A stretch of DNA of 64,000 bases from Hydrolagus affinis (Eukaryota): contig JAAILG010001558.1 of NCBI GenBank assembly GCA_012026655.1, positions 1 to 64,000 on the forward strand. Reading direction: 5' to 3'. Positions 1 to 64,000 of the stretch are shown here, one piece after another; position 1 is the stretch's first letter; every line of letters begins with the position of its first letter. A program made the translations under genes and the position numbers. The notes below the pieces were generated by a model. The model was not told the DNA's origin, searched no databases, and was given only the letters and a program-made list of their open reading frames with translations.

Positions 1-205
1 AGCCAGGTGCGTTCAACTGCTCTCACTTGGCTTTTGAGGGAGCGGAGGTGAGGTGTGTACCACGGTGATGATCGGGAGTGGGAGACGGTTTTGGAGGTGA
101 GGGGGGCCAGGGTGTCGAGGGTAGTGGAGAGGGTGTTGTGGAGGGCGGTGGAGGCGGAGGATGGGTCGGTGATGTTTCACATGCTGAGAGGGTTTACCAC
201 GCATA
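1..205 (-). mobile_element. L2-clade LINE fragment
   Basis: Purine-rich plus strand; reverse strand encodes KHHRPI...LHWLP-like RT C-terminal remnant. Confidence 0.6.
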
Positions 206-261
206 AGACTTTTTCATATAGTCTATCCTGTTTTTAACACTTATTCATATCCATATCTCAC

Positions 262-770
262 CTGGCAGTGACTAACCAAAGATTGACCATACCCTTTCTT
301 CATGTATAGATTATTGCCCGGTCCTGTAGTAAATTGATCTTTGTGCTGATTATCTAGGCTCCTCACATTCCTCATTGAGGGAGATGGCAGTGGCGGATTC
401 TCCTTTGAACCACTAATGTTTCTGTGAAATACTTCAGTTGAGTTCTTCCCAAGGTCTTTGTGGTTGTTTTTCAGTAAATCAAAATCCTTACTTTCGACGG
501 CTTCCTGTTCTTCCACATTGTCGGATCGTGATCCCAAAGTGATAGAGACTGGGTCCATTTCGCTGTCAAATCTATGTGTTTCTTCTGCCTGAAATCCTTT
601 GTTATGGTTTACGTAGAAAATTGTACCAGTGTTACTGGAAGTACTGGTAAAGTAGCTGCTGTCACTGCTGGAGCGAGTCATTGGTTTGGGAGTTTTTTTG
701 CTGAAGGTTTTATCAGTGCATTTTTCGTAAGTTTGTTTTCTGTCCCACCATGGTTTATTTTTCTTTCCTT
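262..770 (-). CDS. IL16: IL16 exon: low-complexity linker (EGKKNKPWW...MTRSSSDSSY...SHCQ)
   Basis: Acceptor TAG|AAG (NAGNAG, alternative start 767), donor CAG|GTGAGA; 509 nt, phase 1 to 0; RSSSDSSY motif shared with human. Confidence 0.9.
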
Positions 771-1369
771 CTATACAAAAACAGTCAGAATTATCAGGAA
801 TGCTGTTATTGTGGAAGCATAAAATACTCCTGACCAAACTTATGGAATGTATTGGATCATTTCAGACAGGGACAATGCCAGCACATCTTAGTCTGCATTT
901 AAGGCTGAAACAAGTTTTTAAAAACAAGTAAATATTTTGACCTTACTTGTACAGCGCACACTCAATGATAAGTCATCAATGTGCAATCTGTCATATACCT
1001 GATATCTATTCCAGACACAGTCGCTTACCTTCAAGCATTCTCTGTAGCCTTAAGTTTGCCTCTTAATGAAATAGTGACTTGATAAATAATGTAGTTTGAG
1101 AGGTGTGAGAAAGTCAAGTCATCTTGCAGTAACGACTTTGCAAAACTCCATTAGAAACCAGGGCAAGTTCTGAAGCATCCAGAACTAAAGTCAATCTTTA
1201 CTTTGCTGCACTGTTTTGTCTTTTGATAATGATTCTTTTGAGTGTTGCCAAATGTGCAAACAATCCCGAATTGTCTCTGAAGCTTCTCTGAGTATTGTTT
1301 AAACTCCCTCTAACCTCTTTTAAATTATCTCACAGAACTTATCTCACATCTACGTCTCTTTTGACATAC

Positions 1370-1457
1370 CTTCTGTATTCCATTGACAATTGTCCTTATT
1401 AAATTTGCCATTTTCAAAAGTTTGTAAAATTGCTTCATTGAACTGCTGTTCAGAGAT
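1370..1457 (-). CDS. IL16: IL16 exon ISEQQFNEAILQTFENGKFNKDNCQWNTE
   Basis: CAG| and |GTATG; 88 nt, phase 0 to 1; matches human [30 protein letters not shown]. Confidence 0.93.
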
Positions 1458-2088
1458 CTGCAGATACAAATGAGCTCATTAAGCATTTCAAACACTAACA
1501 CTGAAATTAAATTGTGGGAGTAATGATCAAAATCATTAAACATTATTAACTTAAGACCCATAAACATCTTTAATATTGATGTGAATCCTCTTGACATTTA
1601 TCCATTAATTACAAATCATAACATTTTACCACAAAATAGGACTGTGTTACATCAGTAGCATTTTCACAGAACATTAAAGGGGAAATATGATTGTTCTTAG
1701 TGCTATCCATTTCTTGTATTCTATTCTCTATTTCTTTTAAATGTGCCTCCTAGTAACAGTTCAAAAACATTTTATTTTTCCAAAAACAGTAACCATAAGT
1801 GCATCACAAAACGGGAGATCAGGTTCCTGCTTCTGATCACTCTGCGGCAACCTCCGCTGGAACATCTGTGTGGGTGGACATCAACTATGATAACCTCCTC
1901 TGCTCCAATTACCCATCATTTAATTGTTTGCCTAACCTCCTTTGGTTGCTGTGGTGCCTGTGGAACCAGACTCTATCGTGAACATCTTCAGCAGAGTGCA
2001 AACCAGCAAAGGGAACACTACATTGTTAACTTGTAAAACTCTTTCCCCTGTGTTGCATGAATTCACTGCACCTTCCTTGCTTTCTTAC

Positions 2089-2221
2089 CTGAGGGTTTGG
2101 GTGCCGGCTAATGATGAGATCGATGGGTCCGGATTTGCACTGCTGCAGAAGGGCATGTGTTTCATTCAAAGTCATATTGTGAAAATTTATTGTATTAATT
2201 TCTAAGATCTGATCACCACAC
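2089..2221 (-). CDS. IL16: IL16 exon, second PDZ C-half (CGDQILEIN...ISRHPNPQ)
   Basis: TAG| and |GTAAG; 133 nt, phase 2 to 0; GDQILEIN PDZ signature. Confidence 0.95.
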
Positions 2222-2449
2222 CTACAACATAAAGAAAACTGCAATGAAAAGATTTACAAATTTGACCACAAAATTGTTTATTTATCTCGGTCTCTGTACG
2301 CATAATGAAGGGATGATGCAGTGGCTCTGGCCGTCAATAGCCAATTTTCTAGGAATCTCACAAATCTGTACAGTTTACTGCGGGGAAATAGAAACTGGAA
2401 CTTTTATGGGAATGGTTGAACTTCTACGGGTTCTGTCTGAGATGTTTTG

Positions 2450-2726
2450 AAAAATCGCATTGTTCCAAACTCTCACAGAATCAGAAAAACCAAATCAAAA
2501 ACATTCTATTCCAGTGAGCAAGGGGTAAATGTATGGAATAAACTCCCTGGTGAAAGCAGAAGTGTCAATTCTTTCGAAAACACGTTAGATAGATTTCTTT
2601 CAGGAAATAATATCTTGGGACACACTATATAGTTTGGGACAAGACATATGTATGTTATTGGCAGGATGGTGGAATGTGAACTGGATGGACTTTGGCCTTC
2701 TATTGTCTAACAATTCTTATGTTCTT
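2450..2726 (+). mobile_element. CR1-clade LINE 3' end
   Basis: FYSSEQGVNVWNKLP...FENTLDRFL; tail TTCTTATGTTCTT. Confidence 0.75.
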
Positions 2727-2758
2727 TTCTGCGTGTGTCAAAGTCAGCCAAATCTTAC

Positions 2759-2876
2759 CTGAGTCTTCCATCCAGATGAGCCACTGATCCGGGAGAGAGT
2801 GTGTGGATGTAAATGCCAGGAACCTCCTGGTGCATAAACACAGTGCACAGTCCTATTCCCAAACCAACACCATGCT
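2759..2876 (-). CDS. IL16: IL16 exon, second PDZ N-half ([40 protein letters not shown])
   Basis: CAG| and |GTAAG; 118 nt, phase 1 to 2; close to human GVGLGIGLC...[16 protein letters not shown]. Confidence 0.96.
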
Positions 2877-2960
2877 CTGAAACATACACACTGACATTTT
2901 CAGTAACTGTTCCTTGTCTTTCAAAATCACCCTCTTTTTATTCAATAATAACAAATATTC

Positions 2961-3230
2961 ATAATAATAATCCTTGCATTTGATATAGCGCTTTTATGTC
3001 TTCTAGACATCTCAAAGTTCTTCACAGAATACACCGTAAAGTGAATTGACCATATATTTGTGGGCGAAACATGGCAGGGCACAGCAATGTTCCACAAACA
3101 TTGTCCTAGTGTGTTGAAGTGACCAATCTATTATTGTTTTTTTCTTTGGGGATTATTATGAGACATGTAAAGGAGATATGCCAAGGTTTTCGCCCTGCCT
3201 AAAATCAAACCTAGGTCTCTCATTTGAGTT
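2961..3230 (-). mobile_element. tRNA-derived SINE, diverged
   Basis: (AAT)n CCTTGCATTTGATATAGCGC tail plus family body. Confidence 0.8.
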
Positions 3231-3459
3231 CATTTGAGTGGACACCAATTTCCCAGTTTCTTTTCCCCCACAACATCCCTTAATGTTTTTAATGGCTCTG
3301 TTGCTCATCTAGTATTCCTTTGAATGATTTTAATGATTTCAGGAGAAAGAAATTGCTTCAATCTGTTCAAATCAACCCGTCAACTTTTATTGTTATTGGG
3401 CAATTCTATCGGGTGTGGTATTGCTGAAATGTTACTGCTGGATTATTCTTTGCAATTAC

Positions 3460-3685
3460 CTTTGTGTAAGGTGACCTCCATAATAATTCTATCATTGGGA
3501 CGTGTCGCCTTTAGAAGGGAGGGAGTGTTATCCAATTCAGAGCTGGAGTAGCTTCCCCTGCTCACGTAACTGTGGGAACTCAGGGACCAGGAACGGCTCA
3601 CGTGTGCTGTTGAGTGACTGTGGGTGAGGCTGGGGCTTCTTAGACATGTCCTGACTGTCAGTGTGAGTACACCTTTCTTTATTTG
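3460..3685 (-). CDS. IL16: IL16 exon (QIKKGVLTLTVRT...RIIMEVTLHK)
   Basis: CAG| and |GTAATT; 226 nt, phase 0 to 1; end of first PDZ, linker and start of second PDZ. Confidence 0.94.
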
Positions 3686-3772
3686 CTGTATTAAAGAATG
3701 GAGGAAAACAGTTTCATTAAGGTCTTCTTTGGTTAAGATGGTGAAATTACGCGCGAGGAAACACAGACTTAC

Positions 3773-3846
3773 CTTAAATGTTTGTATGGCCTCGTCATGG
3801 GTCAAATCAATCATGGTAACTCCATTCACCTCAAGTATTTCATCCC
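3773..3846 (-). CDS. IL16: IL16 exon (GDEILEVNGVTMIDLTHDEAIQTFK)
   Basis: CAG| and |GTAAG; 74 nt, phase 1 to 0; GDEILEVNG PDZ motif. Confidence 0.96.
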
Positions 3847-4304
3847 CTGCACAGTGAAAGATCAATACTTTGAAGACAATATTATATGTGATAATATTAG
3901 AAATCTATAGCCAATTTTTTTTCCTTCAGTGTAAAATCTGCTTGTTTCAACTACAATTTACTACAGTTGATGATGGCAATCGTCTTTTGATAGAAGACCT
4001 GCAGGAGCAGATCCCTTTCTATACCAGATTTTCCATTTATTTTTCTTCTTGTGTGGCTTTATTGAGTCAATTGCCAAATTAATCATACAGAAAGCCTTTC
4101 TCTTTTCCATTGCAACCCGGAACCAAGGAACTTGATTCAGAGTCCACTCCGAGACACTACCCCATGTGAAGGGGGCTATATAAATGCAAGCTATTGTTGT
4201 TCAAACTATTGTAACTTGGAAGGACCCCCTTGATAACAGTGTTGATGATTAAAGAAAGATACAGCCTCAGTTATTCGCAGAGCTGGAGTAGAGCTGGAAG
4301 ATAC

Positions 4305-4419
4305 CTTCTCGGAGCCTGCCATCAGCAGCTGCTGTTCCATTGGGGTAAATTGTCTTCACAAAGATTCCCATTGGTCCGTAAACACTGTCTCTTCCTCCTA
4401 CCACACTGAAGCCAAGCCC
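4305..4419 (-). CDS. IL16: IL16 exon, first PDZ GLGF loop ([38 protein letters not shown])
   Basis: CAG| and |GTATC; 115 nt, phase 0 to 1; GLGF carboxylate-binding loop. Confidence 0.96.
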
Positions 4420-4631
4420 CTGCAGGTATAAGAGCTGTTAGACTTTTGAAAATCAACTCAGATCGTAACCATCACATAGCAATGTTTCCTTGCACCATTT
4501 TGCCTCTGAGATCACCTGTGCATCTAATGCCAGAGGCTGGAATCTATTTAATTAGCAGCTCTAAAATTATGGCATTTGTTTTAACTTTTTTTTAACGTAT
4601 TTACTTAGATTATTAATTATGAAAGGCTTAC

Positions 4632-4742
4632 CTTGCCTTGACCTTTCATCAAAACAATGTTTGAAATGACTGATGGCTGAGCATTGCCGCTCGAATGGAT
4701 TAAATGAGCTGAACTTAAAGACCAAGCAGCTCGTGTGACATT
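4632..4742 (-). CDS. IL16: IL16 exon (NVTRAAWSLSSAHLIHSSGNAQPSVISNIVLMKGQGK)
   Basis: CAG| and |GTAAG; 111 nt, phase 0 to 0; SVISNIVLMKGQ shared with human. Confidence 0.95.
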
Positions 4743-5719
4743 CTGTGGGAAATCACATGGGTAACATTTTTTACAAGTACAAGAGAGTCCCGTAACCCTT
4801 AGAAACCAGCCGACTTGAAACCATTTGGGTGAAATTTGTGGCATTTTGTTCCATGTTCTGTGGGATAATTATCAAAGGAAATACATTTGAAACATTCGCA
4901 CCCATTCTTCACTGCATTGAGTTAGTGGTCAAAGGAAACTCACTGTTTTTGTGCAAATAAGGTACTTTATTCTGTAGTGAGGTGGCCCTAGTAAGCAGAT
5001 ACCGCTAACTAGTCGTAACTAACTGTAACCTGACCTGCATCTCCAAGGTTCCAATGAGGAAGCCAGTGACAGATGCAATAGGCTCTATCATATCAGGTCT
5101 GTCTTTCCAATTCATATGGAGGGAGAAATAGATCAGCGGTATCTATAATTGAAGCATTATTTGCTTTTGTTTTCCTCTGCAGTAAGTGGAGGTTAATACT
5201 TTACATCCAAAGTCCTCCCGATGTGAATAATACTATCTAAATGTAAATTAGATTGTAAAAGGAGTAAAATTGCAATCTATTTAAGAAATATTGCTAAAAT
5301 GTGTTGATACTTTATGGCCACTCTCTATGTGGATGTAGCTGGTTGAACTCCGGCGGTACCTCCAACTCACACTCTGGGATCCCCAAGCCAAACTTCACCT
5401 TATATTTCTCTCATCATAACAAAGGCCTCTCTTACCCTTTGTCCGCCCACTCCGTTCTAAGAAGCAGGCTGCTCAATATGGCATCCTAGCACTCTGGAAG
5501 CTAACCAGCACAAAGGACGCTATATAAACACAAGATTCAATGGGATCCTTACAGTGTAAGGCATAACTATTGATATAGTTGGCCGCACACGAAGGCTACA
5601 AAATGAAAAGAAAATATGGGAGACATATGGAGTAAGATCTGAATTAACGCAGGTCCTTCTATGACATTTCTTCCCTGTGTTCCCTTCCATTTCCTGAATG
5701 TATGTAGACAACAGCTTAC

Positions 5720-5862
5720 ATGTGCACCTCCTGTAGATTCCAGCTGTTGAGATAGGGACTTCCTGTTGCCGCAAAGTGAATGGGTTTGAGTATTCCTACA
5801 GAGAGCTTGTTTCGTGGCAACCAGAGAATCAACATCTTTCTCCATCCAGAATGAGCTTACAC
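5720..5862 (-). CDS. IL16: IL16 exon (GVSSFW...SLCGNRKSLSQQLESTGGAH)
   Basis: CAG| and |GTAAGC; 143 nt, phase 1 to 0; SLCxNRKSLSQQL motif. Confidence 0.93.
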
Positions 5863-6452
5863 CTGCCAAAAACACACACAAGTTTGAGGAACAGAAGTGG
5901 CCGGGTCAGAGAAGGTGGCCTGTTATTAATAGCACATTGAGATTATGGGAAATGCAGAACATATTTGGGTGATGACTACAGATTTAAAATCAAGAAATGA
6001 ATTGTCGGCATCCTGAGTTTCATGTTATGAGAATAACCATGAGAGCAAAGTCGGGTGAACGGAGTTGAGGTACAGATCAGCCATGATTGAACAGAATGGC
6101 GGAACAGGCTTGAGGGGAATGAATAACAAAGAAATTGCCACTTAGTCTTGGTAAAGCTCCGAAAGAAACAGACGTCGCTGAAATATTCCAGCTCTCTGAC
6201 TCTGCCACTAAAACGTAGGTTAAATGTTCACGAGCACTGAGGGAAGCAATGAACAAGCAAAGAAACGAAGGACTTTAGGCGCTCAGTGTAAGTAGTGGGA
6301 GGTGTTTGTAGCTCCTTGGATTCCAGTCACAGTCAGTGGTTCATGTCATCCATTGTTCAAGGAACAATGTCACCAACAACTGTTTCAAGTTGACATTTGC
6401 CTTCAATTTTCTCCTCCCTTCTCTCCTCCCACTGATTCATCCTGCAATTTAC

Positions 6453-6564
6453 CTGTTGAATTACACCGAACCCTTTGACCAGAAGCACCAGTCTGCGGGC
6501 AGCGAACTTTAAAATGCTTTCCTTTTTCAAACCTAGGTTCACCATCATCTTCTGTATTGTCCTC
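6453..6564 (-). CDS. IL16: IL16 exon (EDNTEDDGEPRFEKGKHFKVRCPQTGASGQRVRCNST)
   Basis: TAG| and |GTAAAT; 112 nt, phase 0 to 1; QRVRCNST resembles human QRARSNST. Confidence 0.85.
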
Positions 6565-6965
6565 CTACAGAAAACAAAACCCAGATGTTTAACAACTGTT
6601 CAGTTAATCCTGATGTTACTATGCAAATCTTAGACACATACTATTGCATGGCTTTGTTTTTACTAACTCACTTCAGTTTGGTGAACTCCACCTTTATAAA
6701 GTTACAAAAGCTATCGTTGTTGATATTGTACGAGCACATTTCATTAGAAATGTTTGAATTTAAAAATGTGATGTTTAACAGATTTTAATCACATCAAAAT
6801 GTGTTGAGAAGTGTCACAGTTTTTCTTCTCTTGGAATTTTTTGATGCAATATTATTATTTTGTTTTATCGATAAATACACATTTTTTAATTTTATAAAGC
6901 CTTGTAAAATGATTTGAGAGTAAAAGTTACACAAGGATAGAAAACTCTGATCGACACGTAATAAC

Positions 6966-7090
6966 CTTAGTGTAGCTGTTTGCAATGATATCTTTAGTAA
7001 GCCGTGTCTCCGAACTTTCATCGTCGTCACCAGCAGGGGGCACATTGGCTGAACCAGCGCATTTATCCAGCAGCTTACACTCCCAGGGTC
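6966..7090 (-). CDS. IL16: Possible additional IL16 exon (xPWECKLLDKCAGSANVPPAGDDDESSETRLTKDIIANSYTK)
   Basis: Good acceptor TTTTACAG|, donor AAG|GTTAT; open in phase 1 to 0 and more GC-rich than flanks; requires an upstream phase 0 to 1 partner exon. Confidence 0.5.
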
Positions 7091-8380
7091 CTGTAAAATG
7101 CTAAAGTAAAGCAAAAATTACACTTCTAACTGAGGGAAAGCGATAAAGATTGTAATCAATACCCAGCTGGTTAAAAGCTGAGGAACAAGCATTTCCCGGC
7201 TCTATATCTGGCACATTATTAAAGTGTGTCCAGTACTCTGTAAACTTAGCAATACTAATGCATTGTTTTATGTTTTACTGCTGGGATATATCGCAGGTCT
7301 TGAGTTTCTGTTGTACAGTCTCCTTGTAAATGTTTTGCTGAGGCACCATGGATTTCTTCAGATAACCTACATTCTACTTACTTGGTACCTGCAAGACAAG
7401 TACTGCAGGGAAGATTGATCACTGTACATGGGGAGGCTGGAAACTGCACAGTCATTTCAGATATGGACATCGTTAAAGAAAATGCTTTGTGTTTGTCTGA
7501 ACTTTCCATTAAACATGTGTTTTGATCCTTTTTTTGTAGCATAAAGTCTCACCATCAATCAAAACGGTATAATGGCTATCATGTGTTGTATTGTACTCTA
7601 CCAAAACATTTAAAATATAACTTTTAATGTAATTTTTTATAAATATACTATGCTATGTTCATTTTATGGGCTATAGTGTATTATCAAAATACAGATAGAA
7701 GCAACACCCATCCACAAAATAGGCCATAAAATAAGTGACAAAAGACACACTTCCTATTGCAAAGGTGTGAATTCATTGTGATTGCGGTAACAATGACTAC
7801 TTTGCAGCAACTCCATTAATTGCCACAGAATCATCGAAGCTTACAGCACAGAAGAAGACCATTTGGCCCATCATGTCAGTGCTGGCTATTTTAAAGAGCA
7901 ATCCTGTCGACATGCATTCTCTTTTACTTTAATAATAAAACTATAACTTTTATTTTGTTTTGTCACATAGGCCAACAAATTAGGTCAATCCAGGTCTGAT
8001 TTCCTGTAACCGATGGAACATATCTTTACAGTCCCAAGACCACGTGTGAGAACAGTATTTTAACATAAACATTTTACCACATTTTTGGCCACAGAAAGTA
8101 AAACTCCAAAGAAATAACTCTTTCATTGGATACATCTCTCCCACTGCAGTGGTGAGCTTTATTATGGTGGGAATATTCACCCCCACAGCCTGACCTCATT
8201 CCCTGACTACCTCCCATGGTAACTTGAATAAGAGTGCTGCATCCGGCCTGATGTAACACTTCTCTTGGCTGAGCCAGAGTGGAACAGGCAAGGATTTATC
8301 TTAAAGGCTTGACTCCTTTTTTTAAAACTTAAGCATAATTCTTAAATGAAAACTAGAAACGTGATTTTTTCTAAAAAAAA

Positions 8381-8669
8381 TAATCCTTGCATTTGATATA
8401 GCGCTTTTCACGTCTTCTAGACATCTCAAAGCGCTTCACAGAATATACTGTATAGTGAATTGATTGTATAATTGTGGGCGAAACGTGGCAGCAAATTGCG
8501 TATAGCAGTGTCCCACAAACAGTCGTGGATTAAAATGATCAATTTATTATTTTTTTTTGTTGGAAGGATTATTTTTAGGCATGTGGAGTAAGGAAACATG
8601 CCAAGGTTTCACCCTGCCTGGATTCGAAACACAAGTCTCATACTTGTAACCACTGAGCTACAGGACTCC
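8381..8669 (-). mobile_element. tRNA-derived SINE, same family
   Basis: Reverse complement of family consensus, ending ...GAGCTACAGGACTCC. Confidence 0.88.
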
Positions 8670-9364
8670 AATGGAGAATGGAGCCTTTCGGCAGAAGTAT
8701 CCAACAGAGATTTCAGTTTGCTTTTTGAAATTAATCAGTGTATATTTAATAACTTTGTTTGTAACTTGATAGGTTTTCACTAAGCTGAAATAGTACAAAA
8801 TTTTAATAAATTCAGGCAGGTTAGTTTTAGCACCAGTAAAAGCTCTGGGCGGCACTCAAAAAAAAGGTGACCATTGCCCCACAAAATAATTGCTGCTTAA
8901 CACTAGCTGCAACTTGAGGGTGTGGCACTCATAATTTGCAGAAATGATGGACGGTGCCAAAAGCTGCACGTATCTCACCCCACAGCCGCGCTCAAAGACA
9001 GAAACCCATGAATCCGTGTAGTGGAGGCAGAGAGGGTTAAACAAAAATATCCCTTGTCATAAGGAAAAAAAAAATTCTATACGCATTCAGAAAGCTGAAC
9101 AAAATAAGTAAGGGGTGAAAATGTAATGTAATGCTTTGTTGAACAAAAGCCCAATAAGTTTCATTTGGTGGCTGGTCCACGGGTTTGCCCTCACTCACCA
9201 CTCCAACACAATTGTTCACAATAGTTCAGCTTGAACCAACTACGCTGGCCATTGGACATTTTATATTTTATTTTTGAAGGGATTATTACCCATGCAAAGC
9301 AATCCGCCAATCGTCTAACAACTGGGTTCCTAATTACTGCTAGGTAAACAGAGGAGCGTTTGAC

Positions 9365-9883
9365 TTGCTCTGCTTTCCCTCACATCTGCAACATTGCCCA
9401 ACTCCCCCACAATCTCGTCCCTCATGACACTGAAACTCTCATTCATGCCTTCATCACATCCAGGCTCGACTACGCCTTGCTTGTCAGCCTTCCCAACTCC
9501 TCCCTCCATAGGCTGCAGATCATCCGTTCTGCGGCCCTTGTCCTCTGCCAACCCAAGCTCCATTACCCCATCTCCCCCATTCTCACCTGACTCCATTTGA
9601 TCCCGATCACCCAGAGGATTCAATTCAAGACCCTGGTCCTCACCTGCAAAGCCCTCCATGGCCTTGCCCCACCCTACCTCTGTGACCTCCTAACCCCTAC
9701 TAACCCTCCTTCAAGTCCCGCCTCAAAAATTTCCTCTTGAATAGTCCTATCAATCACCCCAAATATCCTCCTTTCCCTCCACCCTCCCTGATTCTACTTG
9801 GGTCTGAAACATTGACTGTCCAGCACCTTGGGACATCCTCGCTATGTGCAAGGCGCTATATAAATGTAATTTTGTTGTTGTTG
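9365..9883 (+). mobile_element. L2-clade LINE 3' fragment
   Basis: ETLIHAFITSRLDY...LHRLQ...PISPIL RT C-terminal motif; tail GGCGCTATATAAATGTAATTTTG(TTG)n. Confidence 0.85.
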
Positions 9884-9885
9884 AA

Positions 9886-10009
9886 TGTGAAGTAAGGAAA
9901 CTTTACTCAATATTTTGTGATATGCCCATCATTTCACCCTGCCCGGGATTCGAGCCAGTGTCCTCTTGCTTGCGAGGCAAGTGATCTAACCAAAACACTG
10001 CAGGACTCC
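9886..10009 (-). mobile_element. tRNA-SINE 5' half
   Basis: GGATTCGAGCC reverse B box; ends CAGGACTCC. Confidence 0.7.
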
Positions 10010-10973
10010 ACAAATAAGTTATTCTAAAGTGTTCCTTTCCATCCAAATCTGTTGAAAGTTTTTTTTTCTCTGAATCTGGAGAGCTAGAAGAAAATGTTCA
10101 ATCTTTCCCTTCTCCCCCATCCCCTGCCCTCCTGATTTTACTCTGACCCCTGCAGACATCTGCTATTTATTAGGGCAGCACCATGCAGCAACAAATCAGC
10201 CACTGATCTAGGAAGTGAAAGCTTTCCTGTACATTGTAATCAGGCGGACTATATTTAGATTTTACATACCGTGCCTACATATTGTCAGTTAGTAATTTGT
10301 CTGCAACATCTTTGACGGATCAGACCTAAGGTTCTTGTGTAACATTGAATGTCTCCAGTGTGACACACCAAGAATTCCGTCTAGCTCTCAGCATCAGCAA
10401 TGCCAAAACATAGTCATCACATTGAAATAAATTAAAGCATTGACTGTCCGGGGCCTTGGGACGTCCTCCTGACGTGAATGTATAAATGTAATGTTGTTGT
10501 TGTTGGCGAGTGTGGAGTAAGGAACTCAACGTTTTGTGATATGCCTGAGGGATGAGGTAGTGGCGGAATCGGGCAATGTTGCAGAGGGAGGGAAGGCAGA
10601 GCGGGGCAAACAATTCTGCAGAGATTTATAGTTGCAGTTATCGCTGACCATCTATAGAAGCACAGAATTTGGGAATAAAAGTACAGTAATAAGAAAGCCT
10701 GCTGAAATTGTTCTTGTAAATAAAATGCTATTCATTAAAGCAAGATGCATCGGCTGGACACATAACTTATATTTATCTTTTTTACTGGTTGTTATATGTG
10801 CGGGGTAGTGGGGGGGGAATTGCAACAGGAAATGGTTGTTCACCCAATAAACCATCATTTTTATTGGTATCAATCCTGGCTCCCTGTAGTAAGTTGTCAG
10901 CTGGACTGGTTACAATTGGCATTCAATCATGTTGCATTATCACAAAATGATTGAATGAGTTTGTGGAACTTAC

Positions 10974-11097
10974 ATTGCAAGAAGCGTTCAGATTCACAAA
11001 GCCTTTTGTTGACTGGATCAGAAGATCATTCTCTTTCAGCAAATATTCAGTAAATGACTGTCCTTGTAGATTGTGTCCAGGCTTCAGTTGTCTGTCC
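10974..11097 (-). CDS. IL16: IL16 exon, degenerate PDZ C-half (DRQLKPGHNLQGQSFTEYLLKENDLLIQSTKGFVNLNASCN)
   Basis: TAG| (weak pyrimidine tract) and |GTAAGT; 124 nt, phase 2 to 0; aligns by eye to PDZ C-half pattern DGRLxxGDEL..NG..L..LSH.EA...L.S..G.V.L.V. Confidence 0.7.
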
Positions 11098-11170
11098 CTA
11101 TTCGAAACAATTTTTTTTTTTCAATCTAGTGCTTTATTTGACAAAGAGAAGTTTATTAACAATCAATTGT

Positions 11171-11468
11171 GGAGTCCTGTAGCTCAGTGGTTAGAGCACT
11201 CGTCTTACAAGTGAGAGACCTGAGTTCGATTCCAGGCAGGGCGAATTGGGCAAGTTTCCTTACTCCATACGCCTGATAATAATCCCTTAAAGAATACCAA
11301 TAGTAAATTGGTCATTTCAATCCACAATTGTTTGTGAGACATGGCTGTGCGCAATTGGCTGCCGCATTTCACCCACAATATATACAGTCAATTCACTTTA
11401 CAATAGATTCTGTGAAGCGCTTCTGTGAAGACATGAAAAGAGCTATATCAAATGCAAGGATTATTATT
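11171..11468 (+). mobile_element. tRNA-derived SINE, near full length
   Basis: A box TAGCTCAGTGG, B box GTTCGATTCC, shared body (GGGCAAGTTTCCTTACTCC...GCAATTGGCTGCCGC), L2-like tail ending (ATT)n. Confidence 0.9.
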
Positions 11469-11770
11469 CTTGATAACTCTCCAGTAAGATTTCTGTATTT
11501 TTGTATTTGTATTCTGTTTTTGCCTATAAGTACACGCTCACTTGCACTGCATAATGAAAATCCGGTGAAGCATTTTGAAATGTTATGATGACATGATACG
11601 TAAGGTACAATGTCAAATGCAAGCATTATTATTATTTGTTCTGCATCATTTTTTAACAAGGGGGAAAAAATTGATATTCAGCAGCTTACACTAATATTTA
11701 TGAGTAAATGGCACCTTACACCTGCCATTGTCACTTCTAAATTTATCCTTATAGTTGTGTCTTGGTTTGA

Positions 11771-12074
11771 GGAATCCTGTGGCTCAGTGGTTACAGCTCT
11801 CGCCTTGTAGGTGAGTGACCTGCATTCAATTCCCGTTAGGGTGAAACCTTGGGCGGGTTTCTTTACTTCACACGTCTGATAATAATCCATCCAGAAAAAA
11901 AAACAGTTTCACTTCAATCCACGACTGTTTGTGAGACACTACTGTGTGCAATTGGCTGCCGCATTTAGCCCACAAATAAACAGTCAATTCACTTAACAGT
12001 GTAGTTTGTAAAGCCCTTTGAGACATCTAGAAGATGTAAAAAGCACTATATCAAATGCCATTATTATTATTATT
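11771..12074 (+). mobile_element. tRNA-derived SINE, same family
   Basis: Same head, body and tail as 11171-11468. Confidence 0.88.
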
Positions 12075-12592
12075 AAAATGAATTTTTAAATTATAAAATT
12101 ATAATTGGTTTACCTACAGATCGGTTCATTTCAAATATCATAACATTTTGCAATTGAAAAAAATTGCCTGCATACCAATTTAATCACTGCTTATTTTAAT
12201 TATTTTTGGACTGACAATATTTCCAGCTTTCAAAGTACATGCAACATTTTGTAAGGCATTTTGTATAATATTTGTACTGTGCAATTTGTATTGTATTTGT
12301 ATATTTAAATTATTTAAATTCTCAATAATTCTGGAATATATATCCAACCTGATCTCTTATTGCAATGTTGAGGTGGGTTTATTGGTCTGGAGTATGGATG
12401 TCTCAATAAGTATTTTTGATATGAAGAGGCCCAAAACCGTTACAAACTTCTAAACACATGCAAACAATGAGGTAGCTTGAACTACAGAATTTTAGCGCGC
12501 AGAAAAAATTACTGCACTGGTGATGAATTGAGTTCACCGTGTGGCTGGGAAACCTCATAGTGCTGATGCTCTGTACACAATAGGCAAGCTAC

Positions 12593-12708
12593 CTGTCTGC
12601 TGTTCTTCCACTGTTTCCAGAGGATCCATTGCCATCGGTGACCAGCTGAACTCCGAGTTCTTTGCCTCCTGTAGCCACATCCAACCTCGCACAGTTCACT
12701 GCAGATTC
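12593..12708 (-). CDS. IL16: IL16 exon, degenerate PDZ N-half (ESAVNCARLDVATGGKELGVQLVTDGNGSSGNSGRTADR)
   Basis: TAG| and AG|GTAGC; 116 nt, phase 0 to 2; ELGVQL resembles GLGIQV and GRTADR resembles GGAAHR. Confidence 0.7.
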
Positions 12709-13364
12709 CTACCAATGAAATACAGTATAGCAAATCCAGTTTAGTCTCTGGTGGGACAGGTGAGATTTTCCCCATTGTTGATGGGATGTTGCAGAAAATA
12801 AATACAGGCACTTACATAATTTAGAACCAAAGCATTGAAATTTATTTTACACAAGCATTTATTTATTCATGTTGCACCTGCCTACAGTATAAAAGAGTTG
12901 GGTTTCACAGTGTCAGGGCATTCTAGAAATGGTTGTGAATATCCTATATTGATTTATTGAGACATCATTACATTTGGCAAAGCTCAAATAACAAGCCTCC
13001 TTGTGTGAGCAGCATGTATGATGCGCTTTTGTTTTGTTTTCCTTTAACATATAATAGGAAATAGGAAATATTACAATAAAAATGTCATTTCAGTGTTACA
13101 TTTCCGGATACATTTTCGCTGTTATGATCACACAGGAACATTATCATGGATTACAGGAACGATTTACAGGAGGAGAAGGCATATCTGATCCTGACATGAG
13201 CCAAATTACAGTATATTGTTACACAAGTCTACAAACGCAATTGGGTAATGTAATAACTGGTTAATGTAACCATAGCCCGGCAAGCCCAGCATTGTGTGGT
13301 CTCAAAACCAGTTCCAAAAACCTCAGTACCACATCATCACATTCATTCTAAATTAATAATAATG

Positions 13365-13533
13365 TGATCACTCAATCCACGACTGTTTGTGGGTCATTGC
13401 TGTGTACAATTGGCTGTTATGTTTCGCCCACAAAACACACAGTCACTGCACTTTACGATGTATCCTGTGAAGCACTTTGAGACGTCTCAAAGACGTGATA
13501 AGACATTATGTCAAACGCAAGGATTATTATTAT
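13365..13533 (+). mobile_element. SINE 3' half
   Basis: CAATCCACGACTGTTTGTGG...GCAAGGATTATTATT. Confidence 0.75.
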
Positions 13534-14565
13534 AAATGCCCACTATTCATTTATGAAGTGAGGCAGCAAGTGTTGTTGCTGAAATAAAATACCCCAGGCA
13601 ATTCTTATCAAGCGATTCTTCATGTGTGAGTCTTGTTAGTGTGTTATGCCAGTCAATTTAAACAGGGATATATGAAATACTTTCTAACTACTGTTACTTG
13701 ATCAGGAAGCCTGTCTAATTTTTTTCCACCTTCCAAGTCCAGGAACGCTAACGCTAGTGTTTTTTTTATTACCTTGTGGCCCACAAAACAAGCTCTTCAC
13801 AAATCACGGATTTGAGTTGGATCCCTCCTGATCTGTGTGTGACTCAATACTTGGCTGGGTGCTGCAGTCATCCACACACCACTCAGGGAATCTCTTGACT
13901 GAAATCCCAATAAACAGTGTTCTCTTAGAAAGATAGGAATGGCATCAAGCAATGTGACACAAAATCTAATTTCTAGCTGGCAGTGGCAATAACAGTCTAC
14001 AGTGGATGTGAACAAAGCTTTGTTTTACTGGAAGAAATTAGTTCCATAAAATCATTCTAAAATATGTCCAAAGTTGCGTCACACAAATAGAAAGCCTAAT
14101 GGCAAAACAATGAAGCTCACTGTAATTTTGTTTGGCGAATGCACAAAGTAAAACATACTGCATAACATACATTGAGTTGTTTGTTGTGGGAGTCAAGTAT
14201 CAACTGATTTCTGTTCGAACATACGGTGACCCCCCTTTGTAATGCTCGCTACTGATTTGCTAACATAGATCAGGCAATGCAATAATGATCTACAAATGTT
14301 GTTGTTTGCATTAGAGGTACCAGTAATGGATTTGTACCAATTCATTGCTCAATCCCATCATCTCCAGAGAACGTAACTTAATGCAACCAACAAACAGGGC
14401 ACTCAAAGTTTGCCTCATATTTGGATCCCTATAAAGTTTTATTCTCAATTCAGTATATTTGCAATGGTTACATGCTGCTGATAAGATTTCCCAGCTTCTG
14501 CATTGACAATGTACTATTTCTAAGCGGTTGTACACTGTACAATTTAAAAGGCAAAAAGGAGTTAC

Positions 14566-14883
14566 CTTAAAAGAACATTCGTGTCTGATTTCCTTTTCAG
14601 CTTCATCATTTGCACTCTGTTTCAGTACACTGGGAATCCTGGGAACCATGAAATTAGAAATCTTATGTTGGGCTTGTGACACACAAGTTGGGTGTGACTT
14701 GGGGTCATTTGTGGTCAATTCAGAGGCACATTGGGTCAAGACAGGCACGGAGGCGCGATACTTCTCTTCTGCGTTACTTCCATCATCGGGATTCTTTGAA
14801 TTGCAAAGCAAAAATGTCCTGGAAATAACCCCAAACTTCCTTGATTTCTTGTTACTTTTACCTGAATTGCATTTGCGACCCAT
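14566..14883 (-). CDS. IL16: IL16 first coding exon (MGRKCNSGKSNKKSRKFGVISRTFLLCNSKNPDDGSNAEEKY...ECSFK)
   Basis: Resembles human [41 protein letters not shown]; donor AAG|GTAAC; acceptor at about 15005; alternative in-frame ATG at 14937. Confidence 0.9.
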
Positions 14884-17800
14884 TTGAGAACAAGATGTGT
14901 CCCTTTTTTTCTTTTTGTTGCTACAAGAGTAAAGCATCTTGGTTGAGTCCTTCACTACTCCACCCTCTTGAGCCTGACAGCTTCTTCCATGCAATTACTC
15001 CCAATCTGCAGATAACAACAAATTGTATACATATAGCACCTTTCATGTAGGAGGATGTCCCAAGGCACTAGCTAAATATTATAAATAATATATGTATATA
15101 AATGATGTATATATGTTATGCATATTATATGTTAATAACTATTGGGCCTGATAATCTTCTTCACCTTTCTCTTTGGTCCCTCTTGGTCTGATAGCCTTTA
15201 CTTTGTTCTGTTGCTGTAATGTGCCTTTGTACTATTGTACTACGTTTGTACTGTAGAAATTGATGACTTCATTTTAAATTGAATGAAAAGATCGAAATAT
15301 CCATATCAGTCAAAATAAAAAGGTTGTGTATTTTCACTCCATAACGGATGTTAAATTACAGGGATTTCAAAGGAGATTTACGTTTTTTTGAAGTTCAGTT
15401 ATCGCATCATTATTGCAGCTGGACCTCTGATGTATGTTTGACCCATTTAAACTGCTAATGATAAACAATAATACATGAGAAATAAATAATAATCATTGGA
15501 TCCGATAATGTGTATATAAAAGATGAATTTGATTGGGCAGTGTATCATGCACGTATATTGTTGAATGCTGAAAGATTAGCAGTCAAAAACAGGAATTTCT
15601 GCAATTTCTGAAATGCTGAACAGTTTAGATACTGTATGATATACTGTAGTGTATCTAAGCACTGAATGTTTCCACGTGGGAGGCATTGAAAGCTTCCAAG
15701 AACTGATGGCAGACAGGGTTAATATCCTGAGTTGATACATGTCAACTCACAGCATGTTTCTTTGGGTTTCATTCAGTATAAGAGTTCTTGGAATATCTTA
15801 CCCAACGCATTCTACCTTGAAGCAGATTTGATTAATCGTTTTAAAAAAATGCCTTGTCCCTTTGATGGACAATATTCACATCAGAAAATACAAATGCTCA
15901 GCTTTTACCCTATTGGCTATAACTAGCTCTGAGATGAGAAGTAATGACATTACGTATTGTCTTACAAATGTGTGTGTTAAAGATAATTGTTCTGCAGGAT
16001 CGCATTAGAGCCTGTCAGTAGATATCTGATACAGAGATCAAAATGGAGACTATCTGGCTGATGCAGCAGGATAGGGTGAAGTTGCCTAATTTCAAGAAAT
16101 GTACAAAATTTATATGTTCTATATATGTGTGCATTTTGAAATTGCCCATATTGAAATTGGGCAATTTTTGTGTACTTAAATAGGACAAATTTCATGTACT
16201 GACCAACAGATCAGCAAATCACAAGATAAAAATGATCAAACTACAATCTTCAGAAAGACGTTGGAGCAGTTGTTATTTTTTTTTTTTTTAATCCTTGGAT
16301 TTGATATGGCGTCTTGTCATATTGTCAAAAACATCTCAAATACAGGATTTTCTTTTACTGTGAGAGCAGTGGTGAAAACCTGTGGTTCACAGGCTGGAAT
16401 AAAGAAAGCTTCTGAATATTCACATGAGTTTATGTAAGTCCATATTCGATCAGTAATGTGTGTTCAGTTTTTTTCTTCTTTAAATATTTCTTGATTTATG
16501 GCGTATTCAATCCAAAACATTTATTTTGTTGGCCGGCCATAATAGTTGGCCACCACTGCTGTAGTCACTGTGTATTTTGTAGGTGTTCGTGGGTGTCAGA
16601 TTGATGTATGTTTGGTATCTAACAGAATTCAATGATTATGAATCCTTTAAAAATCCCATTATGAATGCTGCCTTTCTGACCACAATATTGATTTCAGGTT
16701 AGAAAAATCTAGAGCATGCCAATGTAAATAAAGAGTGGATTGAATAATAAGGAGGCAATGATATTGGAGTATTGCAGATACTCCATAGTGGAGCAAAGTT
16801 GGTGAGGAGAGGATGGACATTATGAATTCTTTAAAATAATTAACAGTTGATGAGATTAATGTAAGCGACTTCTTAATTTGCACTCTGGGACACCAAATAA
16901 ATTTAAGTTGTTAATTTGGACATTCACAGCAGAACTGGAGGGCATTAGTGGATGGCATTTCAAATATCTTCTCCACAAAAGCGTCTCTTTCACAATAGCA
17001 AAAAGGATACCTGCTGACTGAAATGAACAAATACTGGAGCAGACATAATGATTTCTGTGCTGCTGAGGACAGGTAGTTGTTTCTGATCAAAAACTGAGAA
17101 CATACTAATTATACGAGCAAATTTTTCAGCGGTATAAGAACTAACCAGTATTACAAACCTTATCTATGCCAGAAGTCAATGTATTCTGTGAAGCGGTTTG
17201 AAACATCTTGAAGACTTGATGAGGCACTATAACAAATGCAAGGATTATTATTATTATTTTTATATAAGTCGAAGAGCAGTTTTACGTTTCCTCAACTCTG
17301 CTGATGGAATTGCTAATTTACTGTTGAACTGTTTCTTTTTCTATGATATATGCAGAACTAGTGGAGACTTGGCAGATGTAGAAAGCTTGGTGACTAATGC
17401 TATGGAGTGTGCCCAGCATAGTATTGTATAAACATGCTGTACTGTTTTCCATATAAAGTATATCAATAAGTTTGTTCAGTGTCAATCTTCTCACTAGTTT
17501 TATAAACTTATAAACAATTTGTGCTCAGGTTGGCTACAAAATTGTTGCAACTTGTGATATAAGAACATTCTCGAATACGCCAATAAATTCAGAAAAAAAT
17601 TACATGGTAGATTATTCCTAATCTAATGCTTTTTTACTGTATACTTTCCATTACGACTCTTTGAAATGCACAAAATGATTCATTCAATTAATTTGCAACT
17701 CAACCCAAAGATACACACAGATACATTATATTTTAAGTCATTAAAACACGATTTAACATCTGAATTAAAGTGAATACAATGACTTACGGAAGTTCAAAGA

Positions 17801-18339
17801 TCTCCATCTACTCCATTGTAATGGATCAGTGGAATAGTGTGCTGTGGTGGGCAATAGATAGGGAACAAGGCGAATGAGTGCCTACTAATCTGCAGCCCTG
17901 AGAGCAATGTACCAACAGTGTATTCAACATGTGACTATTGATATAATGTACATCAGTGACAGATACGTTCTTTCAGTTCAGTACAACTGAAATACTGTTT
18001 CCACAGGCAAACATTTTTGCTTGTATTTAAAAGCATGCTAATTGCATGCAGACATCCTCCCAGCAAACGTGTCAAAAGCATTACAGTACTGTTGTTTACA
18101 GATTTCCCCCTTTCTATTAAGCTTGAATGTGAAAGTGGAATAATAATAACAATTCTACCAGGAGCCTATAAAATAGCTCTTTACCGTAAACACAATAACT
18201 GATTCTATTTGTTTCTCACCCAAAAAACATTTCCTGCAAGATCAGTTTGATGTAGACCATGAAAACGTACAGCAGCAATATGTTTGGTAAATTGCAATCC
18301 AAAGCCTCAACCCTATTAAAACTGCCCTTCTTAAAGGAT

Positions 18340-18815
18340 TTTATAAGCAACACTGAGCAGCAACTGGTCAATCCTTTGTAACACAGTAGAACGATACTTT
18401 CAGATATGCCAAAATTAGCAAGACAAGAGGGCCACGGACTCAAGGGTGTGAGGGCAATGTTAGGATATGGCACTGAGAAGTATTACTTTAATGGAGAGTA
18501 ACTAACAGCTAGAATGGGTCATTATCAAGGGTAATAGTGGGTAAAACACCGGACACATTTAAGATCATGAGATTGGTTTATATGAAGAATGTCAGTCTAT
18601 TCAATCTCATCCTTCCAGAAAAGCCACTTTACACCATCCTCCCATCACTGTGGTCAATTTCCTGGTCTCAACCACTCTCCCTTCGCAACTTGTTCCAATC
18701 ATTAGTTCCTCCTTGGGTAAAGAAAAGCCTTCCTGGTGTCTCTCCCGAAATTTCCCTTTGCAATTGTAAACCTATACCTTCTTGGCCTACTGTTTGTTTT
18801 GAAACAGCTTGATCT
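18340..18815. mobile_element. Two oppositely oriented CR1 3' fragments
   Basis: Plus strand TRGHGLK-like remnant near 18425; minus strand FFTQGGTNDWNKL at 18670-18730. Confidence 0.6.
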
Positions 18816-21800
18816 GGTGATGGAAAGATGAGGAATGGTCTTGCTGGCGCTATCATAAAGGTCAATCTTTTACTGGTTAAACTGATTCTAATCAGAAGCT
18901 GGCCCGTCAAGTAGTTCTGGGCAAATTGAAAATGTCTTTAAATAAAATATCACTTCCAATGTTAAAAATAGACATTGGAAGAAAGAAAGAGTAAAGATGG
19001 AACATGTTTTTTTTTTTAAAAAGTCTAAATAATTTGTATCCTGTTTATATCCAGAGTCAAGTCTTTGTGAAATGACTGACAATCTATTCCAATCTATTGA
19101 TGTGTTTCAACAAAAATCTATTTGGCTTTCACATGTTTATACATCTGTATTGACAGATAGATGGTCATTTGGGAAATATTGAAATGTACCAAATTCAATA
19201 ACCACTTATTGAATATTATTTGAAATGAGTTTTTTTTAAAAACTACTACATTCAAAACCTCAGATATTGCACAAGTTAATTTTTCCAAGGGAGTTTTGCG
19301 ATGTGAAGAGCGCTAGGTTTCCCAGTAAAACACAATGGATAAATGTGTGGTGTGGTGTGGTGCTAAACCAGAATTCAGCAATATTCCAGGTTGGTTTCCA
19401 AGTTTGCAATGTGCTGGCTCATAATCTCAGCTGCACAATAAGACGGATGATATGATTCACTTCAGCTTCCCCGGGCTGGGGAGCAAATAAAATCAGTTAG
19501 AATTTGCACTCGATCATTATGTCAACAACACTGGGTGGAAGTGTGAGTATGTGTGTGTGTGTGTGATTGCCCAGTGAAAACAATGCCGTGATTTTCTTTA
19601 TGGTTATCAAGCCCATTTAACACATTGTGTTAAAAGACCTAAGGTAAGAATGGGTATTAATCGCCATCTTTGGGAGAGGGGAGATGAAAAGAGAAAATTG
19701 GAGAGGAATTGAAGTAATATATGCAATAAATTTTTGTTTAAAAAAAGGGTTAATTCTATTACATTTTCGCAACAAGATAACATTAGAAAGGCAGCATTAA
19801 GAAACAGACAAGAATTAATTCCCTTTCTACAGCTCCGTCAACCACTGCAACTTGTATATACCCAGTTTGTTTAAATGAATGAGCCAATCACTACTAATAT
19901 TGTATTATCTGAAACCCATTTTTTTTCGTTCAGTGTTTAAGAGGATAAAATAATTGCAGATACTTCCCAGCCTTTCAGCACTCTTGTATACAGAGTCAGG
20001 TTTGACCATTCAGGTCATTTTCTGAAGAACAAAAAATGTGGTATGGCATTAAGAAAAATAAATCAGAAATTACTTACCATCATAGAACTCTGTCTCGAGC
20101 AGCACCTGGAATATTTAACCATAATTTTTATCACTTCATGTCTGCAGACAGCAATGGTTCTGTGACAATCCCTGTTATATTACATTTGAGGACATAGCTC
20201 ACACACTCGCATTGCTCTGGCTATAATCCAGTTAGCAGCAAAAGACTTGGAGAGAATCAGGCTCTGAGCAGAATAGAGGTTCTTTGGTCAGATGTCTTTT
20301 ATGATTTGGATTGGGCAGTTCCAATTACTGCTCTCACTACTTAACAGCTGTGTGTATGAAGGAGACCTGTGATCTTACTTCACTTGGGCTGAATTGCGAC
20401 CCTGTTCCTACACCACAAACAAATATGAGACTACAGCCTCTCAATGGGACCTTTGCTGACGTATATCTGACTTGCCAACTTCCACCGGCTTTAACTCCGC
20501 ATTGTCATGCTGTGAAATATGTATTAATATTTGCAGCACAACTTAAACTCACTTTTCTCTGAACAGTGAACATTCCTTACGCTTCCGCTGTGTTGATTTT
20601 ACACAAAAGGGCACAAACACGGCACCTAGATTTCTGTCTCATAATGAAGATCATTCAGTTGGGAATTTTAAACATGCTGATTTTAGACTGGGCTTGCTCA
20701 ACCCAAGTAAATACGCCTTTCATAAAGTTCACCAGAGCTCTTCTGGGCAGATGTTTCTGAATAAATCCTATGTAATGGCATGCACACTGCAAATTACAGC
20801 AGAGGAAGACAGCCCAAAGCAAACAGAACTAAGACAGAGGCATGATTCAGTCAGTCTGCCCCAACGAGAGGGGAATGCTGAAGCCAATGATGCCATTCCC
20901 GGTGTAAAACAAATAATTTATTGAGCAGAGAAATGATGTGTTGCTAAATTAAGGCACGCTTTGTGCTGCATCTTATTTTGGAGACTTAATTTTAAATAAA
21001 TGTGTCTTGTTGTGCAGTGTTCAAAATATTATCAATTTAAAGTTTTTTGTATTGGTATCTTTCAATGGTAATAGATTAGAGAAATCTCTTCATGTTTTAA
21101 TATGCTTATGTATGTGAATGAATGAATACAAGCACACATTATAAATACATCATGTAGCTGAATTGCTACACAACATTTCAACACAAGACTTTAAGAGAAA
21201 TGTTCTAAACTAATAGATTCCTGCATTTCGCCTTGTACCATGGCTGACAAATGATACTTTCGATCAGCAATTTGTGATGAGGGTTTTCTCCGAAAGGGAA
21301 TATTTGATACAGCTTCCCTTGAAGAAAAATGTGATCCATGCAGCAATAATTATTGTAACTGTTGCCATTTGGTGAAAGAGGGAAATGTATTGCACAGCAG
21401 CAATCTAATTAGTTTACAGATTTCAGAGATTTCCAATGTGGGTAGACAGTGCAGGGCAAGTAATCAGTTTTAGTGCAGTTCAGAACTCGTAATAATTCTT
21501 ACCACTAGAAGTTGTTCAGACTGTGAATTTCCAATGCAATTAAATCAAAACTTCTGTTGCAAAGTGACATCAGTGGCATTTCCTGCATGTGCACAAAGTG
21601 ATATTTGTGATGCTTCTTCCGCAAGTGGTAATGTTAGCGGCAACTTAACACTTGGAACCCAGATTTTTTTTTAGCTGATGCAGAGTCGACGGATCGAATA
21701 GCCTCCTTCTGTGCTGATTCCCAGGGTTCCAGGAAAGAATAGTTCTTGTCTGGTGTTCAACTAACTCATTCTGCAAATTCAGGATCATTCGAAATAGAAT

Positions 21801-21829
21801 GACACCTGACATCCTTCATTCAGTACACG

Positions 21830-22058
21830 TCCCTTTTAATCAAACTCCCTCTTCGAACTACCACCTCATCTGCCTCCTTCAAGTCCAATCTGAAGACCTT
21901 TCTCTTTGACCGTGCCTTCAGCCACCCTCCCCCCTGCTCTCCACCCCTCCTGACCCCAACTCCCAGCTCAAGTCCAAAATACCCTGACTATCAAGTGCCC
22001 TGGGACATCTTTCCGATGTGAAAGGCGCTATCCAAGTTCAATTTGTTGTTGTTGTTGC
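21830..22058 (+). mobile_element. L2 3' end
   Basis: CTTCAAGTCC...TTTGACCGTGCCTTC...GGCGCTAT...(GTT)n. Confidence 0.75.
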
Positions 22059-23711
22059 TGCTCCCTTCCCTTTTGACTGTGGTCAGATCTTAACCCCTGT
22101 TACTTTTGGAAGTCTAGTAAACTGCTCTTGGATGTAACTTGGATGTATGTTTCCCATAACATACGGCAAGGCTAATGACTATTTCATAACTATATTTTTC
22201 TTCTCTCCATGTCCATTGGGAGTAATTTGAACGAAACGCACTCGCTGTGGATTTTTATTTTGCCTTTAAAATTTCCATATTCTTGTTCCAAAGAATATCT
22301 TGTTGGCAGAGTAATCTGCTTGGCGGGGAAATGGGAAAGCAGAGTGTCACCCCATCACACTCTGTTGCTAAACTAAACACAGACAGTTCTCACCAAAGAT
22401 TACCGACCTGAAACGTTAACACATTTCCCTCTCTCCATAGATGCAGTGTTTTGCCTTTCGTTTATACTCTGTTTTCAATTTGACTCTCAGCATCTACACA
22501 GGAAGCAATTGTGAACAATATGGATATCACAGCTGGTGACCATCAACTTCAAAAAAATGCATTATGTGGGTACAAGCCAGTACCGGACCCCAAGACAGTA
22601 ACATCCATTGTAGTCACTCAAAACACTAATTTTATTCCATTATAACCTACTGTACTCATTTTCTGTGAAGACTTGGCAATTGGGAAAACAATCACATTTC
22701 ACTTTGTTCAGGAGCCACAACACTGCATTGCTATGATACTATTTCATTGTCCTTCAGCAAGCTGAATTACACATGTACTTTCTTGAAGAAGCCATCTGTT
22801 TAAACTCCAAAACGTGAATAAATGGCTATTTGCTGCAATGAAGGCCTTTCTTCAACACAAATCAATGTAAAAACTGGACCTTTCTTGGATTCACTCACCA
22901 CTCAGACTTTCACACTCAGCGAGATATTGCTCTCACTTCCTTGAGGGGGGTTAGAAATAAACAATTAGCTTACAGTGGCAGAGGAGGAGAAATTGCTGCA
23001 TCGGTAATGCTTTTAGATCAGGAATATTGCCCACAGATTCCAACATTATTTATGGGCTCGAGGAATAACTAGGCATTGATGAATTAGTGCTATACACCTC
23101 GCGGTGGGGCTGAGAGCAACAACAACCACAAAATTACATTTGTGGAGCACTACTCAACTGATGGGCTCACGGTGTAGAGATTCCAGAAGGCATGTACTGT
23201 TATAACAAGTAAAAACAAATAACGATTTTAATGACTACAACTGTGGTGGCAATAATATTCTGGTTTAGGAAATTTTTAAGGGAGAAACTGGGGACATCGT
23301 GTGGCTAGTTGGTGGAATTGCAGAAAGCCAATATTTTTTCTATCACACCATAACCCTAGCACAGATAAATTTCATCTTATATTTTGAGGTGTCTGTGGTA
23401 CTCTATGAAATGTTGTTTTCTTTCTCAAAGTAACTTCAGTAAACACTGCAATTATGAATCATCACGTGCCTTACTTATTCTTTGCTCTGTATTATCAGCC
23501 ATTGTCATAAATGCAGTCACATCTTCATTAATGATTTGAAAACCCAAACTTTATTTTAAGACATGGTGCATTTCTACAGCAAACAAAAGTAGTTGTCTTT
23601 AGACAGTACATCTGTCATGATCAAAGCATAAATGTTCCATGTTACAAAACGAATGCACATACCAACAGCAAAAATATGTATAGTTTCCTGCAAAATATTT
23701 GTTATTACAAT

Positions 23712-23782
23712 GTATGTACGTATGGATGGAGGGATATATGGATGTATGTATTATGTATGCATGTATGTTGTATGTATGTATC
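23712..23782. repeat. (GTAT/GGAT)n degenerate microsatellite
   Basis: Seen directly. Confidence 0.8.
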
Positions 23783-23838
23783 TGTATTGCAAATAAACAA
23801 CTTGTCTTAAAAAATTGTAAAGTCACTGCATACTACTA

Positions 23839-23844
23839 TTTATT
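23839..23844 (-). terminator. Candidate polyadenylation signal (AATAAA) for CFAP161
   Basis: Minus-strand AATAAA about 240 nt downstream of the stop codon. Confidence 0.5.
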
Positions 23845-24080
23845 ACCTTGAATATTTAAAAATGTTTTTCTTGGTTTCTGTCTACATACAACAACTTTGA
23901 CAATGATAACACAATTGATAGTGATCCTGCTCCAGCTGTTCAGGTTAAGGTTGAAGTGGAGAAAGTTATAAATCATGTAAAGAATAGATTTGAAAACATC
24001 TCATTAAACAGTTAGCTACATGGAGGCAAAGTATATAATATGGGAAAACATGCATGCATTGACACATGGGAAGTGGGGAG

Positions 24081-24306
24081 TTAATCCTGCTTATCAGGTA
24101 TGCAATCTGGATTTGGTTCCTTCTCAACCTTCTCTTCAATCTTTGGTTGTGGTTCTTCACAAATAGGTATAGACCTCTGAAGCATTGTGCCATGCCTAAT
24201 GTTTGGATGTCCAGTAAGAATAATCCAGTGGTTCACATCTTCCTCAGCCTTATGGCTGTCAAAGAAACTATGAGCTGTGACTTCAAACTCTCTTCCAAAA
24301 GGCGTT
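24081..24306 (-). CDS. CFAP161: CFAP161 exon 7 (TPFGREFEVTAHSFFDSHKAEEDVNHWIILTGHP...PDKQD*)
   Basis: TTGCAG| acceptor, phase 2, TAA at 24081-24083. Confidence 0.93.
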
Positions 24307-25182
24307 CTGCAAGTAGTATAAAGAATAGCTTAAATAGCTACAATCTTATCAATTTATTTTATTTGCAAACCGTTCATCAGATCAACTGGATTTTGTTTCA
24401 ATCAAAGAGAAGTAATTACTTGTCATAGAATGTAACTGTTTTCCTGAATTCAGTAATTAAGATATTTAGATCTAGCATACATTTTAAATTTACACTGATT
24501 TGTGATATACTGATTGGGAATATATGGTACTCAAGTATTTTGGGAGTTGGATAATGCAACATCTTTCCCATTGTCTGTGAATCCAAGTCAAACATTCTCT
24601 TGTGGATTGTAGCAAGCTATCAATTGTCAGCTTCACACACAGTTATCTTTTGAAGTGGTCATCATTATGTTTAGCTACAAGGAATGCACAGGCAACAGTT
24701 GCCTAAACAGAAAAGAACTGAAACGGGACAAAAACAATCAGCATGTTTTCTAAACTATAGATGTCAGAGGGGAAAAATTTCAGGGGGAAAGCTGAATATT
24801 GTTTGAGTATGATATAAAATCCTCAAGAAAACGAGAACAAGTATATACTGTACATGAGAGTGATTTCAAAGCTTTAGCTTCTTACCAGGCCTACAGTTAC
24901 AGTTTTAAATATCTAAACTCCCAATGTTAATGACATTGCTCCATCAATCATAGATCCTATTGTATGCTATACATACATGTGAGAGTATTGTTTATTTAGT
25001 TCAAATATGATCCCATTTAAGTGTCCTCTATCTGCAGTTGTTACGTGTGAAATAAGTTTGGCCAGGTTCTATGTAGCACTAAACTACTCCAGAACAGCAT
25101 TGTTTTAGTATGTAAAATAATTCATGAATGTCCAAATATGGTTAGCCATTCAGCCATGCCTTTGGTCAACACACATACTCAC

Positions 25183-25256
25183 CGTAAGAAGAATTTGTAA
25201 AGGAGTGCTAAATTCTGATTGGTACGGCAATGGTTGATGAGTACTTTTGTATTTGC
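25183..25256 (-). CDS. CFAP161: CFAP161 exon 6 (ANTKVLINHCRTNQNLALLYKFFLR)
   Basis: TAG| and |GTGAG; 74 nt, phase 0 to 2. Confidence 0.94.
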
Positions 25257-25651
25257 CTAGGAGAACCAAAAGTAATCAAATTGGAAATCAAATATATAGA
25301 TGAGGAGTGTCATACATTTACACTGCATTTTATTGTCAAAAGAGCAGCAGCTTATTAAAATGCTATAAACAATTTCTTGTGTCAATCTCACGTTCAGCTT
25401 CAAGCATGCAGAGTATGTTAGACTTTAATGGCATCAGTGTACAGTGCTATAGAATAGAAATTAATCATTTACTTATTATCTAGTTATCATCTAAGTTATT
25501 CACTTATATCGAATGCCACTGTACACTGAAGCTCACATAGATTACTACAGCATGGAAACAGGCTGTTAGGCCCAAATGCTTATAGGTTTCAAAAGTATTA
25601 AAGATCCGTTCATAGTAAAGTACAAGATAAGTTGTTTTCAAATGTACTTAC

Positions 25652-25810
25652 TGTTACCGGAAATCCTTCATATTCAAGGCGCATCTCTGGGTCTAAGTAT
25701 ATAACCTGCCAACAACCCAAGAATGTGGGCTCATCAATCAAATTTACTTCCTGCATCCGTGATTTTGGAGCATACTTCTGAAACGTTTTGTGATCACTAG
25801 TCAGATACAA
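25652..25810 (-). CDS. CFAP161: CFAP161 exon 5 (LYLTSDHKTF...DPEMRLEYEGFPVT)
   Basis: TTTTTTTAG| and |GTAAGT; 159 nt, phase 0 to 0. Confidence 0.96.
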
Positions 25811-25941
25811 CTAAAAAAATCAAAAAAACAAAAGGAAATGGCTCAGGGAAATGAGCATTAAGATAAATAATAGTCCTCAATTTTCTCCTTTACTTTATTC
25901 ATACAAACAATAACTGATGATAATAAAAGAGATCTACTGTA

Positions 25942-26062
25942 TAATAATAATAATACTTGTATTTGATATAACGCTTTTCACGGATTCTAGACGTCTCAAG
26001 GCGCTTCACAGAATATACTGTAAAGTGAATTGACTGTATATATGTGGGCGAAACGCTGCAAC
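25942..26062 (-). mobile_element. SINE 3' fragment in CFAP161 intron 4
   Basis: Family tail in reverse orientation. Confidence 0.75.
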
Positions 26063-26166
26063 CACAACAACAGCAACAACAAAATTACATGTAAAGGGCA
26101 TCTTTCACATTGGGAGGATTGAACAAAAGCTGCAGCCAACCGCTCTGTAAGTAAGGCTTAATGTAC

Positions 26167-26248
26167 CTTTCCACCATATTCTTCAGTTGTTCTGAGTGCA
26201 AAGTTCTGCCCATATCTGAGTGTCTCACCTCCTTTAGACTCATCAACA
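26167..26248 (-). CDS. CFAP161: CFAP161 exon 4 (SVDESKGGETLRYGQNFALRTTEEYGGK)
   Basis: AAG| and |GTACAT; 82 nt, phase 2 to 0; LRYGQ motif. Confidence 0.92.
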
Positions 26249-27105
26249 CTTTGGGTGACAAGAATAGCATGAATGTACAAAATGTGACGAACAAAATCAT
26301 GCAGGATGTTGCCAACAGACAATAAACATTAAATTTACACTTTCCCAAGTCTCAAGCGTCTATCTGTTGGTTTCATTAAAAAAAAATCACAGCAACACCG
26401 CCTACAGTACTTATTTAGGTTACACTTGGCTGCGTAGGTCACAAATGTAATCACTGCAGATTACATTTGGGATTCATGATATATATCTTGGCTTGATTCT
26501 ACCGTTCAACCTGCCCATTTCAGATTTACAAGACTCATCTTGGAAGTTTAAACAAGAGCTGTTTGTAATTGAAATAATAATATGATAATAATACTTCCAT
26601 TTGATGTTGTACCTCAGAATAATACTGATCTTTGCATTTGATATGCCTTATCACGTTGATGAGACATCTCAAAGATCTTCATGAGCTACATTAAAATGGT
26701 GTGACCGTGTGTGTATTATGGGCAATATTTTGTTGAAGTCTCAAAGTGTTTCGTAGGATTTTACAGTGAAGTATAGTGACCGTGCCTTTGTAAGTGAATG
26801 TAGCAGCCAATTTGTACACAGCAATGTCCCCCAAACAGGCATGAAGTGAGTGACCACTTTTTGTTTGTAGGCGACTGCTGCGCGCAAATTGGTTGCCTTG
26901 TTTGTTTTCAAAAACAAGGTCACTATATTTCACAGCAATTACCTTTGAAGTGCTTTGGAATTTTTGATGTTATAGGCACTATAACAAATGCAATGTTTAT
27001 TGTGTTATTAAAATGAATAGCTGTGGAAAAAGAACTAGCAGTTGTGTTGAATTCACAACAAACATTAAGTCAGGAACAATTTTTCACAGTACTTAATATT
27101 CTCAC

Positions 27106-27344
27106 CTTGTAATTATAAATGTATTTCTGATACAAGGGTATAATATTGAGCAGGCGCTCACTGCACAGGGTGCTATGACTCGTTTATCCCTAATATATTT
27201 GCTCTCATCAGCATTCAGAGCCAGCGATAGAGATTCATGGGCAGGATGGATACTACCAAACTTGTTTGTTTCATTGTTTGGACAAACAATCATCACCATG
27301 TCACCAAAATGAACAGCCCCATCACAGGAATTGGTTAGATCAGT
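27106..27344 (-). CDS. CFAP161: CFAP161 exon 3 (TDLTNSCDGAVHFGDMVMIV...PCIRNTFIIT)
   Basis: TTTAG| and |GTGAG; 239 nt, phase 0 to 2. Confidence 0.94.
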
Positions 27345-28712
27345 CTAAACAGAATTGGAAGAAAAAGAAATAGATATAAATTCAACTAATCGTGTTTAAT
27401 GGAAGATACATCCAGACAAATTGATATTGAAGCGATTATGGTATTCCTAATCTCTCCAAGACTTTTAGACGATATCATGACATACAAGAGTGAAATTTAA
27501 GTTGAAGCCTCTAATCACCATTTTCAGTTGAAGCATTCTAGTATTGTGTTGATCTCTAGTCCTTTGGAACATCCTATCAATGTGAAAGGAGTTCTCTAAA
27601 TTTAAATTGTATTGTGATCACTGTAGTTACAAACCAATCAGTAGCTATATACCATATACCTTTATGACAATCTGCCAAGTTTAGTCACATTGATTACAGC
27701 TACTGAGGTGGTGTTGATAAATTCAAATGGCTGAGGATTTTTTTGTCATACCTTCTTTATGGCTACTTTTATAAATTAAGATATGAATTTTAAATGTTTG
27801 CAGTAAATGCTAGAGTTTTACAGAGTCACGTGCTTCAATTAACTTTCTTTTGTCATCCAAAGTGAAACATGTTGAACTCTCTGCAAAAATGAAATATTAT
27901 TTCAAGGCATATGTCTTAAAAATTCAAGTTATTTTTTGGATTATAAAAATTCAACTACTACAAATTACATTTTATCGTGCCTTTCACATCGGGAGGACGT
28001 CCCAAGGCACTGGGCAGTCAAGGAGTTGTTTATTCTAAAATATTCCGGGTATGGATTGCTATGTTCCAACTTTATAGAAATTAAATCCCATAGATTGTCC
28101 TTGTTAGGACTGCCATTAAGAATGCAAAAAAAGTTATCAACCAAAGTTGTCTTTTGTTTAAAAGCAATCTGTGAAATTGTTTTCAGATTTGCTTATGATA
28201 GTTAGTTCTGCTCCTCCAGACTTAGCTGCCAATGGCCAATATAGATTAGTGAAGAAATGTAGATTCTATGATGAAAAAGTTTACTAAATTGGTTGTAAAT
28301 CCTGATACTACCACTAAGCAACTGAGCAGCTGGTGTGTGACTAGTTGTTTCTCGTAATACCTCAAAGACTAAATTATTATTTCCTTTGGGGGTTTCCTAT
28401 TTTATACAATACAAGTTACATCTATATATAGTCTTACACATCAAGGAAACGTCTCAAAGCATTTCACACAGATAATCTGATTTTAATCTTATTTTAGAGG
28501 TTTATTGTGCGGTATTGATTATTTATAAAAGGAGATGATTATGTAATAATAATAATCCGTGCATTTGATAGGCGCCTTATCACGTCTTTGCGATGCCTCA
28601 AAGAAATAACTTTGTTCCATAATTTGGTGGAAAATCTGTAACAGAATTTATATGTAACGGCAGGATCTTTCAGAAACAAACAGAAGTCTTAAATAGGAAA
28701 TAGGTTCATCAC

Positions 28713-28802
28713 CTTTTGCAGTAGCTTCTTCTTAAAAAACCCAGTCTTTTGTATCAGAAGTTCCCCCCTTTCCTTTTTTTTGATGAAGTTTTTGAGGACT
28801 TC
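28713..28802 (-). CDS. CFAP161: CFAP161 exon 2 (EVLKNFIKKKERGELLIQKTGFFKKKLLQK)
   Basis: TTTTAG| and |GTGAT; 90 nt, phase 0 to 0; resembles human ELMKDFLEKRDKGKLLIQR. Confidence 0.93.
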
Positions 28803-29943
28803 CTAAAAGATTTTAAAGAAAATATAAATTAAGTTCAGTGTTCCAGTATTGCATTCCAGTGTCAGTCTAGCCCTAGACTATGAGTTCAAAGTCCGAATGT
28901 TGGACTTGAACCAGCTATTTTATGGAAGCCTGCTGATCCAGAGTCCTGCCATCAAATCAGGGTTATGAATAATTATTACCATGTAATTTAAAAAAACCTA
29001 AGACATTGACTGAAAAGGTATTAAAACAACAACACATTACATTTGTATAGCGCCTTCCACAGAAGTTGATTGTACATGGAAAGTAGTGTATTACACGGGT
29101 GATATAAACAAAACATCATATTATGATATCATACTATTAAAACACTCTCCACTAGATGGAGTCTGTGCTCTAATATTTTGAAGATTTATGTATATTCTGT
29201 ATACAGTATAGCTCCCATTCAGAAGCTCAAATGTATAGGGTTGAGCAAGAACAACAACTTCCACTTATATAGTGGCCTCCACGCCAGGCAGTATCTCAGA
29301 GCATTTAACAATGGCAGAACCTGACTCTGATCTGGGGTTGGGGGGACAAGCACTGGGAGAACTTAATCCCTAAACCTTGACTCTGGCCAACTTGTTCCTA
29401 ATACTCTTACAGAATTAGAATGAATTCGAACTAATCAGAACTGGAAAATTAGAAACGCATATAGCCCTTTGGGACATGCCCTCGACACGAAAGCACTATA
29501 CAAATGTAAGTTGTTGTTGTTTTAACAGATTGAATAAGCATACAATCCATAAATCTGGCTGTGTTGTGTGGAAATAGTTATGTTGCTGAATGCTATGATT
29601 TATGTTCTCTCTGGTTAACTCTACACTAACGAACAGTAAAGGAATTAAAGGACAAGAGACACAGAGCTTCCAGTCTCCATCAAAAGGGCTTTTGCCTTCC
29701 GTTAATATCGGGGATTGGAGAGTTGGGGGTAGCCAGATAGCATCTTAAAAGTGAGAGTGAAGAAGCATCAAAGCAGATATATTAATAAAAACTCTCAAAA
29801 AGGCTGGATTTGTCTGTAAAAACCATACTTTCTCCCATACTTAATCCTCACCCCCACCCACCCCCACCCACTCTACTCAGAAATAAAGGAGATTGGTGAG
29901 TCAGGATGGGGGAGGGGGAATGATGAGGTTATAAAGTAATAAA

Positions 29944-30170
29944 ATAATAATCCTCGCATTTGATAGAACGCTTTTCATGTCTTCTGAGCATCTCAAAGCG
30001 CTTCACAGAACATACTGTAAAGTGAATTGACTGTATATTTGTGGGCGAAATGCGGCAGCCAATTGCGCACAGATGTGTCTCCCCCTCCCTCCCCCCCTAA
30101 ACAGTCATAGATTGAGTGTGACCAATATATTTATTGGTCTATTTTTTATTGAGGGATCGTTATTAGACGC
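29944..30170 (-). mobile_element. SINE, 5'-truncated, in CFAP161 intron 1
   Basis: Family tail and body in reverse orientation. Confidence 0.8.
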
Positions 30171-30277
30171 GCGTTACAAATTACGACGATGAAATTAAAG
30201 TTAAGTCTCTTCACAAGAGGACACGGCATATACCCCAACCTTTCCCCCTCACAGACCCCATGCCCCCTTTCCCTCAC

Positions 30278-30346
30278 CTCCTCCAGGCAGATGTCTTCAG
30301 CCCAGTTGTGGATCCGAACCCCTGAGTTATAAATTCTCTCAGTCAT
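30278..30346 (-). CDS. CFAP161: CFAP161 exon 1 (MTERIYNSGVRIHNWAEDICLEE)
   Basis: ATG at 30346, donor GAG|GTGAG; 69 nt; resembles human MAQNVYGPGVRIGNWNEDVYLEE. Confidence 0.95.
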
Positions 30347-30493
30347 CGCAATCAGGCTGTGCTGACACCAAACAAAGCCTTCGAACAAACCTTGATATCA
30401 ATGTGTGTATGTGTGTGTATGTGTGGTGGGGTGGGAGGGTGGTCTTATAACTGGAGACCCTAGACACAGAGCCAGCTGTAGCTTACAGTCATT

Positions 30494-30568
30494 TGTTTAC
30501 CCGTGTCCCTTGGCAACCGGCGTCCAGTAACGTCACCAGATTGGGCGTCTTCACGCCCAATCGGGCGG
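30494..30568 (-). promoter_or_regulatory. CFAP161 proximal promoter: forkhead TGTTTAC, RFX X-box-like TGTCCCTTGGCAAC, CRE-like TAACGTCA, paired CCAAT boxes, GC box
   Basis: Motifs at 30494-30500, 30504-30517, 30528-30535, 30539-30562 and 30563-30568, in a CpG-containing patch 150-220 bp upstream of the ATG. Confidence 0.75.
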
Positions 30569-31103
30569 GTTTACCTCTGGTGGTGACTTTAACGCTATGG
30601 TGTGCGAATAAGAGAGAGAAAGAGAGAGAGAAATAATAATAATCATCATTTTTAAACCTGCAAAACCCTGTATTTTATTATTTTTTTCTTCTTTTGAAGA
30701 TCTTTTCCCTGAATCTAAATGATCCAATCTACTGGCAGTAACGTTGGGCTATTATTTGTATGTATGTGGTGGACTTTGAACTACAAAATGATCCCAGCAT
30801 CGACTTGGATGTGTTTGATCTTGTGCGTGTAACCAACCCTCTTCTCTCTGGTTTAATTTTCTCCCTCCCTCTCCCTGGCTTCTGTTTGGGGAATATAAAC
30901 GTCAGATTGCTGTAGCTGTTGATTGATTCTGCATAATTCATCTCCAAAGGCAGACTTCAGGATATATTTTATACAATTTCATAATTTAATATGAATAAAA
31001 TAAGAGAGATTCATGTCTAGTGCTGATATTAAAAGCCTTTGGTGTTCAATGCTAATTTCTTTTTAATGATGACGTGGTTTGTTGAACGAGCTATTCTAAC
31101 AGG

Positions 31104-31360
31104 TGGAGTCCTCTAGTTCAGTGGTTAGAGTACTCCGTTTTGCAAGTGAGAGACCTGGGTTCAATTCCCTCGAACAAACGATAACAAATCGGTCATTTCA
31201 ATCCACGACTGTTTGTGGGACACTGCAGTGTGCAATTGGCTGTTGCGTTTCACCCACAAAGTATGCAGTCAGTTCACTTTACAGTATATCCTGTGAAGCG
31301 CTTTGAGACGTCTAGAAGACATGAAAAGCGCTATATCAACTGCAAGGATTATTATTATTA
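31104..31360 (+). mobile_element. tRNA-derived SINE with internal deletion
   Basis: tRNA head joined almost directly to GGTCATTTCAATCCACGACTG body; (ATT)n tail. Confidence 0.85.
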
Positions 31361-34300
31361 TCATCACCTTGCCATCCAAAGAAAGGATCGTTATCTGATT
31401 TGTGAAACCGCACCACAATCTGTGGAACTCAAGTACAGCTCAAATACCACCAAGCCTCACGGTACCAACATCCCTACAGGGAATATTTCTAGTAAAGGAG
31501 CCTAAACAGTTACTCATTGCGCCACACAATACACTATTTACATTTGTATAGTGCCTTTCATGTCAGGGGGAGCCTCCCAAAGCACTTAACATTGCTGGCT
31601 GGACACTGGAACGGAGGGTAGGAGCTGATGGGAAACCGATGCAAGCACTGATAATTAATTCTACAGTTTAGTAATTTGACTGCACATTGAAACAGATTAG
31701 GCATAATCACTTCAAAATATGCAATGTATACGTACCACCTATTCAGTATTCTTCTGAGTGAAAATCAAGGCGGGCACTATACCGGCTAACATATTGCTGT
31801 CACAGAGAGAAACTGAAATGCTCCATTATCAAGTCCAAATAGATGATCAGAAACACTCAACAAAATGAATTTATAAATCTATTCAATAAATACTTCAGCT
31901 TTAGAAATATGCTTCATTTAACATTCTAATCATTTCATAATCATTTCATTTTACCACTATTTTTAAATGTATTCCGCAACGAAACCTTCTGTACTTAGAG
32001 TAAATCAATTTGTGTCCTTGCTTTTAGTTAGAATAAATCTATTCTGTGGGCTTTTGTTTCTGCCTTCTCAACAAGACTTGTTAATAAAAAAAATTCAAAC
32101 TTTAATTTATTTTAAAGAGATGTATTCTTGTTTGTATTTCTACAGTTAAGTGCTTTTCAAACTAAATTGTACGTAGAGGGTCATATAAACAACTTCAAGA
32201 AATTGTCATTCTTGTCAGCTTTTAAAATGTGATGCCAATCTCTTTTTCATTTGCACTTTGATTCCCAAAGGAAACATTTTCTGTTTGAGTTCATATTGTG
32301 TTGCTATCCGTGGCCAATCAGAAATATGCTCACCGGGAACAACCAAATTGTTTGTTTAATAGAAAATGAGTTTGCAATGAATAAAAAAGGTCTGAGATTG
32401 TGGCTTATTCCTTGGGACCACCATTTTTCACATAAAAGAAACTGCTGAGACTCATTCTGATATATATGCAACAGTTGTTCCAATGCATATCTTTAGAGCT
32501 AATTCTGAATGTCAGCCATATATACAACTTGAGAAATGGATAGAGCCGTTGTACTCATTGATAATCAGAAGATTTAGCGATGTTTGTGTGCATGCTATTC
32601 TTTTCAAATCATCAAATGTTTCAGTACGGAAACAGACCATTTAGCCCTTTAAATCAGTGCTGGTGTATTGCCCCACACCCCACATGCATTAATCTTACTC
32701 AATTGTCATCCATAATGTTTAATATTCCTCTATTTGGATTATCAATGCAATTCTTATTTTAATGAAATTCAGAGACGGTGGTGTGTGACAGCAAATGCCA
32801 TGTTCCAACCATCCTCTGAGTCAAAACCCACACAAAAAAAATTAAAGTTTTTAACAAAATCAAAGCAGATAGCACTTTGCATTTGAAAGAGGTAAATGGG
32901 ACTAGTTTTATTTTATACTAGATTTAAATTGAGAAGTACAGTTTGATGCTCCACAGAAAGAGAATATCTAACCCTTGCAACTTTGAGCATGATCATGGAA
33001 TAGACCACAGCTTTAAGCTTCCATTTCAAGGAAATTTCAGACTAAGAAAAAAGATGGAAACTGGGAAAAACAAGACATTCAAAATTAATTCTGCCAGCTA
33101 AGTGCAACATCACCAGGATAGATAATGATGTACTAATAAATTCTGGGGAATCTTAATACTGAATCTACAAGGTGGGGCAACAGATTTTGTTGTGAAAATG
33201 TTACAACTATTCTATTTACAGCTATTGTTAAAACACATGTGTTTGTTTTATTTACTGTAACATTTATGCCTAAAATTAATGTGAAAACACAACATTCTAA
33301 GCAGACCATAAGATGTTGATTGATTTTGAGTGTCTTTTGAAGAAAATAAATTGAATCCATGTTACTATTCTGAATAACTAATGGAATTAATCTTCAAAAT
33401 ATCGCATGACATATCTAGCTAAATGTTTAGTTTATCTCTGCTGCTTTTTGAAATATTTTACTTATATATTTATTTCATGTGGGATTTTCAAATATATATA
33501 TATATAATTTATTTGTTCTTGGTTCACTCAGTACCATTCTAATTCAGAATTGTAGACAGAAGAGATGTTCTCAGGAATCCATTAATTCCAGACATGAACC
33601 CATTCGCTCAGACATGCTCAAGGGCACACAGCCGAGGTGCAATTTGAAATCTCCCTTGTTTTTGTGAGGCAAGCTTGAGATTGGTAAACGGGCATGCAGG
33701 AGAGACCTGTATCCTGAGCTCCTTGATACACCGGTATAGTCACTTTTCAACATCTCTTTGGTGTTGCGCGGTGCTAATCAACTGCTTCCTCATTCAGACC
33801 AAATAATCCTGACAATTTACTGCAGTGCTTTGTATAGATGGGAGAAGTATACAATGAGCGGCAGAAACATTGGAGGAACCTTTGGTTAGTGTGAGATTTA
33901 CTGCTTCTAAATCAATGTTCAGGGAAAATATAGCCATGGGCAACAAAGCAACACAGTATAAATCCTTCATTGCTATAATATAATAACCAAACTCCTTGAT
34001 TTTTTTTTGCACTCAACGGGAGGCTTTGGATCAAAAAGCTATTGATTTGAATTGAATCTTTTCTGTGGTGAGGGCAAAGGGATACGTGGATTTTTTCACA
34101 CGCCTTTGGTCACAAGTTCAAGTTGCACGAATAGGTGATTCTCAGACTTGAGTGCAAATGTATGTGAGAAGTTACCATCCACGTTTTAACTGAGAACCTT
34201 AGATAGTTAACTCTGGAAAAAGTACCATTGAGTACTTTGTCACACCATGTGATAAATGTATTTCCTAGCAAGGAAATTCACTGGCAGCGTCGACTACTGA

Positions 34301-35418
34301 AGCAGTTTGTCTACTTCTAGCTTGTGGAGGACAGATGGAAACACTAACCAGCTTGAATTGAATAAATAAATATAGGAAACTAAATGCAAATGAATACGGA
34401 AAGTTGCTCTGAATTGTTTTAAAAGTCTGCGCATTTTCTCAAGCTCACAAAATTTCAGGATACAATTGGAATGCTCGTTAAGCATCTGTACAAAGAACAT
34501 ACAAATCTATCAACTAAAACTATAGAAAACATAGCGCCCAAATAATTTGTTTTTTTGCTTAATGAAGTAATGTCAATATCTTCAAACTTGCAAACCACAG
34601 TTCATTGATAGAACCATAGAATTTTACACCATAGACGAAGGCTAGGAGGTAATTGTGAGACGGTTGCAATCTACGATTACAATACTTATGGTAGTAACAA
34701 ACCACAACAAATCTCCATAAAAACAATACAATTTCCAGTATTATTACTGACACAAGCGACATGAAACAGGGGCAAAGGCTTTAAACAGTTCAGATTTTAT
34801 TTAAATGTAAAAAGTGGGGGCATTTCATAGAAAGGAAAAGGTGTGGACATAAACTAGGTGATAGGTACAATAGTTACAATTTGTCATAATTTGTCAAAAT
34901 GTCACAACCAAATCTGTTATCAGATAAACAGCTTAATTAAATGTGTAACATTAAATGTGTTACAGTTAATTAGAAAGAACCAGTAACTATTTCATGTCAA
35001 ACTAAATTTTAAAAGTTTGTTTTGGTTAATTTAATCATAAATTATGATTTATGCCATAATTTTCAAATATAACATATGGGACGTATCATGAATTGGGTTT
35101 GAAAGTGGGTGTATTTGCAAGTGCAATTCAGATTAATGCTTTTATTATTCAGCAATCTTTACTCAGGCCTTCAGGTATGATTCTGACAATCCTATTTCTA
35201 CTTGATGAAAAATGCAGGTTCATTCTTTTTCTAAGCATGGAATAATTTGCCAATGAAGATGGATAATGTGGGCAATTTCAAGAGTGATAGATACAGTAGT
35301 TACATTTTGTTGCTTTGGGGACTAGACAAGATAGGGAGAGATTGTATTTGAAAATGGAACCAGCCAGATGGACTGTAGTCTTGCACATTTCTATATTCCA
35401 AAAATAGGGCATAGTTAA

Positions 35419-35703
35419 TTAATCCTTACATTTGATATAACTCTTTTCACGTCTTCTAGATGTCTCAAAGCACTTCACAGAATATACAGTGCTGTATATA
35501 TATATGGGTGAAATGCAATTGCACACAGCAGTGTCCCACATACAGTCGTAGATTGAAATGACCAATTTATTATTGTTTTTTTGAGGGATTATTATTAGGC
35601 GTGTGGAGTAAGGAAACTTGCCCAAGGTTTCGCCCTGCCTGGAATTGAACCCAGGTCTCTCACTTGTAAGGCGAGTGCTCTAAACACTGAGCTACAGGAC
35701 TCC
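35419..35703 (-). mobile_element. tRNA-derived SINE, full length
   Basis: Reverse complement of family consensus. Confidence 0.9.
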
Positions 35704-38700
35704 ACAAACTGCCATATAGTGGTAGAAATAATAAAATATTTATTGCTTCTCTCTCTCCCTCCAGTAAAATGGAGTTGGCACTGCTTGCCAACCAAACTCC
35801 CTTAAATTCGGTGAGTTGCACAGTTTAGCTATGCAGAGCGCTATACAAAAGATCATCATTGTTGAATCAGGGCCATCCTAAATCACAGCTCCTGCTGAGT
35901 GTTCGCAGAACATTAACAGGCATTGTGAGGAAGCTTGCAGCCAGAGCATCCCGTGCATTACCAGTGGGAAGCATTGATCTGCAAGGAGAAAGGTAGCAAC
36001 AACAACAGCAACACAACAACAGCAACCTATTTCACAAGCCATGGACATCTCTGTATCATGTTACTGTTTTTCATGATATCCTATAGATGCCTCTTGATTA
36101 CATCCTATAAACTGAAACCATGTTTCCTCAGTTGAAGGACTGCTTCAAGTTTTGTGTTTAATGCAATCCTAGATTCATAATTACACAGTCATGTGTGTGT
36201 GCTTTTTGTTACCAGGATGTACTTCTACTGAGTTTTACTTTGATTGCAAAATGGACTTCTGAAAAGTGGGGTGTTTCTAGAAAAATATTCCATTGGTGTG
36301 TCATTTTGCTTTTTCTAACGTCTGCTGATTAAGCTCGTTGCAGGCAGGATGCCGGGCAGACTGCTGTTCAGTTCTGTGTCTGTTAAGGAAGTGAGCCACA
36401 CCTCAGCTAAAATGGGCAAAACATCCTTCGCAAACAGGCCACTGGGTAGTGCTGCTAAGCATCAGTGGTCACCGTGAGGAACTGATCGTACAAAGCACAC
36501 TTCGCACAAGGCATGCAGCTGAGAAAAACAAATATCGAAGAAGTCCCTTGAGTGCATGCACATTTGCTGATCTATTGATAGTGCTTGATTTTCTTACAGT
36601 GATTTAAAAAAAAAGAAATTATTATTAGTTGATAGAAACTCTCGTTAGTTAAACAGTTCCAGGTCCAAAAACAATCCAGCACATGATTTACCTGCATCTT
36701 TCCCTCTTATATTAAGCGTATTATTGCAATAATAACTTTGCAGACTGTGGCTGCTCAACAACAGACTGTGGCTGCAATTTGGAAGAGATACTTCCTGCAG
36801 TTGTTCAATTTATTCCAAGCATTATGAACGCGACAGGTATAAATCTCCCCCCATGTACTCCATTGAAAGCTCTCAGGTTTTGGCCCAGGATTGCCCAAGA
36901 ACCTTCAATGGACCATATTTTTAAAAATTATCCACTGAGCCATCGAGATATTAACAGGAGAACTCTGAAATTTAGGTGCACACTTTTTAATTGCTCCGAT
37001 GCCAAGTTGAAGACTTTCCACTATTACTCTAGTCTACGACTCTACTGCTCGGAGTGATAGTGAGACAGCTGTTGAAAAGCTGTGTCATCTTAATGCTATC
37101 ATGTTGATATTCTGGGATTATGAGATCAAAATTGTTGAGTCGCCTTCTTCATCCAATTTTCATGTCATTATATTACCCAGACTTTAACCTTCAGACCTTC
37201 AGTTTTCCAAGGAGCAATGGGTGAATGAATTTCTCTTGTTGCTTAGCTGGCACTGTTATCAGTCACTGTGTGCTTATTGATCAGCGCACAGGAATATATT
37301 TGGTGGACGTACTGAATGTGAGCAGATTGATCACTTAAACCCACAGCGACAAAGAAGTGAAGGAGCAGAGAGATTTAGGAGAAGCAGGTACATGAATGGG
37401 CTGAATTCTGAATACCAAACGTGGCTAATATCCTGGAAACAGGTGAATAATGGCCAGTTGGGTGAGATATTGGGCATTGCCTGTGCGACCCGACTGACTA
37501 TACGACTGTCCCTAACACTAAAAGAAAATGAAATCCAAGCATATTTTAACAGAAGGGGAGAAGAGGAGTGGAGTAAAATTGGCAGAACAAGAGGTAACAT
37601 TAAGTTAGCTGTCTTATCTCAGACTTCTAACTTATTTAACTTTCATGTAAACAAAGGCCCCTTTCCATGAGGTAATTTCCTACAAATGACTGGATCGTCA
37701 AACATCTACAAAACTAAAACACCATGTTCAAAACGTAACGGCTGAGGTTGGGGTGGGTGGGATCACACCAGTTTGCCAGGTCAGTGATTTTGGAAGAGTA
37801 TGATTCAAACATTCGCAGTAACTCCATCAGAAACGGAGTCAGAAATCTGGACAGACATCCCATTCAAATCAAGTAATACCCATGTAATTTATGCTGAATT
37901 TACCCTATGATACCGCTGCCAATGACAGCCCCAATCTCAATAGCAACTCTTTAAGGTAAATGAGGTGGAACGGCTGCTTTCAAAGGTTCTGACACCCATC
38001 GAAATATAATAAAAATAATCAGTGCATTTGATATGGCGCCTCTCTTGTTAGGATGACGTCTCAAAGGACTTCTTCGCAGGATACACTGTAAAGGATAGTG
38101 ACTGCATTCTTTGGAAGAATGAATATGTGATCTCTTGGCATCTCTGGTGGCTGCAGGACTGGGCCAGCAAAGTAAATGATGCTCCAGAAGTCAATTAACA
38201 GTTGCAGTTTCCTGACCTCTGATAGACCTCCGCAGTCTGTTGGCAAGTTCTACCAGACAAAGGATAAAGGGTACGAACAAGACTTTCAAACGAGTGCATA
38301 TATGTGAGCTCGGGCCCATTTAGTATGTCGTTACCATTGCATGTTTCAACCTGAAACACGTCTGCGACATTAAAACAAGAGCATATCCCTTTCTTGTAAC
38401 ATCATGGCTTTGGGATGCATTTCTGATGTTCCTTAAAGAAAAACTGATTAGCTCTCGGTAAAATTAGTTTGATTTATTTTTGAATGATTACACTTGTTTA
38501 GCTCCCCAGCTGAAATAGGAAGGGAGAAGGGATGTGACTACTGTAATGGAGTTCCACAAAGATCTTTTCCAGTCACTGTCACCTAAATTAATTAGCGGAC
38601 ACCAAATATGCGGACAAGTGAATAATATGAGAAGGCTGTTCACGTAGAAATGCCAAGGTGTGTCAGGTAGATTTTAACGTAAGGAAATTCTAAATGGTGG

Positions 38701-39964
38701 AGACTAATAAGACAGAGAAATAAAACAGAAAAAACACGCAAGGTGGTGAGAATGAAAAGTGAAACGGAAAGCTATAAATGAGCAATACGGAGAGAATAAT
38801 GAGAAATAATGAGATGTGGAATCATATAATATCCAAATGGATTGCAATCCACCAAATACTTTACTCTCTTTTTAGGTCCATCAGAAAAAATATTTGCTTT
38901 ATGCTTCTGATCATTCTCATTAAATTAAAGTTCTTCATCATGCTCCAGTATTTAAATGTCAATTGTGTATTAATGTGGCTATCCTTGTGGCAACTACTTC
39001 TGTGCTGGTATGGGATTTAGCACTCAAGCTAATTGAGTAAGAGCTTCAGAAACAGCCTTTGTCATTCAGAGTAAACAAAATCGTATTAACTAAAGGACAT
39101 GAACATTGATTAATGCAGCAGCCACCCACCCACCAGACAATTTTTTTTTGAGAAACCTACGCAAAATATTGAACTGGCAGAGATGAATGAGTTGAGGAGG
39201 CAGTTAAGCTAAATGAATCACATTTCTGTAAATTTGGGATCACATGACATCTGAACCTAAACTTCTCCTGACAAGTTACCAAAGTTTGTACCACAATCGG
39301 AATCACTATAAACACAACCAGAATGTACATTGCCAAAATGTTGCTATCTGTCAAGAGTTCTAACTGTGTTTACCCTGCATTCGGCTTGCAGTACAGCTCC
39401 CAGCAGCAACCCTTCCTTTGGCAGCAGAACATCCAGAAAAAGAAAACAACAGCACTGCTATCTCCACAAACCATGCTCTCCTGAAGAGGTGTTTTCTATT
39501 CACCTTGGAAGGCAACAATCTTAACAGTGACCCCCTGATGCCCCCATTCCCAGCACGCGATGCGTTCTAGATAACAGATGTATAGTACATGGAAGGGTAA
39601 CTTTGGTGATAGATATCTTGTGCGCTGTACAAATGCAAATTGTTGTTTTAGTTGTGTTGTAATAGAGGCTTTGAAAATACACAATCCTATTCAGAGCAAA
39701 GTGATGATGGGCATTCAACCTGTATTACAGTAATACTGTGTATGCAGTTATCTGGCACCTTACACCAAATAGCTATTTTAAATGAATGAGTTGTATGTTG
39801 TACAATGAGTTTGGCAGTTGCTTAACTGTGGTAGAGAACCATACTGGAACATATGAGTCTCCATTAGTTAACCAACTAGAGACAGGAAAGTAGATGATGC
39901 TCTATTATTGGTCTCAGAAGGGATGGTGAGGGTGGTGGTAGTGGGGGATTTATGTTAATAAATA

Positions 39965-40306
39965 AACAGGGAAAAACTGTTTCCACTGGTGGGCGTGTCA
40001 GTGACTCGAGGTCATAGATTTAAAATAGTTTCTGAAAGAAGCAGAGGGGAGGTGAGGAGAAAATTTTTCACACAGGGAGTTGTTCGAATCTGGATTACAT
40101 TGCCTGAAAGGGTGGTGGAGGCCAATTTGATAACAACTTTTAAAAGAGAAGTGGATGGTTAATTGGAGTGGACAGGTTTGCGGGGTTATGGAGAGAGAGT
40201 TGGAGAGTGGGACTGAATTTGAATAGCTCTTTTCAAAGAGCCGGCACAGACTCGATGGGCTCAAAATGGCCTCCCCTTGTGCTGTAAAATTCTATGATTC
40301 TATGAA
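39965..40306 (+). mobile_element. CR1 3' end
   Basis: TRGHRFK...NFFTQGVVRIW remnant; (ATTCTATG)n tail. Confidence 0.85.
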
Positions 40307-43300
40307 TCCTTGATTTGATATGGCACCTTGTCACATCATTGAAACATTCAAAGGCATTTGAATACTAAATAAGTAGTTAACATGCAATACCGGGCTCGGA
40401 GAAGGTGATATAGCATGATAACAGGCCATTCTGCCCAACTAGTCCTTGCTGAATCTTTGCCAGAGGATAGGGAGAGGATAATATCAGTGAACTTGAGGTC
40501 AAAGACAAATTATTAAGTGCTTAGCAGTTGGTAGATAGGGGATCAAGGAAGTAGAGGATGAATTTCATGTAAAAAATGAGGAAACAAGGAGGAGGCAGAC
40601 TTGTCAACCACTTTGTAAGACCTTTGCTGCACCTATCAATTGTGCAAATCTAATTTCCTTTTCTGTCCAAAAATTCAAGTAATTTAACGTAGTCAAGAAA
40701 TTGGAAATTGGTGAACTATATAAGGTATCTGCAGAGCGGAGAAAGAAATCAACCATGATGTTTTACTACATTAAATAATTGATTGGATTAGACCCTGATT
40801 AGACCACAGAGGCAACCCACTCAATGCCTACCCCACTTTGACATAACTTTCCCGCAAAGACAATCCTCTGCTTCCTGCCCTGCAGCTTGTTGCTAATCCA
40901 AATCCATGCTTTACTCTTGATACCCAGATGATCTCACTTTGTAAAGGAATCTCTTACATGACTTTTTTTTAAATTTAAAGGCCATGTGAAAGGCTAGGTA
41001 TACTACATTATGTGGCTTCCCGCTATCGATATTATGCATCATTTAAATTGTCACTCAGGCTTGATGCTTATTTTATGTGAGGAGCAGGTCATAGGCACTG
41101 CAGTTTTGCAATTATGTTGTGGGGAAAGTAAGCTATTGATGTGCTAAATTAGTGAATGCAGTTTGAGCAGTTAATTGAGTGGATGAAGTCGAGGGGGAAG
41201 AAAAAGCTAAAATTAATCTGCATTTGGTGTAGGAATTATCTGGAAGTAGTTATCAGGAATCATTAAAGTAATTCCACAGGAAACAGGAACCTGAGTCTTA
41301 CAAGGACATTGAGAGTCTGCTGGCTGTACATGAGGTTGTTATTATGGTAAACCACATCAGATCTGCATGTTAATGAAGAGGCCACAATAAACCCAAGACA
41401 TATGGACGGCGAAAGACATTACTACTGATTACTGTCATTGGGACAGGAAAAATGGTAATCTGGAGTGACTGAAATGCAAACTATTTAATGTAGTACAACC
41501 TCATGGTTGATTTTTTCTCGGTTCTGCAGATACTTTATACATTACACCAATAAAAGGAATGTGCCAAATTCAACAGTTTAGACCACAAATTTATTTAGTC
41601 TATATGGTCAGATAAGTAATTTTCCATTTTTAAGAAAAATAAAATGGCATATCTTTAATTGATAACACGTGGGAAGGCTTCTAATGCTCTTTGAATGTTT
41701 TCAAACATCATTTGGATGCTTTCAAACTTTTTTAAAAAAAACATCCAAAATCCTCGGTAAAGTGGAGCACTGTACCATTTGGGAACTTTACGGACCGTAT
41801 TGTCCTGGTATTATGGAGTGCTATAAACCTGATATATTCATCAGGATGAGCAGCTGCTTTCCCTGCTATAATTTTACACCACGATACCCTCCCCAACCAC
41901 TTGTCTATTACAGGTGACATGAGTCAGCATGCGTTCTTAACAGTTCTTAACATTCAAGGCAGCAGATTAGAATTCTTGAAAATTTAGGATAAATAGTATC
42001 TGGCCGATTCAGAATTATGTAAAACAGCAATTTCCGATGTCAATGCATATACAGTACCTTCGCCAAGACCAGCATCTACTGAATAATGTATGAATTCATA
42101 TAATAAAAAGCCTAAACCCCATGATTGGTGCAATACACTCGATTGTTATTAGAATATGGTAAGAAGATTCTCTCGGATGACGAGAGGCAAGTGACTTCAG
42201 TGACCTCAGAGAAAAAAAAATACTTGACAATTGACAGAAATAATTTGTTGCAGATCTATTGTAGCAGAAGCTGTACAACCGTGAATTACCAAGCGAAGTA
42301 GACACTTGCACCTGAATCTAAAATATATCTGCGGGAATGTATCCTGAACTTTACCTCAATGTCCAAAATCCAATCAAAACCTGCCAGCACGAGACCCTAG
42401 CAGCTGCAATGTTAGCACCATTGACTGCCCACTGCTCTTTTATTAAAATGGAAAGTAACTTTCCTCATCATTCTAGATATCCTTCACACTCCCGGGTGTG
42501 GCATTGCCAGGAACCAGTATCAGGGAAACATTGGTGAGAGGCCATGCCACTTTAAGACGGAAGAGATTTTGATGACTGCAATAAACATGGCATGTATTAA
42601 TGCAACATCTGCCCGGCTTCTCAATCCTCACCCGCTGGGACAGCCTCTGGAGATTTAAAGCCGTCATTCAAAAAAAGATTGATTGCTGGTGCCAAGCTAT
42701 AAACTCAATACCAATGAGCAATTTGGTCTGCAGGAAAAGCACACTTTTTTTGGGGAGGGGGGGAAATTCCAATTATCGAAGCCCAGGGCCGAACAATGCC
42801 CTGATACAGTCCCGAGAGATCAGCTTTGGTATTGACTCCTATGTCACACTCACCGTCAATACTGACTGGGGTTAATTTGCTGCAACCTCTTGCCGCTGAT
42901 TCTCACTCAGCGATTCCTACACTCATCAATGTTACCCCAACTGACAGCACCAGGAAAGATGCTGGTGTGTGGATTGCCCTTGTGCACACACAATGCAATC
43001 TGGGCAGTGACTGATAATCCAGTGACATACATGAACGGAAAATATTTTAATTCAATGAATGCCCAGATAGACTTTAGGGCTATTGGTGACATTAGGTATT
43101 CCATAAAGTAGTGGGAATTATTATTATCAATAGTAATAATCCATGCGTTTGATGTCCTGAAGAAACCACATCCTCTTCGTATTATCCAGCCAGCGGCCAT
43201 CAATGCATGCTGCTTTGTGGCCACAAGCCTTAAACCTATCTTATAATGGGTTTTAATATCACAAAAAGCACGCAATAAAATAAGGCACACGAGATCTCAG

Positions 43301-44469
43301 GGCAGATTAGTGGTGTTTTGAATAGTGGTATTGTTATGAGAGTCTTTGCACTGGAGATCTGATTTGACCAAGAAAGAGCAGAATTGCTTACATTCATGTG
43401 AAGAATGAGTCCTTTTTTGTTGTTCAGGTGAGTGTCTGACACAAATGGAAATCTATCAACATGCTTAAAAGTATCTAAACCAAATTAAGAATTCCATGCA
43501 TCCCAGCTATACATTTCAGTGTCTGAAACCCCTCCTGTACTTTTATCTAGTACATAACTCCATTAAAAAAAAAGTTGAAACACGTTTTAGCTTATTTTTG
43601 GACACAGAATGGGGCGGGGGGGTGGGGAGGGGGTGAAGAGAATGAGGCAGTCACCCTCCTGGCTATACATAACTTATTACATCATAAAGGAGAAGAGAAT
43701 AAATAGCTGAGGGACTGGGATAAGCAAACTTTCCTCCTTTTCCAGGAAATAGGCGAACCCTTATTTCAAATTATTACTCAGACATTTTGTGCTCCGAAGG
43801 AAATGTCTCTTGATAGCACAAGCTATTGGTTTCCTGTTGTGCACTAACAATTTTGCTGGACAGGAAGGGCAGATCATTGCAGGTCACTTGGAGATCCATG
43901 TTTAAACTTAAGGTTCAAAGCAAGTATATTTAATTTCACTGAAGATTCATAATTATTAATAATAGGAAGAATAAAAAGACATTAATAAGTGTAGTTTCAT
44001 TCAGCCCCAGATTTTATTCTATAGCAGAACTCTTGCTCTTAATATTGATTGTGTTAAACAGGTAATTGCTGTCAATTTGATGCTAATACCCTTTATGTGT
44101 CTCTAACTTTTTCTACTTAAATCTTTTTATAGGCCAATAGAACATTCTTACTACTGTCTATTAAACCTATGTTAGTTATTTACAGGCTTGGATTCTGAGT
44201 ACGTACTGTACTGTAAATTCCCAAGCTCTGCTAAGCACATCAACTCAAAATAGCAGCTTTCTTCCATGAAACGATTAGTGTGAGGAAGATTTTTTTTTGA
44301 AAGCGTACTGGACAAAACAATATATCAAAACAAGTCCATGCTTAAGTAAACAAGAACCGTAGTTTGAAACTGCTGCAAATCTCAGCAATTAAAACTTAGC
44401 TATTGTGTTTGGGAGTTTGGCCGATCTTCCCTTCTCTAAACTGGGTGTGGAGTTAATTACTTGTCACAA

Positions 44470-44825
44470 TGTCTTAGTTGGTAGCACCCTTGCCTCTGAG
44501 TCAGAAGCTTGTGGTTTACAATGCTGGGTGAGCATTTAGCGATATGCTAGAGTGCTGCACCATCAAATATGCCATGGATAAGCCACTCATATGTAATTTT
44601 GTTGTTGTCTGCTTGTTTAAATGGACATTATAGATTCTGTGGCACTTGTTGAAAAGAGAAGCTTCTCCCGGTGTCATTTGCCAACGATCTTCCAGATAAA
44701 ATGAGCCACTGACTACACTGCTGCTTGTGGGACACTGGCAGCCACCTTCACCTGAAAGTTCCCAGTCAGGCCACCAAACAGTGGATCCTGTGAATCGCTT
44801 TGAGACATTTCATCAACATGAAAAG
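44470..44825 (+). mobile_element. Old Deu-domain SINE (SacSINE1/AmnSINE1-like)
   Basis: Head TTAGTTGGTAGCACCCTTGCCTCTGAGTCAGAAG, Deu-like core GAGTGCTGCAC...GTGGCACT...TTCTCCCGGTGTC, tail TGTGAATCGCTTTGAGAC; compared with recalled consensus. Confidence 0.65.
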
Positions 44826-45555
44826 GAAAATGCATCCATCAAATGAAATGACTATTCTGATTACAACAACAAAAACTTTAATTTATATAGCGCCCTCCAT
44901 GCCGGACGGCGTCTCAGAGCACTTCAATGTTAATTAATTTGATTAATGTTGATTGAAGGAACCGATACTGATGCCCCAGCTGAGATCCAATAACAGATAG
45001 AACCTGCCCTTGGACCTTGGATAATTTCCAGTCATTATAGATTAGCTACCTGCTTGCTGGGCTACTTGTTTTTTTTAAAAAAAATTGCTTCCTCTCTCAC
45101 ATTTACTGCTAACTGAACTTGTTTTCTTCATTATGCAATAGTAGAGAGAATTGGCAACAAAGAAAAGATTAGAACTAAATCGAGACATTCAGAAACCAAA
45201 GTTCATCCTTCTAGTAAATCACATCATGGCCTCTAACTATTATCTTGCTTAGTAGATTAATTCAACATTCATCACTCTCAGTGAAGATGTTTTCCTGATG
45301 TTTTCTATTCCAAAAAGTTGTCTCACTGGTTTCCATTTATACCTTCTGATCCTGCTTTTGCTGATGTACTTTGAAGTGACAATCTTGGTTAACAGAACAC
45401 ATATTTTGTATATATTTCAATGAAGTATTGCTCTTAACCCTTTCTTCCCTGACTGGAAAGCTTAGGCTCCTTAGCTCATTCTCATTACTCTTGATGCCAG
45501 TGTTTTGGGTATTTAATGTGCCACTCTAATGAAATAATAACAAGAACTTGCACTT

Positions 45556-45810
45556 GGAGCCCTGTAGTTCAGTGGTTAGGGCACTCACCTTACAAGCATG
45601 AGACCTGTGTTCGAATCCAGGCAGGTCAGAGCAAAACTTTGGGCAAGTTTCCTTACTCCATATGCCTAATAATAATCCCTCGAAAATAATAAAGTCATTT
45701 TAATCCACGACTGTTTGTGGGACTCTGCTGTGCGCAATTGGCTGCTGCGTTTAACCCACAAATATACAGTCAATTCACTTTACAGTTAATTGTAGCACTT
45801 TGAGACGATG
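45556..45810 (+). mobile_element. tRNA-derived SINE, 3'-truncated
   Basis: A and B boxes plus family body. Confidence 0.85.
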
Positions 45811-47254
45811 CCTGGAAGCTGTGAGGGTAGCATCTCAGAGTTCTTAACAGTGGCAGAGCCTGTCTCTGAGCCAGGGTGGTGGGGGGGAGGGGGCGGTGGC
45901 AGGGGGCGAGGGGCGGGGATGGGAATGAGTGGTGGGGGCGCGGAGGTTGGGGGGAAGTGGCCATAAGCACGGCAGAAGAGGAAGGTTTCAAGGTGGGACC
46001 TATTAACCACAATACAGTACCACAATTGTAAACTTATTTTCACACACCACAATTGTGGTATTTCCTAAACACATCCCATTCCATTCTTATTTAAAGAATC
46101 TTGTGTTTTGAATCAATTCCCTGACATCTGAATAGTGGTGCCCAAATTTGGCATACAAATATACAGTCAATTTTCCTACTCTCTTTCCCCCTACCCCGAA
46201 CACCACCTCCATGCTCTGGTCCCTACCTGACTGTTCAGTGCCTTGGGATGTCCTCCTGAAAGGTGAAAGGCGCTATATAAATGTAACTTTGTTGTTGTTG
46301 TTGGTTGACACACCACCACCAAGTGGACATCACTTTGGTTTTGCTTGATCAACTTTAAACACCATCAGATTTATTCAGGTGGTATTTCCAAACTCAATCT
46401 GACTCAGTAGCTTTTGAGTACCAATTTCATGTGCACAATTACTCTGAGTACATTTTACAAATGGTTTTCTCAATCTCTACTGGGAGCGATTTCCATGCCA
46501 TCAGCAGTTTTGCCCACTTTGCAGTTGGTTTCAGTCAGCGAGGAGGTCATTTAAGAAGATTGAATGCAACAATCTGACCCTCGAGTGACACCACTAAGTA
46601 TCCCAACCCTCATCTCTCCCCCTCACCCCACCACCAATGGACATTACACTTCTCTTAAGTGCTCTCGGTTTCCTATTTCAACCAGCTTCTTATTCAGCTC
46701 CATGGATTATGTTTAGTTAATTAAAAAGTCTTGTACATTGAATCATGTCAAAGGTTTTCTGTAAAACCAAATAATCTACATCACGGGAAATGGCAGTATT
46801 TCTGATGGTACAGTTAGAGAATAAAGTTGGTCATTCACTGCATGGCTGTTTATGGCACACTGCTGCGCAGAAATTGGCTGCCAGCTTTGCCTACAAATAT
46901 GGTCACTACATTCTACAGTAAAATTCTGTGAAGTGGTTTGTGACGTCCTCCTGAAATGAAAACATATGTTCGCTTTATCTGTAATATTTTTTTAAGTCAA
47001 GACTTGTCAGGTATGAGCTTCCCCTTCAATATCCTTGGTTGATGTTATGTACTTAGTAAGAGCACTGCTCCAGGCAGCCTCTGGAATGCATTTTATATGC
47101 TATTGATGTTGGCTAATATTATAAAGGCACCTTGATGTAGAACTTGGTCTAACTACTTCATTAACCTGATAGACGTGAGAATCTGGCAACTGACGAGTTC
47201 ACAGATGTTCAAACTGGGGATGAAGATTTTTGAATGCTGGCACATCTGTGCCAT

Positions 47255-48205
47255 GACCTGCTCTGCTTTCTCCACCTCATCACCCAGCTCTGCCACTGAT
47301 GCTCCCCTCAGGCCACTGAAATGCTCATCCACGCATTTATTACATCGAAGCTCGACTACGCCAACCCTCCGCTTATCAGCCTTCCCAACTCTTCCCTCCA
47401 TGAGCTGTAGATCACCTAGAACTCTGCAGCTCATATCCTCTCCTGCACTATGTGACCCCCATCACCCTCACTACGTTGCAGAACAACTTCTATTAGAAAT
47501 ACCTCTGGGATTGGTGCAGTTCAATAAGCCTTGTTTACAATGTAGGGCAAACAGATTCAGTAACACTGACAGGCAAAAAATATTTGTTTCAGAGTTGCTT
47601 TCAAAGTTTTCATTTACTAGCTACCAGGACTCCCAAATGGTTGACGAGAAGAAAATAGCATCTGTGTCATTGGAAACACTGACATGAATGCTATTTCCGT
47701 TTCCCGGGGGTGTTGAGAAAATCTTGAGGTGTATGTATGTTTCCATGCCTCTGGAGGAAACACTGCTGCTGTTGGGAGCAGTACTGAGAGGCTAATGTGG
47801 CAATAGCCCTAAATTAAACAAGTCTTCTGCTCCACTGGCTCCCCATCCCACACAAAATGGAGTTCAAAATCCTCATCCTCGCCTTCAAGGCGCTCCACAG
47901 CCTTGCTCCTTCCTACCTCTGCAACCTAGTGATCCATATCAATCTGTCCTCTCTCTCTGCTCAGCAGGCTGTCCACATTTCTGCCCCTCACCCTTTGGAA
48001 TTCCATCCCATATTCCCTTCGTCTTGCTCCCTCCCTTGCCTCCTTCAAGGTCAAAACCCTCCTCTTCGACTGTGACTTCAGCCATCCTCCTTCCCTCCTT
48101 TCCCTTCATCCTACCAAATCCCAGCTCAGGTCCAGATCCCTGACTGTTCAACACGGGACGCCCTCCCGACATGAAAGGCACTGTACAAATATAATTTTGT
48201 ATTGT
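47255..48205 (+). mobile_element. L2 3' fragment interrupted by about 360 bp of other sequence
   Basis: TSKLDY remnant at 47.3 kb; HWLP...EFKILILAFKALH at 47.83 kb; family tail. Confidence 0.8.
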
Positions 48206-50424
48206 ATGTAGACAAGGATTGTATAAAATATGTTGAAAATAGACACCAATGCCTTGCAGATTCCACTTCTGAGATTGGCTTTCACTTACATGACCTTGGT
48301 GTTAGTGATCTTGATATTTAATGACAGAAGTAAATGGAACCATTCGTCAGCACTGACATCCTTCAACTTGTTGAGAAACGCAAGCTCACTTTCGGGGTAA
48401 GTGGCTGACATTCATTGCATTTCTTTCCTTCCATGAAGATTTCCATTCAGGAAAATTATCCACCAGCTCACCCATTCCAGAAACAATGGGGACAGTGGAT
48501 TGCTCAGTTTATTCCACTGTTAAAAGTGCAGCTCTTCACAAATTAGGTATTTTGCCTATGAAATAAACTGTGTACGTATGAACCATTCTGGATTACATCC
48601 ATAAGGCTTTTCTCCTTTTTTTGGCTTCAGCAAAACAATGTGATGGCACTTAACCACGTCTTCTTCTTGACTTGATTTTCTCTGCTGTTCCTTTCGCCAT
48701 TTGTGGTGTGCTGTGCTGTGTAATCGATGTAATAAATCACTAAAGCTATTACTTCCATTTGACAAGAAACATCTTTGTTACATTCTACTGGGAGCAGCTA
48801 CCATTTGTGTTGTGAATAAACCCAAGTATAACGCCTTGCAATTATAATAGGCCCCAACACCTTGGCACACGTTACACCGAGGAAGAAATATCATATGAAG
48901 TGATTTCCTGGTTTAATTGCTACTTAAAACTATTAAGAAAAATCTTTTGTGCTCCACCATTTGACTACGTGGATTTCTTTTGTAACATGCAGTTTGATGA
49001 TACACATAGCTGCAAGGAGTGGTTTGGATGTTGAAACTGTTCTGTATTTTGGTACAAAGATCTGTGGAAACAATAGGTACGGTTTTCCTGTTGCACGTTC
49101 CCAAACGAAAGTCATAAAATGTACTGCCTAGAAATCCGACATAAAGTTCATTTGTGAAAAAAAAAGATGGCCAAGGTTACTTCTGTTTTGGTGACTTGCC
49201 AATTATACAGTCAGTGCAGATGTTATGGTAAAAGTTCCAGCCGTACCAGTGAGCTGCTGCCAGCTGTTAAATAACTGAGGACACAGTCACTGCAGGAATA
49301 TAGATTGCAGTCAAAATCAAAGTCAGTGTATTCCAACTTTGAATCAAGGCACATTCCTATTTTTTCTGTGTGTGGTGGGGGTGGCGGTGGGAGGTAAAAT
49401 TCTGAGCAATTCTTTCACCAGTGAGGGGGGTGGGTGGGGGGGTTGAAATCACTAAACAGCACAGGTTTTATGCTATGGCTGCATTTAATGCATTTTGACA
49501 TTTGACTAGTTGTTAAAAAACAACTTGCTCGTGAAAGGCAGTCCTGGAACCACACAGCTGATAATTACATCCTGGTTAACAGCATTTGGTTGGATCAAAC
49601 ATTTTCCATCCATTATGATTGAATGAAGTACTATATTGAGGGAAAGGTTAGATTAGTTTAATAGCAAATGAATTGTCTAAACGTTTGATGTTCAAGCTGC
49701 TTTTCTGTATATGAATCAAAGATTATGGGGTTTGGTAGTGTAATTAGTGTAAAAGATTAAGTGAATGTTAAGTGGCAGATTTAAATTGAGTTGCCTGGGT
49801 TCTGTCAAATTAAACTTCATTTTTAATTTTATTTCAAATAGCTTAATTGCTATAAATAACACTGTCTCTGGTTACTAAATGTAAAATGTTCTCTCCTAGA
49901 AAAACCAAACTAGATGACGGCTCAATGAACTTTCAGATTCATCCAGGCTCCACACAGTTTGTAACAGTACAATGGTTCTGCCTTTGTGGAGAATTGTTAC
50001 TTGGTCGGGTCTCTCAGATCATCTGCACACTAATTTGAAAAGGAAATGTGAGTAATGTAGCCGAGAATAAATCAGCTTCAGCTACTTCACTCGACTGAGT
50101 ACTGCATTTGTATCCAGAAGGTTTGGGTTTAAATCCTGGTGGTCTTACTCGAGTCTCCACCTTTTTGAGGTCCAAAAATGAATATGTCTAAACAAACATT
50201 CCAAGGTGGGGGAAGAAAGCAATATATTGTCAGGATCTTCTTAATTATGAATCGTTTCCATAGCTCTAGGTACAGGTATTCATACCAGACAGGGAGTCCA
50301 GGGCATTGCTATAGTTGACCAGCCTATCCAGCTCATCTATGAAACCCAGAGGTAAAAACACTGTATGCCCTCAACCCTGCAAGTTATCAAAGCTATTAAG
50401 CAGGCAGGTTGGTCTTAGTTGGAA

Positions 50425-50597
50425 AAATAATAGCTTTCAAAAGGGAACAAGATAGATACATGCTTAAAAGGAAGCAAACCACAGGGTAATGGGGGAAATG
50501 CCAGGAAAATGGTAGAAAAAGGATTGCTCTCGAAAAGAGCCAGCACAGAAACATGGGCCAAATGGCCTTCTGTGCTGTAAATATCTATTGTTCTATG
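50425..50597 (+). mobile_element. CR1 3' end, short
   Basis: GAGCCAGCACAGA...GGGCCAAATGGCCTTCTGTGCTGTAA...TTCTATG. Confidence 0.7.
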
Positions 50598-53500
50598 GAA
50601 AATTACCAATGCTTTAACAATATTGGTAAGGTGCAGTTACTATTATATTCAGTAAACAATATTAGAATCAGTAATACACACAAAGTTCTTATGGGGTAAT
50701 GTTCTTTTTCTGCAGATGCCTTAATACAAAATTGGTTTGCACAATCAAAATTACAGGAGTTTATACATGGTACTATGCACTTACAGTTTTCAATATTGCC
50801 TTCTCCAAGGTCAGAAAGATAAAGAATTGAATGCAGAGATATCACATCAGACATTTAGTTTATTATGAAACCAAAATGATTTGTCTTTGATGCAATTTGC
50901 CTATTGACATCCTAAACTAACAACAATAATAATAATCCTTGATACATTCGATCAGATTAAATGATTATTCTTAGCCTCAAAACAAAATATACATGGAAAT
51001 TTTCATAATAAGGAACATTAAATTCAGTATCCATTATTTTAGTCTGAAAGTGTAGACTTTTTTGTCACATTACTAGTTTAAAACAAAAATATGTCACATG
51101 TTATATTAGTTATAAACCTTGGGTAGTTTGTCAGTGTTCTGTTCTTTGATCCAATTGCAAAATCTTGAAGCATTACATGACACTCTGTTAACATTCATGG
51201 AACTTTGAATTTCTAATCTGACACAAAACCTGTTTATTGCAGGAAATATGAAATCAGCCAAGTCTTTAGAGACATGGATGAGAATTAAACTGGGAATATG
51301 CGAAAAAAAAAATTGAAGTAGTCATTTTGAATCTAAGTATCTAAGTAATTAAACTGGGTAAATCAAATGTTAAATTGATGATATGCAGATCGGATTCAGG
51401 AGATTAAAAAAAACTTCAGCAATAGTTTGGCTCTTTTTTTAAAAGGAAAGGTCAGCAATGGTTGTGGGCACTGAGTACATGTACGATCTGCCTCTCTCTT
51501 TCTTTATCCATTAACTGCTTCACCATCCCAATGAATTCTATTACAAAACCCATAAAACTTATGTCCCATAAACCCAATATCCCTGCATCAGTGGGCTGTT
51601 AGGTTTCTTATTCACCCATGATTAGGAGGAGGATTGTAAAACAGAACAAGTGCTGAAAGTACAGAAGGAATGACTTCAGTGGATACAAAGATAGAACATA
51701 AACATTAAATCATTGAGGTAGTGTTTGCTGGGTTGAGCATCGATAACTATACCATAATTTACTCGCTCATAAAATAGAAAGCTGATACACACATCAGAAT
51801 TAACGCAGAACTACTACTCTCAAAATGCACACATTTTGTGTTTTATATTTGTTCAATTGCTCTGCTTTTTAATCCAGCTGAATTTACGAGGGACAATTTT
51901 TTTTGCAGTAGCTGTCTTGTTTCTAACTGCGTTCTTTTCGTCAAGGAAAAAAATATCGAGGGCAAAGAAAACAACGGCATAAGGAATTGTCAGATCAGAG
52001 CTAAACATGTCTTACGTGATCCGGCATTTTGTTTCATTTGAAGAAAATCCAAGCTGATTTACATATGGTAAGTAACAAGTCGCATTATACATCTTTTGAC
52101 TGGCAGCTGACACTTATCTGAGGTCTTTTTAAAAAGGCCGAGTTCTCAACAAATAAAACAATTGCGTTTCTGCCTCTATCCCCAGTAGAGACTGCATTTC
52201 CTACACCACAAAATGGAGATGGGTGGACATTGGTTGCGAGAGAATAGGTCCAATGTTTTGAACAGGAAATGTTTTAAATTCACTGCTATTTAGAGGCGAG
52301 ATTAACATGTTTTGAAATCATGCAGGGGAGGGGTGTAATCCTTCTATTGAATATCCATTAAGTGATAAACAGTCCCCAGTGTATCACAAATTGAAAACAA
52401 TAAAGGGTGTAACAAAGTTTCGAGGCTTTGCTCGTTCCCCAGGGCTACTTTGAAGCCTTGTCCTGATCACCTTCTTCCCGTGGCTTAGATCATTTTGATG
52501 CAACCTGACAGCCAAAGCTAAGCTTCACGATTCCAATGCAAAAGCGCTCAAGCCCAGCTTCACTACAAAAGGATTCCTATTATGTGTTCTCACAGGCCCA
52601 TCCATGAGCTAGCAGTCTGAAACATTGGATACAGTATAACACGAACGCATTGGAGCTCAGATTGCATTTCTGACTTCCTCCCTGAAAACAAGGTGCAAAA
52701 TTATATTTTTAAAACATTCTTTGTTCATGTAAAGCACCAAACCATACTATTAACCTATCAGAATGCACATTTTTAAACATTTTGTTGATGCATATTGTGA
52801 GAAAGAGGATCACCATGAGCACAAGATGTTTAAACATGCTATTAAGCATTTTCATATTTAGAATCTTTATTATCTGCATCTGATCACATTGGGAGCCATC
52901 ACACCAGCAGGCAGCCTAAATTCTATTGCAATCAAAAATATTAAGTCTATTTTCAGCATTTACTGTCACAATAAGTGGCAAAATATCAATTAGTGTTTCA
53001 GTGTAGCACATTCTGAAGATCAATGTTTGTTGACTGTGTTTATTTCAACATGAGAATGATAACCCAGGCAGATCTTTAGCTTACAGAACTAGGGATACAT
53101 CTAGTACTCCAAGTCTTAGTGATAAAACAATGCCTTGGATTGCCAGACCTTCATTACTTTGTTCAGCCATTTTGACCGCTGAGCCATCAATAGTTCTAGC
53201 ACCCTATTTTAATATTATTTATCAAGTCACATACTGCACAACATTTTCTTACAAATTACACTGAAGTATGCAGAGTATCGCACTATCAGGCGTGACAGAA
53301 AACATTATTAATGAACAGGATACATCAAACTTTTTTTTAAAAAGATACTGAAAATAGGCCAGACACTTTAATCTTAGTATTGGTAACATTAAATAACAGT
53401 AGTGGTTAAGCAAACATGCCAGAATAAATCACTTTTAACTTTCCATCCCAAAGTTTCCTTCTTAAATGTAGTAAGTTTTTGAATTTTTAAAAATATAATA

Positions 53501-54456
53501 AAACTGTCAACTGTGACTGGCGTCTGATGCAAAAGTTGTTGCCTCTGATTCAATAAAATCTAGTTGCTTAGATAGTTCCCAGGTTTAAATAGGCAGTCTC
53601 GGTGCACTCAATATTTTACTGGATGCTTACTCAACAATCAACAATTGCAGGCAGGACAGGCTTATAAACTAGTTACTCAATTCAGGGACTGATTGATTTG
53701 GATCTCAAACTATTAGACCTCAAACTATTAGAATTTCAATTCTATCTGAAATGACTTTGGTAGATCACAACTCAGTTCATTTGGGAGCAAGGTTCCACAG
53801 CATAAATCCCACCATTAAATGAGCATTAAATTTGCAAATTCATTCAGAAAGGCCACAAGATGTATGGCATAGAAAAATGACCCACTAATTCAGAAACAGA
53901 TGCTTTTTCCAAAGTTGGAAACACATTGAAATGGAGTGGAAAGAATTGCAATGTTCATCTAACTGTGCTGGAACTCAACCTCCTTATCGCTGACACTGAA
54001 TGCTCGAATGACAAACCGCCCCATTTCAGGAACACAATAAGATTTTCACGAGTAACGTTCACAGGGAAAGCAAGCATCAATACAAGAAAATCATCCACTT
54101 AAAGTTTGAAGCTGTAAATCGACCAAAAAGAAACTCCCAAGATGTGAATTTAATGTATCTTAAAAAAACATTGTTGCAACATCCAACTGTGTATGAGCGT
54201 TTTTTTTTCCACAACCGTATATGTTCAAGGGGAGAATGCCTACTGCTACAAAAAATTAAACAGGTTAGTAACTGTGCATCCAATTTTTTTTGCGAAACAA
54301 AATACACCAGCTTCATTTTAGTGTGAGCTGCAGCTCGGACAAACGGCTATGGAATTTTACCAAATCGCTTCCAACAGAAATCCAGACACGAACAAGCAAG
54401 GACATTGTTCCCAGTAAATTATGGTGAGTTTTTATTAAACAGGGTTACGATTTTAA

Positions 54457-54556
54457 NNNNNNNNNNNNNNNNNNNNNNNNNNNNNNNNNNNNNNNNNNNN
54501 NNNNNNNNNNNNNNNNNNNNNNNNNNNNNNNNNNNNNNNNNNNNNNNNNNNNNNNN
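54457..54556. other. Assembly gap (100 N)
   Basis: Run of exactly 100 n. Confidence 1.
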
Positions 54557-54912
54557 TTGCGGAGTTCCAAAGTGTGGGGGCAGAGAGGCTGAAAGCCCGG
54601 CCAGGAATGGTAGGGCAGTTCGGGCGGGGGACGTGGAGCTGGCAGGCTGGCTGGCTGAGCCCGCTGAACGGAGGGTGCGGGCAGGCTATTAGGGAGACAG
54701 CAGGTCGGAGAGATAGGCGGGGGCCTTGAAAGTCAAGACGAGGATCTTGAATTCGACCCTCTGGGAGATGGGGAGCCAGTGGAGGTGGGCAAGGGTGGGA
54801 GTGGTGTGGTCGCGGAGCCTAGTGCGGGAGAGTACACGAGCTGCAGAGTTCTGAGTAATCTGCAGCCTGTGAAGGGAGGAGCTGGGAAGGCTGACGAGGA
54901 GAGAGTTCCCGC
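54557..54912 (-). mobile_element. L2 fragment, relatively intact, abutting the gap
   Basis: LHRLQITQNSAARVLSRTRLRDHTTPTLAHLHWLPISQRVEFKILVLTFK. Confidence 0.9.
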
Positions 54913-55254
54913 ATCTATCTGCAGTACAGTATTTTTCTTCCGCACCCTCCTTTCCTGAAGGCGTTTTACTCTTTTTTTCCCCCTCTTTCCAGTAAGGTAC
55001 AGTTCCAGAGAGCACAGGTCACCCTGTACCTTGCCCAAGTGGCCATTATTCATGTGAAAATCTTGGGACAGTATTGGCACATTATTTGACCATGAGGGGG
55101 AGGGTGGGGGGGGCGGGGGCAAGAGGGCATCGCAGCCTCACCCTGATCCTGTCCACACCCACACAACTTTCAACTGAGGTCTCCGGAGAGCAATCAGGAG
55201 CGGAAATCCGGACTGATTCACCTTCAAAGAAAAATATATATTTTTAAATAAAAA

Positions 55255-55421
55255 TTTGATCACGCAATCCACACGACTGGATGTGGGACACTGCTGTGCA
55301 CGGCTACCTCATTTTGCCCCCAAATAAAGTTAATTCACTTTACGATACATTCTGTGAAGCGCTTTGAAACGTGTCGAAGACACGATAAGGCGCAAGATCA
55401 TATGCAAGGATTGTTATTATT
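55255..55421 (+). mobile_element. SINE 3' half
   Basis: GTGGGACACTGCTGTGC...TGTGAAGCGCTTTGA...GCAAGGATTGTTATT. Confidence 0.7.
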
Positions 55422-57571
55422 CCCTCCCCGGTTGTAGCCCTATAACTGCTGCTTTTTTGGACATTAGCTACCAGCACAGCTGGGAATTTCAATCTATAAT
55501 CTGTCCAGTTTGGTCGTACAAACAGGGGAACTTTATAGATTAAGTTCAACTTGCTTTTACATAGCTTCCTTCATGCGTCTGAACTCTTTAACAGTGAAGG
55601 AGCTTGACGCCTGGATAGGGCTTTTTGGTTGTGTCTGTAAAATTGGTGTGGCTTTTAAACCTTGATATTGAGATCATGTTTCCATTGCCATGAATAGGAA
55701 CGGTGTTGAACTCGGGCGCTGAACATCATTTTATCTTTTTGAGTGAAGCAATTCCTGGTCTTCTACGGAACAGCATCCTGCAAATACTCAATTCAATTCG
55801 CTCTGAAAACGAACATTAACATCATGATCACAGATAACAATATTATGTCAAGATCTTTCTGAAGCCCACACTGATGTCACTATTTGGCAAGCATCCAAAG
55901 TTTACTTTCCATTGACCCGAATTGTGTCGCAGCAAATGACTTGTCAAATGTATCTTAAATTATTTTGAAGTGTTCTTGTAGTTTACTGGACTTCATTTGG
56001 TAGAACAAATCTACCAATACATTTTTTTTTACTGGCACCTAGAACAGTTTACAATCTTTTCCCAACATAACATAAACATAAATCAAGTCAAATATTCTAT
56101 TCCTAAAAGATTGAGATCTGATTTTTTTTTTTTAAAAACAAATAAGATTGATGTTACAGTGTATTTTAGATAATAACTTTCTGTATATAGAATGTTACTT
56201 ACTAAAACTGCATCTCATTTTTAAATAGTGAAATTTTAATCACCGAAAAAGAACTGGTCATTGAGAATGGTCATCAAAAGAAAAATTAACTTGTTTCGAT
56301 CAAAGATTGTTACAAGTTAGGGAGCTGGCTATATCCAATACAAATCAAATACTGGTTAATAATTTGCAAAGTTGTGAAATGTAAATCTGCATTTTCCAGG
56401 GAAGTCATTTTGCAAAGAAAGCCCAAATCTATGGAAAGCTACCGATCAAGTTTACCCGACTGATGAGAAAGCATATCACAAAGAAAACAGTCCACAAGTT
56501 CTAAATGAGAAACAAGACGCATCGCAGAGCTTTGGACATCCCTCACTGCTAATTAGTTCTGCTTCTTTCTGAGAACAGAGGGAATATTAAATCTCAAACT
56601 TAAAACCTTAGTGAAAGCAAACGGCAGTGCCAATAAGGGCACTTTCACAGTCAGATTGCCAGATTGTGTGTGTGTGTTTTTTTTTACAAGTATGTCAGTA
56701 CATCAGACACAAGCTCTGATTGACTGGGTTCAGCTAAACACATCAATTTATTTATCGTGCTTGGGTTTGAATAGTTAGAGTAATCTTTGTCCTTAAATCC
56801 TTTATAGACTTGTCTTGAAATATCTCCTTAATAGTTTTCAGCAATGGACTTATCCAAGCACGTCTTATACTGTATATTACTTTTCAGTTTTAAAAAAAAC
56901 TGTGCAGTGTCCTGTCTTGTACCAAATGGGAGGTCAAGAGACTTTTCGTCCATTGCTGTTTCAGTCTTAAAAGTAGGGTCTAAATGTTCAGCTTTGTTGC
57001 TAACTGTACCATTCATAAAACCCTGTGAACATTGTGCTAATTATTGATCAAGTTCATTCATTTCCTACCATTTTGGCACTGTTCCACTGGAAGTTAGTTA
57101 GACTTTAGGCTCAGGAAGGTAACCACAATAGCACAGCATCCATACTTAAATCGTTTACATTTTTGAGATTTCTTTTTTTCACTTCACATTGTTTTTTATA
57201 TGTGACGGGAGAAGGGGAGCTCTAATACAACGCAAGAAAAAACCTAAACGGATTTTAACGAAAAAAGGCTCATGAGAAACATAACATTTTAATAGTTGAA
57301 ATAAATACTCCAGTACATGCAAGAAAACTGACATAAAGAGACTTCCACGTCTGGCAATAGTGTAAAATTGAAAAAGGAAAAACACTCACAGCAGCTTTTA
57401 TCCCCAACTTTAAAAAATCAAGACGTGGAAAGGAAAGAAAAAAAATCATGATCACAAACAACTGCACACTTTCTTTCTCGTTAAACACCCAAATTCAACT
57501 TCTCTAACCATTTGATTCCACAGACCATACATACATGTGGAGCTACATCCAATCACGTTATTAATGTGTGT

Positions 57572-57577
57572 TTTATT
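57572..57577 (-). terminator. Candidate polyA signal for TLNRD1 (further AATAAA at 56747-56752)
   Basis: Minus-strand AATAAA in AT-rich sequence downstream of the stop codon. Confidence 0.35.
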
Positions 57578-58011
57578 TTGAGGTAACCCTTTCTTCATAA
57601 CTAAACCGCAGACTAATTAATAATGGTGATTTTGTTTTTTATATATATACATATATATATATATGAGAAATTCCGGAAGACACAGACTTGAACCGCACCC
57701 AGCGCGATTAAGCCTTTTTGTGATGGTTTTTTTTTGTGTTGTTGCTGTTATTGTTTTACTTTCCTCATCGCTCACACCAAACGAGTTGCATTTTGATGCT
57801 TTTGTCGTTGTGTTTTGTTTTTGCCCCACCCCTCTCTTTTCTGTTTTCCAATATAGAATAATAACAATAATAATCATCATCATCAACAACACTTATTCCC
57901 TCCCCCTCCCCCTCTCCCTCCCCCTCGTCCTCCTTCACCCCCCCCCCCTCACCCACCCCAAAAAAAAAATTTCAGCACAATTTCTTTGGCATATGGAACT
58001 TTTTTTCTTCA

Positions 58012-58062
58012 ATCATCATCATCATCATCAACATCATCATATCATCACATCATCATCATCAT
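58012..58062. repeat. (CAT)n imperfect microsatellite just downstream of the TLNRD1 stop
   Basis: Seen directly. Confidence 0.9.
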
Positions 58063-58087
58063 TCATTGAAATTCATTCATCAATTAA

Positions 58088-59278
<1,191 letters not shown>

Positions 59279-59423
59279 TCATCGTTCCATCAAGGAAGGT
59301 TTCAAAAGGGAAAGCCTTCTTTTTCTTCTTCTTCTCTCTCGCTCTCTATACAGTGGGCAGCCGATGAGCGTGGGTGAGGGTTAAAATATATATATATATA
59401 TAGTGTATATATATATATGCCAG

Positions 59424-59590
59424 CCCTCCCTCCCTTTACTTGATCTCTCTCTCTCTTTCTCTCTCCTTCCCTCCCTCACCTTACTTGATCTCTCTCTCTC
59501 TTTCTCTCTCCTTTCCTCCCTTCCTCACTCACTCACTCACTGACTCCTTCACTCACTCACTCACTCACTGACTCCTTCACTCACTCACCC
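59424..59590. repeat. 45-bp tandem duplication (TTACTTGATC(TC)n...) followed by (CACT)n microsatellite
   Basis: TTACTTGATC at 59436 and 59481; CACT arrays at 59525-59590. Confidence 0.85.
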
Positions 59591-60399
59591 TTGTCCTTGT
59601 GAATTCTTCCTTCTGCAACACGGCCGGGGCCCGTTACACGAAACAATCCCTTTTGCCGGCACAGCCCGATGGGCATGTCTGTTGTCTGGGAATCCACCGC
59701 CTCCCAAGCCTGTACATGATCTGGTTTGTTACTGGAAAGGTTATAAGGGGAGGGGTGGGTGGGGTGGGGGAGAGGAAGAGGAAAAGAGTCAAGCTGTGAG
59801 CTTTCACTTTTCTATTATTTTACACACACACACACATATATATATATATAAAATTTGCTTGTTCCAAATCCTTTTTAAAAAAAAATTAAAAATACTTAAA
59901 TGAGAGACAGGGAAAAAAAGTTGGAATTTCCTCCCCCCCCCCACCCCCACTCACTCACTCCCTTCCTCACCCACCTACCCCCACCCACCTTACTTAACCT
60001 AACCTCATGAACTGGCTCCTGTTCGTTTTGTAAAATAGCAAAGTCAGTGTTTGAAGCCTGCATCTCCTCTATCAGGAAGCAGAGGCGGAGGGTGTGGTTC
60101 CACTTGGGACTGCCCGACTGTTAACAGCAAAGGAACTAGTTACGGATATTTTCAACTTACAGCAGCTCAGACAGACAGACAGGCAGCCGGAGCAGGAGTA
60201 GAAGAGTAGAATCAACTCAAGATAATGTTCGGATGTCACACAGCGGGTGGGTGGTAATCCTCACCAGACAGTCTCCTCTTAAGCCTCCTCAAAGCTCTTG
60301 TGTGTGTGTGTGTGTTGGGGAGGAGGGGTGGGGGTGGGTTGCTACTTCTTTCTCGCCGTTAAATGCGCCCTGATCTGTGAATCCATCCCTTCCTGAGGC

Positions 60400-60510
60400 C
60401 CCGACGTGGGCGCATTCGACTACCGGTCTGAGGACAAAGTTAGATTCCAAATGGGGTGGAGAAGCCCAGCCCGATTGGTCCGTTCCTGTCCATTGGCGAA
60501 TAATCTCCCG
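60400..60510 (-). promoter_or_regulatory. CpG patch with two CCAAT boxes on the minus strand; candidate TLNRD1 promoter
   Basis: ATTGG at 60474-60478 and 60492-60496, CpG-enriched. Confidence 0.45.
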
Positions 60511-60695
60511 GTTTTAAAGTTTTGCAGCTTCTTTTTTAAACGATTGATTGATTCACTCACTCACTCACTCCCTCCTTCAACTCAACTCACCCCCACAAAG
60601 TCCCCCAGAGAGAGAGAGAGAGAGAGAAAACTGGCTGCAAATAAATGATGGAAGTTGATCTGATGTCTGATCTGTGTTAAAGAAACAAATAATAA

Positions 60696-61052
60696 CCCTG
60701 ACCAGCCCAGCCCTGATCAGCCTCTCCTTCCTAGCCCTGATCAGCCTCCCCTTCCCTGACCAGCCCTGACCAGCCTCCCCTTAGCCCTCCCCTTGCCTGA
60801 CCAGCCCAGCCCTGATCAGCTTCCCCTTCCTAGCCCTGACCAGCCTCCCCTTAGCCTTCCCCTTCCCTGACCAGCCTCCCCTTCCCAGCCCTGATCAGCC
60901 AGCCCTTCCCTGACCAGCCTCCCCTTAGCCTCCCCAGCCCTGACCAGCCTCCCCTCCCCAGCCCAGCCCTGATCAGCCTCCCCTTTGACCAGCCTCCCCT
61001 TAGCCTCCCCCTCCCCAGCCCAGCCCTGACCAGCCTCCCCTTCCCAGCCCTG
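60696..61052. repeat. GC-rich minisatellite of shuffled modules CCCTGA(C/T)CAG, CCTCCCCTT and CCCAG
   Basis: More than a dozen recurrences of (CC)TGAYCAG visible directly. Confidence 0.9.
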
Positions 61053-61094
61053 GTTGCACTGGAACGTCAGTTAAGTATCAATTGACAGAGGCAA

Positions 61095-61260
61095 CATTGT
61101 GACGCCCGCGATGGACGGGCAGGCCGGCCGGCCAATCAGGAGCGGGGCCGCGGGCGCAGCCGTTCCAAATGGAACAGCAAGCCGGGCGCGGCAGCCAATC
61201 ATAAAGCGCCGTGGGTGAGTGAGTGGGAAGGGAGGGAGGAGGCGGGACATCCGCCCAGGA
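61095..61260 (+). promoter_or_regulatory. CpG-island-like promoter with two CCAAT boxes and GC-rich boxes
   Basis: CCAAT at 61132-61136 and 61195-61199, GGCGGG/GCGGGG motifs, high CpG density. Confidence 0.55.
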
Positions 61261-62732
61261 GAGGAGGAAAAAAAAGTTACATTGATACACACTCACATAC
61301 ACTGACTGACTGACTGACTCCCTCACTCACTCACTCACTCTATCAGGGGTGGGAGCGGCGCTGTCAGATGCAGTTATTTATTCGTCTTTGGCAACGTTTC
61401 TTATATATAAATGAATCAGTCTCCCTCGCCTTGTTATTTTACTCCCGAGTACGAGAGGAACCGGGCGGTGTGGGCAAATGCCACGAGTGTCTTTCACGCG
61501 TACAGAGAGAGAGGGAGAGGGAGAGACTGAGAAAATAAGATTACACCCACAAGAGATTAGTGTTTTTTTCAAACGTAATTTTCAGTTGCTGCATAATATG
61601 AGATCAGCCGGATGGATCAGTACTTTTGGTCACAGATCTTTCTTGGTGGAAAAAGCAACGAACACTTCTGAGGGGGTATTTAAGATGTCATTGCCGTTAT
61701 TTGGTGAAGTATTTTTTTTTGCGCCCAAGTTTAGCCGATTTGAATGGCAGTCGTTTGAAACATTTTTTTGCGTGTGATTGTTAATAAGATTCCCATTGAC
61801 ATCGTCTCCTCAGACTCCTCCCTTCCCCCCCTCCCCCCACCCCTCCCAAAAAAGGTGCAAATATCCAGCGTCGAAACATCTCATTTTCTCCCCTTCCAGA
61901 GCCATTGGCTGGTGCCAGGGTGCGGTCTACACAGAGGTGACTGGATATTGATGAAGAAGCATTCGTTGACTGAGATCGTATAACTCAACGTTACTGGGAT
62001 CGATCCAGGATTTTCCAGAATAACAGAATGGTTCAGTTCCACACAGGGGTATTATATGGCTTTGCAAACAGCCGCTGCAGAGAGAAAATGCAGCATTTTT
62101 ATATGGCATAAACTTACTCCGATGGATGATATTGGGGACCTTGGATGGAGTTTCCTGGGCTCCCCCAAATCAGCGTTACTCGTGTGCAAGCCAAGGCACT
62201 GCATGTTGGCACTCTATCCAATTTATTCACAGCCAAGCTCAGTACTTGCATTTTCCAGTCCAGTGTCAGTACATTCCAATAGGGATCATTTTAAATGCAA
62301 TGAAGTGTGGGGAAACCTGTTTGATCATCTCCTCCCTCACAGGAGGATGAAAGTAAGTACCAAACAGGCCTCGGGTGTCTTACCTGACAGTGAATGTTAA
62401 CAGGTCAGACAACCTTTTGGGGGGAGGGGGGGAAATCACAGCTAAGGTACAGTAAGTCCTGCCCTCACTTGACACCAATGTGTACTTGATAGTATAGGTC
62501 ACTGGATAATGGTCAAGAGTGAGAACTCTGCCTTTTCCATTTCCTAGGCATAACACAAACCAATTGTAGTATCCCTGCTCATGCCATAGCTGAAATAATA
62601 ATCTTTGCATTAGATATAATACCTTATTTTAATGCGCTTCACATGCATTGCTGTTATAATAATGACTGTGTATTTGTAGGTAATCTGGTGGTGGCCAATT
62701 TGCAAACAGCAATTATCACACAAACAGCCATG

Positions 62733-63335
62733 AACAACAACAAAATTACATTTGTACAGCCAAAGGCTAGGAGGACATCCCAAGGCGCTGGACAGTTACT
62801 GCTTCAGACCCGAGTTGAGGGGGTTGGGGGGGGTGGGGGGGGGGCGGGGGTTGGGAAGGGGGGGATTAGGAGTTGCCGATGGGGCCATCGAAGAGGAGAG
62901 TCTTGAGGTGAGACTTGAAGGAGACCAGGGAAGGGGCGAGGTAGGAAGGACTGCAGTACAGAGTTCCAGAGGTTGGGGGCAGAGTGGCTGAAGGCTCGCC
63001 CACCAATGGTGGGGCGGGTGGGTCGGGAAACGTAGAGCAGGCCAGAGCCTGATGAGTGGAGGGGGGCGGGCAGGTTGGTAAGGGGTTAGATGTCACAGAT
63101 GTAGGGTGGGGTGAGGTCGTGGAGAGCTTTAAATGTGAGGACCGGGATCTTGAATTGGATCCTCTGGATGATGGATCCTCTCGCAATACGAGGGGCCCAC
63201 CGATCGCACCGACATTAAAAATGCCCCTGGCCGTAGAGTTCTGAATTATCTGCAGCCTGTGGAGGGAGGAATTGGGAAGGCCGACCAGCAGGGCGTTTGC
63301 ATAATCGAGCCAAGATGTAATGAAGGCTTGGATGA
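62733..63335 (-). mobile_element. L2 3' fragment
   Basis: (CAA)n tail in reverse; FITSWLDY and LHRLQ remnants. Confidence 0.85.
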
Positions 63336-63384
63336 GGAGGTCACGGATGAATGACCAAATTTATTCAGAATCATTTTTGCTCAG

Positions 63385-63548
63385 AACACTGGAGAAACTC
63401 CCTTTTTTTTTGGGTAGTGTCATGAAATCTTTAACGTTCACCTCACCAAACAGATGGTACCTCAATTTAATGTCTCATCCGAATGCCGGCATCTCTGGCA
63501 ATGCAACGTTCCTCCAGTACTGCATTAGAGTGTTAACCTAGCCTGTGT
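63385..63548 (-). mobile_element. Deu-domain SINE core fragment
   Basis: Reverse complement reads CAGTACTGGAGGAACGTTGCATTGCCAGAGATGCC...CGGATGAGACATTAAA...AAAGATTTCATGACACTA, like the recalled Deu core. Confidence 0.65.
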
Positions 63549-64000
63549 CTCGGCACAATAAAAGACTGAACCTGAAACGTATTGCAAAATTTCTTACTGC
63601 ATAATGGCTTTATCACGGGAGCGATGGGGAGTTTCTTTTTTTAAAAAAACACCCTGCTTTATAGAGTGGTTTCACTCAAAGAGTGAAGACATTGGAACTA
63701 CTGCCATTCCAAATTACAATGGTAAAAGAAAAATTGGGTAAAAATTACATTCAGCGATATAAGGATCGCTAAGTTAAAAAATCACTGGAAATTGAGCAGA
63801 AGAGGTTTTTTTTTAAATTCAGAGGCAAGGCTACCTTAGAAATAGATTCTAAGGATCACAGCATCTCAGAAAAATGTGCACCAAAGTACTCCAGCGAAGG
63901 ATTTCAACCGATATTAATGCTTGAAATGAGAATCTCCAATTCCAATGATCAATTACTACTTTCATATTGCTGTTAATTTAGCTTGTGAACCCATCAGGCC

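Follow-up and report, generated by a model that had tools for sequence, protein, structure and literature searches.

Does pro-IL-16 of the chimaera Hydrolagus affinis carry a PDZ domain ahead of its conserved PDZ pair and, if so, in what state? The window analysed here, 64,000 nucleotides of contig JAAILG010001558.1, holds part of IL16 on its minus strand, and an earlier note, made from the letters of this DNA, had proposed that two small exons of the gene encode a decayed PDZ domain. According to the accessible text of PMC7138185 and PMC8326423, the PDZ domains of mammalian long IL-16 number four, and the extra N-terminal ones bind neuronal ion channels, as stated in the accessible part of PMC12171437. 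The PDZ domain at the N-terminus of long pro-IL-16 is called PDZ0 here.

The IL16 gene chain in the window

Spliced together, fourteen minus-strand exons between 14937 and 262 give a stop-free chain of 792 codons. The possibility that the whole gene is a pseudogene was rejected on this count and on the 94-95% identity of PDZ1 and PDZ2 to those of Callorhinchus. The first coding exon (14566-14937, ending in phase 0) is 84% identical to Callorhinchus pro-IL-16 and 38-54% identical to three shark proteins, which marks the window as holocephalan; the exon's in-frame ATG at 14937 precedes a second ATG at 14883, and the shark models match from the upstream Met. Exons A (12593-12708, 116 nt, phase 0-2) and B (10974-11097, 124 nt, phase 2-0) follow. 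When the sequence was re-read, the coordinates, phases and translations first proposed for them were confirmed; they lie on the minus strand and have AG acceptors and GT donors. Both lie in frame inside the chain, as the earlier note had it, but its exon order lacked exon C (6966-7100, phase 0-0, AG/GT, open frame), a 45-codon linker after PDZ0 that sits between exon B and 6564. Exon C stands between the two and has a counterpart in the Callorhinchus milii model A0A4W3GT16 (P0130; 34 of 45 residues identical), so the predicted junction 10974>6564 gives way to the expected 10974>7100 and 6966>6564. Exon C has a weak donor, is without a six-residue stretch that Callorhinchus has, and is omitted along with A and B in ray models.

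Further downstream, still on the minus strand, exon D (6453-6564) encodes a linker ending in an RxNST motif, and exons E (5720-5862) and F (4632-4742) a conserved linker before PDZ1. PDZ1 itself is intact (exons G, 4305-4419, and H, 3773-3846), with 59 of 63 residues identical to Callorhinchus and 58 of 63 to Heptranchias. The block I-K comprises a linker and an intact PDZ2 (I, 3460-3685; J, 2759-2876; K, 2089-2221), J and K together matching Callorhinchus at 80 of 84 residues. Exons L (1370-1457) and M (262-770) begin the long middle region, after which the gene runs off the contig. IL16-like 3' exons were seen on contig C17917 of the same genome; contig C11501 has a weaker IL16-like set, possibly PDZD2, and C196357 a short 73% match. 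Elsewhere in the window, a single long open frame on the minus strand (58088-59200) matches Talin_IBS2B (E 2.7e-8) and is likely TLNRD1/MESDC1, a neighbour of IL16 in human; this would fit conserved synteny.

Exons A and B match IL16 PDZ0

Pfam and PDB sequence searches with exon A or exon B singly gave no match, the pieces being short and divergent, and dedicated profiles were therefore built. The PDZ0 profile was made from 10 intact copies. With shark PDZ0 as the query, a sequence search was flooded with multi-PDZ proteins unrelated to IL16; their one use here was to build a generic PDZ profile. Against the PDZ0 profile, the spliced A+B peptide scored 45.4 bits (E 3.5e-16), the best of 1000 shuffles reaching 9.2. 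Among ten class profiles it scored 45.2 bits with IL16 PDZ0, 9.0 with PDZD2 PDZ2 and below 5 with the remaining eight. When the window was cut into 2872 six-frame pieces, exons A and B took the top two places with this profile (E 1.2e-6 and 3.2e-4), ahead of the exons of the intact PDZ1 and PDZ2. The two halves of shark PDZ0, aligned to the window by tblastn, landed exactly on exons A and B at 40-45% identity. Between 7101 and 14565 there are 465 open AG..GT candidates, of which the best 14 all overlap exons A or B; the boundaries proposed for exon B, 10974-11097, rank first. The acceptors are weak. The scores against shuffles and the ranking among the 465 candidates led us to reject chance exons. 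A genome search found no second copy of exon B, so that a duplicate copy was likewise discarded as an explanation.

In a tree of 73 rows built on 97 columns, a short alignment for that number of rows, the peptide pairs with its Callorhinchus counterpart (100/100), next with shark PDZ0 (100/97) and next with all IL16 PDZ0 domains (100/100). Pfam finds five PDZ stretches in the proteins of three sharks and the coelacanth, and four in two Callorhinchus models, P0130 included. By its site between exon 1 and the linker preceding PDZ1, its best profile and its place in the tree, the product of exons A and B is, at the level of sequence, an in-frame degenerate orthologue of IL16 PDZ0.

The earlier note had likened the segment to PDZD2 PDZ2, and this holds as paralogy: IL16 PDZ0 falls into one group with PDZD2 PDZ2 and a single domain of amphioxus (100/98), and the PDZD2 PDZ2 exons of the same genome have 0-2-0 introns at codons matching those of exons A and B. 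The direct likeness is marginal (9.0 bits against the PDZD2 PDZ2 profile, maximum of 500 shuffles 7.5; 14.1 bits for the Callorhinchus remnant), and the link runs through intact PDZ0. With the PDZ0 profile, PDZD2 PDZ2 domains score 85-105 bits, while the other intact PDZs scanned from IL16, PDZD2 and multi-PDZ proteins reach at most 56. The best match of shark PDZ0 in the Hydrolagus genome is an intact two-exon PDZ on contig C22400, identical at 85 of 91 residues to a named Rhinoraja PDZD2. Its exons (piece coordinates 817-956 and 4920-5052) are 84-85/91 identical to ray, axolotl and opossum PDZD2. Other PDZD2 domains score low on the generic profile, the first PDZ (P0260-P0296, residues ~120-165) at 12-20 bits and a middle one (residues ~1100-1250) at 20-43 bits; the family thus has further eroded PDZs, and IL16 models are without a match to either.

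The domain has degenerated without loss of frame

The spliced remnant scores 2.8 bits against the generic PDZ profile, compared with 59.5-75.1 for the 10 intact PDZ0 domains, and keeps 15 of the 29 columns invariant among them. Exon A encodes the first two strands and the binding loop, with a six-residue deletion near 12615; exon B has a three-residue deletion near 11066, and its helix B and last strand are altered. Mapped on an AlphaFold model of shark PDZ0, the first deletion covers the strand at residues 28-34, which removes the third strand and bears out the shortened beta-C region noted before; the second falls inside the strand at 51-55, the fourth. The GD and residues of the last strand are changed as well. 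The central proposal, a degenerate yet in-frame ancestral N-terminal PDZ, is upheld.

Two of the marks on which that proposal drew fail as signs of decay. The change from GLG to ELG is no lesion, as intact shark PDZ0 already has (D/E)LG, and the helix-B His said to be lost, at the start of that helix, is found in 0 of 10 intact PDZ0 domains; with both states occurring in intact domains, we rejected them. The loop of the remnant, ELGV (sharks have (D/E)LGI), fits the X-phi-G-phi carboxylate-binding motif, which permits any first residue according to the accessible text of PMC7138185.

The shark PDZ0 control was modelled by AlphaFold with pLDDT 88 and pTM 0.76, and resembles PDB PDZ structures with TM scores of 0.80-0.89 among the matches listed. 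The fold of the remnant was examined on the Callorhinchus peptide as a stand-in for that of the window, without the first eight residues of exon A. It gave pLDDT 49 and pTM 0.22, with one long helix and no sheet, from a shallow alignment of 11 rows that included the 10 intact homologues; two of five control models exceeded pLDDT 70. ESM features place the remnant near PDZ clusters (0.87, to be taken as a lead only), and its Atlas neighbours are all PDZ. Measured against the canonical PDZ domain (PF00595), the remnant shows no profile match, incomplete core strands and, on the Callorhinchus stand-in, no predicted sandwich with two helices. It is predicted not to fold and, by the tests run, is likely not a working PDZ.

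PDZ0 across vertebrates

The vertebrate survey covered protein models, in which absence does not amount to proven genomic loss. Fifteen of 121 IL16 models were uncut at first; 14 were rescored, and that of Hypomesus, which was mis-cut, was excluded. The models of Mustelus, one Latimeria and one Prochilodus start after PDZ0 and are uninformative, and the set was without turtles, crocodiles, snakes, marsupial IL16, human and chicken.

PDZ0 is intact in 4/4 informative sharks, coelacanth, sturgeon, paddlefish, bowfin, a caecilian and two skinks. It is eroded in 36 of 43 bird models (10-37 bits with the generic profile), gar, eel and tarpon, and collapsed in the two holocephalans, lungfish, platypus (33 bits with the PDZ0 profile), bichirs (short start only) and most otophysan teleosts. 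The models of all five rays, all six frogs, axolotl, bat, hedgehog and trout are without it. PDZ0 is also missing from six bird models; the five of these inspected omit precisely A and B, with a junction that coincides with that of bat. In ray models exon 1 is followed by exon D. The absence of the segment from bat and hedgehog agrees with the earlier statement that the human long form lacks it. An extra N-terminal PDZ had also been suggested for chicken: birds do carry a remnant, but chicken itself is not in the lists. Counted on the standard vertebrate tree, these models suggest about nine independent decays or losses, in holocephalans, batoids, bichirs, gar, teleosts, lungfish, frogs plus salamanders, birds and mammals.

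Timing and rate of the collapse

Both deletions are common to the window and to Callorhinchus P0130, where they are also in frame. At the 14 invariant positions lost in the window, Callorhinchus has the same residue at 12 and a different change at one, and one loss is confined to the window; Callorhinchus has two losses of its own. Rates were estimated on a fixed 10-species tree with 100 bootstrap replicates each, the holocephalan stem being compared with the crown, that is, the path between the two holocephalans. PDZ0 accumulated 0.59 changes per site on the stem and 0.22 in the crown, against 0.21 and 0.23 for the pooled linkers and 0.07 and 0.06 for PDZ1 plus PDZ2. The stem/crown ratio of PDZ0 is 2.7 (95% 1.4-4.8) and exceeds that of the linkers in 99% of bootstrap pairs. 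Exons C and D also have a long stem branch (0.76 changes per site), so that the burst may extend beyond PDZ0 or be due in part to alignment error.

The accessible text of PMC12952989 places the split of Chimaera and Callorhinchus at ~187 million years ago and that of holocephalans and elasmobranchs at ~400. The younger date holds only if the window lies outside Callorhinchidae, as its 71-85% linker identity suggests. The earlier description of a domain caught in decay cannot stand, since 13 of the 14 lost invariant positions are also lost in Callorhinchus and fast change lies on the stem branch. Because Callorhinchus has the same lesions and the stem evolved fast, the collapse is, on this sequence comparison, old, dating to the holocephalan stem (~400-187 million years ago), and the remnant now evolves at the linker rate.

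We read exons A and B as an in-frame remnant of PDZ0, a paralogue of PDZD2 PDZ2, that is predicted not to fold and likely survives as a passive spacer, and put the probability of this reading at roughly 70%. The better conservation of exon B than of linker exon M counts against a purely passive spacer. It is the starting point of a rival reading, in which the collapsed remnant, mainly exon B, was co-opted for some new function other than that of a PDZ, for instance that of a short helix or a linear motif, and came under its own purifying selection. Exon B alone drops from 0.84 changes per site on the stem to 0.13 in the crown, and 36 of its 41 residues are identical between the holocephalans, compared with 121 of 170 in exon M (Fisher p 0.03, with no correction for the four tests made) and with 71-76% in exons C, D and M. 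The DNA run X1, ~2% different from the window, likewise shows no difference in exon B, whereas three substitutions and a deletion of 8 nt are listed for the intron beside it. On the other side, zero changes in 124 nt are expected fairly often at ~2% divergence, exon A is at 71%, the remnant as a whole (58/72) does not differ from C+D+M (p 0.17), and its crown rate matches that of the pooled linkers. Splice-signal constraint beside a weak acceptor could also explain the conservation of exon B. We regard co-option as unlikely. Two intronic deletions were listed in X1, 8 nt at 10802 and 11 nt at 4279.

Reads over exon B

The RNA is from a single sample, sequenced in three runs, whose organism code on file differs from that of the genome DNA. 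In run X4, four reads align to 10770-11124, all at least 99% alike and two of them only partly aligned; their depth extends only from 10974 to ~11091, with none in the introns, and their strand fits a minus-strand transcript. Judging from the depth bins, they are two identical pairs, probably from one molecule, leaving ~15 letters unaligned at the donor of exon B (10974). This fragment supports splicing at the exon B donor, and the reads do not name the partner exon. The other two runs of the sample, X2 and X3, had no reads aligned to exon B and give no test. No exon junctions were listed for the four runs on 4250-15100, where the alignment was swamped by intronic repeats. High-copy short repeats lie in the IL16 introns at 8232-8593, 9318-10041, 10404-10765, 11128-12213 and 13300-13661; two of the intronic repeats flank the approach to exon B, and the repeats are very deep in the DNA and RNA runs.

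These reads bear on a second rival, that A and B are dying cassette exons, mostly skipped, with a main long transcript joining exon 1 to C or D and an open frame owed partly to luck. The phases permit skipping, the acceptors are weak, and models of five birds and of rays, as described above, show the segment left out. A Callorhinchus model without the segment (P0001) would point the same way, but it also lacks exon D and reads through the intron before exon E, and as a poor model it was rejected as evidence of skipping. Around residues ~100-116 this UniRef sequence skips A-D and matches the translation of the window intron, probably a gene-model error. Against dying exons stand the frame, open in both holocephalans, the two deletions in multiples of three, and the sole RNA seen on exon B, which looks spliced; we consider this reading quite improbable. 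Of the skippable cassette first proposed, then, the permissive phases and the skip annotated in bird models remain, whereas the RNA here amounts to a single fragment whose clipped end falls at the donor of exon B, with no junction listed.

Hardly credible is a third rival, in which the remnant would remain a folded PDZ, shrunken or domain-swapped, that is able to bind peptides: its loop motif (in the accessible text of PMC7138185), 15 retained invariant columns and PDZ neighbours in the Atlas would favour it, but the third strand is deleted, the fourth shortened, the GD and last-strand residues changed, and AlphaFold gives the Callorhinchus remnant no sheet despite 10 intact homologues in the alignment.

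Discussion

The passive-spacer reading implies the following course. PDZ0 would have been passed on in the duplication from which IL16 and PDZD2 arose; PDZD2 would have retained its copy nearly unchanged, and in IL16 PDZ0 would have become dispensable many times. Once its binding role was dispensable on the holocephalan stem, substitutions and frame-keeping deletions could have accumulated. With A and B presumably still part of the long transcript, upstream of PDZ1-PDZ2, stops and frameshifts would be purged; frameshifts would destroy this conserved pair, and so the remnant would persist as a spacer, now changing as fast as the linkers of IL16 do. Both A+B and C are phase-symmetric, so that relaxation elsewhere may have led to skipping (bird isoform models) or loss (ray, frog, salamander and therian models).

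A wider and rather unlikely account would have a folded PDZ pass through an in-frame remnant to skipping or loss in at least nine lineages, its PDZD2 twin frozen throughout, with the holocephalan remnant, exon B above all, re-stabilised for a new non-PDZ role for ~187 million years.

The existence of PDZ0 is itself probably known already, given a CDD model presumably named for chicken IL-16 PDZ0. The holocephalan segment is already contained, unannotated, in a UniRef Callorhinchus model. Our literature searches, in which subscription journals were largely uncovered and supplements not included, found nothing joining PDZ0 and IL-16 and nothing on shark or chimaera IL-16 domains or PDZ0 evolution. 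That literature appears to hold no description of the collapse in holocephalans, of its timing or of the repeated losses. From the comparison, ancestral long pro-IL-16 would have had five PDZ domains, inherited from a PDZD2-like gene, and mammals would have retained four of them. Within one gene there is also a graded series (intact, eroded, collapsed in frame, skipped, absent), with the conserved PDZD2 paralogue as control, in which the loss of a domain from a multi-domain scaffold can be studied. The holocephalan case shows that a domain invisible to Pfam can stay in frame for very long. No known pathway is altered by these results, and domain degeneration is in itself nothing new.

Among known systems, mammalian long pro-IL-16 (neuronal IL-16) has the same downstream PDZ1-PDZ4 layout; the bat and hedgehog models are without PDZ0, and that of platypus has it in degenerate form. 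Shark and coelacanth PDZ0 (Heptranchias P0002, Latimeria P0133) share with the remnant the gene, the site after exon 1 and the two-exon split, and 35 of 80 residues are identical to Heptranchias. Unlike these intact domains, the remnant has two in-frame core-strand deletions, has lost 14 of 29 invariant columns and is invisible to PDZ profiles. Callorhinchus P0130, which begins within exon A and has no PDZ annotation there, carries the same degenerate segment and deletions followed by exon C, with 58 of 72 residues identical; in the remnant of the window, the RDG motif has a further change from G to R. PDZD2 PDZ2, which with the matching PDZ of the amphioxus pro-orthologue forms the sister group of PDZ0 and has the same intron phases as PDZ0, differs from the IL16 remnant in being intact and slow and in keeping both GLG and the helix-B His.
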